Positions 1-64,000 of a stretch of DNA of 64,000 nucleotides are shown here, in pieces (within the stretch, counting starts at the first letter, position 1; each line of letters starts with the position of its first letter). Both the position numbers and the translations under genes were made by a program. The DNA is from an uncultured Acidobacteriota bacterium (GTDB lineage Bacteria > Acidobacteriota > Terriglobia > Acidiferrales > UBA7541): NCBI GenBank assembly GCA_963730495.1, contig CAVSSD010000016.1, forward strand, positions 89,076 to 153,075. Reading direction: 5' to 3'. Below the pieces are notes generated by a model that did no database searches, was not told where the DNA came from, and saw nothing but the letters and a program-made list of their open reading frames with translations.

Positions 1-83
1 GCACATGGTGGTGGCCTTCGTCTTCCGCTCCCCGTCGGCCCCCATCCCCTGAAAAAATGATGGTATTCGTGCGAACAGCAATG

Positions 84-111
84 TGGAGTGCGGCAGCTCT
101 GCTGCCGCTTT
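84..111 (+). repeat. REP-like palindrome, family A (TGGAGTGCGGCAGC-TCT-GCTGCCGCTTT)
   Basis: Hairpin; near-identical copies at 4178-4208 and 51958-51988 (reverse) and a variant at 47787-47812 (reverse). Confidence 0.85.
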
Positions 112-293
112 CTTGCAATCTCTCTCCTTTCTCGCAATCTGCGGCCTTCCCTAATGACCCCGCACGCCTCTATCCCTCTTGCAACGAAGCTTTCCGCACC
201 GATTTATGCATTGACGGCGATACAATTTCTGAGTAAGTAGTTCGTCAGCCCGCGTAAAGATTTCAGGGAAATCTGAAAAGCATCAACCGGTCC

Positions 294-1982
294 GTGAAAG
301 GACGAAGACGCATGTTCTCGCTGACAGCTTCGCACTCGAGCCGTTGGGTTATCGCTATGGGTTTATCGTTCGGAGTTCTTGCCGCTGTTCCTTCGCAGGC
401 AAGCGCCCAGGCTGCAACCTCTTCCACCGCTTCCACAGGCACTCAAGATCCAAAAGAGATCGATCTAGCCTGGCAGCGCGGCAATGCAAAATATGATGAG
501 CCCCGCGCGGCGCTCCTGAAAGAGGTCGATCGCGCTGGGCACGAAGGCCCGTTCCGTCCGGATTGGGAATCCCTCGAGAAATATGAAGTTCCCGAATGGT
601 ATAAAGACGCGAAGTTCGGAATCTTCATTCATTGGGGCGTCTATTCGGTTCCGGCTTTCGGCAACGAGTGGTACCCGCGAAATATGTATCGACCGGATTC
701 GGACGAATACAAACATCACATCGCTACCTACGGTGCAGTAGATAAGTTTGGGTATAAGGATTTTGTGCCGATGTTTAAGGCCGAGCATTTTGATGCCGCG
801 GCATGGGCCCAGCTCTTCAAAGAAGCAGGCGCCAAATACGTGGTGCCGGTTGCGGAACACCATGACGGCTTCGCGATGTACGACAGCGGCTTGAGCGACT
901 GGACCGCCGCGAAAATGGGGCCGCACCGCGATGTAATCGGAGAATTAGCAAAGGCGGTCAGGGCGGAGGGCCTGCACTTTGGCGCATCTTCCCACCGCGT
1001 GGAGCATAATTTTTTCCTCGGCGTCGGACGAAGCATCGCCTCCGACATCAACGATCCGAACTACGCCAGCTTCTACGGCCCCGCGCATAACTGGTTGGAA
1101 GCCAAGCAGGGCACTCCTTTAGCGAATGATTTCACTTATGTTTCGCCGGCCTGGACCGCCGATTGGCTCGCCCGCTCTTCCGAGATTGTCGAGAAATATC
1201 ATCCGGACATTATGTATTTCGATTGGTGGATTGGACAGGCTTCTGTTCGGCCGGACCTGACACGTTTCGCGGCCTTTTACTACAACACTTCGCTGAAGTA
1301 TGGAGATCACGTCGGAGTCATCAATTACAAAGACTACGCGATTCAAGAACACAGCGCCGTGCTCGATCTGGAGCGCGGGCAGCTGGGTGACATCCGCCCA
1401 CTCTACTGGCAGACCGACACTTCCGTAAGCAACAAATCTTGGGGCTACATCAAGGACGACACCTTCAAGACGCCTCAGTTCGTCGTGCAGCAACTGATCG
1501 ATATCGTGAGCAAAAATGGAAATTTGCTGCTTAACATCGGCCCGCGATCCGATGGCACGATCCCGGAGGAAGTGCAGGCGGTGTTGCGCGATGTCGGCTC
1601 TTGGCTAAGAGTAAATGGGGAAGCGATTTACGGCACACGGCCGTGGAAAATGTACGGCGAAGGACCAACGAAAGTAGCTGCCGGTTCGTTTCACGATACA
1701 GATACCGCAGGCTACACGGCGGAGGATTTTCGTTTTACTGCCAAAGGGAAAACGCTTTACGCGATTGAACTCGGCTGGCCCACCGGTGGCGAGGCTGTCA
1801 TCCATTCGCTAGGAAGCACCGCGATGAACGGACAGAAAATTGGGTCCGTTGTGTTGCTTGGTTCAGACGCAAGACTTACCTTCCAGCAACAACCCGATGC
1901 GCTTCGTATCCAATTTCCGAGTCAAGCCTCCGGGAAATATGCCTACGCGTTTCGTATTCTTCTTGCTGAAGCGGGGCATTAG
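294..1982 (+). CDS. Alpha-L-fucosidase (GH29), exported
   Basis: WYKDAKFGIFIHWG, HHDGF, YFDWW and NGNLLLNIGP motifs; N-terminal signal peptide; start may be 312. Confidence 0.9.
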   Translation: MKGRRRMFSLTASHSSRWVIAMGLSFGVLAAVPSQASAQAATSSTASTGTQDPKEIDLAWQRGNAKYDEPRAALLKEVDRAGHEGPFRPDWESLEKYEVPEWYKDAKFGIFIHWGVYSVPAFGNEWYPRNMYRPDSDEYKHHIATYGAVDKFGYKDFVPMFKAEHFDAAAWAQLFKEAGAKYVVPVAEHHDGFAMYDSGLSDWTAAKMGPHRDVIGELAKAVRAEGLHFGASSHRVEHNFFLGVGRSIASDINDPNYASFYGPAHNWLEAKQGTPLANDFTYVSPAWTADWLARSSEIVEKYHPDIMYFDWWIGQASVRPDLTRFAAFYYNTSLKYGDHVGVINYKDYAIQEHSAVLDLERGQLGDIRPLYWQTDTSVSNKSWGYIKDDTFKTPQFVVQQLIDIVSKNGNLLLNIGPRSDGTIPEEVQAVLRDVGSWLRVNGEAIYGTRPWKMYGEGPTKVAAGSFHDTDTAGYTAEDFRFTAKGKTLYAIELGWPTGGEAVIHSLGSTAMNGQKIGSVVLLGSDARLTFQQQPDALRIQFPSQASGKYAYAFRILLAEAGH

Positions 1983-2162
1983 CGTCGGGCGGCTCGGAAG
2001 GAATGAACTCATAGGTACGAGCTGGTTCGTATCCTCGTGTTTATCCCCCATTTAGACACGACGCGCTAGTCTCTTTTGGACATGGTGATCCAATTCACCA
2101 AACAAACTCAAACTACGACAATAGCACGCCAAGAATGCGATTCATCGCGACGGAGGACTGAC

Positions 2163-3215
2163 GTGAGAGCAAAGGATTTCGGACGCCTTTTAGCCAGTGT
2201 GGCTGGGATTGTTCTGGGCACAGCCTCGCTTGTGATGGCAACGGACGGCTATCACCTATTAAAAAAATACAGTTTTGGAGCGGCCGAGGGAAGCACGCGA
2301 GAATACTTCGACTACGTGACCGTGGATTCAGCCGCTCGACGGGTATACATTTCTCATGGAACAGAAATTAAGGTGCTCGATGCCGACACTGGCGCCCTCA
2401 TCGGCAATATTACAGGCTTAAAGCAAGATCACGGAGTGGCGATAGCCACCGAGTTTGGCCGCGGGTTCATTAGCGACGGCGCTCAAGGCAAGGTAATCAT
2501 CTTTGATTTGAAGACGCTGAAAGTGACGAGCGAAGCCAAAGCGGAGAACGACGCGGACTGCGTGATCTACGATCCTTCTTCCAAGCGCGTCTTTGTTATG
2601 AATGGCGATCCGCACAGCTCGACGGTCATCGACGCGCAAACTGGCAACGTGGTTGGGAAGATTGAACTCGGCGGCGGCCCTGAGTTTGCCGTGGCTGACG
2701 GCAAAGGCACGGTGTACATCAATCTGGAAGATAAGAGCGAGCTAGTGGCCATTGACTCCGCAACGCTAAAGATCAAATCGAGGTGGTCACTGGCTCCGGC
2801 TGGAGCACCGACGGCGCTGGCCATGGACGTCGCGCATCACCGACTCTTCAGCGCGGGACGGAATCCGCAGATGATGGTTGTCCTGGACTCTGAGAGCGGA
2901 AAAATGATTCAGTCATTCCCCATTTCCGCGGGCGTGGATGCGGCTTCGTACGATTCCGAAACGGGATTAATTTTTGTTTCAACGCGCGACGGCATGGTCC
3001 ACGTGTTCCACGAAGATTCTCCCGACAAATTCAGCGAAGCCGAAACGATCAAGACGGAATTCGGCGCTAAGACAATGGGCCTCGATACCAAGACGCACAA
3101 TCTGTTTCTGGATACCGCGGACTTCGGTCCGGCGCCGGCCCCCACCGCAGACCGGCCGCACCCCAATCGCACGCCCATTCAAGGCACATTTCACGTGTTG
3201 GTTTACGGCCGGTGA
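2163..3215 (+). CDS. YncE/YVTN-type beta-propeller protein, exported
   Basis: Repeated beta-propeller blades, signal peptide; GTG at 2163 follows GGAGG. Confidence 0.75.
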   Translation: MRAKDFGRLLASVAGIVLGTASLVMATDGYHLLKKYSFGAAEGSTREYFDYVTVDSAARRVYISHGTEIKVLDADTGALIGNITGLKQDHGVAIATEFGRGFISDGAQGKVIIFDLKTLKVTSEAKAENDADCVIYDPSSKRVFVMNGDPHSSTVIDAQTGNVVGKIELGGGPEFAVADGKGTVYINLEDKSELVAIDSATLKIKSRWSLAPAGAPTALAMDVAHHRLFSAGRNPQMMVVLDSESGKMIQSFPISAGVDAASYDSETGLIFVSTRDGMVHVFHEDSPDKFSEAETIKTEFGAKTMGLDTKTHNLFLDTADFGPAPAPTADRPHPNRTPIQGTFHVLVYGR

Positions 3216-3342
3216 GTTGAGGGTGATCGTCGCCGCGAGCTTTGCGGTTCCGCAGGGCGGAGCGCTGGCACCGCGGCCAAATTGAAAGATACAGAGTGAT
3301 GCGGACTCCGTTATGCGCTTCCGCGTCTCAGCGCTCGGCGGG

Positions 3343-4062
3343 CTAGTTGGCGACGGTGAGTTCGATGGTGATAGAGCCTGGAATACGCTGGCCGGCCAGC
3401 GGAGTTTGATCGACTACGGCGCCGTGCGGCCATTGCGGTGCTGAAACATAATTGACTTTGCGGCGCAGCCCCGCGACATCCAGACGGTGCTGCGCGTCAG
3501 CTTCGTTCAGCCCGACAAGATGTGGCATGACGTAGGCGGCATCGCGCGTGCCACCGGATACAAGCACGTCTACGCGAGGAGTCGCAGCACCAGCACCCGG
3601 CCGCGGCGTTTGAAGCATAACCGTGTCCACCGGCTCGTCAGTTATGGTGATGCTCGAAACTTCTCCCACTTGCAGACCGGCGCGCAGCAACTCAATGCGC
3701 GAGACGCGAAGCGAATTTCCTTCGAGCAAAGGGATTTGCAATTGACGCTGGCCGAGGCTGAGTACGACGTGCGCCTGCTGCGAAACTTTCATGAGCATCC
3801 CGGGCGGCGGACTTTGCCGCACGACGACATTAATAGGAAGTTCGCTGTAGATGCGGTCCGCAACGCGAAGCACCAGCCCGCGAGAGTGCAGGAGCCCATT
3901 TGCTTCCGAAACATTTTTCCCGACGAGATTGGGCATGTTCACTTCTCGCCCGTGAATGGCGATGCGCATCGCGGTGATCGCGCTCAGAAAAGCAGCCGCC
4001 GCCAGGATGAACACAAGCAGCGCCATCCGGCTTACCCATTCGAGTCGCTCTCTGAGGGTCAT
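3343..4062 (-). CDS. PASTA domain-containing protein
   Basis: N-terminal TM helix, then three MPxLVG...V..QxP..G PASTA-like units. Confidence 0.85.
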   Translation of the reverse strand: MTLRERLEWVSRMALLVFILAAAAFLSAITAMRIAIHGREVNMPNLVGKNVSEANGLLHSRGLVLRVADRIYSELPINVVVRQSPPPGMLMKVSQQAHVVLSLGQRQLQIPLLEGNSLRVSRIELLRAGLQVGEVSSITITDEPVDTVMLQTPRPGAGAATPRVDVLVSGGTRDAAYVMPHLVGLNEADAQHRLDVAGLRRKVNYVSAPQWPHGAVVDQTPLAGQRIPGSITIELTVAN

Positions 4063-4084
4063 AAGAGTTGGCCGATCACAGGTT

Positions 4085-5989
4085 TCAAATAGCTAATGTA
4101 AGTGTAAGACCGCAAGCGCGCTGACGGAAACGCTTTTTACTCTCAATTGAGTCCCGCGAAACACCGCGGAGTAGCGATTTGGAGTGCGGCAGCTCTGCTG
4201 CCGCTTTTACCACCGACCGTGCAACTCCAAATTTGGCGAGCCTAAGAAAGTTTATTTCTTCAAGTGGCGGAGCCGGATAATCCGGCAACTTATCTTTGCT
4301 AGTGTCCGCGCGCTTCACTTCGAGTTCATCAAATAACAGCGAGGGGCAAATAATGGTCGTAGGCACGCCGCCGCTGCGGTTGCTAACAAGCGGATCATTT
4401 CCAACAGCAATTAGATTGCTACGCAAAGCGCGAACGTCGAGCTCGCTAAACACAGCCCCGCGAACCAATTCCTCATGCCCATCCGCATAAACGCGATACA
4501 AAAGCCGTGGAGAATTGCCCGGTCCGAGCGTGTCCACACGATAGGCGTAAGGCTTGCCCTGCTCGGTCACCATCTGAAGTATTTTCTTCTTGAGTTCTTC
4601 GGGAGACTGCGCTTCCGCACTCTTCAAAAGCAGCACACCCAGGCTCGCAGAAGGGAAGGATCCGGGAGCGGCGCGGCCGTGGCCATTCGAAGCAGGGAAG
4701 TCGCGCACCGGCTGCCGCCCGAGCAAATAATTGTTCAGCATGCCGCTTTCGACGATGTTGACGGTCTTAGCTTTTACGCCCTCATTGTCTATCTCATAGC
4801 TCCCCACCAAGCTGTGGCCTTGAAAATCTTTCAGCGTGGGATCATCGATCAGCGTCAGAAAGCTGGGCAACACGCGGGTTTTATAACTGGTCGCGAATGC
4901 TCCGACTGTGCGGTTCGGTTTCCCCGGCTGCGGCTTTCGGCCCACCACGTTGGAACCCACCAGCGAAGCGATCACATCATTCGCTGCATCCGGAGCAAAA
5001 AGAACCGGGCCGCGATATTCTTCCTCGACGATAGGCGCCTTGCGAAGAGCCATCAAGGTGTCGAGCGCCTGTTTCACGTCGCCGAGCAATTTATCGCGTG
5101 CGGGAAGCTCTTCTGGCCGGCCAACCATCCAGTAAGGATTGCGGCTCACACGCATTCCGTCTTCGGCTTGCGCGGAACTATTCAAAGAAAGGTTGTAAGT
5201 CGTCTTGCCGTTGCGCGTAACCGTGCCTTCGGAATCCACAAAGTATTCGTTGACTGCCGAAAAGCGCGCCGACGCGCTGACGGATTGAATCTCAGGATAC
5301 TGGCGATAAAGATTGGTGATGTCCTCGAGAGTTTTGCCCCAAGCCGCCTCATCGACCTTGAGACTAACGATAGGCTCCAGTGATTTGACGACAGGTTCCT
5401 TGGAAAAATCATCGACCGGGTTGGGGTCCGTGCTGAAGCGCTTCATTTCCGCTTGTTTATCCGCGAGCGCCTGGCCTGCTGCCTTGTAGGCTTCGTCGGT
5501 CGTCAGCCAGATCTGGTGACGAAGAGCGATGGGATCGTTGTCGAGCGGCAGAATATTGGTTTCGCCCATGCCTTGGCCAAAATAACTGTCCTGCTTGTAG
5601 TCGCCGACGCGCACAACCACGCGAAGAATGCGGAGACGCACGCGCTGGCTTTCGCGCAACGCGCCGAACGCCGCCTCTGCATCGTAATCATCCACATCGT
5701 TGACGCGGTATTCGATGTAATAAGGTGCCTGGACTTGTTCGATCTTCAGTTGCGCTTTAGAACGGTCCAGTTCGGTGAGAAGCGCTTCGAGCAAGGCATC
5801 GCCTCCAGCAGAGGGGTGCGGTTCCGAACTGTCCGCCGCCACCGTTTCCACCGCCAAGCCGTCGGACAGGCCCAGTTTTCCCAAAGGATTATTTGACGCA
5901 GAGCTATGCGTGGCCGCGCGAAGTTGAGCAACACCAAAGAGCAGCAAAGCAGTTAGAAGAGTATTTGTCATCAGTCGAAGAATTTTCAT
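4085..5989 (-). CDS. TldE/PmbA-like non-catalytic partner with signal peptide (true stop probably ~4252)
   Basis: DDPT..GSY..D.EG and SNGHGR TldD/PmbA motifs, no HExxH; removing one base at ~4262 gives PLKK-stop at 4252-4254, otherwise the ORF reads through a REP. Confidence 0.75.
   Translation of the reverse strand: MKILRLMTNTLLTALLLFGVAQLRAATHSSASNNPLGKLGLSDGLAVETVAADSSEPHPSAGGDALLEALLTELDRSKAQLKIEQVQAPYYIEYRVNDVDDYDAEAAFGALRESQRVRLRILRVVVRVGDYKQDSYFGQGMGETNILPLDNDPIALRHQIWLTTDEAYKAAGQALADKQAEMKRFSTDPNPVDDFSKEPVVKSLEPIVSLKVDEAAWGKTLEDITNLYRQYPEIQSVSASARFSAVNEYFVDSEGTVTRNGKTTYNLSLNSSAQAEDGMRVSRNPYWMVGRPEELPARDKLLGDVKQALDTLMALRKAPIVEEEYRGPVLFAPDAANDVIASLVGSNVVGRKPQPGKPNRTVGAFATSYKTRVLPSFLTLIDDPTLKDFQGHSLVGSYEIDNEGVKAKTVNIVESGMLNNYLLGRQPVRDFPASNGHGRAAPGSFPSASLGVLLLKSAEAQSPEELKKKILQMVTEQGKPYAYRVDTLGPGNSPRLLYRVYADGHEELVRGAVFSELDVRALRSNLIAVGNDPLVSNRSGGVPTTIICPSLLFDELEVKRADTSKDKLPDYPAPPLEEINFLRLAKFGVARSVVKAAAELPHSKSLLRGVSRDSIESKKRFRQRACGLTLTLAI
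4178..4208 (+). repeat. REP-like palindrome, family A
   Basis: Identical core to 84-111. Confidence 0.85.
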
Positions 5990-7821
5990 GGCTTCACCGC
6001 CGGCTTGGCTTGATCGTCTTTCATAGCGGTTTTTGTTCCGGAACCATTTTCAAAACCCGGCGCGGGTAAGATTGGTGGCCGATCGTGCGAATGCTGCCGC
6101 TTCTGAACTTCCATTTCCGAAAAGAGCATCGCAGGGGCAACTGCAGACACAGGCACTTGCCCGCTTTCCGCACCACAAACGCCGTTGAACACATGCTGCT
6201 GGTCGCCAGTCAACATGATCCGCGTGAGCGCCGCGAGCGGCGTTCCGACGATATCGACGCCCCGCACCAATTCATCCGGACGCCCGTCTGTGTAAACCTT
6301 GTAGACGATCACCGGGAGAACCTGGAAAGCTTGCGGTAGCGAGCGAGTCGTCAGCGTAAAGCCTCCCTGAATGTCGTCGAAGTACAAGCCGTAAGGCTTG
6401 TTCTGTTTTTTGACTTCATCAATCAGCTTTTGCCGCATCTCAGCTTCCGGAACAGTCTGCGTGGAAGTGACGATCAAATTTCCCTGGCGACCAGTGGGCA
6501 TCAACCCAGGTTGATTGCGCCCGTGTCCGTTCGACTCAGCAAAATCCTTGATCGGCATGCGCGACATCAGGAAATTCTTCAGGATGCCGTCTTGAATCAC
6601 TTCGACACGCCGCGCCGGAACGCCTTCATCATCGAAAGCATACGAGCCGGCCAGCTTCATGCCCGCCATCTCATGGATGGTCGGATCATCGGTGACGCTC
6701 AAAAATTTCGGCAAAACTTCCTGCCCAACCTTCTTAGTAAAGGTCTGTCCTTCTTCTTCATCGCGCTGGCGGTGGCCTTCCAGCCGGTGACCGAGCACTT
6801 CATGGAAAAACACAGCCGCGGCGCGCCCGCTCAAAAGAGCAGGTCCGTCATAGGGCTCCGCGACCGGAGCATTCTTCAATGCCTTCAGGTCGTCTGCCAT
6901 CTTGGCGATCTTCGCGGTGAGATCCGCTTCGCTTGGAAGCCCGGCGGCCGAAGGAGCCTGAAACGTTTCCACGCGCAGCAACTCCATGCCGTCATCCGCG
7001 CGGGTCTGCGCTTCCATGATAAGCCGCGTGCTGTTGCTCGGAGACTCGATCGCGCTTCCTTCGCTCGAAACCATCCGCGAGTTCGAATCCGTCACCTGCA
7101 AGACCACGGTTGCAAAGTACACATCCGGATATTTGCGGAAAACTCCAGACAACCGGCTGACTTCGCCGCCCCAGACAGAGCGGTCGAAGGGCGGCGGGGG
7201 AGTGACGCTACCCAGGTGCGTTTCGGGCGTCTGTTTCGAGAAGTCAGGAGACTTGTCCTCTTCTTCAGCGCGCACGGCGGTATTGGTTCTCACGTTCAGA
7301 AACGCGGGAGCCGCGCGCTTGTACTCGCGGTCCGTCAATTCCCATAGCACGCGTGCGATGGCGTCCTGATCGTCGCCCACAGGCAGCGTGCCTGACGTCA
7401 TTCCCGTCGAGCGGCTTTGCCCGTGCGTATTGTCCAGGCCCGGTGCGCCCACCCGCATAACCACGTCCGCTTGCCGCCGCTGCAAAGACGCGTCGGTGAG
7501 CAAGCTGCCATAAGCGCCGACCAGCACAACGAGGTTCTGGTCATAAACGGTGTAACTCATGTAGTAGGGAGCAGAGTCCGTTTTCCCGAGTTCCGTGGAC
7601 GCGCGCGCCAGTTCCGTCTGCATCACTTTCATCACCGGGTCGCTTACTGTCTTGCTTGCCGGCTTGTCGACCGCCGCAGTCGAAGAAGCTTCATTAGCCG
7701 CGGACGCCAGAGGCAAAGTGGCCAGTTGCGCCGCGATCACCCAGCAAGCGGCAAAGCGTGCGAATTGTTTCGCGCAGACTTTGAAGCTTTCGCGCGTTTG
7801 AGATGATTTGAGACTGTTCAT
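5986..7821 (-). CDS. TldD-family metallopeptidase with signal peptide
   Basis: FFHEVLGHRLEG zinc motif, FDDEG, SNGHGR and C-terminal CGAESG cysteine ligand. Confidence 0.85.
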   Translation of the reverse strand: MNSLKSSQTRESFKVCAKQFARFAACWVIAAQLATLPLASAANEASSTAAVDKPASKTVSDPVMKVMQTELARASTELGKTDSAPYYMSYTVYDQNLVVLVGAYGSLLTDASLQRRQADVVMRVGAPGLDNTHGQSRSTGMTSGTLPVGDDQDAIARVLWELTDREYKRAAPAFLNVRTNTAVRAEEEDKSPDFSKQTPETHLGSVTPPPPFDRSVWGGEVSRLSGVFRKYPDVYFATVVLQVTDSNSRMVSSEGSAIESPSNSTRLIMEAQTRADDGMELLRVETFQAPSAAGLPSEADLTAKIAKMADDLKALKNAPVAEPYDGPALLSGRAAAVFFHEVLGHRLEGHRQRDEEEGQTFTKKVGQEVLPKFLSVTDDPTIHEMAGMKLAGSYAFDDEGVPARRVEVIQDGILKNFLMSRMPIKDFAESNGHGRNQPGLMPTGRQGNLIVTSTQTVPEAEMRQKLIDEVKKQNKPYGLYFDDIQGGFTLTTRSLPQAFQVLPVIVYKVYTDGRPDELVRGVDIVGTPLAALTRIMLTGDQQHVFNGVCGAESGQVPVSAVAPAMLFSEMEVQKRQHSHDRPPILPAPGFENGSGTKTAMKDDQAKPAVKP

Positions 7822-7939
7822 GGAATGTGAGCTCCCGATCTTGGTGAATCTGATACCGATTCTGCCAAAACCCAGGCAGATATAGACGGCACGAGTGGGT
7901 CAATTTTTGAGTATGCCTGAGCGCTGAGCGCCGCGCAAA

Positions 7940-8917
7940 CTAGCTTTCGCCGAAGTGTTCGCTGGTAAGCAAATGGGCGCCATTCGCGAACTCGGCCGCG
8001 GAAACCTGCTTGCGCCCTTCCAGTTTGACGCTTAGGAGGCGCAAATAGGTTGCGCTGCCGCAATGAACAAGTACTTCTTTCTGCCCGCTCTTGGGAACGA
8101 CCAATGACCCGGGAATCGCAGTTTTGCCTGCAACTTGACCCTGTTCGCCCAAATCATTCGACGACGGCTCACCCCAAATGTGGCAAGTCTGCCTGCGGAA
8201 CGAGGTATAGGCCCCAGGCCAGGGTGCAAAGCCGCGGATACGATTGAAAATCTCCGGAGCCGGACGTGACCAGTCGATGCGGCCATCTTCCTTTTTGAGC
8301 ATAGGCGCGCTGGAAGCATGTTCGTGGGCTTGGGGCCGCGGGGCGATCGTCCCCGCAGCCAGGCCGCGAAGCGTCTCGATCATGAGGGGCGCCCCTAACT
8401 CAGACATGCGCGCGGCCAACTCCGGAGCCGTTTCCACCGCGCCGATGTCCATTTCCTTTTGCAATAAAATTTCGCCCGTATCCATCCCCGCATCAATGCG
8501 CATCGACGTGACGCCGGTTCTTGTCTCACCATTCGCAATGGCCCAGTTGATCGGTGCCGCTCCCCGATATTTTGGCAGCAGGGAAGCGTGCAGGTTGATC
8601 CAACCAAGCTCGGGTATGGAGAGAAGCCGCGCCGGAATGATTTGCCCGTAAGCAATGATAACGATGACGTCGGGCGCAAGCTTCTGCAAAAGTTCCTGAG
8701 CTTCCGGCGCGCGAATCTTCTCTGGCTGATGCACCGGAATCCCGGCGGCAACCGCTGTTTCCTTCACCGGAGAAAAAGAAACTTCCTGCCCACGCCCGCG
8801 AGGCCTGTCCGGCTGAGTAATGGCTGCGATAATTTGAAAATCAGGCTGCGCGACAAGGTGCTTGAGAGCAGGAACCGCAAATTGAGGCGTGCCGCAGAAA
8901 ACCATTCGCATAGGCAC
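7940..8917 (-). CDS. fmt: Methionyl-tRNA formyltransferase
   Basis: FCGTPQFA, TQPDRPRGRG, NLHASLLPKYRGAAPI. Confidence 0.97.
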   Translation of the reverse strand: MPMRMVFCGTPQFAVPALKHLVAQPDFQIIAAITQPDRPRGRGQEVSFSPVKETAVAAGIPVHQPEKIRAPEAQELLQKLAPDVIVIIAYGQIIPARLLSIPELGWINLHASLLPKYRGAAPINWAIANGETRTGVTSMRIDAGMDTGEILLQKEMDIGAVETAPELAARMSELGAPLMIETLRGLAAGTIAPRPQAHEHASSAPMLKKEDGRIDWSRPAPEIFNRIRGFAPWPGAYTSFRRQTCHIWGEPSSNDLGEQGQVAGKTAIPGSLVVPKSGQKEVLVHCGSATYLRLLSVKLEGRKQVSAAEFANGAHLLTSEHFGES

Positions 8918-8936
8918 CCTATCGAATCTGTACCTT

Positions 8937-8960
8937 GTAGGGGCGCAGCATGCTGCGCCC
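8937..8960 (+). repeat. GTAG-type REP palindrome, family B
   Basis: GTAG followed by hairpin GGGCGCAGCA-TGCTGCGCCC; related reverse copies at 53945-53968, 50852-50896, 43471-43536, 42958-42980. Confidence 0.75.
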
Positions 8961-9000
8961 TAAGCCCCATACCGTAAAAGTGCAGAGGTGTTGACTGACC

Positions 9001-9588
9001 TTACCACTCTCCCTGTTTCTTAAGCTTCTTGATTTTGCGCTTGATCAAGTCGCGCTTAAGCATGCTGAGGTGCTGTAAAAACAAAATCCCGTTCAAATGA
9101 TCGATCTCATGGCAAAAAGCCCGAGCCAGTAAGTTTTCTCCTCGAATCTCAAACGATTCGCCCTTAGCGTTCTGAGCTCGAATAGTGACGAACTGCGGCC
9201 GCATCACGTACCCGCGAAATCCTGGAATCGAAAGACATCCCTCTTCCTCGCGAACTTCGCCTTCGGCATGAATGATTTCCGGATTGGCCAGCACGATTTT
9301 CGCTTCCGGGTTTTTTCCACCGGTTACGTCCACCACGGTCAGCCGCATGCTCTTTCCAATCTGCGGCGCGGCCAAGCCCACTCCCGATGCGGCATACATG
9401 GAAGCAAACATATCCTCAGTGAGCGCCTCAAGTTCTGCATCAAAATTCTTCACCGGCGCGGTCGGCTTCTCGAGAATCGGATCGCCGTACTTCACGATGG
9501 GATAAATTTTGCGCGCGGGGGCTGCAACGTCGACGGACGCCGGGGCCGGGCTGGTGGCCACTTCAGAAGTCTTCGATTTGTCTGACAT
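9001..9588 (-). CDS. def: Peptide deformylase
   Basis: GVGLAAPQIG, EGCLS, HEIDHL; start taken at MSDK, overlapping the aroC end. Confidence 0.97.
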   Translation of the reverse strand: MSDKSKTSEVATSPAPASVDVAAPARKIYPIVKYGDPILEKPTAPVKNFDAELEALTEDMFASMYAASGVGLAAPQIGKSMRLTVVDVTGGKNPEAKIVLANPEIIHAEGEVREEEGCLSIPGFRGYVMRPQFVTIRAQNAKGESFEIRGENLLARAFCHEIDHLNGILFLQHLSMLKRDLIKRKIKKLKKQGEW

Positions 9589-10735
9589 AGTTGTCAAAAT
9601 TCCGCCGCATCTCGGAAAGGGAATCCCCTCCAAATTTTTGCAGAAAAGCATCCGCCAGCACAAGTGCGATCATCGCTTCGCCAGCCACGGCGCCCGCCGG
9701 AACGACGCACCAGTCCGAGCGCTCGTAAGCCGCCGAAACTGGCTCCTTGGTTACCATGTCCGCGGTCTGCAGCGCCTGCCGCAGCGTCGAAATGGGTTTC
9801 AGATAGCCGCGAATCACGACGTCTTCTCCATTCGTGATGCCGCCTTCAAGCCCACCCGCGCGATTAGTAGAACGCCGAAAGCGCCGCGCCGCTTTCTCGT
9901 AGAAAATCTCGTCCTGCACTTCGCTGCCGTAAGATCCCGCGGCCGCAACACCCGCACCAATCTCAATCGCTTTGACGGCTTGTACACTCATCAACGCCTG
10001 CGCCAGTCGCCCATCCAGTTTTTCGTCCCACTGCGCATGGCTCCCGAGGCCCACTGGAACGTTGTGGACGACAATTTCAAAAATCCCGCCGACAGTGTTG
10101 CCCGCTTTAAGAGCCGCGTCGACTTCGGCCTTCATTTTTTCCTGCGTAGCGGCATCGACACATCGCAACGGAGAATCCAAATCGGCGCTGACCGCTTGAA
10201 TTTCTTCCCACGAGGCAGCCCGTTCCAGGCGAACGTGCCCAACTTGAATCGTGTGGCTGGCAATCTCCGTCCCAAATTCGCGAAGCAGCAACTTTGCGAA
10301 CGCGCCTGCAGCCACACGCGCCGCAGTTTCCCGAGCGGAAGCGCGTTCCAGCACATAACGCGCATCATGAAAATTAAATTTCTGCGACCCTGCAAGATCC
10401 GCGTGCCCCGGCCGAGGCGCGAGCAGTTTTCTCTCCTTACCCGCAGATTCAGCCGTCGCTTCGACCGGCAAAATCTTCTCCCAATTTGCCCAGTCGCGAT
10501 TTTCAATCCGCAACGCGATCGGCGCGCCAATCGTCTGCCCGTGCCGCACCCCAGCAAAAATATCAGCTCGGTCCTTCTCAATCTTTTGCCGCCCGCCGCG
10601 CCCGTAACCAAGCTGCCGTCGGTGCAGTTCATGATTAATAAAGTTCAGATCGACAGGCAAAGACGCCGGCAGCCCCGAAACAAATGCCAATAGCGCCTGC
10701 CCATGCGATTCACCGGCCGTGTAAAACTTCAGCAT
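9563..10735 (-). CDS. aroC: Chorismate synthase
   Basis: TAGESHG, RPGHAD, ERASARETAAR, GGLEGG. Confidence 0.97.
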   Translation of the reverse strand: MLKFYTAGESHGQALLAFVSGLPASLPVDLNFINHELHRRQLGYGRGGRQKIEKDRADIFAGVRHGQTIGAPIALRIENRDWANWEKILPVEATAESAGKERKLLAPRPGHADLAGSQKFNFHDARYVLERASARETAARVAAGAFAKLLLREFGTEIASHTIQVGHVRLERAASWEEIQAVSADLDSPLRCVDAATQEKMKAEVDAALKAGNTVGGIFEIVVHNVPVGLGSHAQWDEKLDGRLAQALMSVQAVKAIEIGAGVAAAGSYGSEVQDEIFYEKAARRFRRSTNRAGGLEGGITNGEDVVIRGYLKPISTLRQALQTADMVTKEPVSAAYERSDWCVVPAGAVAGEAMIALVLADAFLQKFGGDSLSEMRRNFDNYVRQIEDF

Positions 10736-10863
10736 CTGCGCGAACACCCTCACTCACTCGCAAACTTGAACCAGCGGAACCAAGGAGTTTAACCGTGCAT
10801 GCCCCGTGCGTCCATAGACTGCTCGGCCATCGAGCGGCAGTTTCACCTAATATAATCGAATGC

Positions 10864-11439
10864 TTACGCTCTGCCCTCGGCCTTGACCCGCTCAATCAAA
10901 TGGTTAGCGGGCAGGCGGGGGTTAGCTACCTTTTTGGCGGTTTCCACCCCGACGACTGGCAGCTTGGCCGGATCGAGAAGCCCGATCTGCACCAGCACCG
11001 TAGCCTGATCCCAGTAAATATGCTCATTGGCCAGTTTCCCATCGCGGAAGTGGACAATCACAACCAACGGACACTCCACCCGCTTGCCTGTGGGAGCAAT
11101 TCCCGGAAGCATCCAGTCCATTTCAATCGTGTGGGTAAACTTAAAAATCATTTCGTCCACCAGCCGCTCCGTCCCGATCGTTCGCGAGACGGGAACGATC
11201 TCCGTATCAGGTGGCATCTTGGGGATGAAGTGCTGCGAGTAGAACACTCGTAATTGGTCGAGGCCCACACCGCCGGTCAGCACCGGGATGTGGTTCACGT
11301 ACGCGTCGGGCACCATCGTCTCAAGCGTGGCTTCCGTGTCCCGTGTCGCGAACTCCTCGCCAAGGTGCTTCTCCCAAAGCTCGGTGAGCGACTGCTCAGC
11401 TGGAGTTAGGCGCACTTCTGTACTTTGCTTCTCATTCAT
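10864..11439 (-). CDS. SnoaL-like/ester cyclase (NTF2-fold) protein
   Basis: YVNHIPVLTGG, APTGKRVE, EHIYWDQA pattern. Confidence 0.75.
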   Translation of the reverse strand: MNEKQSTEVRLTPAEQSLTELWEKHLGEEFATRDTEATLETMVPDAYVNHIPVLTGGVGLDQLRVFYSQHFIPKMPPDTEIVPVSRTIGTERLVDEMIFKFTHTIEMDWMLPGIAPTGKRVECPLVVIVHFRDGKLANEHIYWDQATVLVQIGLLDPAKLPVVGVETAKKVANPRLPANHLIERVKAEGRA

Positions 11440-11735
11440 CCTGACTGCCTTTCCGCGTCGCAGATTCGCCCGCAGCTCCGAGCCGCGACATTATAAGGGC
11501 AGCGGCCCGAATCAGGCGAGCCGCTAGCCGAATTTTTCATTGCCACGCCCCGATGTGCCCTCTCGTGCACTTCATTGGGCATCACGCGCTAACTTATAGC
11601 GAAACGCATACAGGAAAGACTGTATAGGCTCTTCCCCGATTCCGTGCAAATGTTCGTCTTCTCTCGGGCAAGCGAACCTCATCTAGGCTTGGCGAGAAAG
11701 CGCCGATTAACGCCTCAAATGCACAGGACCCACTA

Positions 11736-14700
11736 GTGCCATCGCTCCGAATCCTGCTTGTGGATGATCATGACGCCGTCAGAAACGGTGTTCGCGCTTT
11801 GCTGTCTTCGTATGGCAACTGGACCATTTGCGGAGAGGCCAAGGACGGGGTTGAAGCCACTGAAAAAGCAATTCAGCTTCGCCCAGACGTAATATTGATG
11901 GATATTTCCATGCCCCGCATGGACGGACTTCAGGCCACCCGCATCATTCGGCGTGACCTTCCCGCCTGCGACGTGATCATAATCACTCAAAACGACCCTT
12001 CAATCGCTAGCCGACAAGCCGCTGAGGTCGGCGCGAGCGGATTCCTAACAAAGTCTCAACTTCCCGAGGACTTAATACCAGCCCTTGAAAAGCTCAGCTC
12101 TCGACGGAGTTCGGAAGTAGCTCAACAATCTTCACCGGGGACTACCCCGCAGTCAGACGAATTGATGCCCGGCGGTGGCGAATTGGGCGCGCTCATTCAG
12201 CAGTTCGACTGGTCGAAAACGCCTCTTGGCGCCATGGAAGCATGGCCTCAAAGCCTAAAAACGGTCGTACGCGTTTTGCTGACTTCGCGTTTCTCCATGT
12301 GGATGGGTTGGGGACCTGATCTTACGTTCCTCTACAACGACGCTTACGCTCGAATGACTCTTGGCAAGAAGCATCCATGGGCGCTCGGAAAACCCTCCCG
12401 GGAGGTCTGGGCGGAAATCTGGGAGGACATTGGTCCCCGCATTCAGAAAGTCTTGGACAGCGGGGAAGCCACATGGGACGAAGCGCTACTCTTATTTTTG
12501 GAGCGCAGCGGATACCGCGAGGAAACGTATCACACCTTTTCGTACAGTCCCTTGCCTGGAGACGACGGCAAAATCGCGGGTCATCTATGCGTTGTAAGTG
12601 AAGAAACGGAACGGGTCATTGGTGAACGCCGGCTTAAGACTTTGCGTTCACTGGCCACGGAATTGAGCAAGACAATTACCGAGGAGGACGTCCGACAGGC
12701 TGTCGTTAGGTGCCTGGGCGAAAATCAAAAGGACTTACCGTTTACGCTCACATATGTCTTCAGCGCAGACGGAAAGTTCGCACAGCTCGCGTGCCGGACG
12801 GGTATCCCGGAGGAGCATCCCGCCGCGCCTGAAATAATCGAGTCAGCTGCGAAAAACCAGGCTTGGCCAGTCGGTGGGCTCCTGAAGCGCAAGGGTTCAA
12901 TGATCGTGGAGAATCTGGTCGAGCGCTTCGATTCTCTCCCTTCCGGTGCTTGGGACAAGCCACCAGCACGAGCGCTCTTGGTTCCGATCATGAGTCAAGG
13001 CCAGGAGATTCCAGCCGGCGTTATCGTAGCGGGGATCAATCCATATCGTCCGCTTCATGTTAGCTACAGCGGATTTATCGATCTTATTGCTGGGCAGATC
13101 GCAGCCAGCATTGCCAATGCGCGGGCACACGAGTCTGAGAAAAAGCGTGCCGCAGCTCTGGCGGAAATTGACGCTGCGAAAACCACATTTTTCAGCAATG
13201 TGAGCCATGAATTTCGAACTCCCCTCACCCTCATGCTTGGCCCGCTTCAAGATTTGCTATCAAGGAGCCAAACACATCTCTCTCCGCAAGCGAAGGAGCA
13301 ATTGGAGTTGGCGAATCGTAACGGTGCACGCCTGCTGCGCTTGGTGAATACGTTGCTCGATTTTTCTCGCATTGAAGCAGGCCGCGTCCAAGCCGTCTAT
13401 CAGACAACGGATCTGGCAACCTTCACGGCGGAACTAGCCAGCGTCTTTCGCTCGGCGACTGAACGAGCCGGATTGAAATTGGTGGTTGATTGTCGCCCCA
13501 CAAACGAACTGGCCTACATTGACCGTGACATGTGGGAGAAAATTGTCCTCAATCTGGTCTCCAACGCCTTTAAGTTCACGTTTGAAGGGGAGATTGCCGT
13601 TAGCTTGAACCAAGTGGGTCACGCGGCCGAACTTCGCGTGCGCGATACGGGGGTGGGCATTCCTCCGCAAGAGATACCTCGCTTGTTTGATCGTTTTCAC
13701 CGGGTTCCGAACACTCGCAGCCGCACTCATGAAGGTAGCGGAATCGGCCTCGCCTTGGTTCATGAGCTGGTCAAACTGCACGGTGGTTCAATGCAGGTTG
13801 AAAGCACACTTGGACGGGGCACTACGTTTGTGGTGACTGTTCCGTTGGGCGAAGACCATCTGGGGTCTGATCGGATGGTTGGGGATCGCGCGCTGTCTTC
13901 AACCGCTACCGGTGCTGCTCCGTTCGTCGAGGAGGCTCTTGGCTGGTTGCCCGGATCAGACCGCGCTACCAATGCGGCTGAGATCATCACCGACTACGAT
14001 TTAATGGCCGTTCCTTCCCCTCCAACTCCGCGCGATGGCTCTGGCGCCCGTTCGCGCGTGCTAATCGCTGACGACAATGCGGATATGCGGCTGTACCTTT
14101 CGCGGCTGCTCTCTGAACGGTACGACGTGAAAGCCGTTCCCAACGGCCAAGTCGCTCTCGACGCTATTAGAGAACAACTACCTGACTTAGTCCTTAGCGA
14201 TGTGATGATGCCCGAACTCGATGGCTTCGGTTTGTTGCGCGAACTGCGAGCGAACGCCGAGACAAAGACAATTCCGATCATCCTGCTTTCGGCCAGAGCC
14301 GGTGAAGAGTCGCGTGTCGAAGGGTTGGACGCCGGTGCCGACGACTTTCTTGTTAAGCCATTCAGTGCGCGCGAGCTAATCGCTCGAGTGCAATCGCATT
14401 TGCAGCTCGCACGCGTTCGGAGTGAAGCCAACCTTGCGATCCGCCAACTCGCTGAGAGTCTGGAGTCCGAGGTGCAAGCTCGAACAAGAGAACTGGAGCA
14501 ACGAAACTCTGAGGTGCTGGAACAAGCGGAAACGCTGCAAACTCTTTCGCGGAGCCTCATGCACTTGCAGGACGATGAAAGACGGCACATTGCGAGGGAA
14601 TTGCATGACAGCGCGGGTCAGACACTTACTGTGCTAGGCATGAAGCTGGCGGCACTCTCGCAACTCACCAAAAAGCGCGATGCCAATTCTGCGAAGCAAA

Positions 14701-15299
14701 TCTCTGAAATTGAGGAAATTGAAGAAATAGTTCAGCAACTAACTAAAGAAATCCGCACAACATCGTATTTATTGCACCCTCCTTTGTTGGACGAGACTGG
14801 CATTGCTGATGCACTTAAATGGTACGTCGATGGTCTCGCGGGACGCAGTGACTTGAACATCGTCCTCAGATTGCCTGAGGACTTGCCTCGATTCTCTCGC
14901 GACACGGAATTAGTGGTCTTCCGCGTAATACAAGAATGCCTCACAAACATCCACCGCCATTCCGGCAGCAAGAATGCCGTGATTGACCTCAGCTTTTCCG
15001 ATGGAATCATTTCGGTGCAAGTGAGTGACAACGGTAAAGGAATTCCATTCGAAAAACTGTCTGAAATTCAGTCCAACGCCTCAGGTGTCGGCATTCGCGG
15101 AATGCGCGAGCGAGTACGCCAATTGGGCGGCAGGATCAGCATAGCCTCCGACACTTCCGGCACGACCGTTTCATTCACCCTTCCAGCTCCCGTTTTAGTT
15201 CCGAAGCATCAGAGCACTCTGCGCGCGCTCGAAGTAACCGCTCGCCAATCCAGCCCCGCGCCCAGCCACAAACCCGAAAACGTACAAACAGCCGACTAA
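11736..15299 (+). CDS. Hybrid sensor kinase: REC-PAS/GAF-HisKA-HATPase-REC-HisKA_3-HATPase
   Basis: LVDDH...MDISMP receiver, SHEFRTPL H-box, GSGIGL, ADDN...SDVMMP receiver, ARELHDSAGQ H-box, DNGKG. Confidence 0.9.
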   Translation: MPSLRILLVDDHDAVRNGVRALLSSYGNWTICGEAKDGVEATEKAIQLRPDVILMDISMPRMDGLQATRIIRRDLPACDVIIITQNDPSIASRQAAEVGASGFLTKSQLPEDLIPALEKLSSRRSSEVAQQSSPGTTPQSDELMPGGGELGALIQQFDWSKTPLGAMEAWPQSLKTVVRVLLTSRFSMWMGWGPDLTFLYNDAYARMTLGKKHPWALGKPSREVWAEIWEDIGPRIQKVLDSGEATWDEALLLFLERSGYREETYHTFSYSPLPGDDGKIAGHLCVVSEETERVIGERRLKTLRSLATELSKTITEEDVRQAVVRCLGENQKDLPFTLTYVFSADGKFAQLACRTGIPEEHPAAPEIIESAAKNQAWPVGGLLKRKGSMIVENLVERFDSLPSGAWDKPPARALLVPIMSQGQEIPAGVIVAGINPYRPLHVSYSGFIDLIAGQIAASIANARAHESEKKRAAALAEIDAAKTTFFSNVSHEFRTPLTLMLGPLQDLLSRSQTHLSPQAKEQLELANRNGARLLRLVNTLLDFSRIEAGRVQAVYQTTDLATFTAELASVFRSATERAGLKLVVDCRPTNELAYIDRDMWEKIVLNLVSNAFKFTFEGEIAVSLNQVGHAAELRVRDTGVGIPPQEIPRLFDRFHRVPNTRSRTHEGSGIGLALVHELVKLHGGSMQVESTLGRGTTFVVTVPLGEDHLGSDRMVGDRALSSTATGAAPFVEEALGWLPGSDRATNAAEIITDYDLMAVPSPPTPRDGSGARSRVLIADDNADMRLYLSRLLSERYDVKAVPNGQVALDAIREQLPDLVLSDVMMPELDGFGLLRELRANAETKTIPIILLSARAGEESRVEGLDAGADDFLVKPFSARELIARVQSHLQLARVRSEANLAIRQLAESLESEVQARTRELEQRNSEVLEQAETLQTLSRSLMHLQDDERRHIARELHDSAGQTLTVLGMKLAALSQLTKKRDANSAKQISEIEEIEEIVQQLTKEIRTTSYLLHPPLLDETGIADALKWYVDGLAGRSDLNIVLRLPEDLPRFSRDTELVVFRVIQECLTNIHRHSGSKNAVIDLSFSDGIISVQVSDNGKGIPFEKLSEIQSNASGVGIRGMRERVRQLGGRISIASDTSGTTVSFTLPAPVLVPKHQSTLRALEVTARQSSPAPSHKPENVQTAD

Positions 15300-15610
15300 G
15301 CCCGTCGCATCCTAAACGCTGCTGCGTCGACCAGTTGAGCCCGCAGCGTTAAACGTCCAAGTGCCGCGACGGTTCGCTTCGATTACTTCTCGAACGCGGT
15401 TGCAGGATAACTTCCGTGTTGCCGACAAATAGGGAGTCAGGCTAGCTTGGAGATACGGATTGGGAAGGGCTTTGATGGAACTCAGCTCGTTAGCGGGCTA
15501 TTTTTGAAAGTGTCACGAGCGCTCGCCTTCGCTCTAAGTGGAAAACACCCTCCGCAACCCTTGGCGGCCCAAAAAGAGTAACTGACCATACTTCCAAGTG
15601 GGAGACAACT

Positions 15611-16216
15611 ATGTTCGACAGCGTATCCCCGGCGGACAGCGAGCCAATCCGCGTGGTTAATTCGGGCTGGCTGTGGCTGTGGGCGGCCCGGTGCTCTGCC
15701 TTGATTTGCACGATCGCCTTGGGCGTAGGACTTGTAGCTGAGGCTGCGGCTCATGACCCAGTGGTAGCCCTATTCTCTTTTGGTCCCTGGGGTTTCGCTC
15801 AATCTTGCACTGCTCTATCTTTTGTTCCGTAGGGGGAAGAATTCACTGGCATTTGCGCTTGGTCTGGGCGCGGCAATGGCTTTCATTGCCCTGCTCGCAG
15901 TCACCCGTGGTGAGTTGTCGCGAACTAGTGAGGCGCTCCGCCACGCTTTTTTCATACTAGGAATGCTTATTCTGGTTCTGCCACCGTTTGCTCTTATGAT
16001 GGTCAATCCATACTCGGGGCGTTGCTCGGTTGGCTCTTCAGTATCTCTTCGGCAATGCTCGGGTTAAGCAGTATTGTCACATTCCAGAAGATGGCCTACG
16101 AAGCAAAGGGGATGGGGAAACTGCGATTTGCCTTTGGCTCCGGAATATGTTGCACACTTGTCGTTTTGCTGATATTTACGATGCTTGGCTTTTTCTTTTT
16201 CAGCTTCCGCATGTGA
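15611..16216 (+). pseudogene. Multi-pass membrane protein split over three frames
   Basis: Three overlapping hydrophobic ORFs 15611-15832, 15780-16067, 16022-16216; GGGAG before the ATG; errors or decay. Confidence 0.5.
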
Positions 16217-16335
16217 ACTTTCCTTGCCCCAGCAGGCTTCTGACCCACTTGGCCTCTGATCACTACCTTCTTCCAGGAACGGCTCCGAGCACGTTTGCAG
16301 ACCTCGACATAACGACATTTGAAAATTGAAATGAG

Positions 16336-16722
16336 CTAAGAGGTGCTTTGGGTGGAGGGCGTTTGTCTCCGCATCTTGCTCTGCTGGCGGCGGCCAGGGT
16401 GGTTGGGGTCGGTGAATTCGAGCAGTTCGATGGGCGCGCCGTTTTCGACTATGAACGCGACGCGGACGCCGTCGGATGGGCTGTTAGGAGGAATCAGGAT
16501 TTCGCGGCCAGCAAGCTCGGAGGCGAGATCAGCCACTTCAAACGCTACGTGCGGAACGTGCCGAACGAGATCAGGAACCGCTGCGTCCGCTTCGAAACGC
16601 ATCCACTCCACGCCGAATTCGCTTTTCTCGTGGCTGACGACAAAGACTTTCAGGTGTTTCAAGTGGGTCTCCCCAGGCTTCGCTTCGGTAGTGGGAATTC
16701 CGATGTGATGGTACCGGCGCAT
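16336..16722 (-). CDS. VOC/glyoxalase-like protein
   Basis: YHHIGIP, PHVAFEV, GAPIELLE. Confidence 0.75.
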   Translation of the reverse strand: MRRYHHIGIPTTEAKPGETHLKHLKVFVVSHEKSEFGVEWMRFEADAAVPDLVRHVPHVAFEVADLASELAGREILIPPNSPSDGVRVAFIVENGAPIELLEFTDPNHPGRRQQSKMRRQTPSTQSTS

Positions 16723-16877
16723 TGTTTTTCGCTCTCCGTGGAATTGGCACAAATTCTACTCTATCGTTACCGCGCTTGAAACCGCGCCCTCGTGGCCGGA
16801 CCTTTGAGGCACGAAGTCAATTGTACTTCACTGGTTTTGGATCAACATTGCGGCTACAAATTAACTCATCTCTATTT

Positions 16878-16893
16878 CGGCACACGAACTGCG
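16878..16893 (+). promoter_or_regulatory. Putative sigma-54 promoter
   Basis: CGGCAC-ACGAA-CTGC matches the -24/-12 consensus TGGCAC-N5-TTGC with correct spacing, ~120 bp upstream of ORF 17012. Confidence 0.4.
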
Positions 16894-17011
16894 TCTGATT
16901 CTTGCCCGGGAGAAGGTAAGGGTATACCCTCTTGCGTAACACTCCTCGGCACGATCGAGAATACTCATTGGAACGTGGCAACGGCCAAACCGGTGCCCAG
17001 CGGGAACTCAT

Positions 17012-17689
17012 ATGGTCCTGAACCGTACTCCGGCTTTAGTGCCAGTCCTTTTGATGGCGACCGGACTGACGTGCATGGCATGTCTCCGTGCGGGGGCTGA
17101 TGAGCCAAAACCCAAGCCAGAAAACACCATAAGCATCCAGCTCGGAGAACCCGTTCCGCCACAAAAATTTGAGCATCCACCCAAATTCTGGATCTCAGAT
17201 GTCACCGATCGGTCGGGAAACCCGCAACCCATGCTGGTCATGAAAGAGCGCGGCGGCTTGTTCCTGGACAAACAGCCGACGTTGATCGTTAAGCAAGCAA
17301 TCGAGCAGTCCCTGAAAGGGGCGAACTTGCTGGCGGCCGATCAGGAATCTGCGGATCTTGTCCTGCGCGTGTACCTGTTTCACTTCGGTTTGGCCGCTGG
17401 GTCCGGGCTCGACTTTTTCGGCAAAGTGGAGTTCTCGACTATAGTCAAAAACATAAAGACCGGTGAGTCGCAAGAAGTGAAAGCCGTGGGAACCTCCATC
17501 ACCAAAGGCGCAATGCGCAAGAAGAGCATGCAGAAGAATGTGGAAGAGGATATTGAAGAGGCCCTGCATGATGCCACGCGGAATTTTCTGCGCGGAACGC
17601 AACTGAAGGAAGCGGTGGAGGCGTTATCCAAGGGAGTGGGAGTGATGCCAGCGGCAGCGCCTGGCGGCGGGAAACCGCCTTCGAAGTAA
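17012..17689 (+). CDS. Exported hypothetical protein (YajG-lipoprotein-like)
   Basis: Signal peptide, alpha/beta pattern with V.D.R and ADLVLRVYL; family call tentative. Confidence 0.55.
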   Translation: MVLNRTPALVPVLLMATGLTCMACLRAGADEPKPKPENTISIQLGEPVPPQKFEHPPKFWISDVTDRSGNPQPMLVMKERGGLFLDKQPTLIVKQAIEQSLKGANLLAADQESADLVLRVYLFHFGLAAGSGLDFFGKVEFSTIVKNIKTGESQEVKAVGTSITKGAMRKKSMQKNVEEDIEEALHDATRNFLRGTQLKEAVEALSKGVGVMPAAAPGGGKPPSK

Positions 17690-17752
17690 GATCTCCGTAG
17701 CGGCGCGGCCGGTGAACAAATTCAGGCAGACCTCAAATGGAGGCAAGTCGCA

Positions 17753-18265
17753 ATGCGTATCTTAATGGTGGCAGCGGTTGTGGCAATCCTTGCGGTGGGT
17801 GCCTCGGCGAAACCCAAGGAGGAAACGCCGCAGTATAAGACTGCGGAAGCCAAACACTTCACAACGGCGGAAGGAGTCGAGCTGAGTCCCGCTTTCGTAG
17901 ACTATTTTTATGCCGAGCTGCGCGCCGAACTCACCAAGGCCAAGCTCGTGAACGAAGTCATTGGCGAGGGAGAAACAGTGGAAGATGCAGACGCTCCCAA
18001 ATCACTCTTGATCAGCGGCACGATCACGGAATACAAAAAGGGAAGCGTCGTGAAGAGCGCCCTCATCGGCTTTGGCGCCGGCTTCAAAAGCCTAAGTATG
18101 GACGCCGACGTGGTTAGGCGAAGCGACAAGCAAAACTTGTGCGTCTTGCACGTACATGTAAAGGTTGATCCGAGGTGGAACGAAAAAGTCATGGCAAAAG
18201 GCGCCGCCCACCAGATGGTGAAAGAAATGAAGAAAGCTCTGGCTGAGGGAACGAAACCCGCCTGA
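17753..18265 (+). CDS. Exported DUF4410-like protein
   Basis: Signal peptide, ISGTITEYKKGS...LIGFGAG motif; GGAGG RBS. Confidence 0.65.
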   Translation: MRILMVAAVVAILAVGASAKPKEETPQYKTAEAKHFTTAEGVELSPAFVDYFYAELRAELTKAKLVNEVIGEGETVEDADAPKSLLISGTITEYKKGSVVKSALIGFGAGFKSLSMDADVVRRSDKQNLCVLHVHVKVDPRWNEKVMAKGAAHQMVKEMKKALAEGTKPA

Positions 18266-18284
18266 AGTGTTGAAGGACGTTCTC

Positions 18285-19682
18285 ATGAGGAAGATTTCAC
18301 TTCGCCGCGCTACCACGATTGGACTCGTCCTAACATTTTGCTTCGACTGTTTGGCTCTGAACGAAGCGGCTTCTGTCACCAAGATGAAGCTGCACGGCTA
18401 CCTCACGGGCCGAGCAGATGAAAACACCCTGTTGATTCTGGAAGACCGCATCGAGCTCACGCCTGCAAGCCGAATCCTCAGCAAGAGTGCCGCGGGCGAG
18501 CATTCCTTCAATCAACAAGAGCTCTCTCCAGGAATGTTGGCGGAAGCGGAAGGGCAGTGGCTGGACAAGCACCGGTTTTTTGCGGAAAAACTAACAGTCG
18601 AGCTTGAAGAAGATGGGAAGAAAATCCACGGCTCCGCGTACCTGCAGGAAGAACCTGCGGATTCTGCAAAAATTGCCGCCGGAGGACCAAGCGAGCTGAA
18701 GCTGGATGGCTACCGGCTTGCCCTTAGCAGCAATACAAAGCGCGCGTGGAACCCGGCGAAAGCGAGCGAAGGTCTGGCCGCAAAGACGCCCGCGGAAAAT
18801 GGCGCGCTCGCGGGTTACCATGTGAAATATTCGGGGATGCGGCGCAAAGACGGACGGATCGAGGCGGAAGAAGTGGATTTAGGTCCTCCCGCTTCCGCCG
18901 ACGACTACAAGATGCCACATAACCTGGAGATCGTCCCCGCCAAGGACGCCTTGACGGGAATCGACGTCCTCGAGTTTCGGCAAGGCATAAAGGTCCAAGG
19001 GCGAATGAAGCTGCTCGCGGAGCGAACTGTTCAAGAGTATGTTTCGCACCTCGGCGATTCTTTGATCCCGGAAGGCGCGAATGGAACCAGGCAGCCCATT
19101 GAATTTCGCTTTTTTGTTGTGGAAGACCCGGAAATCAATGCCGCGTCGTTGCCGGACGGAACCCTGCTGATCAATACGGGTTTGCTGGGCGCGGTCCAGA
19201 ATGAAGCGCAACTCGCCTTTGTTTTGAGCCACGAAATGGCTCACGTGCTACAAGTGCACTATCGGCGCGAAGTGGAGGAGACACGCGGGACGCGCGTCGG
19301 ATTGACGATCGCGGGGCTCGCTGCAGGCGCGTTCATCGGAAACGCCGGAATTTTCATGGCGCAAATTGGAATCGCCTCCGCGGTCAACGGCCACCAGCGA
19401 GAACTCGAAAATCAAGCGGACCGGCTTGGCCTGCAAAACGTCATCGAACACGGATACGATCCGTGCGAGGCGGCCAACTTTTCGCGTATCATCATCGATC
19501 GCCACGGCGACCGCACCACCAGCAAGCTTTGGTCGAATCATGAATCCAGCGTTCTTCGGGGTAGCTTTATGACCGTCCAGTTGATGCGTGAATATCCTGA
19601 AGGGCGATGGGACGGAACGAAGAAAAATACTCCCGCGTTTCAGTCAATGAAAGACGACCTGGGCCCCGTAAAAATCATGTAA
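18285..19682 (+). CDS. M48 family metalloprotease with N-terminal DUF5666-like domains
   Basis: INAASLPDG, HEMAH zinc motif, ELENQADRLG. Confidence 0.85.
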   Translation: MRKISLRRATTIGLVLTFCFDCLALNEAASVTKMKLHGYLTGRADENTLLILEDRIELTPASRILSKSAAGEHSFNQQELSPGMLAEAEGQWLDKHRFFAEKLTVELEEDGKKIHGSAYLQEEPADSAKIAAGGPSELKLDGYRLALSSNTKRAWNPAKASEGLAAKTPAENGALAGYHVKYSGMRRKDGRIEAEEVDLGPPASADDYKMPHNLEIVPAKDALTGIDVLEFRQGIKVQGRMKLLAERTVQEYVSHLGDSLIPEGANGTRQPIEFRFFVVEDPEINAASLPDGTLLINTGLLGAVQNEAQLAFVLSHEMAHVLQVHYRREVEETRGTRVGLTIAGLAAGAFIGNAGIFMAQIGIASAVNGHQRELENQADRLGLQNVIEHGYDPCEAANFSRIIIDRHGDRTTSKLWSNHESSVLRGSFMTVQLMREYPEGRWDGTKKNTPAFQSMKDDLGPVKIM

Positions 19683-20013
19683 CGGAGCTCCGGTTTTGGG
19701 AGTTACTCGACCTCGCGCGAGCTGCAGACGCCCTTGGCACAGGCTGCCAAAAAACCTCGCTCGCACTTCGGTTGCAAGCGACTGCTCAACCTGACAAGTG
19801 AGGCAATTCTTTACATAGCGCGATTGAGATTGCAAAATATGAACACAAGCAAGCCAGGGTGGAGCTCCTCAAAGAGCTTAAGCTAGTCCAGCTCAAAATT
19901 CTCCTGCTCCAGGCTCTGTTCACCACGAGTGGAAAGATGTCTGGGAATCCCTGATAGGCGGGAGACTCTAGACATCGCAAGTCGCTGTTGCTGGCTGCCA
20001 TCCAATTCGACAC

Positions 20014-20379
20014 TCAAGCAGTTGCCGCGGCCGATTCGCCGAAGGACCTAACGGCCGCAGCTTCGTCTTCCCTAACGTCAAAGACTGTGTGCAGCTTAAA
20101 AAGCTGCATAACGGCCCATACTCTTTTCGTAGGATTGAGCAGCTTTAAGTCCCCTCGTCGCTTTCTCACGCTAACCAAGGAACCAATCAGGTACGCGAAG
20201 CCTGCGCTGTCGATGGAATTGACGCCGGCGAGATTAAGCAGAATCCGAGTATGTCCCGGGCTTAGCAGGTCGCTGATTAAATTTCTCAGTGAGGTACATT
20301 CTTCACCGAGGACAATCTCTCCACTGATGTCCACAATTGTGACGAAATCTACTTGTCGGATTGTCGTGGTCATTTTCAT
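20014..20379 (-). CDS. STAS-domain anti-sigma-factor antagonist
   Basis: ILLNLAGVNSIDSAG phospho-Ser motif, GDLKLL. Confidence 0.9.
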   Translation of the reverse strand: MKMTTTIRQVDFVTIVDISGEIVLGEECTSLRNLISDLLSPGHTRILLNLAGVNSIDSAGFAYLIGSLVSVRKRRGDLKLLNPTKRVWAVMQLFKLHTVFDVREDEAAAVRSFGESAAATA

Positions 20380-20857
20380 GTGCAATCTTTCTACAACGCT
20401 TTAGATCAACATGAACTGAGCTGGTCGCATCCCTCATTTGTGGACGAGAGAATGGCTTTTTGGTTCAGCGCGGTCTAGTGTCAAAAGTACCAAATGGCGT
20501 TGCCACAACTCGCTCGTCTGCACTGTAGAAGGCCCAAACCGTTTACCTTGCTTTAAGTAACGCCGTTACCGTTCAAGCGAAAGCGGCCTGATTGGCCGCG
20601 TTACCTAGACGGCGGCGCTCACTATTAGGGGTTTCCCTAGTTGTGATATGGCCGAGTGAAACCTAAAAATCGCTTTCGGGAAAGAGGCGCTCTCGACTCC
20701 ACCATAGATGTCTCTAATGGTGTCGGGGCAAGCGTAACCGTCTTTAAAACCGAGAAGGAAATTCCCTGTTGCTGTGAGCACTGCACTCTTTATCCGACCG
20801 TAGTCCACTGATATCCGCTCAGATGGTTTCGCGGTGCGGTGAAGAGTTGAGGCAGCC

Positions 20858-22183
20858 ATGAATACGAATCCGAGTTTTTTCAGTGCCGCACTCCGGTACT
20901 TGCTGGTGATGGTTTGCACGATTGCTCTCCTGCCAGGCGACGCGTTGGCTTATACGTCCTCCGCTCGCTTTGCACAGGCGCCCTCGCCACAGGAACAGGC
21001 TGCGAAGATTCCACCCGACCAAATGGACTCACTCGTAGCGCCGATTGCGCTCTATCCAGATACGTTGTTAGCCCAGGCCCTCGTGGCATCCACCTATCCT
21101 CTGGAACTGATTCAGCTCCAGCAATGGCTGGCGAAAAATCCGGGGCTGAAGGACCAAGCGCTGGCCGATGCCGTCTCCAAGCAGCCTTGGGACCCAAGTA
21201 TTCAGGCCTTGGCCGGTCTACCAGAAGTGGTAAAGCGCCTGACGGAAAACATCTCCTGGACCACGGATTTGGGCAACGCTTTCCTGGCGCAGCAAGGCGA
21301 TGTTATGGATGCCGCGCAGCGCATGCGCAAGAAAGCCCAGGACAAAGGCACTTTCAAATCCACCGAGCAACAGACCGTGGAAACGAGGGTTATTGAGAAC
21401 AAGAGTGTAATCGTGGTTGAGCAGGCCAATCCGCAAGTAATATATGTGCCCTCGTATGATCCGGTGGTGGTGTACGGCCCACCGGTCTATCCCTATCCCT
21501 ACTATCCTTACTATCCGGGATACTACGCCGCGGGGCTGGCCATCTCCTTCGGCGTCGGATTGGCTATGGGTGCTGGTGGGGAGGCGGCTGGGGCTGCGGC
21601 TGGGGCAATAACAACATAAACATCAACAATAACAATAATTTCGTACGCAACTCGAATATGGCGGCAACCGCCCGTCACAACTGCCATCGGGCGGGGGCGA
21701 CCGCGGCAACCTTGGCGGAGGACGCGGCAACCGCCCATCGCAACTGCCGGCTGGCGGAGGGACGCGGAGATAACAACTGGAAGCACAATCCGCAACATCG
21801 CGGCGGTACTCCCTATAGGGACCGTGCAACTGCCGATAGGTTCGGCGGCACCACACGCGGGGAATCCCTGGCAAATCGTCAGACCGGTGCCCGGCAGCAA
21901 CTTGGCCGACAGGGTGGCAATGTGGCAAGGCCTGGAGGCGGCGCCGGACTTGGCAGCGGCTCTGGTGTGGGCAACCGCTCTGGCGGCGGTGCCAAACAGC
22001 ATTGGAGGCCGGGATCTCACTCGCGGCGGAGGAGGAAACCGGGATGCTTTTGGTGGCGGTTCCAGGGGTTCCAACGGATTCAACGGATCGAGCGCGCGCG
22101 CGAGTGGCAACCGCGGCGCCTCCAGCATGGGATCTCGGGGCGGGGGCGGGAGTCGCGGCGGCGGCGGTGGCCGGCGCAGATAA
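20858..22183 (+). CDS. DUF3300 protein with Gly/Arg-rich tail, frameshifted
   Basis: LVAPIALYPD.LLAQ.L.ASTYP, WDPS, YVPSYDP; frame breaks from ~21570 onward. Confidence 0.8.
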
Positions 22184-22223
22184 TCGCAGCAGATCGCGCG
22201 AATGAAATCATAGGAGCACTGAC

Positions 22224-23222
22224 ATGAAATCAATGCTTGCAAGTCGAAATCTCTCGAAGCGAATTCCGGTCGCCGTTGCCGTGGCGTGTTCTTGTCTGAC
22301 GTTGTCTGTGTTGTTTGCGGCGCAAGAATCCCCTCTAAATACAGCCCCAACGGCCACGAAACCCGCTCGTGTTCCCGCCGGCGCAAAGATCTTTGACACT
22401 CCACAGCAGGCCGCGGATGCGCTCATCGCGGCAGCCGAAAAGTTTGACGTGGACGCTCTCGAAGAAATCTTCGGCCCCGCGGGTGATGACATCGTACTTT
22501 CCGGTGAATACCCCCAAGACCGGCAGCGCGGTCTTGACTTTGCTGCGGAGGCCCGCGAAAAGAAAAGCGTGTCCATCAGTCCAAAGACGGGGAACCGCGC
22601 ATTCCTCATTGTGGGCAATGAGGAGTGGCCATTTCCGGTCCCCATCGTGAAGGTGGGGGCGAAGTGGACCTTCGACGCCGATGCCGGCCGCCAGGAGCTC
22701 TTCAACCGTCGCATCGGAGGCAATGAGCTGGACGCCATTGACATCTGCCACGGGTATGTGGACGCGCAGTACGAGTACGCATACCAGAAACGCCAAGGCT
22801 ACGACGTGAATCAGTATGCCCAGCGCATCGTAAGCACGCCCGGCAAGCAGGATGGCTTAGCCTGGCAAGACCCGGACGGCAGTTGGAGCGGTCCAATCGG
22901 AGAATCTATTGCGAAGGCGATCGAGCAGGGCTACAACGCTGGTGCGGAACCCTACCATGGCTACTTTTTCAAGATCCTGAAAGGGCAGGGACCTGCCGCG
23001 CCTCTTGGCCAGATGGACTACATCGTGGAAGGCGTGATGATCGGGGGCTTCGCGCTGGTTGCAGCGCCAGCCGAGTACGGGGAAACCGGAATCAAGACTT
23101 TTATGGTCAGCCAGGACGGTGTCGTCTACCAGAAGGATTTCGGGCCGGCCACTCTAAAAGAGTTGATCCAGATGGAGCGCTTTAACCCTGATAAGTCCTG
23201 GACTCCGGTACTCGGCGAGTGA
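22224..23222 (+). CDS. DUF2950 family protein
   Basis: WPFPVPIV, RRIGGNEL, PYHGYFFKIL, TFMVSQDGVVYQKD; usual partner of DUF3300. Confidence 0.85.
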   Translation: MKSMLASRNLSKRIPVAVAVACSCLTLSVLFAAQESPLNTAPTATKPARVPAGAKIFDTPQQAADALIAAAEKFDVDALEEIFGPAGDDIVLSGEYPQDRQRGLDFAAEAREKKSVSISPKTGNRAFLIVGNEEWPFPVPIVKVGAKWTFDADAGRQELFNRRIGGNELDAIDICHGYVDAQYEYAYQKRQGYDVNQYAQRIVSTPGKQDGLAWQDPDGSWSGPIGESIAKAIEQGYNAGAEPYHGYFFKILKGQGPAAPLGQMDYIVEGVMIGGFALVAAPAEYGETGIKTFMVSQDGVVYQKDFGPATLKELIQMERFNPDKSWTPVLGE

Positions 23223-23519
23223 GGTGTATCCGGGTCAAAAGCCCCGCAGTCCAGAAACCGCGTTGTGGGAAGTTACCCGAGGAACGGGCCTGAGATTCCC
23301 GGACAGCTCACCAATGAAGCTATGATAGTCATTAAGCGAAGAATTAACTAGTTTCCCCGAGTGGAGCAGCATCGATGACGATAACGTGTGAAAGGGATTG
23401 TTCTGCGGGCCATAAACACCACCTTTTAAAAGAAGATTTATACTAGATGGTGTTGCGTCGACCGGTTGAGCTAACAGCTGTTACCGTGCAAGTCGAAATC
23501 GGGCCGACATTGTTAGAGA

Positions 23520-23545
23520 TGTCCGGTATGGCGACTTACCATGAC
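23520..23545 (+). repeat. 26-bp dif-like palindromic site, copy 1
   Basis: TGTCCGGTAT-GGCGAC-TTACCATGAC; 24/26 match to the three-copy consensus. Confidence 0.8.
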
Positions 23546-23643
23546 TTAGCGCGAAGCGGAAGATGGGGGTGTTAGTTTTGACAGTGCCAATGCCAGGGTT
23601 TCCGGCGCATGATGAGCGAGCGTGCTTTTTCCTAGGAGTTTAC

Positions 23644-24021
23644 ATGAAAAAGTCCCTAACCCTCCTCGCCGCGCTATTTCTATGTGTAACGGTCGCCGCC
23701 GCCGACTCCAAACCGCAGTCAGGAGACATTCTTTCGCACACTTCTGTCGCGTGTGGCACGAAGAAATCCAAGAAACAGGACATCGATCTGCTGTGCCAGC
23801 AGTATGTCGTCCGCTCCGGCACCACCGACTACACCATTCGTCAACCGAAACCCTCCGAACAGGCCATCATTCCGTTAAACACAGCAATCGAGTTCAAGCT
23901 CGACAAGAATAAAATGAAGTTCAAGGCCGAGGGAAAATCGTTCGAATTCATCGTTATCTCCCAGGCCGCTGCGTCTTCTCCCGCCGCCGCACCGGCCTCT
24001 TCTGCTCCTAATCATCAGTAG
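23644..24021 (+). CDS. Small exported hypothetical protein (two Cys)
   Basis: AGGAG RBS, signal peptide MKKSLTLLAALFLCVTVAAA. Confidence 0.75.
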   Translation: MKKSLTLLAALFLCVTVAAADSKPQSGDILSHTSVACGTKKSKKQDIDLLCQQYVVRSGTTDYTIRQPKPSEQAIIPLNTAIEFKLDKNKMKFKAEGKSFEFIVISQAAASSPAAAPASSAPNHQ

Positions 24022-24151
24022 CTCAGGAGCGGTCTTAGAAGATGAGGATGAGTGTCTTGGCGGCGCATCTTCCACCCTGGATCGCAACTCCACAACCAGC
24101 CCGCCGAAAGTCAACTCCTGTTAACGCCGTTATCAGAAACTTGATTCTCAT

Positions 24152-24177
24152 TGTCCGGGAAGGCGACTTACCAGGAT
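24152..24177 (+). repeat. 26-bp dif-like palindromic site, copy 2
   Basis: TGTCCGGGAA-GGCGAC-TTACCAGGAT. Confidence 0.8.
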
Positions 24178-24193
24178 TTGTGCCTTGGCAGTT

Positions 24194-24319
24194 TTAGTCA
24201 AGCGGAAGGAGAAAATGGATACCTACGTATACTGCGAACACGACCAAACCGACGATACAGATTATCAACCAGACCCTAACATCCGTTGACTCGCTAGATT
24301 TGCCGGACTGGCCCAGCAT
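24194..24319 (-). CDS. 41-aa single-TM small protein (not in ORF track)
   Basis: MLGQSGKSSESTDVRVWLIICIVGLVVFAVYVGIHFLLPLD*; purine-rich upstream region. Confidence 0.5.
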   Translation of the reverse strand: MLGQSGKSSESTDVRVWLIICIVGLVVFAVYVGIHFLLPLD

Positions 24320-24485
24320 AATTCCGCCTTGCTCCTACCTGTACTCAGCTATGTACCTCGAAAACCATCACTTAAAAGCTAATACAACTGCTTAGGTTCT
24401 CGTGGAAAGTGTCAAATATACCAGTACCCCATGAGTTTCAGCAGGGAGCACAAAAGGAGAGTAGGGGTTCCGTGGGAATTCCACA

Positions 24486-24511
24486 TCTCCGGTAAGGCGA
24501 CTTCCCAGGAC
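24486..24511 (+). repeat. 26-bp dif-like palindromic site, copy 3
   Basis: TCTCCGGTAA-GGCGAC-TTCCCAGGAC. Confidence 0.8.
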
Positions 24512-24677
24512 CTAGGCTTCGCACTGCTAGTTTTGACAATAGACTCGCTTCTATGAATCAGAAAAGATTCCCGCTGCCCGTATCCCGTCCGATTCCGATC
24601 CTTTTTTACGAAATTTGAGCAGTGGAAGAGATCGCCCAGCAAACAGTCCTACTTGAATACGCAAAGGAGCGTTCTAA

Positions 24678-25256
24678 ATGAGACTAAAGATGATTGCCTC
24701 CATTCTCAGCGTAGCCGTGGTGTCCGCATGCTTATGCTTTGCCGCGGACGACAATGAAGAAAAACGAGATAAAACCCGCAAGATGTCAGCCGAGGCCTTG
24801 CAGGATTTGTACAAGCTGGAACCTACTTCTCAAGCAGCTATCCAGAAAGCGGCGGGATATGCCGTTTTCGATAATATGGGGGTGAACGTGTTGTTGTTGA
24901 GCACAGCACGCGGTTCAGGCCTGGCCGTCAATAACAAGAGCAAGCAAGAAACCTTCATGAAGATGGGTTCAGTCGGTGCCGGCCTGGGCATGGGAGTGAA
25001 AGACTATGTAGTGGTCTTCATCTTCGAAAACGACAAGGCGCTGACACAATTTCTGAATTCAGGCTGGTCCGGTTCAGCGCAAGCGGACGCTGCGGCCAAA
25101 GCAGGCGATAAGGGCGGAGCTCACTCGGGAGCGGCTGAGGTTGCCCCGGGGGTATGGGTCTACCAGATCACGAAGAATGGCCTCGCACTTCAGTTGACCT
25201 TGCAGGGTACGAAGTACTACAAGGACGACAAACTGAATAACGCGGCTAAATCATAG
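24678..25256 (+). CDS. YSC84/SYLF-related lipid-binding protein
   Basis: AAGYAVF, G.G.G.G.KDY.VVFIF, GLALQ.TL.GTKY; signal peptide; AAGGAG RBS. Confidence 0.8.
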   Translation: MRLKMIASILSVAVVSACLCFAADDNEEKRDKTRKMSAEALQDLYKLEPTSQAAIQKAAGYAVFDNMGVNVLLLSTARGSGLAVNNKSKQETFMKMGSVGAGLGMGVKDYVVVFIFENDKALTQFLNSGWSGSAQADAAAKAGDKGGAHSGAAEVAPGVWVYQITKNGLALQLTLQGTKYYKDDKLNNAAKS

Positions 25257-25339
25257 CAGTAGGTCACCAACGGGGTCAGGGCAACGCAATTCTCTGCGAT
25301 GAGCACCTGCAATGCTGACTTGTCGCCTTTCTCTTTCCC

Positions 25340-25850
25340 ACTCATCGTGTCTTCATACTGCGGTCTTGTTGCAGCCTCGGGTAGAACTTTTTCGCTATGA
25401 CGTAGAAGCGCGCCGATTCGACGCATACCTACCCGGTCTCTCGCCAGGTCCTGTCGATTTTTCATTCGACCGCAAATGGATCACCTACGTTTTGTATCCA
25501 GAGATGACTCTTTGGCGAAGCAAATTGGACGGAAACGAAAAGATGCAACTTACCTTCCACCGGTTCGAGCATCTGGACCGAGATGGTCGCCTGACGATGC
25601 CCAAATCGTTTACACCGATTTGCAGTATGACCCTACCTGGAAAATCGGTTTGGTCTCCCGGGCAGGAGGCAGTTCGCAAGTTCTCCTGCAGGACGATATC
25701 AACTTGGGGGATCCAAACTGGATGCCAGACGGAAAATCCATCGTTTTTGCAAAATTTGACAGAATGGGCAAAGGAGCGCTTCATCAACTGGATTTGAAGA
25801 CCAAAGAAGTCTCCAGCATCTCCGATTCCGAAGGACTCTTCTCTCGAATT
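25340..25850 (+). pseudogene. Orphan internal fragment of a TolB/PD40-type beta-propeller
   Basis: DFSFDRKWITYV, PRWSPDD, PNWMPDGKSIVF repeats; no start or end, one frameshift. Confidence 0.65.
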
Positions 25851-26034
25851 TTGCCAGGAACAAAACCCTTTATTTTGAGAATCACGGTCACTGGACGATA
25901 AGTCGTGCGTTATCGGACTTGTGGTTTTCGGCTCGGTTCACTCGTCCGGTCATACGGGAAGGGTCTCGTAAATCTTTGACCCGCAGTATCGGGATAGTGC
26001 GAAACCGCGTTCCGGCATGCGAGGGGGAAGGACG

Positions 26035-27330
26035 TTAGGGAGTGGGAACGCTGGCAGTCGGTTGCGGTTGGTTTTCGAGTTGAGCCAGTTCTTCGCGCAG
26101 GCGCGCCGCTTGGGCGCGATACTCTGCCGCCTCGGCATGGTACTTGACGGCGGGAACGCTGCCGGCCGCATTGAAGAGCTTGGTGATGGCATCGTTCTTG
26201 CCTCTGCCCGTATGTTCGAGTTGGTCGGCAAGATCGTCTTGGTTTTGTGCGTCGCCTTCCAATCCGGCAATACGGCGCTGAAGATCATCGATCTTTGCCC
26301 AGCGCTGAGCGCGGGCGATCGCAGCATCGGTGACGGTGTTGTTGGCGGCGTCCCAATTTCCCGGGCCGCGAATCTCCAGAACATCTTTGAACGCGTCGAG
26401 ATTGATGGCGCCGCGCCGATTGCCAAGATCGGCAGACATGCGGTACCAAGTCACGGCCCTGGCGTCGTCGGGCTTTACGCCTTGGCCGAACTGATACATC
26501 CAGCCAAGCTGATTTTCTGCGTTGCTGTTGCCGTGCGCCGCAGCTTCGACGTACCAAGCCATGGCCTTGGCATAATCGGTTTGCACGCCGAGGCCATTTT
26601 GAAACATATAGCCGATGTTTTCCTCGGCGTCGTTGCTGCCATGTTCCGCGGCTTTGTAAAACCAGCCAAGAGCCTCGGCGTAATTCTTTGGCTGGACCCA
26701 TCCTTCTTCAGCGAAGAAGCCTAACTGGTTTTCGGCGGCGGAATTGCCGTGTCCCGCCGCGCGCAGATACCAAGTATGCGCTTGAGCATAATCCTGCTTC
26801 ACTCCACATCCGCACTGGTAAAAGTAGCCGACTTGCTTTTCCGCTTGGGGCAGATTTTGGTCCGCCGCTTTGCGGTACCAATCAAAGGCCTGTTTGTAAT
26901 CGCGCTTGACGCCATCCCCATCCTCGAACATGCTGCCCACATTATATTGCCCCAGCGCATAGCCCTGCTTCGCTGCGGAACGATAGTAGGCAACGGCTCT
27001 CTTGTAATCCCGCGGCACGCCAAACTTATGTTGGTACATGTAGCCTAGTTGATTTTGAGCCGGAGCAAAGCCCTGGTTCGCGGACTTCGTAAACCAGAGG
27101 AGCGCCTGACCGTAGTCTTGAGGAACACCGACGCCGCTAAAAAAATGGTTCCCGAGGGCGAACTGCGCCTGCGCATCTCCCGCAACGGCATGCTCGCGAA
27201 CAGAATAAAAGTCATCGTCCGGAAGTGCTGTCGCGTGGCTCGATGTCTGGACCGGTGCCTGAGCTCGCGCCGAGGAAAGCAGTGTGAACATGAAGAAAAC
27301 AGCCACCGTGGCCCTCGTTAGAACTCTCAT
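26035..27330 (-). CDS. Sel1-repeat (SLR) protein, exported
   Basis: About eight A...LG.MY..G.GV..DY..A..WY.KAA..G repeats; signal peptide. Confidence 0.92.
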   Translation of the reverse strand: MRVLTRATVAVFFMFTLLSSARAQAPVQTSSHATALPDDDFYSVREHAVAGDAQAQFALGNHFFSGVGVPQDYGQALLWFTKSANQGFAPAQNQLGYMYQHKFGVPRDYKRAVAYYRSAAKQGYALGQYNVGSMFEDGDGVKRDYKQAFDWYRKAADQNLPQAEKQVGYFYQCGCGVKQDYAQAHTWYLRAAGHGNSAAENQLGFFAEEGWVQPKNYAEALGWFYKAAEHGSNDAEENIGYMFQNGLGVQTDYAKAMAWYVEAAAHGNSNAENQLGWMYQFGQGVKPDDARAVTWYRMSADLGNRRGAINLDAFKDVLEIRGPGNWDAANNTVTDAAIARAQRWAKIDDLQRRIAGLEGDAQNQDDLADQLEHTGRGKNDAITKLFNAAGSVPAVKYHAEAAEYRAQAARLREELAQLENQPQPTASVPTP

Positions 27331-27876
27331 GGACGCGTCTCCCTGTCGAGAAATTGCAGAAACAATAACCAAGAAGGACAGAAAAGGAACGGCGGCTCGC
27401 TACCTGATTCGACTCGCTCCGCTGCCGCATTCCGCCACTCACCGCAGTCAAATGCCGACGCTAACAGGCTGGCAGGCGGAAACGCATATAGCTATGGGCC
27501 ACTAGTGCTAGAGGGGCAGAATGTGACCAATATTGTAAGTGCGGGTACCCATTAATGTCGGGATCCTACTATCGCCATTGCGGGAAGGGAGAGAAGAGTT
27601 TCTGAGCGAGTGGTTGGCAACTCGGAACTTATCGCTGGTCCACGTTCCAAAGTCCTTCTAAGTCTTGCGATCTCAGATGGTCCGGCGCAACGCTATCAAC
27701 GGGATTGACACTGACAGCCTGGAGAGCGGGATGAGGAGGGGCAGGTCTGGTTATCAGCGTGAAAACGCCAAAGCCCATCAAGCGCTATCAGTTGACGCCG
27801 AAAATCGACGAAGCACTGATGGATGTGTAACTCATGATTAAGAAGACGGGAGCCAATCAAACACGATCGGAAAAAC

Positions 27877-28674
27877 TCAATGATCGTGCCAGTCCGGACT
27901 GGTCAGTTCCATCCGCCAGTTGGGGCCACTGCCATACAGCGGACCTTCTGATTTGGCGAAGGACGGGGCATCGCCGCCGATAATCCAGACGTGGGTGTCC
28001 TGGGGCTGCTTGCCGACAATCGGCGCCACCACTCCTGCGACGCCTCCGATATCGACCTTTACGACATAACGCGTAGCTTTGTGGGAGGAGCCTCCGGCCG
28101 AGACCGACTCCTCGCCGTCGGGAGAGATCAAGAGTTTCACCAGCCGGGGTTTCGGCGCGGCTGCCACCATGGAAAGTGTCGTTAGCGGAACGTCGGGCCG
28201 GATGTTCTTCAGCAGCGTAATAACCATGCCGTTGCAGACGTTGGGCGGAAGTTTGAGCCGGTCGGTCACGGTCTTCTCTTTGCCGTCGTTGTCCGTATAG
28301 TGGACGGTGACCTGGCCCGTTAGGCCGTCCACCAAGACATCCATCGGTTGTTTGAATGCGGGGCCCTTTTGGACTTGATGATCGCTTATGAGCCGGAAAA
28401 TACGGCGCTGAGAAAAGACGACGGTTTCTTCATTTATCGAGCCGTCCTTGAAGCGAAGAATCGTGTGGCTAGTCACGCGATCGCCACGGGCGAACTGCGT
28501 TGAATCACCCTCGGCGAGGATGTTCCCTTCGAGCGTGCGAAGCACAAGGAACCCGCGTTCCACGCCCTCTGTGTATTGCACCGCCACCGGCGACTGCGAC
28601 AGTACTGGGGAAGGGAGCAGGAGGGCCCACGTTACTAAGAGGAGGAGTGCCAAGGACCGGATACGTTTGACCAT
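27877..28674 (-). CDS. Exported hypothetical beta-rich protein
   Basis: Long ORF with signal peptide and host-like codon use. Confidence 0.75.
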   Translation of the reverse strand: MVKRIRSLALLLLVTWALLLPSPVLSQSPVAVQYTEGVERGFLVLRTLEGNILAEGDSTQFARGDRVTSHTILRFKDGSINEETVVFSQRRIFRLISDHQVQKGPAFKQPMDVLVDGLTGQVTVHYTDNDGKEKTVTDRLKLPPNVCNGMVITLLKNIRPDVPLTTLSMVAAAPKPRLVKLLISPDGEESVSAGGSSHKATRYVVKVDIGGVAGVVAPIVGKQPQDTHVWIIGGDAPSFAKSEGPLYGSGPNWRMELTSPDWHDH

Positions 28675-28771
28675 CAAACCATCATACTCTCACTACGGTG
28701 CTCAAACGGTAGGAAGCGCGTTTGTCAACTCCTGATTAATCGGGGCCTCTCCAAATAAGGCTGGAGGTGGT

Positions 28772-28900
28772 TTAGGCCAGCGAAACATCGTCTAGTATTT
28801 TCAGCGCTTCCGCTGCTTCATTCTGTGACGCAACAAGTTTGACTCCTTCGACGGCGTTCGATACGAACCAGTCCAACCTTTGAGAGTCTTCCAAAGTGCT
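28772..28900 (-). pseudogene. 3' remnant of a DUF2007-like small protein
   Basis: Reads RLDWFVSNAVEGVKLVASQNEAAEALKILDDVSLA*, resembling DUF2007 C-termini; no start. Confidence 0.35.
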
Positions 28901-28918
28901 CAACTATGTAGTTCGCGA

Positions 28919-29689
28919 TTACCAACCCATCTGGCGCATACGCTCCAGGATGAGTCCACTATAGCGATTCATGTGATCGGGCCGTCGCTTCAGGGGCAAT
29001 GGCAGAATTGCGGCGAGTCGGGCCGCTTGTTCCCGGTCAATCTTCCGGGATGAAATTCGGTAGTAGTAGCTGCACGCCGACTCCGCACCGTAAACTCCAG
29101 GGCCCCATTCGACTACGTTGAGGTAGAGTTCCAGAATGCGCTGCTTGCCGAGGACAAATTCGGCCACCGGGACAAGTGTAAACTCGGCGCCCTTGCGGAG
29201 AATGGACCGGCCGGTGCCGAAGAACAAGTTTTTTACCAGTTGCTGCGTAAGCGTCGACCCACCGCGAATGCGGCCTCCTTCCATATCCTCTTCAGCAGCG
29301 ATTTGCATCGCGTGCCAATCGAATCCGTGATGCTGGTAGAAGCGCGCGTCTTCCGCTGCGATCACGGCGTGCTGAAAATCCGGCGATATTTGGCTCAGCG
29401 GAACGAATTCGTATCGTTCGTGATAAGGCTTGCTGTGAATCCATGACTGCAAGCGGCGCTCCATGTGCACCGCGGTCGTCGGTGGGTCGATCCACCGAGC
29501 AGCGACTAGCATCAGCGCAGCAAGCGACCAGAGAAGCACCACTCCGATGAGAAACCATCGAATGAAAGAGCGGAGCGAGAATTTCCGATGAGAGGCGTGA
29601 GGGTCGGCCACCTGAGCGGGCTCGCCATTGAGCTGAATGGGGAAGTCTTCCGCGCGGTCTTTCGGGGGTGGGTCTGGATTTTCAGTCAC
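28919..29689 (-). CDS. mtgA: Monofunctional peptidoglycan transglycosylase (GT51)
   Basis: AAEDARFYQHHGFD, GGSTLTQQLVKNLF, RK..E, ILELYLNVVEWG. Confidence 0.92.
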   Translation of the reverse strand: MTENPDPPPKDRAEDFPIQLNGEPAQVADPHASHRKFSLRSFIRWFLIGVVLLWSLAALMLVAARWIDPPTTAVHMERRLQSWIHSKPYHERYEFVPLSQISPDFQHAVIAAEDARFYQHHGFDWHAMQIAAEEDMEGGRIRGGSTLTQQLVKNLFFGTGRSILRKGAEFTLVPVAEFVLGKQRILELYLNVVEWGPGVYGAESACSYYYRISSRKIDREQAARLAAILPLPLKRRPDHMNRYSGLILERMRQMGW

Positions 29690-29942
29690 GCTTCAGAATA
29701 ATCGTTTGGGCTGTTTTGACATAGCGCCCGATTACTCGGCGTTAATCAGGTACTGGTCTGGCTGTTCCACGGTGAGGAAGCCCAAGTCACTCGTTTCGAT
29801 ACCTAACAAGCAGACGCGGAGAGCTCACACGGAGAGGCAGCGCCACGCGTCAGTCCTGCATCACACACCCCGAAAGCGGGTAACTAGTGCGGGAGTAAAC
29901 CGATGTACTACTACCCTTTGAATGTCTTAAATGGTGGCGCAA

Positions 29943-30729
29943 ATGAAAAACGTGCCTGTGGTGATGTGTTTCTGTCTGCTGGGGGGATGTGGAATGAGCA
30001 CTATTCCTTCGACGGCGAATAACGTGCTAATGAAAGGCGGGCAATGGGAGTTTATGGTTAAGGCAGAAGATGGTGCTGCTGCTACTTATTATGAGGCCAA
30101 TATGCCCGCAACGAATGTGGGATTCAATGTGGCAAATGCCCAGATTTTTCAGCCGTCGCAATGGACCGGGCCAAATACGCAGCCAATCTTCTGTGGTGGT
30201 TACTTCCTGGACGGAAATATAAGTGGAGCAAAACTCGACGGCAAAATTGCGGGAGGCTTCCCACTTTCGCAGTTCGCTTCCTTCTCTGGGGAACTTGACG
30301 CGGATGGACAATCCATCTCGACCGGCCAGTACTCCGGCGGAACCTGCCGGGTAAATGGCACACTCAACACGACGGCAGCATTTACGGGCTACACTGTGAC
30401 CCCGCTGAACGGCATGTTCACAGGAACGCTGACGAGCAGCCTGCATGGCGCCACTGTGGTGGCCATTTCGTTTACACAGAATGGCGACTTTACGATCAGC
30501 GCGACAGGCACTTCCGTAGAAAACGGGGTGACCTCGGCCCTCACAAGTGCGACGGGACAAAACAGCATTGTCGTTGGCGCGACGCCTCTTTTTCGCGGGC
30601 ACTGCGACGAATGTCAACGGGAGTTCTCAGTTTGGTGCATTCGGACATCTAAATCCGTTGGCAACCCAACTGATGATTGAGATCGATAACGGTTCAGATT
30701 CGCTAATCGGAACGCTGACGAAGCACTAA
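29943..30729 (+). CDS. Hypothetical lipoprotein (Thr/Gly-rich, frameshift ~30585)
   Basis: Lipobox LGGC; C-terminus continues in frame 30547-30729. Confidence 0.6.
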
Positions 30730-30831
30730 GCCAAAATCGACCATTCTCGTTTGCAAAGTTTGTAAACCCGTGCAAACACCCGGCAAATATCCGCCTTGAA
30801 CGAGTAGGCTACGCCGAAGCCGAGCGTCGAA

Positions 30832-32553
30832 TCAGAAGTCGTCCCACACATCTCCATACGCGTAAGTCTCGGCGGTCGCTATGGGATTAAAGGACCCTCC
30901 ACCTACAACCAGTACGCAGAAAATTCCATCCGGTAGTGACATCGCCGTTGCGGTGTGTCCCGCACGACCGAATTCCATGCCGCCTGTCTTAGTGAAAGAA
31001 TTGGGCGTTAGGTCGTAGAGTTCCGCCGTGGCGCTACTATTGCCGCCCCCAGCTATCAGCACAGTGCCGTCCATAAGCAGCGTCGCCGTGTGTAAATCTC
31101 GGGCTTCGGTCATTGACCCGGTAGGTACAAACAACCCCGGAGATGGGTTATAGACTTCGGCAGTAGCTGTGAGCTGCAAATCACTGCTACCCATAACGGG
31201 ACTTTCCCCGCCGGTGATCAGCACCGTGCCGTCATCGAGCAGCGTCGCCGCGTGTTCTTCGCGAGCCGTTGTCATACCACCTGTGGTGGTGGTGAAAATA
31301 CCTGTTGCCGGGTCATAGAGCTCTGCTGTCGAAGTTGGTATGGATGAATCAAGTGGGACGCCACCTACGATGAGCACTCTTCCGTCTTTCAGCAAGGTGG
31401 CAGTGTGCCGAAATCGCGCGACGGCCATGCTTCCCGTTTGAGTAAAAGCGCCAGTACTTGGATCATAGAGTTCGGCCGTGGCAGAGCCCTTTCCACCCAC
31501 TCCTTGATCTCCACCGCCAGCAATCAGAACCTTTCCGTTCGTAAGCAGCGTCGCTGTGTGCCCGCCGCGCGGGATACTCATATTGCCGGTCATGCTGAAT
31601 GAGCCCGCGCCGGGGTTGTAGAGTTCCGCAGTGTTCTGCGCTTGCGCACCCACGCCCTGACAGTCGGAAGTGTCTCCAAACCCTCCGACCACTAATACAT
31701 TTCCGTTCTGCAACAATGTGGCGGTGTGAGCGTAGCGCGGTGCAGCCATTGATCCCGTTGGAGTAGAGGCGGAAGCATAAGTATCGTACAGTTCTGCCGA
31801 AACGATACCGCCGACGCAACTGGGGTCAGAGGCTTTGTTAGCGCCCCCGGCTATCAGCACCTGCCCATTGTTTAGCAGGGTGGCGGTGTGAAAACCTCGC
31901 GCCGTTTGCAGACTCCCCGTGGGAAAAAATGAAACGAACGCAGTAGTTACGGAAATTGTGGCGCTCGCAGAGACCGTCGTGTCTGCTACGCTGGTGACGA
32001 TTACATGATAGAAACCTTCAGTGCTCGGTGCAGTATATGAGCCAGCCCCATTTATAACTCCCCCGCCTGCCTCCTCAACACTCCAGGTCACACCTGTATT
32101 GGTCAACCCCGCGACACCAGCCGTGAAGATCTGTGTCCCACCGGGAGCCAGCATGACCTGCGAAGGAGAAATCGTCAATTGGGACAGCTGAACTGCCACG
32201 GCAGCGATACCCATGAAAGCTGGATTCGCCTTACTCGTAGCCACGACATGGAACGTGCCCCAGCTATTTGGCGGAGCTGTATAGAGACCCGTGCTGTCGA
32301 TCGTCCCGCCAAAGCTTTCTTGCACGCTCCAGGTGACTGCGGTGTTAGTCGTTCCCGTGACGGTAGCCGTAAAAGCTTGTGTCGCGCCACCCAACAGAGT
32401 GACGCTATTGGGTGCGACCGTAACCGTTACGAGCGGAGCAGGTGGTGGGGCAGGCGAGATCGGTGGTTGCGAAGAAGTTGAACCCCCGCCGCATCCCCAG
32501 ACGCCGACTACCGCGGCGATAACCAGTGCAACAGCACTCGGATGAAACCTCAC
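30832..32553 (-). CDS. Kelch-repeat lipoprotein with two Ig-like domains
   Basis: Lipobox VWGC; two FTA.V.G.TNT.VTWSV Ig units; six to seven R..HTATLL..G.VLI.GG Kelch repeats; GTG start inferred. Confidence 0.85.
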
Positions 32554-32882
32554 ATTCGTGATTGATCTAGATCGATCAAGTGTACGTGTATTTTGCACGA
32601 TTAACCTCAAAGCTACGATCGATAGGATCAGAAAGGTCGCAACCATCAGAGTAAAAATCCGCCCGAAGCAGATCGCAAGTTGCCCTCCGGGCATCGCTCC
32701 GCCAACATTGGCGCGAAGCATCTTGAGGGGCAATGGCGGGGGCATGGTTTGTACCTGTTCTAGCTCTGATCGTTCAGCCCTTTGAATTCAGGGGAGTTGC
32801 AGGAGATACACGTTTCTTCCGGCACATATTCCTTCGACCTTGAGTATTTGGTGATAGACTCCCCGCAAGCTCGAGCCCTGCT

Positions 32883-35249
32883 ATGGAAGCCCCTCTACGA
32901 ACGCGCAAAACGCGCTTCGGCGCCTTCGAAGTCGACTTGCGTTCGGGCGAGTTGTACAAACACGGCACCCGCCTGAAGCTTCAGGACCAACCCTTCCAGG
33001 TGCTTGCGCTTTTGCTCGAGCATGCCGGCGACGTAGTTACGCGCGAGGATATCCAACAGAAACTCTGGGCTGCAGACACTTTTGTTGACTTCGACACCGG
33101 TCTGAACAGCGCCATCAAGAAGCTGCGCGACGTCTTGGCCGATTCGGCCGAGGAACCCCGCTACATCGAGACTCTCCCTCGGCGCGGCTATCGCTTCATC
33201 GCTCACGTTGAAAACGGTGACCTGCCTGCTCCAGTTCCCATCGAAAAACGCCTTGCGACTGTTCCCCGCGTCGGGCCAAAGCCTGAACTTTCGAACAAAC
33301 GCCGCATCATCGTGGCGGCTGGTGCCGCCACCTTGCTCATTGTTGCCGCCCTCATTACGTGGCGTGTCTTTTTGGCTAGGCCCGTGCTGACCCAGACCGA
33401 CGTCATCCTCCTAGCGAGCTTTGTCAACAAGACGGGTGATCCCATCTTTGACAACTCTCTGGACAAAGCACTCGAAGTCAAACTTACCGAGTCCCCCTTC
33501 TTGAGCCTTTTACCGGATGCAGACGTCCGCGAGACTCTGCGCACGATGCGTCATGATCCGAATGAGCGCGTAACACAGGAATTGGGCATCGAAATGTGCA
33601 AGCGCAAGGGGCTCAAAGCCGTCGTCGTGCCCGAGATTGCGGCCTTTGGCAGCAAATATCTAATCACCCTGGAAGCGATCGACGCGCGGAACCAAAAGGT
33701 CATCGCGCGTCGTCAAGAGGAAGCGGAGACCAAGGACCAGGTGATCGCTGCGCTGGGCAAAGCAGGTTCGCAATTACGGAGGCGATTGGGCGAAAGTCTG
33801 AGCTCTCTCGAGAAGTACGACACTCCTCTTGATCTTGCGACTACCGGTTCGCTCGAAGCGTTGCAAGCTTATCGAGCAGGGCAGACGCTGTATCGTTCCG
33901 GAAAGCGGCGCGAGGCGATTCCTCTTTTTGAGAGGGCCGTCGAGCTGGATCCGCAGTTCTGTTCTGCATATGCGGGACTTGGAAGCGCCTATCACAGCAT
34001 TGGTGACGAGGAAGCCTCCAAAAAGAGTTTTGCAAGGGCCTTCAAACTAAAGGATAGCCGGCTTACGCAAGAAGAGAATTTTGAGACTACCGCGCGTTAC
34101 GAGGACGCTGTCACAGGCAATCTGGAAAAAGAAATCGCTGTGGCCGTTCTGTACAAGCAAGCGTATCCCCGCAGCGTGAGCGCTTACAACCTGTTGGGTA
34201 TCGCTTACGCGAAACTGGGCCGAACGGAAGAGGCCCTGCAAGAATTCAACTGGGCCATCAACAATTCGCCCGTCCCTTCTTCTGCGACCTATTCCAATGC
34301 CAGTCAGGCGCTGATGATCATGGGCCGGTTTGACGATGCCAAGGAAATGCTTGACCGATGGCGGCAGAAAGGATCCCTGATCCCATTTCAGATATCAATT
34401 CGCTACCGGATCGCATTTATCGAGAAGGACGCCGCGACGATGGAACGGCTTGCCCGCGAAACCCCAGCGGATGATACGTCCTGGCTCCATTTGGAAATGC
34501 AGCTCGCATTTTTGCGCGGCGATTTTAGTAAACTCCGCTCGCTCAGCGAGACTCTGGTTCAGCAGCAGAATCGAGCGAATCGGAAGGAAAACGCTGCCTA
34601 CGAGCTTGCCTGGCATGCCCGGATGGAATCCTACTTGGGAAGCTATGCCTCGGCGCGCGAGCTATGCCGCCAGGCTGAAGAGACAAGTAAAGACAGTGCT
34701 TTATGGCTAGAGCAGTGTGCGGTAGCGCTGACGGATGCTGGTGAAGTCACGCAGGCCGAAGCATTAGCAGCGAAACTGGATCGGCTGCTTCCTGAGGACA
34801 CATTGAACCAGAAGATCTGGCTGCCCATCATTCGTTCCATGATCGAACGCGAGCGAGGAAACGGCGTCAAGGCCGTGGATGTGCTCGCCCCGGTCACGCA
34901 ACACGAGCAAAGCGTAGTATTTGTACCGCTAGCGGTTCTTTATCGCCGTGCCCAAGCTTATGAAGCGGCAGGAGAGCATGCCAAGTCTGCTGCAGATTTC
35001 GGGAAGGTCATCTCTCATCGTGGATGGCCCGAATGGGAAATATTTGCCCCGCTCGCGCAACTCGGACTTGCGCGGGCCAATGCCACCCAAGGGGACCGCG
35101 ACAACAGCCGCAAGGCCTATGATGATTTCTTCACGACTTGGAAAAACGCGGATCCGGATATCCCGATACTCCACCAAGCCAAAACCGAATATAAGAAACT
35201 CACTGCAACCCCATCCGTCGCCTCATCGGCATTAGGAAAAATGCAATAG
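32883..35249 (+). CDS. CadC/ToxR-like winged-helix regulator with TM and TPR region
   Basis: RFGAFEVD, LQDQPFQVL, YIETLPRRGYRF; TM helix; TPR repeats. Confidence 0.88.
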   Translation: MEAPLRTRKTRFGAFEVDLRSGELYKHGTRLKLQDQPFQVLALLLEHAGDVVTREDIQQKLWAADTFVDFDTGLNSAIKKLRDVLADSAEEPRYIETLPRRGYRFIAHVENGDLPAPVPIEKRLATVPRVGPKPELSNKRRIIVAAGAATLLIVAALITWRVFLARPVLTQTDVILLASFVNKTGDPIFDNSLDKALEVKLTESPFLSLLPDADVRETLRTMRHDPNERVTQELGIEMCKRKGLKAVVVPEIAAFGSKYLITLEAIDARNQKVIARRQEEAETKDQVIAALGKAGSQLRRRLGESLSSLEKYDTPLDLATTGSLEALQAYRAGQTLYRSGKRREAIPLFERAVELDPQFCSAYAGLGSAYHSIGDEEASKKSFARAFKLKDSRLTQEENFETTARYEDAVTGNLEKEIAVAVLYKQAYPRSVSAYNLLGIAYAKLGRTEEALQEFNWAINNSPVPSSATYSNASQALMIMGRFDDAKEMLDRWRQKGSLIPFQISIRYRIAFIEKDAATMERLARETPADDTSWLHLEMQLAFLRGDFSKLRSLSETLVQQQNRANRKENAAYELAWHARMESYLGSYASARELCRQAEETSKDSALWLEQCAVALTDAGEVTQAEALAAKLDRLLPEDTLNQKIWLPIIRSMIERERGNGVKAVDVLAPVTQHEQSVVFVPLAVLYRRAQAYEAAGEHAKSAADFGKVISHRGWPEWEIFAPLAQLGLARANATQGDRDNSRKAYDDFFTTWKNADPDIPILHQAKTEYKKLTATPSVASSALGKMQ

Positions 35250-35474
35250 GCTCCTTTTTCTAAAGTACTCATCCCTGATGCAATCGCTTGAAGTCTGACG
35301 TGCGATTTCCTAAGCGCTGAGCGCGGCCAGCTGGCTCTTGTGGAACGTACTGTTTTCATTTCCCTGACGGGTCAAAGGCGCAGTCGGGAAATTGCCTTTG
35401 ATTGTGGCAAGATCACGACGCACTCAGAAGTAATTCCACTTGCCTGTGTGGTCGAATAATCCGAAATTAGCGCA

Positions 35475-35840
35475 TTACAACAAATTGCATTCAAGGAATT
35501 CCAGGCGGTTTCCCCAGGGGTCTTCGGCGAAAAAACGGTGCGCGCCGGGCAGCGAATCATCTTCAGTGATCTTTACAGCGTGGGCGAGCAAAGTTTCACG
35601 CAGTCCGCCGAGATCCGCGACGGCGAAAGCAGGATGTGCCTTTTTCGCGGGCTGGAACGGTGTTTCGACCCCGATGTGAATCTGTTGCTCGCCGCACTGG
35701 AACCAGCAGCCACCCCGCGCGCGAAGCGAGGGCGGCTTTTCGATTTCGTGCAGCCCGAGAATCGCGCCGTAAAATTCGCGAGCGGCGGCCTCGCACCCTT
35801 TTGGCGCGGCCAACTGCACGTGGTCGATGCGGGTAATCAC
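35475..35840 (-). CDS. VOC/glyoxalase family protein
   Basis: IDHVQLA, HPAFAV, DPWGNRLEF. Confidence 0.88.
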   Translation of the reverse strand: MITRIDHVQLAAPKGCEAAAREFYGAILGLHEIEKPPSLRARGGCWFQCGEQQIHIGVETPFQPAKKAHPAFAVADLGGLRETLLAHAVKITEDDSLPGAHRFFAEDPWGNRLEFLECNLL

Positions 35841-36019
35841 GGCGGTCCTCCCAAGATTAGAATACCTTTAACAAGTAGTGCTGTGCCTTTGCGCAGGGAA
35901 TTATCCACCAAGCGCGTACGCCTCACTGCTTGCTTGACGTGTTCTTGACTCGCGGTTACGCTTCCGACTCAGGATTTGTGCCCCAGGAGTTCGGCGTAAC
36001 GGCTGACGAACAGGTACTC

Positions 36020-36865
36020 GTGGCAGACACACCTCTGCAGGTTGTTGGTCGAGAAGAAGACAAGACGGAAGAGCAAATTTCCGTCGCCGGAGTGCTGGTC
36101 AACGCGCTCAAAAGCGCCGTGGCGGACGTGCAGGATTACGCCATGCTTTGCGGCCGCACGCTAGTCGCCCTGGTCACCCCTCCGTATTACCTTCAAGACG
36201 TTTTGCAGCAGATGGACAGCATCGGCGCGGGCTCGCTCCCCATCATATTGCTATCGGGCTTTTTTATAGGCGCGGTCATGGTGTTGCAGACGGGGGCGCA
36301 GTTCACTCGCTTTGGCCAGACCTCGCTGACCGGCGACGTGGTGGCCATCGCACTTGTCCGGGAGTTGGGGCCTTCGCTTACAGGGTTGCTGGTGACGGGC
36401 CGATGCGCGACGGGCATCGCTTCCGAGCTTGGCTCGATGCTAGTCACCGAGCAAGTGGATGCCATGCGCGCGATGGGGACGAATCCCGTCCGGAAGCTCG
36501 TGGCGCCGAGGGTCATTGCGACTCTGCTTACGCTGCCGCTACTGACGGCGATGACCGATTTCATGGGCTTGCTCGGCGGCTGCGTCGCGTCGGTTTTTTC
36601 GCTGCGACTCACCGCGGTCGAATTCTGGCGCCGCGCGATTGATGCTCTGGACTTTGCGGACTTGATGCAAGGATTTACCAAGCCGTTTTTTTTCGCGTTC
36701 ATCCTCGCCACCATTGGCTGTTACAAAGGGCTCACCGTTCGCGGCGGCACCCAGGGAGTCGGCCGAGCCACCACTCAGGCGGCCGTGCTGTCTTCCGTGA
36801 TGATCATTGTGGCTGACGCGTTTCTAACGAAAGTGGCCTTGTACTTCGCGAACAGGCTTTTCTAG
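36020..36865 (+). CDS. mlaE: MlaE-family ABC permease
   Basis: VRELGPSLTG, ASELGSM.VTEQVDAM, GVGRATT; start uncertain. Confidence 0.9.
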   Translation: MADTPLQVVGREEDKTEEQISVAGVLVNALKSAVADVQDYAMLCGRTLVALVTPPYYLQDVLQQMDSIGAGSLPIILLSGFFIGAVMVLQTGAQFTRFGQTSLTGDVVAIALVRELGPSLTGLLVTGRCATGIASELGSMLVTEQVDAMRAMGTNPVRKLVAPRVIATLLTLPLLTAMTDFMGLLGGCVASVFSLRLTAVEFWRRAIDALDFADLMQGFTKPFFFAFILATIGCYKGLTVRGGTQGVGRATTQAAVLSSVMIIVADAFLTKVALYFANRLF

Positions 36866-36941
36866 GACCTGTTTGGGCCCCATCCGACTTCAGCATGCAT
36901 AAATCGTTTCGTAACCTCCCAGCACCAGAATTACCGTTATA

Positions 36942-37796
36942 ATGTCGGCCACACGCCCGATGCCAACCACCGTCACATTGAATCCCGACTCCAGTCCGAC
37001 CATCAAATTTGACGGGGTACGCATCGGCTTCGAAGGAAGAGATATTCTGCGAGCCGTTTCGTTTCAGGTGCAAGAGCGGGAAACCCTGGTTCTGTTAGGC
37101 GAAACAGGGATGGGCAAGACGCTTTCGCTCAAGCTGGCAGCCGGTCTTCTCCGGCCCAGCAGGGGTAACATTCAAGTGCTCGGCCGGGATGTATCCAGCA
37201 TGACGGAGCGCGACTTGCTCGCCTTCCGCCGGCAAGTCGGCTTTGTCTTTCAAGAAGGCGCGCTATTTGATTCGATGACCGTCGGGGAAAATGTGGCCTA
37301 CCGCCTGCACGAAGACAGAGTGAAAGACGATGAGGTCGAAGTGCGCGTGCGCGAGGTGCTGCGCTTCGTCGAACTGGAACATACCCTGGATCTGTTTCCG
37401 TCCGAACTCTCTGGAGGAATGCGGCGGCGCGTTTCCATCGCGCGAGCATTGATCAACCAGCCTCCAATCGTGCTCTATGACTCTCCAACGGCTGGCTTGG
37501 ATCCGGTCACGTCGCAAACGATCATCACGCTTATTCTTCGCCTGCGCGATGTCTTCGGCGTTACGGCGCTGCTCGCGACGCAACGTCTACAAGATGGCTT
37601 CGCGCTCGCGAACTTTCGCTTTGACGCCGCATCCAAACGGGTTGTGCACGACGTGTCCAACGGAAATGCCGCAGGCGCAGCTAAAATGGCGGCGACTCGT
37701 TTTCTGGTCTTGCGTGACGGCGGGGTTTATTTCGAGGGCGGTCAGGAAGAACTTGCGGATACGAAAGATGAATATCTGAAGCGCTTTCTCGTGTGA
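36942..37796 (+). CDS. mlaF: MlaF-family ABC ATPase
   Basis: GETGMGKT, FQEGALFDS, LSGGMRRR; lies between mlaE and mlaD. Confidence 0.88.
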   Translation: MSATRPMPTTVTLNPDSSPTIKFDGVRIGFEGRDILRAVSFQVQERETLVLLGETGMGKTLSLKLAAGLLRPSRGNIQVLGRDVSSMTERDLLAFRRQVGFVFQEGALFDSMTVGENVAYRLHEDRVKDDEVEVRVREVLRFVELEHTLDLFPSELSGGMRRRVSIARALINQPPIVLYDSPTAGLDPVTSQTIITLILRLRDVFGVTALLATQRLQDGFALANFRFDAASKRVVHDVSNGNAAGAAKMAATRFLVLRDGGVYFEGGQEELADTKDEYLKRFLV

Positions 37797-37839
37797 ATTG
37801 GCGTAGTCGGTTGGACGATCGAAAGGGAGGGAAGGAAAA

Positions 37840-38925
37840 ATGGCGCAGCGCAAACAACTGACGTGGATGGAACTGCGCGTGGGGCTTTTCGTGTTGGTAG
37901 GCCTGGCGGTTTTGGCTGCCGGCATTTTCTACGTGACGGGGGGGGAATCGTTCGGACCGAAATACCGGCTCATCACCTATCTGCCTGACGTTTCGGGACT
38001 CGTGCACGGAGCTCCGGTGCGATTGAACGGCGTGGAAATTGGGAACGTCGAAACCATTAAGCTGGCGCCTCACGTTCGAGGCCAGGTGCGGCCGAAAAAC
38101 AGAAACATCGAAGTCGTGATGCGTCTCAGCAAGCAGTACGATAGCGACATTCTGACGGATTCCGCCGCTAGCCTTGTCACGGAAGGGTTGCTGGGGAACC
38201 GGTACGTCAACATCAGCCTGGGAGTCACAGGTGTACCTCTGAAGGATGGGCAAGAAGTGCCTGGAGTGGAAGAATCGGGGATGAAGGAAGTGATGGACCG
38301 AAGCGTGGACGTGCTGGGAAATCTTCAGACGCTCTCGGAAGATATTCAGGGAGTGGTGGACGGAGTAAAGGCGGGGAAAGGTACGGTCGGGAAATTGCTC
38401 GTCGATGAGCAAGCTTACAATCATCTGAACAGCATCCTTTCGAGAGGCGAAGTGATGCTTGCGAATATTCAAGCTGGACAAGGAACTCTCGGAAAATTGG
38501 TAGCGTCGGACGAAATGTACAACAAAGTGGACAAGGGCTTGGACAACGTAAACGTAATACTGACCGATGTGCGTTCGCAGAAGGGAACCATCGGAAAGTT
38601 GCTCTACGATCCCTCGCTCTACGACCAAGCGAAGCAAGCGATATCGAACGGCAACGCCGTCATTGGTGATGTCCGTGCAGGTAAAGGTACTCTGGGCAAA
38701 CTGGCTACGGACGATACGCTTTACACCAAGATGCGGGAAGCCACCGAAAATGTGGCTAACGCGACCGCCAAACTGAATGACAATACGACCACCGTGGGAA
38801 AACTCTTTTCCGATCCGAGGCTCTATGACAATTTGAGTGGCCTGACGGGAGACATGCGATTGCTTATCGGAGAATTCCGACAGAACCCCAAGAAATTCTT
38901 GCACATCAAAGTAGCCGTTTTCTGA
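37840..38925 (+). CDS. mlaD: MlaD/MCE family protein with helical repeats
   Basis: TM, GL..GAPVRLNGVEIG, EGLLG; five GTxGKL-like motifs at 34-aa spacing. Confidence 0.9.
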   Translation: MAQRKQLTWMELRVGLFVLVGLAVLAAGIFYVTGGESFGPKYRLITYLPDVSGLVHGAPVRLNGVEIGNVETIKLAPHVRGQVRPKNRNIEVVMRLSKQYDSDILTDSAASLVTEGLLGNRYVNISLGVTGVPLKDGQEVPGVEESGMKEVMDRSVDVLGNLQTLSEDIQGVVDGVKAGKGTVGKLLVDEQAYNHLNSILSRGEVMLANIQAGQGTLGKLVASDEMYNKVDKGLDNVNVILTDVRSQKGTIGKLLYDPSLYDQAKQAISNGNAVIGDVRAGKGTLGKLATDDTLYTKMREATENVANATAKLNDNTTTVGKLFSDPRLYDNLSGLTGDMRLLIGEFRQNPKKFLHIKVAVF

Positions 38926-39047
38926 CGCGTTGGATTCCGCAGTTACGGTGTGCCGCACTTTGCCAGTTATGGCGGGGTATGTTGTAATGCTTTTGTAACA
39001 AAGCAGGCATACGCTGAGTTGCCGGATCGGTTCTCGCAAAGAGATTC

Positions 39048-39809
39048 ATGGAAAATCAGGACATCGTACAAAAGCAGCCGCGGATAGAACCGGGCAAATC
39101 CACACTTCCACAACCCGGAAAACCAGTACCGAGCCGCGCGTACCCAGGTGCGCTTATCGTCGTGGAAGGCACCGACGGATCGGGCAAAAGCACACAGCTT
39201 TACTTGCTGAAGCGCTGGCTGGAAATTGGTGGATATCGCCTCCATTTTACGGAGTGGAATTCGTCGCCGCTGGTCAAATCCGCAACACGGCGGGGAAAAC
39301 AGCGCCGGCTGCTCACGCCAACAACCTTTTCGCTTTTGCATGCAGCCGATTTTGCGGATCGCTGCGAACGGCAAATTATGCCGCTGCTACAAGGCGACTA
39401 TTTGGTGCTCGCCGATCGTTATATCTACACCGCGTTTGCGCGCGATGCAGCTCGTGGATGTCCCGCGCGTTGGCTGAGAAATCTCTATCGTTTTGCACCT
39501 GTGCCGGACATTACTTTTTATTTTCGGGCGCCGCTGGACGTGGCCGTGCACCGCATTCTGAGCGGACGTCCCAAACTTAAATACTACGAAGCGGGAATGG
39601 ATATGGCGCTTTCGTACGACCGCTCCGAGAGTTTCCGGCTGTTCCAGGCGCGCATCCTCGAGGAGTACGACAAAATGGTCGATTCCGATAATTTCGTCGT
39701 GCTGGATGGCACTCTGCCAGTCAATAAGTTGCAGAAACAGATGAGGGAAATTGTAGCTTCTAAAATTGACTTGAAGCGTTTTGCGCCAGGCATTCAGCCT
39801 CCGGAGTAA
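39048..39809 (+). CDS. Thymidylate-kinase-like P-loop protein (intact P-loop; candidate PPK3 catalytic subunit)
   Basis: IVVEGTDGSGKSTQ, LADRY. Confidence 0.85.
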   Translation: MENQDIVQKQPRIEPGKSTLPQPGKPVPSRAYPGALIVVEGTDGSGKSTQLYLLKRWLEIGGYRLHFTEWNSSPLVKSATRRGKQRRLLTPTTFSLLHAADFADRCERQIMPLLQGDYLVLADRYIYTAFARDAARGCPARWLRNLYRFAPVPDITFYFRAPLDVAVHRILSGRPKLKYYEAGMDMALSYDRSESFRLFQARILEEYDKMVDSDNFVVLDGTLPVNKLQKQMREIVASKIDLKRFAPGIQPPE

Positions 39810-39811
39810 GC

Positions 39812-40666
39812 ATGTCCGATCTGGAAAAAGAGAAAGAAAAATCCGCCGCGCCGGTTGTTCCAGTGGAACTGACGCAAGCGACGGGTGCGCCTCTTCCTGG
39901 GGTGAAACCTGTTGCCCCGGGCGAGGATGAGGCCGCGCAATATTTCTACGGCGAAGCGCTGGTTGGTTTTGACCCGAGCGAAATTACCGGCAACTTGATC
40001 GTCATCGAGGGGATGGACGGTTCCGGGCGGTCGACACAGATCGCGCTGCTTCAGGAATGGCTGGAATCGGAAGGCTTCGCCGTACAGACCAGCGGATTAC
40101 GAAGGTCCTATCTGGTGGGACGCGACATCGACGAGTTGCTCGCGAAGAACGCGGTAACGCGGTTGACGCTGTCGCTCATGTACGCCACGGATTTTTTTGA
40201 CCAAGTCGAACATCGTGTCTTGCCTGCGCTACGTTCCGGAACAGTTGTTCTTGCCGACCGCTTTATTTTTACGCTGGTGGCGCGCGGCGTGGTGCGCGGA
40301 ATTAATCGCGATTACTTGAACGGTTTGTACGCAATGGCTTTGAGGCCACACCTCACGTTTTGGCTCAACGTGCGTCCGGAAACCGCGTTTGCGCGCGAAT
40401 TCAAAAAGGCGCAAGCCATCAGTTATTGGGAAGCTGGGCGCGATATGTCGCTTTCGCATGACCTCTATTGGTCGTTCATTCGCTACCAAACGATGATCAA
40501 ACGAGAATTCGAAGTGATGGCCAAGCGCCACGCGTTTATCGAGCTGGACGGCGAAGCAAGCGTTTCTGCCGTCAACAAACAGCTTCGCCAGCGCATCGGC
40601 GAGCAATTGGGAATTCGCGCGACGAAATACACACCCTCCGCCGCGCTTGCGCACCTCTGGCGGTAA
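39812..40666 (+). CDS. Thymidylate-kinase-like paralog (P-loop K to R; candidate regulatory subunit)
   Basis: IVIEGMDGSGRSTQ, LADRF; shares YxEAGxDMxLS with its upstream neighbour. Confidence 0.85.
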   Translation: MSDLEKEKEKSAAPVVPVELTQATGAPLPGVKPVAPGEDEAAQYFYGEALVGFDPSEITGNLIVIEGMDGSGRSTQIALLQEWLESEGFAVQTSGLRRSYLVGRDIDELLAKNAVTRLTLSLMYATDFFDQVEHRVLPALRSGTVVLADRFIFTLVARGVVRGINRDYLNGLYAMALRPHLTFWLNVRPETAFAREFKKAQAISYWEAGRDMSLSHDLYWSFIRYQTMIKREFEVMAKRHAFIELDGEASVSAVNKQLRQRIGEQLGIRATKYTPSAALAHLWR

Positions 40667-40674
40667 ATTCTGAA

Positions 40675-42219
40675 ATGTCAGAGCCGGTTCACATCGCCTC
40701 CATCGACGCGGGCTCCAACGCAGTGCGCCTTGCGGTCGCACGCGCCTATTCTGCACTGGATATCGAACCCCTGTTCAACGAGAGATATTCGCTGCGGCTT
40801 GGCGAAGGCGTTTTTGTGCGCCACCGTTTCAGCGAAGAGCTTTTCAAAAAAGGCGTCAAAGCCTTCCGGCATTTCCATGAAGTGATGGAGGAGTTCGGAG
40901 TTACGCGATACCGCGCTGTAGCGACAAGCGCTTCTCGCGAAGCGCGCAATCGCGACGCGTTTGTGCGGCGCATCAAGCAGAAAACGGGGATCGCGCTCGA
41001 GGTGATCAACTCTTCGGAAGAGTCGCGGCTTGGCCGCGTAGCCGTCCTTGCGGCGCTCGGACCGGAATCTCCGCCGCGGTGCATCGCGGATTTGGGTGGA
41101 GGGAGCCTGCAGATAAGTATCCTTCGCGATCACAACGTGGAGCAGAGCGCGCAGCTACCGCTGGGAGCGGTGCGCTTGATGACTACGCTGAAAATCCCCG
41201 GCGTGATACGTCCGGCGCAGGCGGAACAAGTGCGCAGGTACGTGCGCGCGCTTTTGGAATCGCGTCTTCCGGCGCGGCCGAATCTCGGTGAACAAGTCGC
41301 GGCAGCACTGGGAGGAAACGCGGAAACTCTGGCGAATATCGCGCCTGGTCCCCGGCTGCATGGACTTCCGACGATTCAGCTTTCCTTGCTACGAGAACGA
41401 CTGCCGGGCCTTTTGGAACGCGATGTTCGCGAGCGCATGAAAAGTTATGGGATAAGACGGGACCGCGCGGACGTGCTGGGCATTTCGGCGATCACGTTTG
41501 TAACGCTCGGGCGCTATCTGAACATCCGAAATTTTTCGATCCCCAGCGTAGGGTTGCGCGAAGGGCTACTCCAAGAGATTGCGCGCGAAGCGTTTTCCAG
41601 AACGGAGCCGCATCGTTACAACGCGGCCGCGCGACAACTGCTCGTGGGCACGCGGAGCCTTGCGCGGCGCTTCCAAAAGGACCAAACGCACGCCGAGCAT
41701 GTGCGCGAATTGAGTGTTCTACTATTCGACCAGCTTCAACCGGTGCACCATCTTCCTGCGCAGTCTCGCGTGCTCCTGGAGGCTGGAGCACTCTTGCACG
41801 ATACGGGGCACATGATCAGCCATCGCGGCCATCACAAGCATGGAGAATACCTGGTGTTGAATGGCGATATTCCCGGCCTGGAAGGCCGTGACCGCGCCAT
41901 CGTTGCCGGGCTGGTGCGCTATCACAATCGAAAATCTGAGCCGGCGGGCCACCACGCGGCGTATTCCTCGCTGAACAATAGCGACAAGCGGATCGCGCGG
42001 CGTCTCTCAGCGATTCTGAGGATTGCCGAAGCGCTTGATCATTCACATCGCCAGCGAGTCACGCAGCTACGCGCGGCTTTTCAACGGGCTGCCGTGGGAC
42101 TCCAGATCACTGCGCGGGGCGATGCGACGGAAGACCTGGTGGACGCGAACCGCAGCGCGGAGCTTTTCGAGAAAGAATTTCACGTGCGGCTTTATTTTCG
42201 GCAACTGCCTTCGCAATAA
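40675..42219 (+). CDS. ppx: Ppx/GppA exopolyphosphatase with HD domain
   Basis: IDAGSNAVRL, ATSASREA, DLGGGS, GLREG, LHDTG. Confidence 0.92.
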   Translation: MSEPVHIASIDAGSNAVRLAVARAYSALDIEPLFNERYSLRLGEGVFVRHRFSEELFKKGVKAFRHFHEVMEEFGVTRYRAVATSASREARNRDAFVRRIKQKTGIALEVINSSEESRLGRVAVLAALGPESPPRCIADLGGGSLQISILRDHNVEQSAQLPLGAVRLMTTLKIPGVIRPAQAEQVRRYVRALLESRLPARPNLGEQVAAALGGNAETLANIAPGPRLHGLPTIQLSLLRERLPGLLERDVRERMKSYGIRRDRADVLGISAITFVTLGRYLNIRNFSIPSVGLREGLLQEIAREAFSRTEPHRYNAAARQLLVGTRSLARRFQKDQTHAEHVRELSVLLFDQLQPVHHLPAQSRVLLEAGALLHDTGHMISHRGHHKHGEYLVLNGDIPGLEGRDRAIVAGLVRYHNRKSEPAGHHAAYSSLNNSDKRIARRLSAILRIAEALDHSHRQRVTQLRAAFQRAAVGLQITARGDATEDLVDANRSAELFEKEFHVRLYFRQLPSQ

Positions 42220-42288
42220 CGGCAACGCGGACCTTTATTCGAGCGTTCAAATGCTATTCTTTAGATTCGTGGAAGGGGAAAAGATCCG

Positions 42289-42789
42289 ATGGAAATATAC
42301 GTTGTGCGTCACGGGATCGCGATCGACCGGGAAGATCCCAAGTGCCCGCCCGATCCAGAGAGATATTTGACCGAAGAAGGCATCGAAAAAACGAAGCGTG
42401 TGGCCGCGGCGGTGGCCGCGCTTGGGGCGACGCCGGACTTGTTGTTATCGAGTCCCTACGTGCGAGCGATGCAGACGGCGGAGATTTTCGCGTCGGCATT
42501 GGATTATTCCAAACAAAAGATTAGGCGAACGGATTTGCTGTTGCCGGGGGCGGAGCCTTCGTTATTTTTCCGCGAACTGGCGAAAGACAAACAGACTTCG
42601 ACGCTTTTTATATTTGGGCATGCTCCGCAACTGGATGATATTATCGCGTCGGCGCTGGGTTCAAAACACCACATTACCTCCTTGAAGAAAGCTGGCGTAG
42701 CGTTGCTTGAATTGAAGCGCGTTTCGCCGCCGAATGGGCAGCTGGTTTGGCTGGCGCCGCCGAAACTGTTGCGGCGGGCAGGAAAGTAG
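42289..42789 (+). CDS. sixA: Phosphohistidine phosphatase SixA
   Basis: VRHG, SSPYVRAMQTA, GHAP. Confidence 0.9.
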   Translation: MEIYVVRHGIAIDREDPKCPPDPERYLTEEGIEKTKRVAAAVAALGATPDLLLSSPYVRAMQTAEIFASALDYSKQKIRRTDLLLPGAEPSLFFRELAKDKQTSTLFIFGHAPQLDDIIASALGSKHHITSLKKAGVALLELKRVSPPNGQLVWLAPPKLLRRAGK

Positions 42790-43234
42790 ATTCAATCTGC
42801 TGGCCTCTGCGACGATGGCTGGCTAGAGGTCGTGCCCCTACAGGTGCTTGTCGTTTGATTTCCTATATAGTTGTTCGCCCTCCCCCAGGATTTTAAGCGT
42901 TGCTGATAAAGGACTTACGGCTTGCGTGCCCGTGGGTTATGGCCTGGGTGGCGGAGTGACGGGTTGAAGCCCGCCCTTACATTTCCGGACGAGGTTACCA
43001 GGGTTTGCCGTCGACTCGGAGGCGGTGGGTGTCGTCGAAGTGGACAGCGTAGGGTTCGCGGATTGGCGCGCCTGGTTGGCGTCGGGTTTGCGATGTTAGT
43101 GGAGCGGCTGGCGGGGCGTTGTTGGGTTGGGCGGTTTGTGTTGGAGTGGGATTCGTTGTGGGCTGTGGGAGAGGAACGGCGGCGCTTGGGAGTTGGGTCT
43201 CGTCGATGGTCGATGGGGTGGGATCAAGGCAGGG

Positions 43235-43258
43235 TCCTTCGCTACGCTCAGGATGACA
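43235..43258 (+). repeat. CCTTCG-CTACG-CTCAGGATGACA small repeat
   Basis: Shares the CCTTCG..CTCAGG core with the 21-bp mini-elements. Confidence 0.55.
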
Positions 43259-43332
43259 GGTTTGTGGTGTTGGAGCGGCGGATTGTGGCGAGGCTGAGTT
43301 GGGGCGGGCGGGAAAGATGGAACGCGCGACGT

Positions 43333-44067
43333 TTAGGCGGCTTCGGTTTCGGCGGGGGAGGGACGGGTGGACGACGGAGCTGGCGGCGGCGCGACGGGTG
43401 GTTCCGTCGTCGCGGTAGCGGGTGGTGCGGGTGGCGGTTGTATTGGCCGGTCGGGCGGGGCGGGGCAATCGGGCCGGGCTCTTCGAGGCTCCCTTCGTTC
43501 CTCAGGGCAAGCAGGGTAAACAAGCCCGGCCCTTACGGGCGTTGACAGGGCATGTTGAGCCGCGGGTGCGGAAGGCGCGGGGTGCACGTCGTCGGCGGCG
43601 TCGGTTTCGGGACTGTCCTCGGATTCGTCCTCGGGATCGGGGGCGTTGGGGTCGGGTGGGAAGAGATAGTCGTGGTTGGATGTGACAGATGTGCAGACGG
43701 CGTCGCGCCAGCCGTCGGTGCCGAAGGCGTTGATGTATTCGTGTTGGGCCAGGCGGGTGGACTGCATTAGGGTTTGGAACATATAGGCAACGGTGCGGGC
43801 GAGCCTGGGTTTTATTTCGCCGCGGACCACTGCGGGGATTAGGCGGCCGACGGCGGTGTTTAGGTCATTGGCGGAGAGGTAGTCGCCGGAGAAGAAATAG
43901 GCTAGGTCTTTGGCTAGTTTTTTGGCGGACTGGGATTGGGATTCTTTTTAGGCGTGGTAGAAGCAGAAGTGAGGGTGGCTGCTGATGCGCGGGGTGCAGC
44001 AGCGGCGGCCATCGGTGAAACTGAAAAGACAAAGGGATACGCGGTCCTTTGGACTGAGAGAAGCCAT
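43333..44067 (-). pseudogene. Cys/His-motif hypothetical gene with in-frame TAA at 43948-43950
   Basis: AAGGAG RBS; MASLSPKDRVSLCLFSFTDGRRCCTPRISSHPHFCFYHA* continues in the same frame into ORF 43333-43830. Confidence 0.6.
43471..43536. mobile_element. REP hairpin carrying two nested 21-bp mini-elements
   Basis: GGGCCGGG[CTCTTCGAGGCT[CCCTTCGTTCCTCAGGGCAAG]CAGGGTAAA]CAAGCCCGGCCCTTAC. Confidence 0.7.
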
Positions 44068-44110
44068 AAGAGTCTCCTTGATTTAGATTTGGACGACGGA
44101 AAAAGAAAGA

Positions 44111-44135
44111 GCACAGGCAAGAGTGCTTGTGCTAC
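44111..44135 (-). repeat. GTRGCACA-type REP palindrome, family C
   Basis: GCACAGGCA..TGCTTGTGCTAC; related copy at 51905-51926, both preceded by AAGA. Confidence 0.6.
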
Positions 44136-44245
44136 CAAAGATGGCCTAAAACAGAAACGCCTCGCGGGCGGCGAGGCGTAGTACTGAACGAGAATATTAT
44201 ATCGCAGGTATGATGCGGAGCAAAGTAAAAAATTCCAGAGGTGGC

Positions 44246-45193
44246 ATGAAGGTGAAAGCCTCTGGCCATCGTCCGATATGGAAGACTTTGTTGGCTTTCG
44301 CAATTCTCTATCTCGTCTGGGGATCCACTTATCTTGCAATTCGTGTTGGAGTGCGCGAGGTTCCGCCATTCCTTTTCGCGGCGATGCGTTTTTTGATTGC
44401 GGGACTTGTTCTTTATGGATGGATGATCGCGCAGGGTGAGCGCTCACCAAGCAGGGTTCAATGGGCATCAGCATCTTTGCTCGCGATTCTGTTCTTCGTG
44501 CTCGACTACGGACTGTTGTATTGGGCTGAGCAGCGTGTGCCTTCGGGAATTGCCGCAGTGATGATGGCCACGACACCCACATTTATGGCGTTGTGGGAAA
44601 TTACTTTTCTGAAAATCCAGAAACTTACGGTCCGCTTGGCGCTGGCTCTCTTGATTGGTACCGGCGGAGTAGCAGTGCTAGTGAGCCGCACGTTGAACCT
44701 GGGCGGAGTGCCAATCGATAGAATAGGCGCCGTGGCACTTGTCATTGCAGCTATGAGCTGGTCGATATCATCGGTGCTCACGCGAAAGCTGCCGCTTCCT
44801 CCTTCTAAAGTTATGAGCTCGGGAGTCCAGATGCTCGCCGGCGGGGTGTTCTTGGCTTTTACGGCAGCCGCGCTGGGTGAATTTCGCGGTTTTCATCCGC
44901 GGAGTGTCTCTATCAACGGGTGGCTTTCGTTGCTATACCTGACTGTGGCCGGCTCCATCATCGCGTTTACCGCGTACATCTGGCTGATTCATCATGAATC
45001 GCCGACCAAGGTCGGGACCTATGCATACGTGAATCCGGTTGTGGCCGTGCTGCTTGGATATTTCTTCGGAGGCGAAGCGCTTGGAGTGCGAACTATTCTG
45101 GGGGCTCTGTTTGTCCTGATCAGCGTGGTGGTGATCACGACGACGCGAGCGAAGAAGCCGGCAGAAAAATTCTCTGATGCAGATACGGGCTAA
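44246..45193 (+). CDS. EamA/DMT transporter (YedA-like)
   Basis: YLVWGSTYLAI, YAYVNPVVAV, about ten TM helices. Confidence 0.9.
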   Translation: MKVKASGHRPIWKTLLAFAILYLVWGSTYLAIRVGVREVPPFLFAAMRFLIAGLVLYGWMIAQGERSPSRVQWASASLLAILFFVLDYGLLYWAEQRVPSGIAAVMMATTPTFMALWEITFLKIQKLTVRLALALLIGTGGVAVLVSRTLNLGGVPIDRIGAVALVIAAMSWSISSVLTRKLPLPPSKVMSSGVQMLAGGVFLAFTAAALGEFRGFHPRSVSINGWLSLLYLTVAGSIIAFTAYIWLIHHESPTKVGTYAYVNPVVAVLLGYFFGGEALGVRTILGALFVLISVVVITTTRAKKPAEKFSDADTG

Positions 45194-45289
45194 TTCTCGA
45201 CAAGCCGGCAAATCGCAAACTGACGTAATACTAGATTCCGCAATTTCAATGATGTGAGCGAACTGAATCTCGAGAGACGTGGCGTTGCG

Positions 45290-46861
45290 TTAGGCTGAGA
45301 CGACGGTCGCGAGTGGCGGCTCGGAGAGCTGGGCGATTGGTTCGGGAGCTTTTTCTGGTTTTGGCACGGATTTTAGGATGAGCGGCTTTTCCGTGACGGA
45401 TTCCAGGAGGTGTTTGGCGGCGGCGAGACGAGCTGCGATTTCGGCGGTGTCGAGCAGGCCGGGGACGCTTAGGACGATAGCGTCGGCGGATTTTTCACAG
45501 CGAAGGCCGACGGCGTTTTCGAGGCCGGATTTTCTGAGGGAGCGGGCCAGGCGCAGAACGCCTGACAGTGCGCGAACCGTGGTTTGCTGCTCGTCTGAAA
45601 GTTTTGCGAAGCCGTTTTTCTGCTTGGGCTCGGGCCCGCGGTGAAAACGAACTGCCCAGGCCATTAAATTCCATTCCTCCGAAGTCCAGTTAGGCGGAAC
45701 GGTCAAGCCCAACAGAAACTTGCGCAGGGTTTTCTGAGACAATGTGCGATCGCCAACAGCGCCGGCGCCGTGCAGTTTGGCGGACGCTTCCATCAAGCGG
45801 CGCATGGTTGGCTCAAGAAATACCGGGGCAGCTTGGACGCGGCGCAAGACGTCAAACACTCGAAGTGCTACGCGTGCAATTTGGGCGGTGCGCCGCGAGT
45901 GCGAGCTGGCCGCGCGGGCCGTTGAGCGAATCCGAGCCTTTGCCGCTGCTTCGAGCCGCTGGCCACGCGGCAGATTGTGGCGCCACTCCTCCCAGAGGCT
46001 AGTCTTGCCGAGAGTGAGCTGGCGGTAAGTTTCGACTCGCTTATGACGTTCTTGGAGGATTTTTTCCTGCCAAGCTTTCGCGGATTCGGCTCCGGCGACT
46101 TTGGTGTCTTCGATCTTTTCTGAAAGCACATCGAGATCGTGGATATCGCCAAGCAGATCTTGAACCCGCTTCAAGTTTTCGCCCCAGGCGGCTGAGTGAT
46201 CGGGCAGAAAACTCTCCAGCGTGTAGCGAAATCTTTTTAGGCCAATACGGAGGGCGTGCCAAGGCTTGGGTTTCTCCGTGCGCGAGGCGCGGTTGTGCAA
46301 CTCTTTTGCTTCCTCGAAGCGCTCAAGGGCCAGGCACTCGGCGGCGAGACCTCCTGCGGGCACCAGCCGTACGCGCTGGCGGAGGCGCCGTTCGAGACTA
46401 GTCCATTCCTTCTCGTTAAATTTCGCAGCGACCCGCAGCGCATCTTCAGAGCGCTCTTTTTCGTCTGATTGGAGAGTGGCGAGCAGGTGTACACGCAGAG
46501 GATCATTCTCAGAGCCGAGTTTCTTGATCCATTCCTCCATCACTTGAGCGTCGCGCACTGCGCCGAGACCGCGAAATAGTTTGCGGGCGACTTTGCGCAT
46601 TTCCGGCCAAGCAGAGTCAGGGTCAATTTCTTCCATGACGGCGGCCAAAGACCGGCAACGGCGAATCGCGACGCGAAGATCGTGGACGGTTTCCGAATCA
46701 GGCGAGGATTGGAGACTTCCCAGCTCTTCCAGGACGCGATTCATGGATTGGGACAGACTGCGGTATTCGGGCCGCGAACCGGCGGGGGAAGTTACTGCAA
46801 ATGGTGACCGCGGAACGGTCAATGAAAGGGGTGACCGCGTAGCGGTCAACGCCGTAGCCAT
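45290..46861 (-). CDS. CHAD domain protein fused to a degenerate Ppx-type helical C-terminal domain
   Basis: VHDLRVAIRR, HALRIGLKRFRY, QDLLGDIHDLDV; C-terminal HSRR...LH...RFHR...LRLA. Confidence 0.85.
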   Translation of the reverse strand: MATALTATRSPLSLTVPRSPFAVTSPAGSRPEYRSLSQSMNRVLEELGSLQSSPDSETVHDLRVAIRRCRSLAAVMEEIDPDSAWPEMRKVARKLFRGLGAVRDAQVMEEWIKKLGSENDPLRVHLLATLQSDEKERSEDALRVAAKFNEKEWTSLERRLRQRVRLVPAGGLAAECLALERFEEAKELHNRASRTEKPKPWHALRIGLKRFRYTLESFLPDHSAAWGENLKRVQDLLGDIHDLDVLSEKIEDTKVAGAESAKAWQEKILQERHKRVETYRQLTLGKTSLWEEWRHNLPRGQRLEAAAKARIRSTARAASSHSRRTAQIARVALRVFDVLRRVQAAPVFLEPTMRRLMEASAKLHGAGAVGDRTLSQKTLRKFLLGLTVPPNWTSEEWNLMAWAVRFHRGPEPKQKNGFAKLSDEQQTTVRALSGVLRLARSLRKSGLENAVGLRCEKSADAIVLSVPGLLDTAEIAARLAAAKHLLESVTEKPLILKSVPKPEKAPEPIAQLSEPPLATVVSA

Positions 46862-47025
46862 CTAAATACCTCGACCTCGGAACCGTTCGTACGCTCCGTT
46901 CGTACGGGAGCCCCTGCGAACGGGGGCTATAGAGTATCGCTCGGCTCTATCCCAGTCCAGTCGAGGGCTTGTGGCCAAGGGTTACGCCACTCGCTTAGAA
47001 TCATTGTGGGAGCTCAGAGAAGCGA

Positions 47026-47697
47026 ATGAAACTAAAATTGCCGGCGGGCACGTTTAGCGCGTATTTATTTGATTGCGACGGGACGATTGTTGATTCGATG
47101 CCGCTGCATTATGTGGCGTGGAGGAAGGCGCTCGGCGAGTGGAACTGCGAGTTTGCTGAAGAGCTTTTCTACGCTTGGGGCGGGAGGCCTACGGGGGAGA
47201 TTATCTCTACGCTAAATGAGAAACACGGATTGAGCATGCCGGTGGACAGTGTAGCTCGCAGGAAAGAAGAGTTTTATTTTGCGATGCTGCCGGATTTGAA
47301 GGCTGTGCCGGAAGTGTTGGAGCATATTGAAGCGCAGCACGGGCGGATTCCGTTTGCGGTGGTGTCGGGGAGCGCGAGGGATTCGGTGACGGCGTCTTTG
47401 GAGACGCTGAAGCTGCTGGATCGGTTTGAGACTTTGGTTTGTGCGGGAGAGTATAAAAAGAGCAAGCCTGACCCGGAGGCGTTTTTGCTGGCGGCGTCGA
47501 GACTTGGCGTGGCGCCGAAGAGCTGTTTGGTTTTTGAGGATACGGAGATGGGGATTCAGGCGGCGACGGCGGCGGGGATGTCGTCGGTGAAGGTGCCTTC
47601 GCCTTGGGAGCGGCCGCGTTCCGTGGCAAGGAAAGCGATCCGGCGGCTCCCAGTTTGTGCATGCCTATCAAAACTAAACTGGGCCTGCGGCAATTAA
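47026..47697 (+). CDS. HAD-family phosphatase (YqaB/beta-PGM-like)
   Basis: FDCDGT, SG, KPDPE, FEDT. Confidence 0.9.
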   Translation: MKLKLPAGTFSAYLFDCDGTIVDSMPLHYVAWRKALGEWNCEFAEELFYAWGGRPTGEIISTLNEKHGLSMPVDSVARRKEEFYFAMLPDLKAVPEVLEHIEAQHGRIPFAVVSGSARDSVTASLETLKLLDRFETLVCAGEYKKSKPDPEAFLLAASRLGVAPKSCLVFEDTEMGIQAATAAGMSSVKVPSPWERPRSVARKAIRRLPVCACLSKLNWACGN

Positions 47698-47786
47698 TGT
47701 GCGCGATGCAAAGTAGGACGCCGAAATCGCAGCTACGCAGAGCGCGCGAGGTAACGCAGAGAAGAGGTGGATAGTCGCGTGCGGAG

Positions 47787-47812
47787 GCGGCAGCGGGCTG
47801 CCGCACTCCAAA
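47787..47812 (-). repeat. REP-like palindrome, family A variant
   Basis: GCGGCAGC-GG-GCTGCCGCACTCCAAA. Confidence 0.75.
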
Positions 47813-47856
47813 GCGTCTTGAGTGTGGGGCGGCGGCGTGATATTTTTAGGTGCTGG

Positions 47857-47943
47857 CCCGGAGTGGCGGAACTGGCAGACGCGCCGGACTCAAAATCCGG
47901 TGGCCGCAAGGCCGTGTGGGTTCGACCCCCTCCTCCGGGACCA
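47857..47943 (+). tRNA. tRNA-Leu(CAA)
   Basis: Acceptor CCCGGAG/CTCCGGG, anticodon arm CCGGA-CTCAAAA-TCCGG, long variable arm, TTCGA loop, encoded ACCA. Confidence 0.96.
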
Positions 47944-48123
47944 TTTTTTCCTTCCAATTTTTCTTCCAAAAAGCGATTTGCGGACTTGGCGGGATGTCTG
48001 GCCTTTTGCTACTTCCCAGAAAAAAGGATGCTTCATTGAATTGAATCGGTTTAACATTACCTGCATAGTGCCAAACGGCACCTTTGCGTTCAGAATCATT
48101 GCTAATTCTCTGCGAGGAGCCCT

Positions 48124-50794
48124 ATGTCTTGTTCCACTTGGTCGCGCAAGTGTGTGTTGGTGCTGTCGATTTTGCTCGTGGCGGTAGCGCAGGCCTCTGC
48201 GCAGGTTGCGCCCGAGCCTGCGTCACGTGTGTATTTGCATGGGGAATGGCGGATTCAGTCGTCGTGCGTGGCGAAGGGGACGGGGGAGCAAATTTCTGCG
48301 CTGGGGTTTGACGCGAATGGGTGGCATGCCGCGAAGGTTCCGACAACTGTGTTGGGCGCGCTCGTCGGTGACAAAACTTATCCTGATCCTTTCTACGCTA
48401 CGAACCTGCATTCGTTTCCGGGAATGTATTCATCGAACAAAATTCTTTTTGCGAATCGCGAATTGCCGAAGGACAGCCCGTTTCTTTGCTCGTGGTGGTA
48501 TCGAGCAGAGTTTGCCGTTCCGGTCGAATTCGAGAAGCAAACTGCCTGGTTAAATTTTCTGGGGATCAACTACCGCGCGAATATCTGGATCAATGGACAG
48601 AAAGTGGCGGACGCGAAAGATGTGGCCGGGGCTTATCGCATGTTTGAGTTCAATGTGAGCAAGTTCATTCACGTGGGGAAACGGAACGCGATTGCAGTGG
48701 AAGTGTTTGCGCCTAAGAAAGACGATCTGGAGATTACCTGGGTGGATTGGAATCCGACGCCTCCTGACAAGTTGATGGGGATCTGGAGAGAGGTTTTTTT
48801 GACGCGTAGTGGCGACGTGGCAGTGCGCGCGCCGTTTGCGGCCTCGAAACTCGATGAGCGGTACGAAGATGCTTCGCTGACGCTCAGCGCGAGTGTACAC
48901 AATGTTTCCGATCATCCGGTTAGCGGTGTGCTCCGCGCGGGCGTGGATGACGGCGGAGAGCAGCTTTCGCAGAGTGTTACGCTGGCTCCTTCCGAGACGA
49001 AAATCATACGCTTTACGCCCGAGCAGTTTGCGCACTTGAAGCTGTCGCATCCGAAACTCTGGTGGCCCTACCAAATGGGCGAACCAAATCTTCATAGCGC
49101 GAAATTTTCGTTTGAGATCGACGGGAAAGTATCCGACTCCGCCGCAACGACATTTGGGATTCGCGAAGTGACTTCGGAACTGACGGAAAAGGGGTACCGG
49201 CTGTTCAAAATCAATGGACGCAAGCTGCTGATTCGCGGTGCGGCGTGGGCGAACGACATGCTGCTGCGGTGGTCGTCTGGGCGCTTGGATGCCGACCTCG
49301 CTTATGTTCGCGATATGGGGCTGAATACGATTCGCTTGGAAGGCCATTTGGACCGCGACGAATTTTTTGAGAAAACCGATCGAGCTGGGGATTTTGGTGA
49401 TGCCGGGCTGGTCGTGCTGCGACGCGTGGGAGCGGTGGAAGGATTGGAAGGGAGATCAACGAGCGGTGGCGGCTGCTTCTTTGACGAGCCAGATAACGCG
49501 GTTGCGCAATCACCCGAGCGTGATGGTGTGGTTGAACGGGAGCGACGGGCCGCCGCCGGCGGATGTTGAGAAAATGTATTTGGCAATCGAAAAAGATTTG
49601 GGCTGGCCGAATCCGACTATTTCTTCGGCTTCCGCGGAGAAGACGACGGTCACGGGAAAATCGGGCGTGAAGATGACCGGGCCGTACGAGTATGTGCCGC
49701 CGGTTTATTGGCTGTCGGATAAGATTGCGGGCGGAGCGTACGGGTACAACACGGAGACGAGCCCTGGGCCGGCGATTCCGCCGCGCGAATCGCTCGAGCG
49801 ATTTATTCCCAAGGATCATTTGTGGCCGATCGATGATGTGTGGAACTACCACTCGGGCGGCGAACGCTTTACTACCGTGAATGTTTTCACCGATGGTTTG
49901 ACTAAGCGCTATGGGGCGGCTACTTCGCTGGACGACTACGAGCGCAAGGCTCAGGCGATGACTTACGACGGGCAGCGCGCGATGTTCGAGGCGTATGGGC
50001 GGAATAAGTACACTTCGACCGGTGTGATTCAGTGGATGCTAAACAATAGCTGGCCGTCGTTGATCTGGCATCTTTACGATTATTATTTGGTGCCCGCGGG
50101 CGGATATTTTGGGACGAAGAAGGCCATGGAGCCGGTGCATGTGCAGTATTCGTATGACGACAATTCGGTTGCGGTGGTGAACGGCACCTACGAGGCGCTT
50201 AGAGGAGTGAAAGTCAGCGCGAAGATTTACAACATTGATGCGACGGAAAAAGCTTCGCACGATGCAACGCTGGATTTTGCCGCCGACAGCAGCACGAAGG
50301 CGTTCGATCTGCCGAAAGTGGAAGGGCTCTCGAAGACTTACTTTCTGTGGCTGAAGTTGAGCGATGCGGCAGGAAAACAGCTTAGCGACAATTTTTATTG
50401 GCTGTCGACCAAGGCGGACACTCTGAATTGGGCGAAGCAGCAGGATACGGTGTATACCCCGCAGGCGGAGTTTGGGGATCTTACCGGGCTTAGTTCGCTG
50501 CCAGAGGTGAAATTAAACGCGAATGTTGTTTCAGGAAACGGTACGGAGAAGGTGACTGTGTCGAATCCGAGTAACGCTGTCGCGTTTATGGTTCATCTGA
50601 GAGTTACTCGCGGCAAGGGCGGGGAAGACCTTACGCCTATTCTGTGGGAGGACAATTACTTTTCGCTGCTGCCGGGGGAAAGTCGAACTGTAACGGCAAA
50701 GTTTGCTTCGAGCTCGCTGGGTGGCAAGGAGGCTGTCGTAGAGCTGGACGGATGGAACGTGGCGGCGGCTACTTTGGGTGCGCCGCAAAACTAG
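48124..50794 (+). CDS. GH2 glycosidase (exo-beta-D-glucosaminidase/beta-mannosidase-like), frameshift ~49381
   Basis: WVDWNP.PPD, LWWP, FGIRE, LRNHPS..VWL.GSD, ETSPG; one extra C splits the ORF. Confidence 0.85.
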
Positions 50795-50851
50795 TGTGGT
50801 TGGTTCCGATGACCGCGAGGTGTGCGTATTTTGAGTCGCGCAGATAAAGAC

Positions 50852-50896
50852 GGGCACGGCCCTTCGAAGCTCAGGGTAAACGTGCAGTGCCCCTAC
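50852..50896. mobile_element. Family-B REP with one 21-bp mini-element insertion
   Basis: GGGCACGG[CCCTTCGAAGCTCAGGGTAAA]CGTGCAGTGCCCCTAC versus the empty copy at 53945-53968. Confidence 0.75.
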
Positions 50897-50920
50897 GGGA
50901 ATGATTTGGCGGACATCTCG

Positions 50921-51830
50921 ATGAGTTGGCGCAGGTTCCGGATTCCATATTTCATTTGTGTGTTTTTGTTGATCGGGTTGGGGGTTGCTCGTTGCGCCTC
51001 GGCTCAGCAGGAACCTAAACTTGCGGCGGCGATTCCTGCTATTCAGGAATCGATACGGAAGAGCGGGGCGGATGTGGGGGTGGCGTTTCGGACGCTTGGA
51101 TGGGAAGGCGGAGTGGTTCTTTCGGGCGGATGAGCCGTTTCACGCTGCTAGCACGATGAAGGTGCCTGTTTTGATCGAATTGTTTCATCAGGTGCACGAG
51201 GGAAAGCTGAAGCTGGACGATCCGTTGACTGTAAAAAATGAATTTCACAGTTTGGTGGATGGGTCGGTCTATACGCTTGATCCTGGGGATGATTCGGAAG
51301 CGGATTTGTACAAGGCTGTGGGGCAGACGCGGACCTTGCGGCAGCTTTGCGAATTGATGATTACGGTTAGCAGCAATTTAGCGACAAATCTTTTGATTGA
51401 AAAGCTGGGAGTGGAAAATATTCAAGCTACTGTTCATTCTTTGCATGCTGATGGAATGAATGTTTTGCGAGGTGTCGAGGATGGTAAAGCGTTTGCGAAA
51501 GGGTTGAATAACACGACGACGGCTCGCGGTCTGCAGCAGTTGATGGAGGCGATCGCTAGCGGGGAGGCGGTCGATCAGGATTCTTCGCGCGCGATGATCG
51601 AAATTCTTGAGCGCCAAACTTTTAACGAATGCATACCTGCGGGATTGCCTCCTGGCATTCGCGTGGCGCACAAGACCGGAGAGATCACTAAGATTCATAA
51701 TGACGCCGCGATTGTCTTTGCGCCGAAACCTTTTGTGTTGGTGATTCTGGTGCGCGGGATCGCCGATAAGAAGGAGAGCGCGGCGCTGATGGCGGATATT
51801 ACGCGGCAGCTTTATCAGGCTACGCAGTAG
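50921..51830 (+). CDS. Class A beta-lactamase-like serine hydrolase, frameshift ~51098
   Basis: STMK, SSN, KTG motifs; signal peptide lies in the upstream frame. Confidence 0.8.
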
Positions 51831-51904
51831 GGCTACTCAGTGGGCTGGTGACCGGTTGGGTTTGCTGAGTCTGGGAACACATACTTAAGAAGAAAGACTT
51901 AAGA

Positions 51905-51988
51905 GCACAGCTGAAGTCTGTGCCACCCAAACTACTTGACTACGGAAGGGCGTGGCGAAAAGTGGCAGCAGAGCTGCCGCACTCCAAA
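51905..51988 (-). repeat. Adjacent family C (51905-51926) and family A (51958-51988) REPs
   Basis: Match 44111-44135 and 84-111 respectively. Confidence 0.75.
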
Positions 51989-52125
51989 TCGGGTGACAAT
52001 CTTGCACAACCCTGGTCCGCGTGAGAATCATCAAACGAGATGGACTAGGACGCTGAGCTTGTTGGATGGGGAAGCCGACGCAGGATCATGCTTTTGCAGA
52101 GCGCCGCAACGAGAGGGATAGGGTT

Positions 52126-53247
52126 ATGAGGAGTTTGGCGAAGACGGTTGCCGTGATCGCGCTTGGGGTATTTTTTGCGGGCTCGGCGGTGGCGGATACG
52201 TTGGAACTTAAGGATGGGCGCATCCTGCAAGGGCGCTATCTGGGCGGCACCCAAGCGGTGGTGCGATTTGAGATTAATGGGGATGTGCGGACTTTTAGTG
52301 TGAATGATGTTGTCGGGGTCACGTTTACAGGAGCTTCGGGTAAATCGAGCGCTCCGGCGGTTGCACCCCCAGCTGATGCTGTCCCTCAAGCTGTGCCGCC
52401 ATCGGCGGCTGCGCCGGCCGAAGCCGTTCCACCGACTGCGGATGCGCCTGGATCGGCAGCTCCAACGGCGCCACCGGCTGCAGTTGCGCCTCCGCCAGCC
52501 GCCGCGCGGCCACCTGCAGTTTCGCCAGCATCCGCACCGCCGGATACTTCTGCTGTTTCCGCGGCTCCTCCTGCAGATGCTTCTCAGCTGCCGGTTACTT
52601 CGCAGGACGTTCCGCCGCCTGCTACGAAACCATCTGCTGTGGCCCCACAATCTCCTGTGGCTCCAAAATCAGTGCAAGCTCCCGCTGCGCAAGCTCCTCC
52701 GGCGCAGGACCCTGCTGCTCAATATGGCGAAGTGACGATCCCTGCGGGACAAGTGCTGTTGGTTCGCATGATTGATGGCGTGGATTCTTCGAGAAACCAG
52801 GTTGGCGATGTTTTCCACGCCAGCCTTGAGACTGACCTCTATGTCAACAACACGCTCCTGGCGCATAAAGGCTCGGACATTTATGGGCGCCTTGCAAATG
52901 TGCAAGAAGCGGGCAAGCTTTCGGGGAGCGCGGAGTTGCAGCTGGAGCTCATGCGCATTGTGATTGATGGGCACGATTATTCGCTGGTCAGCAGCGACTA
53001 CAGTTTGAAGGGGCAGGGACGTGGCGCGGACACCGCAAAGAAAGTGACCGGCGGGGCCGTGGTTGGAGCCATCATTGGAGCGATCGCGGGCGGAGGAAAA
53101 GGGGCTGCGATTGGAGCAGGAGCAGGATCGGCAGCTGGCGCGGGAGTGCAGATATTCACCAAGGGCGAAAAGGTGAAAGTGCCGAGCGAAACATTGCTGG
53201 AATTCAGGTTGCGGCAGCCTGCGATGGTTACGCCGACGGAGCGCTAG
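52126..53247 (+). CDS. Exported Pro/Ala-rich protein with glycine zipper
   Basis: Signal peptide, DTLELKDG, low-complexity linker, GAVVGAIIGAIAGGGKGAAIGAGAG. Confidence 0.8.
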   Translation: MRSLAKTVAVIALGVFFAGSAVADTLELKDGRILQGRYLGGTQAVVRFEINGDVRTFSVNDVVGVTFTGASGKSSAPAVAPPADAVPQAVPPSAAAPAEAVPPTADAPGSAAPTAPPAAVAPPPAAARPPAVSPASAPPDTSAVSAAPPADASQLPVTSQDVPPPATKPSAVAPQSPVAPKSVQAPAAQAPPAQDPAAQYGEVTIPAGQVLLVRMIDGVDSSRNQVGDVFHASLETDLYVNNTLLAHKGSDIYGRLANVQEAGKLSGSAELQLELMRIVIDGHDYSLVSSDYSLKGQGRGADTAKKVTGGAVVGAIIGAIAGGGKGAAIGAGAGSAAGAGVQIFTKGEKVKVPSETLLEFRLRQPAMVTPTER

Positions 53248-53404
53248 ATGCGCTGGACTGCCTAAAAATTCAGCAAATTTAGCGGGCGGAGTTTTCCACA
53301 AGTGGTGCCAAAGCGTTAACGAATTGGAATCACGCCTGGCAAATTCCCTCTTGCTCTTCCTACTGTTAGTGACTAAGCTACCCCCTCGACCTTGGAGAGC
53401 CATC

Positions 53405-53827
53405 GTGCCTAAAGAAAAACCACGCGTAAACATCGGAGAAGTCATTAAGTCGTATCGCAGCCAGAGGGGATTGTCGCAGGGAGACATCGAGCGCCGCACG
53501 GGATTGTTGCGCTGCTACCTCTCGCGTGTTGAGAACGGGCATACTGTGCCGTCACTCGAAACGCTAGCAAAGATTGCGGAAGCCATGGATATCTCGCTCG
53601 CGGATTTTTTTCCGGGGACGGAGACGCCGCGCGACCGCGAGACGCAGAAGATGCTGGGAGAGCTTTCGCAGGACGAGATTCGGTTTTTGGCGGAGATCAA
53701 GAGATTCAGTACGACGCTATCGGATGGGGATAAGCGGTTGGTGCTGGCGATGATTCGGAAGATGGCGACTTTGATTCCGCCGCCGGTTTCGAAGAAGTTG
53801 GTGATTCGGAGGACGACTACGGTTTGA
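53405..53827 (+). CDS. XRE-family HTH regulator
   Basis: GLSQGDI..RTGLLRCYLSRVENGHTVPSLETL. Confidence 0.9.
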   Translation: MPKEKPRVNIGEVIKSYRSQRGLSQGDIERRTGLLRCYLSRVENGHTVPSLETLAKIAEAMDISLADFFPGTETPRDRETQKMLGELSQDEIRFLAEIKRFSTTLSDGDKRLVLAMIRKMATLIPPPVSKKLVIRRTTTV

Positions 53828-53830
53828 GGA

Positions 53831-53862
53831 AGCTCACAGCTCACAGCTGACAGTCGACAGTT
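53831..53862 (+). repeat. Short tandem heptamer repeat
   Basis: AGCTCAC AGCTCAC AGCTGAC AGTCGAC AGTT. Confidence 0.6.
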
Positions 53863-53884
53863 AAAATACGGAATTACTGATAGC

Positions 53885-53920
53885 GCGCTTGCGACGGTTT
53901 GTCGTGGGCGCTTTTTTTTT
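53885..53920 (+). terminator. Rho-independent terminator
   Basis: GCGCTTGCGACG/TGTCGTGGGCGC stem with G-U pairs followed by T9. Confidence 0.75.
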
Positions 53921-53944
53921 GCGAGACGGCGAGAAACGGCAGGT

Positions 53945-53968
53945 GGGCACGGCGTGCCGTGCCCCTAC
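53945..53968 (-). repeat. GTAG-type REP, family B (empty copy)
   Basis: GGGCACGGCGTGCCGTGCCCCTAC. Confidence 0.8.
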
Positions 53969-53979
53969 GGGGCGGTGGC

Positions 53980-55893
53980 TTAGGATTGGCCGCGGATTAG
54001 GCGGATGGCGTCGGGGAGGGCGGCGGCGGCGGCGCGGCCTGGGGAGGAGGCGCGGGCGGCTTCGGACTCTTCGGGATCGAGCTGGCCTTCGCCGGGGGCT
54101 AGGAAGAGATTGCTCTCTACTTCGTGTTGTTTGGTGTAGAGATCGTAGTAGCGGCCTGCGGCGGCGTAGAGCGACGCGTGGTTGCCGCGTTCGATGATGC
54201 GGCCGGCTTCGACGACGAGGATTTGTTCGGCGCGACGAATTGTGGACAGGCGATGGGCGATCACAAAAGTTGTGCGTCCGCGCATCAGGTAGCGGAGGCC
54301 TTCCTGGATGAGGGCTTCGGATTCGGAATCGAGGCTCGAAGTAGCTTCGTCCAGGATCAGGATGCGCGGGTCAGCCAGGATTGCGCGGGCGATGGAGACG
54401 CGCTGTTTTTGGCCGCCGGAGAGTTTGACGCCGCGTTCGCCGACCAGCGTGTCGTATTTTTTCTCGAAGGCTTCGGCAAACTCGTCGACGCGCGCGATGT
54501 GGCAGGCGGCAAGAATTTCTTCTTCGCTGGCTTCGGGGCGCGCGAAGGCTACATTTTCGCGGATGGTGCCGTCAAAAAGAAAAGTTTCTTGCAGGACGAC
54601 GCCGAGCTGCGTGCGGTAGGAGTTCAGTTTCACTGTGGCGAGATCGATTCCGTCGATTAGGACGCGGCCGCTGGATGGGACGTAGAATGCCGCGATTAAG
54701 CCGATGATTGTTGATTTGCCCGCGCCCGAAGGGCCGACCAGGGCTGTGACTGTTCCGGGCTGCGAATCAAAACTCACTTCATGCAGAACTTCCTTGCCGG
54801 AGTCGTAGGAAAAATTTACGTTTTCCATGACGACTTGGCCATTGATGCGCTCCATGGTGACGATGCGGCGCGGGTCCTCATCTTCTTTCGTTTCGTTGAG
54901 GATTTCGCGAGTGCGCTCGAGGCCGGTGATGGCTTCGGTGATTTGCGTGCCGATCGCGACAATTTGAAACACCGGGGCAATCAGGAACCCGAGGAAAAGA
55001 TTGAACGCAAACCAGTCGCCCAGGGTCATGCTGCCGCTCAGAATTTTGTGGCCGCCTAACTCGAGCATGAGAGCGCTGACGACTCCGAGGAGTGTGGCGC
55101 CGGAGAGACTCATGATGGAGGTGGCGGTGATGGTTTTTAGGACATTGTCGAGTAGTCGTTGAACGCCGGCGCCGAAAATCGTCTCTTCGCGCTCCTCGGC
55201 GTGATAGCCCTTGACGACGCGCACGCCGCCCAGCGATTCGGTGAGGCGGCCAGTGACTTCGGCGGTGATTTTTGGGCGCGCGCGGAAGATCGGGCGAATC
55301 GTGGAGAAGGCTTTGCTGATGCCGAACCCGAAGACCAGCAAAATTGAGAATGCCACGCCTGTGAGCAGAACGCTGGCGTGAATCAAATAAACCAGTGCGA
55401 AGACGGCGGTCATAAGGCCGCCGACAAACTCGACGAGGCCGGTGCCCACGAGATTGCGCACGCCTTCGACGTCGCTCATGATGCGCGAAACGAGGACGCC
55501 GGTTTTATTCGAATCGTAAAAGGAGATGGGCAAGCGGCCGATGTGCGCTTGCACCTTGCGGCGCAGCTCAGTAATCATTTTTTGCGCGGATTTGGAGAGA
55601 AGCTGCGTTAGCGTGAACGAAGTGAGGCCCTGGATGATGGTGGCGCCGAGCACGCCGAGGACGATCGGCGTCAAAAGATAAACTTGATGCTTTATGGCGA
55701 CGTTATCGACGAAATATTTGGTGGAAGCGGGGAGGACGAGGCCGCAAACGCGGTTAATGGCCATTAGGCCGAAGCCAAGAATTAGCAAGCCGCGGCGCGG
55801 ATGGATCAGCGCCCAGACATCGGGAAGAGACTTCCAGGCGTTCTTTCTTTTTTCGGCCTTCGTGGGCGCAGCTGTATTCGTTTCGGATGCCAT
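53980..55893 (-). CDS. ABC exporter, fused permease/ATPase (MsbA/Sav1866-like)
   Basis: TM domain, GPSGAGKST, LSGGQKQR, LDEATS, AHRL. Confidence 0.93.
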   Translation of the reverse strand: MASETNTAAPTKAEKRKNAWKSLPDVWALIHPRRGLLILGFGLMAINRVCGLVLPASTKYFVDNVAIKHQVYLLTPIVLGVLGATIIQGLTSFTLTQLLSKSAQKMITELRRKVQAHIGRLPISFYDSNKTGVLVSRIMSDVEGVRNLVGTGLVEFVGGLMTAVFALVYLIHASVLLTGVAFSILLVFGFGISKAFSTIRPIFRARPKITAEVTGRLTESLGGVRVVKGYHAEEREETIFGAGVQRLLDNVLKTITATSIMSLSGATLLGVVSALMLELGGHKILSGSMTLGDWFAFNLFLGFLIAPVFQIVAIGTQITEAITGLERTREILNETKEDEDPRRIVTMERINGQVVMENVNFSYDSGKEVLHEVSFDSQPGTVTALVGPSGAGKSTIIGLIAAFYVPSSGRVLIDGIDLATVKLNSYRTQLGVVLQETFLFDGTIRENVAFARPEASEEEILAACHIARVDEFAEAFEKKYDTLVGERGVKLSGGQKQRVSIARAILADPRILILDEATSSLDSESEALIQEGLRYLMRGRTTFVIAHRLSTIRRAEQILVVEAGRIIERGNHASLYAAAGRYYDLYTKQHEVESNLFLAPGEGQLDPEESEAARASSPGRAAAAALPDAIRLIRGQS

Positions 55894-55980
55894 AGTTTGA
55901 GGGCGGTGCGACGATCTTTCTTGGATGCGCATGGAAGAAGGTAGAGTACATTTCAATCGGTGTTCGAACAAGGACGGCAG

Positions 55981-56753
55981 ATGACTGATACGCACAAGGA
56001 AGATTCTCGAGGGACTTTAATTGTTACAGGCTCGGGGCGGGGCATCGGAGCTGCCGTGGCCAAGCTGGCAGGAGGGCGCGGTTTTCGCGTAGTGGTGAAC
56101 TATGCACGAAATGCGCAAGCCGCTGCGGACGTGGCGCGAGCCATTGTTTCATCTGGAGGTAGCGCGACCGTTATTCAAGCCGATATTTCGCGCGAGGGAG
56201 AAGTCGTGAGGCTGTTTGAGTCCGCCGAACGGGAATTTGGTCCGATCACTGGTCTCGTGAACAACGCGGGAATAACGGGGGGATTCGCTCGAGTCGAGAG
56301 CGTTACGAGTGCAATGCTCACGCGGGTTTTCGCTGTGAATGTAGTGGCGATCGATGCTTTGCGCTCGCGAAGCCGTGAAGCGCATGTCCACAAAAAACGG
56401 AGGACGGGGCGGCGCCATCGTGAATATTTCTTCGCGTGCGGCGCAGATTGGCGGGGCGGGGGAATGGGTACACTATGCGGCGTCGAAAGGTGCGCTCGAT
56501 ACGTTTACGCTTGGTCTTGCGCGGGAAGTTGCGGCGTGAGGGCATTCGCGTCAATGCAGTGGCTCCGGGGCATGTGCTTACGGAACTGCATGCAGCTAGC
56601 GGGGATCCCGAAAGGATGACGCGTTTGGCTCCTACGATTCCTATGGGACGCGCGGGAGCGCCGGAGGAAATTGCGGAAGCGGTTTTGTGGTTGCTTTCGC
56701 CAGCTGCTTCTTACACAACGGGAGCGATTCTTGCGGTTAGCGGCGGGCGGTAG
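55981..56753 (+). CDS. SDR oxidoreductase, two frameshifts (~56348, ~56537)
   Basis: TGSGRGIG, NNAG, YAASK and IRVNAVAPG spread across three frames. Confidence 0.85.
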
Positions 56754-56797
56754 AGATAAGCAGAAGAACTAAATCGTTCCAGCGAAGAGTAGAGTTT

Positions 56798-56860
56798 CCT
56801 CAGGGGCTAAAGCCCTAGGTCTTGCAGGTTTTCTATGTCGGAGCTGAAAGCTCCGACCCC
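56798..56860. repeat. Twin hairpins GGGCTAAAGCCC and GTCGGAGCTGAAAGCTCCGAC
   Basis: Two stem-loops between convergent genes; REP-like or terminator. Confidence 0.55.
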
Positions 56861-56870
56861 TTACAGCAAA

Positions 56871-58061
56871 CTAATCAGCGGCGGCGCCGCCACGGGGAAC
56901 TTGTGCTGTTGCTGGGCGCTCCAGGTTTAAGACGCTGGAGATGAACTCGCTTACGGTGATGCCCAAGTGGCCCCAGAGGCGGCGTTTGAGGCTGGTGTAA
57001 TCCTGGGTGCCGCTGAAGAGATCGCTCATCAATTGGCGGAAGACGGCGCTGCGGTTCATGAATTGAACCATGCGCGTGGTGACGGCCGTTCCGAGGAACG
57101 ATCCACGATAGAAGCGGCGCACGATGCGCGCGGCGAATTCCAATTCTGAAGAGAATGCCGCCTTGACCCACGCCGTGTATTTTTCCGGGCAGCCTTCCGC
57201 GAGTGAGCGGCCCAGCAGTTCGCCGGAGCGCATCGCGTAGAAAAGGCCTTCGCCAGTGAGAGGGTCAACCCAAGCAGCGGCATCGCCAACCATCGCCCAA
57301 TTCTTGCCCATTACAGGGCGATCGGAAAGAGTGCTTTCTTTTGGAGACGGCAGAACGTGGCTGTAAAACTGTGCGTCCAGCGTCGGGAGCCCGTGCTTCT
57401 CCACGAAAGCGCTGAGATGCGTTTTGAGCTCTGCGCTAGTATGCGAAGCCATGCTGCCGCAAATACCGACGGAAAGATGGTCGCAGCGCGGAAAAGACCA
57501 GATGTAGCCTTCAAAATGCGGAAGAAATTTCACGATGATCGAGTCGGCAGTCTGCGGAATGAAGTAGCCCTGCGTCATTTCCAACTCGTCGCGCTGGAGA
57601 GCGCGGGTTTCCGGCAGAATTTGATTGCGCGCGCCTGCGGCCAGGACGAGGAAATCGGCGCTGCGCCATTCGCCATCGACGGAGTAGCGGGGCTTTGTGG
57701 TGCTGGTGTCAACGTCAAGAACGTGCGCTTGCTGCACTTCACAGCCGGCTGCTTTGGCGCGGTCCAGCAACATGCCGTTCAAAACACGGCGCGAATAAAT
57801 CACGATGGGGTGGGTCATTTCGAGGTTGGCGCGCTGATCGTTGCTGCTGATAAGTTCGACGGAGCGAACAAGTTTTTTGGGATAAGGATTGTCGAGCAGG
57901 AAAGGGAAGCACTGGACAGCTTTATGAGTTAGGCCTCCGCCGCAGGGTTTTTCCCAGGCGAGGCGCTGATCAAAAATTTGGACTTTATGTCCCGCGCGCG
58001 CGAGCTGCTCACCGCACATCGCGCCGGAAGGTCCGCCGCCGACGATCGCTATCTCTGCCAT
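56871..58061 (-). CDS. Geranylgeranyl-reductase-family FAD oxidoreductase
   Basis: GGGPSG, KPCGGG, GYIWSFP, VGDAA.WVDPLTGEG. Confidence 0.85.
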   Translation of the reverse strand: MAEIAIVGGGPSGAMCGEQLARAGHKVQIFDQRLAWEKPCGGGLTHKAVQCFPFLLDNPYPKKLVRSVELISSNDQRANLEMTHPIVIYSRRVLNGMLLDRAKAAGCEVQQAHVLDVDTSTTKPRYSVDGEWRSADFLVLAAGARNQILPETRALQRDELEMTQGYFIPQTADSIIVKFLPHFEGYIWSFPRCDHLSVGICGSMASHTSAELKTHLSAFVEKHGLPTLDAQFYSHVLPSPKESTLSDRPVMGKNWAMVGDAAAWVDPLTGEGLFYAMRSGELLGRSLAEGCPEKYTAWVKAAFSSELEFAARIVRRFYRGSFLGTAVTTRMVQFMNRSAVFRQLMSDLFSGTQDYTSLKRRLWGHLGITVSEFISSVLNLERPATAQVPRGGAAAD

Positions 58062-58166
58062 GGTCCTATCTCGTCTCGCTGATGGCCTTGGACTCCGTCG
58101 CTGGACAAGGATACCTGCAGGCGGCGACTGGGATTGGCTATCAATTTTTCCAGGTAATGGGCCCCA

Positions 58167-59721
58167 TCAAGTGGTGGGGAAGACCACCAGGCAAAACCCG
58201 GCGAGGAGTATAGCACCGAAAAGGGCTGCGGCTGCGGGGGAGGCGGTAACTTCCCGGACAACCTTCATGGCCCAAGCCTGTAGGAGGCAAAAGAGCGCAA
58301 ATGAGGGCGCGAGAAGGACTAAGAGGACTTCGCCGCTGTGCAAGACGAAGAGGCCGGCGACGATGGCGCCCCAGGCAACCAGGCGTAAGCGAGAGCGTCG
58401 TGAACAATCGTCCCGCTGCTTTACCTGGCGATGCGCGACCAATCAGCAGCTCTTCCGCGGCGTGATAGGGAAGCACGGCAATACAGAACGGAAGAAAGCG
58501 CGCCCAACGCGGAGCGGTCAGCCAGGCTTCGCTGAAGGTCAAATCAAGCCACGAGGTGATCAGAAAATGCAGAAGCAACGCCGCGAATAGGGCGAGGAGA
58601 ATGGTGAAGTGAAGCGATCGGGCAGGCTGAGGCCCGCTGGCGCCTGTGGCGAATAGATTTCGCAGCGAATTCCAATGCAAGACGAGAAGGACGGTTCCGA
58701 AAACTAGCAGAAAGCTTGCGAAGTAGTCTCCTTGGAATAGATGCAGAGCGCGGAGAGGAGTGGAATAGGAGAGGAGGCCGGCTGTTCCGAGCGCGACGAT
58801 TGCATATTCGAGAAAAACGCGTGGCTTGACGCTAGTCGTAACGTTTTCGACGGCTGGCGCTGCCTGATTTTTATTCTGCAAAATTTCTCGAAGAAAAGGT
58901 CCCACCAACAAAAGTATTCCGGTGAAACCAGCTAAGAATCCGAGAACTGTCCGGTGGGAAGGCAGAGTGGGTCGCGATTCCGAGTGCAGGACGCGAGCCG
59001 CCCAATTTTGAGCGTCGGACATTGCTGTAGCGTCGAACAAAATGCTGACGTGGTCCGATCGAGGAATCACGACGTACTGACTCGTGCCGTCGCCGGGAGC
59101 GGGCAGCAAATTCTTTACAGCGGTGCGGATTCTTTCGGGTTCCCAGGCCGCGCTCATTAATAGAGAGTGAGCGGGGAGCGCTCCGAAATCGTGAAAGGGC
59201 ATCATTTCTGGCGAGATACCGGGCATTGGACGCATGGGGGCGGGAGAAAACGCGACAACGCCGGCGACCGGGATTTGCGATGCGATGCGCAATGCAATGG
59301 CCCCGCCTAACGAATGTCCTGCAAGGATGGTGCGTTCCGGATCGAGCAGGCCGCGCGCGATAAGTTCGCGGACCAGATTTTCGGAGCACTTATCGGACCG
59401 CTCATAAGAAAACGGGCCGTCAGTGCGACCGTGACCCGGCAAGTCCGGAACAAAGACGCGCAAACCTTGCGAAGCGAAACCCGCCGTGATGTACGACATG
59501 ATCCGCTTATTTGCGGATAGGCCATGAAGAAGAACGACGTAGCCTTGCGGTGTGCTACCCGCAGGCTGTCCCATGGGCTCGACGATGTCGGTCACCAGGC
59601 GGCATCCACCGGCGTCAATGCGAAAAGTATGGGACTGGTAAGGAACGGCCAGCGCCAGCGACAAGCCCAAGACGCAAAGTCCGACGCCTGCAATGGCGCG
59701 AGGCATTTTATTCGATTTCAT
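58167..59721 (-). CDS. Alpha/beta hydrolase fused to a multi-TM C-terminus, frameshift ~58388
   Basis: LLHG, DLPGHG, GHSLG nucleophile, SDH; TM helices continue in frame 58167-58442. Confidence 0.8.
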
Positions 59722-59822
59722 GAGAAGCGCCCGGCGCGCAAGTGCTTGGCGCGCGGTGCGTGATAAACTAGCGTTTCAGCTAACGCCAAGGCGATTTTTG
59801 CGTGGGACTTCATGGAGTTCCT

Positions 59823-60320
59823 TTGAACCCGGAGATACTGACTCTCGACGAAGCGATTTTGCGGTTTGGCCCAGGGAAACGCAATGGCCGCCGCGTTGTG
59901 TTCACTAATGGCTGTTTCGATTTGCTGCATCCCGGGCACATCGGCAGCCTCGAGCAGGCGCGCGCGCTTGGAGACGTGCTGATCGTGGGCCTCAACAGCG
60001 ATGCCAGCGTGCGCCAATTGAAGGGCGCCGGACGCCCCGTTCTGCCGGAACGCGAGCGTGCCGAAATTCTCGCCGCGCTCGAATGCGTGGATGCTGTAGT
60101 GATATTCGATGCGCTCACGCCGCGCGAGGTGATTGCGCGACTGCTTCCGGACGTTTTGGTGAAAGGCGGGGACTGGGCAAGCGATCAAATCGTGGGCCGC
60201 GAAGAAGTAGAAGCAGCCGGAGGCCGTGTCGTTTCCATTCCCGTCGTCGCGGGCTATTCCACCACGGAAATTCTTCGAAAAATCCGCGAAGGCGCTTCCA
60301 CCCCTCGCGTGGAAGCCTGA
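59823..60320 (+). CDS. rfaE2: D-glycero-beta-D-manno-heptose 1-phosphate adenylyltransferase
   Basis: [24 protein letters not shown]; TTG start after GGAG inferred. Confidence 0.9.
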
Positions 60321-60329
60321 CGCGCGCGC

Positions 60330-63300
60330 ATGATTCTGCCTGCCGTTCGCGAGCGATTGGATGCTGTGCTTCGCCACCCGTCGGTGGAAGGAGCGCTGGG
60401 CGCCTTGCGCGCCGGCGCGCAGCACATCTCGCTTTCCGGCTTGCATGATGTTGCCAAGGCTCTTCTGGCTGCGTACCTCACGCATGAGCTGAGGCGCCCG
60501 GCGTTTTTCATTACCGATTCGAATCGTCGCGCAGAGGCGCTGGCGGAAACGGTGCGTTTTTTCGCGAGCATTTTTCCCGGCGTAAGCGGAGGAGTGGCTA
60601 CGCTCCCGGCTTTCGATACGCTGCCGTGGGAATCGCAGAGCCCGCACCCGGACATTCTTGAACGGCGCGCGGCAACGCTTTTTCGCCTGACGGATGGGCA
60701 AGTTTCGTTGGTCATCGCTCCGGTACAAGCCGCACTTTGGCGTTTTCAAGACGCGACTTTGTATTTGTCGCTGGCGCGCACGCTTACCAAAGATGCAGAG
60801 GTTCCGCTGGAAGAATTTGTTGCGCATCTTGCTGGCGTGGGCTACACGCGCACGGAAATGGTCGAGCTGCCGGGGCAATTTGCGATGCGTGGGGGCATCG
60901 TGGACGTGTTTTCCGCGGAGGCGCCTCGCCCCGTGAGAATTGAGCTGTTGGGAGACACGGTCGAATCGGTGCGCGAATTTGATCCGCGCACGCAGCGCTC
61001 GATTGCGCCAGTGCAACGCACGACTCTTTTGCCGCTCACGGAGTGGAACGTAGCTATGCTCGTCGGCGCAACACAGTCGGCGGCTCCATCCTGGGAAGCA
61101 ACCTCGTTCTTCGGGCCTTCCGAGCAAAGCGGGCAAAGTTCGCTTTTCGAATTGGCCGAGAGCTCACTGAAGCCCATCGTTTTTTTGGACGAACCACAAA
61201 GTCTGCGCGACGCCGCGGAACAACATCTCGCGCACTCCACGGCAATCTACGAGCGCCATGGCAGCGCAAGCGCACCGGCAGCTTCGCATTTCTTTATGGA
61301 CGAGGCGGAGTTTGCAGCTGCGCTTGCGAAAACCTCTCAAGCCCATCTCGAGCAGCTCGCCGTCAACATCGGCTCCGCTCCTCAATTTGAACTTTCTTCA
61401 CGGCCGAGCTCGCGCTTTCATGGCGATGTCGTGGCCTGCATGGCCAGCGTGAAGTCACAGCTCACTTCGGGCGGAAAAGTTTTCCTGACGGCCGCGAGCA
61501 CTGGCGAACTCGAACGCCTTGCAGATATTTCCCGCGAGTACGATGTGCCGTACGTTCTAGGAGAGTCAGAAAACGCCGCTGCAGGTTTCACAGCCGAGGG
61601 AGCACTGGAGACTGCTGGGCTGCTGCTGATGCGCGCGCCGTTTGCCGAAGGCGTCGCCTTCCCCGAAGCAAAGCTTACAATTTTTGGCCACGCCGATCTT
61701 TTCGACGTTGCGCCGACGGTTGAACGTCCTAGCCACAAAATTCGTACTTCGGGATTTTTCACCGACTTCGCTGAATTGAAGCCAGGCGATTTCATCGTTC
61801 ACGTCGATCACGGCATTGGCCAATTCGAAGGCTTGCGTCAAATCGAATCGGACGGCCATCGCGGCGAGTTTATGCTGCTGCGCTACGCGGACGATGCGCG
61901 TCTTTACGTGCCGCTGGAGCGCATGGACCTGGTGCAAAGCTATCGTGTTGTCGAAGGCTCACACCCAACGCTCGACAAGCTGGGCGGTACGGGTTGGAAC
62001 ACGCGAAAAACGCGCGTCCGCAAATCGCTGGAGGATATGGCGGACCAGCTTCTGACTCTTTACGCCGCACGCAAGACGGCGCAAGGCTTTGCTTTTTCCG
62101 CGGACGGCAATTTTCAGCGCGAATTTGAAGATGCCTTCGAATTTGAGGAAACGGCAGACCAGAACACCGCCATCGCGCGATATCAAGCGCGATATGGAGC
62201 GACCCACGCCGATGGACCGGCTGCTTTGCGGCGACGTGGGCTATGGAAAAACTGAAGTTGCCATGCGGGCGGCATTCAAAGCGGTATCGGACAGCAAACA
62301 AGTTGCGGTTCTTGCGCCCACAACTGTGCTCGCTTTCCAGCATTTCGAAACTTTCAAACAACGATTCGCCGCGTTTCCAGTTCGAATCGAAATGTTGAGC
62401 CGCTTCCGCAGCGCCGCGGAGCAAAAGAAAATTCTCGCTGATCTCGAAGCCGGCAAAGTGGATGTGGTGATTGGCACGCACCGACTCATCTCGAAAGACG
62501 TAAAGTTCCAGGACCTCGGCCTGCTCGTCGTGGACGAAGAGCAGCGCTTCGGCGTCGCGCACAAAGAGCGGCTCAAAGAGATGAGGCAGAATGTTGACGC
62601 GCTTGCGCTCTCCGCCACGCCGATTCCGCGCACGCTGCACATGTCTCTTGTGGGCTTACGTGATATGTCCGTGATCGAGACTCCGCCGCGCGACCGCCTG
62701 GCGATTCAGACGGTGGTCGCCTCCTTTCAGGAAGATCTGGTGAAGCACGCGATCGAAAACGAGCTGGCGCGCGAAGGGCAAGTCTATTTCATCCACAACC
62801 GCGTCGAATCGATCTACTCGCTCGCAACGCTGGTGCAAAAATTGGTGCCGAAAGCCCGCGTTGTGGTGGGTCACGGCCAAATGGGGGAGAAAGAGCTCGA
62901 AAGCGTAATGCTGAAATTCATCCGCGAGGAAGCGGACGTAATGGTGGCCACGACGATTGTCGAAAACGGCCTCGACATCCCCAAGGCCAACACGATCCTG
63001 ATCAATCGTGCCGATCGACTCGGTCTTGCCGAACTTTATCAGCTGCGGGGACGAGTCGGCCGCTCTCATCAAAGGGCTTACGCGTATCTTCTCGTTCCTC
63101 CCGACACCTCTCTTTCCGAAATTGCCCGCAAGCGGCTCTCGGCCATGAAAGAGTTCAGCGAACTAGGCGCGGGCTTCCGCATCGCCGCACTCGATCTAGA
63201 GCTTCGCGGCGCAGGCAACATGCTGGGCCGCCAGCAGCACGGCCACATCGAAGCCATCGGGTTTGACATGTACTGCCAAATGCTGGAACGCGCCGTCTCC

Positions 63301-63765
63301 AAGCTGAAGGGCGAAGAATCGGGCCCTGAGCTACGCACTACGCTGAGCCTCGGCTTGGACGTTCGCATACCAGAAAACTACATCCCCAGCGAAAATCTAC
63401 GCCTGCGCACCTACAAGCGCATCTCGTCGATTGCCAGTGACGTGGAAAAGCAAGACGTCCACCGCGAACTGGCCGACCGATTCGGTGCTCCTCCCGCTAC
63501 GGTAGAAAACCTTTTGGAGTACGCCGTCCTCAAATCGATGTGTGAGCGCCTGCGCATCTCGGCGGTCGAACGGCAGGGAAACCGCATTGCCATCCGTTTT
63601 CACGCGGAAACGCCGCTAGACCCCGCCACGCTGGTCAAGGTGGTGCGTTCGCGGAAGGGCATTAAACTTGATCCCAGCGGCGTTCTGTGGCTGGAAACCA
63701 CCCGGGGAGAGTCGGTCCCGGGCGCGCTGAGAAACGTATTGCTAGGCCTTCAAGCCCAGAGCTAA
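60330..63765 (+). CDS. mfd: Transcription-repair coupling factor, frameshift ~62177
   Basis: RGGIVDVF, HVDHGIG, CGDVGYGKTEVA, DEEQRFG, QLRGRVGR, TRCF C-terminus. Confidence 0.95.
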
Positions 63766-63786
63766 ACTCTATAGGTGAGGAACTAC

Positions 63787-64000
63787 ATGCGTAATCTTTC
63801 GCTTATCGCGGCGCTATTCGCCGTCTTGCCGCTCGCGGCGCAGCAGCCCGCCCCGCCGACGCCGTCTCCGCAAACACAGAATCCGCCGGCTAAGCCGACG
63901 CTTGAGAAGCCCGATGAGGCTCCCGCTGACGTTCCTGGCGACGCTCCTGCTAAGCCCACGCCCAAAAAACCGGTGCCGATCAAGAAGCCTGCCGCCGCCG
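63787..64000 (+). CDS. Partial exported protein (signal peptide plus Pro-rich linker), truncated by the window edge
   Basis: GAGG RBS; MRNLSLIAALFAVLPLAAQQPAPP... Confidence 0.6.
   Translation, partial: MRNLSLIAALFAVLPLAAQQPAPPTPSPQTQNPPAKPTLEKPDEAPADVPGDAPAKPTPKKPVPIKKPAAA

Follow-up and report, generated by a model that had tools for sequence, protein, structure and literature searches.

Integron-like gene-cassette arrays with the geometry of dif modules, and a probable integrase of their own, in a soil genus of Acidobacteriota

Described cassette systems and the repeats of the window

Elements that exploit the Xer machinery of their host, such as CTX phage, have two close, inverted dif-like cores with mismatched spacers. 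Elements of this type are also mentioned in PMC3025954. In integrons and superintegrons a tyrosine recombinase gene lies beside an entry site, and these systems, like CALINs, which are arrays without an integrase, form long arrays in which most cassettes hold one gene of unknown function, and many such arrays lack the enzyme (PMC8618304). The dif modules or pdif modules of Acinetobacter, chromosomal islands included, have cores of ~11-6-11 bp and are bounded by inverted sites, with two module types alternating (PMC13141974 and PMC12907356); PMC13141974 also describes crossover in the spacer, mismatch tolerated beside the XerC-like arm, fused modules and insertion sequences (ISs) that target the sites. 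Lastly, recombinases borne by IS91-family elements have been catalogued as integron-like (10.1101/542381). The arrays described here share with the CTX-like elements the close pair of inverted dif-like cores with mismatched spacers, and they share the above features of the integron group, the entry site being putative, and those of the dif modules, and an IS91-family element with such a recombinase is present and inserted in their core spacers. The reading that we favour, and consider probable from comparisons of DNA, is a chromosomal cassette array whose double-stranded sites are recombined by a candidate enzyme encoded elsewhere, a dedicated tyrosine recombinase of 315 aa. We thus regard it as a cassette system of integron-like kind that has the geometry of dif modules and, probably, an integrase of its own.

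The window is the whole stretch of 64,000 nucleotides that was analysed (G000:C16:89076-153075) and belongs to genome G000, whose assembly is 5.85 Mb long and 87% complete. Other G-labels (G053, G074, G105, G111 and so on) denote the genomes compared and L-labels individual loci. The features of the array within the window are as follows.

20549-20578, minus strand: core A0 (outer arm 20549-20559, spacer 20560-20565, inner arm 20566-20578)
23411-23471, minus strand: end remnant of an IS with an HTH_38 + rve transposase, which replaced the outer arm of core A1
23472-23493, minus strand: core A1, damaged (spacer 23475-23480, inner arm 23481-23493)
23501-23519, minus strand: end remnant of a 1.4-kb IS110-family element, the match in the window being read by eye
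23517-23546, plus strand: core B1, which is copy 1 of the repeat (inner arm 23517-23529, spacer 23530-23535, outer arm 23536-23546)
23536-24167, plus strand: cassette 1, 632 bp, a gene module plus the A2-B2 connector
23644-24021, plus strand: cargo gene, 125 aa from the second ATG, with no Pfam or NCBIfam family
24113-24142, minus strand: core A2 (outer arm 24113-24123, spacer 24124-24129, inner arm 24130-24142)
24149-24178, plus strand: core B2, which is copy 2 (inner arm 24149-24161, spacer 24162-24167, outer arm 24168-24178)
24194-24319, minus strand: ORF of 41 aa that includes a hydrophobic stretch and is intact in G105
24483-24512, plus strand: core B3, which is copy 3 (spacer 24496-24501)
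24678-25256, plus strand: cargo gene of the next cassette, with a Ysc84/SYLF domain

The first-pass annotation had reported three copies of a 26-mer at 23520, 24152 and 24486, each matching its consensus at 24/26 positions and spaced by 632 and 334 bp. The copies and their spacing were confirmed, and matches in shuffles numbered 0/100. Likewise, TAGTTTTGACA follows copies 1 and 3, each interval holds one small ORF (23644-24021, plus; 24194-24319, minus), and no recombinase is encoded in the window, where profile matches to PF00589 and PF00239 were zero. The TAA and TTA inner ends ascribed to the sites are both intact in none of the three copies, which have TAT/TTA, GAA/TTA and TAA/TTC. The 26-mer had also been taken for the whole site; it is a real repeat, but it is core B of a two-core unit with an inverted core A. 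The odd sequence before copy 1 is there because the end remnants of the IS110-family and HTH_38/rve elements lie in it.

Core A0 extends the window array leftward, and its partner B has decayed. The centres of cores A2 and B2 are 38 bp apart, and the A partner of B3, lost in the window, is present in G074 and G053, which also hold DNA related to the 41-aa ORF in other contexts. The Atlas neighbours of the 125-aa cargo protein are unnamed clusters in which the commonest taxon is Acidobacteriota. A promoter scan of 23230-25400 stayed at chance level. Other repeats were seen in the window: three palindromic repeats of 31-35 bp, REP-like and unrelated to the cores, at 77-111, 4173-4208 and 51958-51991; a second partial copy, 74% identical, of the IS-end-like sequence at 23440-23493, at 15309-15362; and five to six repeats spaced by ~153-168 bp at 31046-31911, inside a 637-aa gene (30832-32745), which by eye are a Kelch-like protein repeat.

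Anatomy of the two-core unit and the point of exchange

Read towards the gene, a core consists of an inner arm (~ACTTGTCCGGTAA), a 6-bp spacer and an outer arm (~TTAYCAGGAST). Among 443 cores, a count that like the flank-family counts omits own-genome duplicate loci, L125-L138, L159, L188 and L268-L282, there are two spacer classes, A (NNGCGT) and B (NNCGAC), and the four bases beside the outer arm are nearly fixed while the two beside the inner arm are variable. The invariance once claimed for all six spacer bases therefore fails beyond the window and holds only for the last four bases of the B spacer (CGAC). A and B stand back to back, inverted, across a short connector. Of 93 units, cores fused to IS ends being left out here as in the 433-core, flank-family, IS91-junction and TTGACA counts, 63 have their A and B centres 48-50 bp apart and 11 have them 38-39 bp apart, so that the two spacing clusters differ by one helical turn. 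G000 has 39 A and 47 B cores, ~86 in all, which lie in islands, against 2 in its reversed sequence, although this count for G000 is partly circular because the site matrices were trained on that genome. Ten arrays alternate, with 63 short inner-in A-B transitions and 75 long outer-in B-A transitions; long gene modules lie between outer arms (B, gene, A) and short connectors between inner arms (A, B), and the cargo orientation, as judged by a longest-ORF heuristic, is mixed (34 vs 41 of 75).

The phasing of A and B suggests double-stranded substrates. The first-pass annotation had offered a single-stranded hairpin as an alternative, and the A-linker-B unit could be conceived as such a substrate, like attC or the attP of CTX phage, since it is palindromic at the consensus level, its box lengths resemble those of attC, and unit 2 gives weak folds of -7.5 and -10.9 kcal/mol. 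We regard this as very improbable. The halves of the 93 units do not covary when compared with shuffles made within each genome (p=0.59 for the inner and 0.63 for the outer arm, covariation being an indirect measure of folded-strand use), the single-strand folding z-scores of the 26-mer are near 0, and just 108 of 433 cores have GTT at the outer position. The crossover maps to the spacer and not to the G|TT of attC, and the unit spacing clusters one helical turn apart also speak against it. The earlier statement that the sites are unlike attC is thus upheld. No IntI over the TIGR02249 cut-off was found in G000, and with 10 candidates scored in each genome 1/201 genus genomes has one; this sole IntI (L139, G159:C6:41823-42572) has no core beside it and no core or simple attC pattern within the surrounding 20 kb. 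Unlike integrons, the arrays have a candidate enzyme that is not IntI and neither an attC core nor a pairing signal; they would grow on both sides, their cargo is of mixed orientation, and both cores of a unit exchange. Unlike CTX phage, they comprise dozens of copies away from dif, have no pairing signal and have no matches in viral contigs, in which neither an exact core nor a relative of the 315-aa recombinase was found.

In G074 cassette 1 is 88.5% identical over exactly the interval 23536-24167 with unrelated DNA on both sides, and both breakpoints are at GAC|TT, in the spacers. The left boundary of this cassette lies at B1 in all six closest relatives, each with other upstream DNA, and the right end lies at B2 in only one of the six, the other five stopping at 24024-24107. 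By eye, the outer arm of B1 differs by 2-5 of 10 bases among these six relatives. In G074 and G053 the next unit, with the Ysc84/SYLF cargo, has other DNA before it and starts at the B3 spacer; these two genomes and G105 hold the same genes in shuffled order. The outer arm follows the gene-side flank in the 16 flank families compared (linkage 0.93), unlike the inner arm (0.32) and the linker (0.11), and all 21 of 21 pairs were of the same class (A-A or B-B). One degenerate outer arm stands behind a B spacer in G074, in L080 and in public run X8. In soil assemblies from at least 5 of 8 runs there are at least six loose ends whose match to the window breaks off at 23532-23541, near the B1 spacer, although the contigs concerned may derive from other sites. 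Judged from these alignments, exchange is shown to fall in the 6-bp spacer, and only A with A or B with B; the sites are almost certainly cassette junctions. In the assembled contigs of the 8 public soil runs neither the excised circle that had been proposed as a check nor a clean empty-site joint was found; the single joint listed for these runs has a 20-nt side.

The same observations bear on the proposal that the repeats are operators, structured RNA or REP-like repeats with no recombination role. TTGACA does occur within 100 nt of the outer arms 3-5x above background (3-5% vs 1%), but the enrichment is similar in both directions and few sites are affected. The 26-mer has no match in Rfam, its folding z-scores are near 0 as given above, and the spacer-located breakpoints together with the highly diverse cargo contradict such a reading, to which we give next to no credence. 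Neither the operator nor the hairpin offered in the first-pass annotation has thus found support, whereas its main proposal, integron-independent cassettes served in trans by a tyrosine recombinase, is supported: gene content varies between genomes with breakpoints in the spacer, and the sites are not attC.

According to the mechanism that we propose, direct-repeat cores of one class would recombine and so release a circle made of a module and its connector. Arrays would grow when circles insert at the lone B cores next to the recombinase gene, and this gene with its cores would be an attI-like platform. The A/B spacer mismatch would stop a single module from inverting, and the one-turn A-B spacing may let neighbouring cores help each other assemble.

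Insertion sequences in the cores

An IS91 element with a 297-aa recombinase sits in core spacers in G000 and in many relatives. Its four copies in G000, one of them partial, are:

C24:3787-6315
C19:423754-426293
C20:2709-5247
C9:244418-246456

This raises the question whether the IS91 transposase with its integron-like recombinase is the engine of the arrays and the cassettes its non-autonomous passengers. The left junctions of the element read CGT in 58 and GAC in 4 of 66 parsed, which are the two spacer classes, and its relatives are accordingly of a CGT type and a GAC type. The host arm scores as a core arm at 36/66 left and 36/54 right junctions. Moreover, the ends of the element carry the same inner arms; when joined, as they are naturally in the tandem copy L032, they form a long hairpin with a 5-nt bulge. 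However, genomes that have the element (n=66) and genomes that do not (n=135) both average 3.70 sites, it is absent from 11 of the 17 genomes in which there are 10 or more sites, and in 10 site-rich genomes no Y2 transposase was found, although the positive control was found in G000. The co-occurrence with an autonomous IS91 element expected of non-autonomous derivatives is therefore absent, and the cores are also the targets of three other IS types. Since its presence does not track the arrays, the IS91-borne recombinase was rejected as their driver, and it is quite unlikely that the element is their engine. Unlike the machinery of the arrays themselves, the IS91 elements here appear to be site-homing passengers.

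The three other types are two IS110-family elements and the HTH_38/rve element, which we infer to be of the IS30 family, and all insert at fixed points of the core. In G111 the target of the 1.4-kb IS110-family element is the outer end of the inner arm, and intact HTH_38/rve copies sit in core spacers there. A near-identical 1.65-kb IS110-like element is inserted at CT in the outer arm of cores at four places in G000:

C24:7928-9593
C9:166314-167979
C31:250500-252146
C21:271976-273622

Thus, four IS types, including IS91 with its recombinase, are passengers that have homed into the cores.

Recombinase candidates and the range of the arrays

The candidate enzyme came to light only by mapping cores around known recombinase genes; among 30 listed clusters of the 2528 ORFs within 2.5 kb of cores there was no recurring recombinase. 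Genes of the 315-aa family often have a lone B core on either side, facing away, and arrays run outward on both sides. Of 39 loci of the family, 18 are at >=74% identity, and 13 of these have cores no more than 1.5 kb away, as does 1 of the 21 more distant paralogs, the controls being 5/28 other recombinase loci and 2/29 XRE loci. At six loci a B core lies 83-90 bp before the recombinase start, facing away. Within 12 kb of 18 of these recombinase genes there are 101 cores, and 88 of them point outward, or 64 of 76 without G111. Shuffled arrays beside a recombinase gene and a putative entry site are thus found, as in an integron.

The 315-aa protein has PF00589 as its sole family match and is far below the XerC, XerD and IntI cut-offs (the IntI score is 38 bits against a TIGR02249 cut-off of 265), and its nearest solved structures are XerA and XerD. 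The catalytic residues R162, K189, H259, R262, H285 and Y294 are invariant in 10 sequences. A companion ORF of 115-119 aa lies on the opposite strand just downstream of the recombinase gene in several platforms (L261:2070-2600; G000:C21:299206-299563); it is possible that it is a directionality factor. An XRE gene beside two G111 sub-arrays is not diagnostic because this family is near-universal (192/201).

The family is found in 29/80 genomes without clear excess in site-rich ones, namely, 16/43 site-rich vs 13/37 at E<1e-40 and 10/43 vs 5/37 at >=74% identity. Many site-rich genomes do not have the recombinase, 5 of the 18 close (>=74%) loci have no core within 1.5 kb, and among B-B inner-facing modules found without a recombinase query only 1 of 6 holds the 315-aa recombinase. 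Loss of the enzyme from old arrays, by analogy with CALINs, would explain the arrays without it. G111 has a 67-aa recombinase fragment (98.5%) at the point where its array diverges, and in G000 the last 20 recombinase codons (95%) remain beside the companion ORF (C21:299119-299563), with no core left there; G000 also carries a broken 62% paralog. The window array is platform-less and CALIN-like, its assembly retaining recombinase remnants only.

One alternative is that host XerC and XerD, or XerC with a partner, shuffle the modules as in Acinetobacter dif modules, the 315-aa gene being cargo or a helper. Among the matches examined in nine site-rich genomes, no recombinase other than XerC and XerD is shared. 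The inner arm resembles the XerC arm of the genus dif (5.6-6.3 of 11), and the alternating inverted sites and the spacer mismatch tolerated beside an XerC-like arm follow the pdif rules given in PMC13141974. As in pdif, modules of two alternating types are bounded by inverted sites, and crossover falls between near-identical spacers. Against this, at most 6% of 433 cores have an outer arm that agrees with the XerD core TGTTA at positions 5-8, and the outer arm fits the XerC arm better than the XerD arm. In 201 genomes dif/array hybrid sites did not exceed a reversed-pattern control; the cores are nearly confined to one genus, and host XerC/XerD leave the fixed geometry of the platform unexplained.

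The host dif itself (C19:310872-310899) lies at the GC-skew maximum, separate from the cores. A dif was located in 58/121 genus genomes; in this genus its XerC arm varies and its XerD arm is nearly fixed. The conservation of dif is described in PMC3025954. The cores are not a single-copy site at the terminus, as a chromosomal dif would be, with ~86 of them in islands, nor are they 28-bp sites with a conserved XerD arm like that of the host dif. Of the dif/pdif likeness noted in the first-pass annotation the ~11-6-11 geometry remains, and in the comparison with the host dif that it called for both arms resemble the XerC arm; the XerD core is missing, so the sites are neither host dif nor pdif. 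Unlike dif modules, the arrays lack an XerD arm and have two fixed spacer classes and a genus-restricted sequence, one module type is reduced to a short connector between phased cores, and a dedicated recombinase gene lies between outward-facing cores. We therefore consider it unlikely that host XerC/XerD move these cassettes, and retain the 315-aa enzyme as the candidate. G000 also has a third Xer-like recombinase gene (C21:189950-191078, a 360-aa frame), which has relatives in G074 and G177 and is closely followed by a dif-like site.

We lean slightly towards regarding the arrays as a third class of cassette platform beside integrons and dif modules, with one Xer-like integrase, two outward-facing entry sites, bidirectional arrays of superintegron size and double-stranded, phased, two-channel (A/B) sites, in three quarters of a large Acidobacteriota genus. 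A literature search that was not aimed at the 315-aa family found no description of such a system. The arrays would be missed by both types of finder because integron finders seek IntI with attC and dif-module finders seek the XerD arm. With a named candidate enzyme, entry site, crossover point and two-class spacer rule, the mechanism is directly testable in E. coli, and an orthogonal two-channel recombinase could serve as a cloning tool.

The B pattern occurs in 150/201 genus genomes, with no control matches, and in 2/300 other genomes of the phylum as single matches; that sample has one other family member. The 201- and 121-genome tallies count the unpublished G081 as one member, and no claim is made on G081 alone. 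Whole units are present in at least 128 metagenome stretches. The cargo is diverse, 1950 of 2153 ORF clusters being singletons, spurious frames included. In G111, 69 cores lie in one 66-kb array; arrays of up to this size in one relative, and their occurrence in most sampled genomes of a soil genus, imply an extensive, overlooked reservoir of mobile accessory genes. The G111 array (L170-L173, G111:C16:1133358-1206719) is between a phage-type integrase adjoining a tRNA gene and a resolvase gene, and thus inside a genomic island, and several near-identical IS copies are inserted in its cores. In G102 there are sixteen identical 19-mers that resemble TAA-N6-TTA, probably the end or the target of a multi-copy element.
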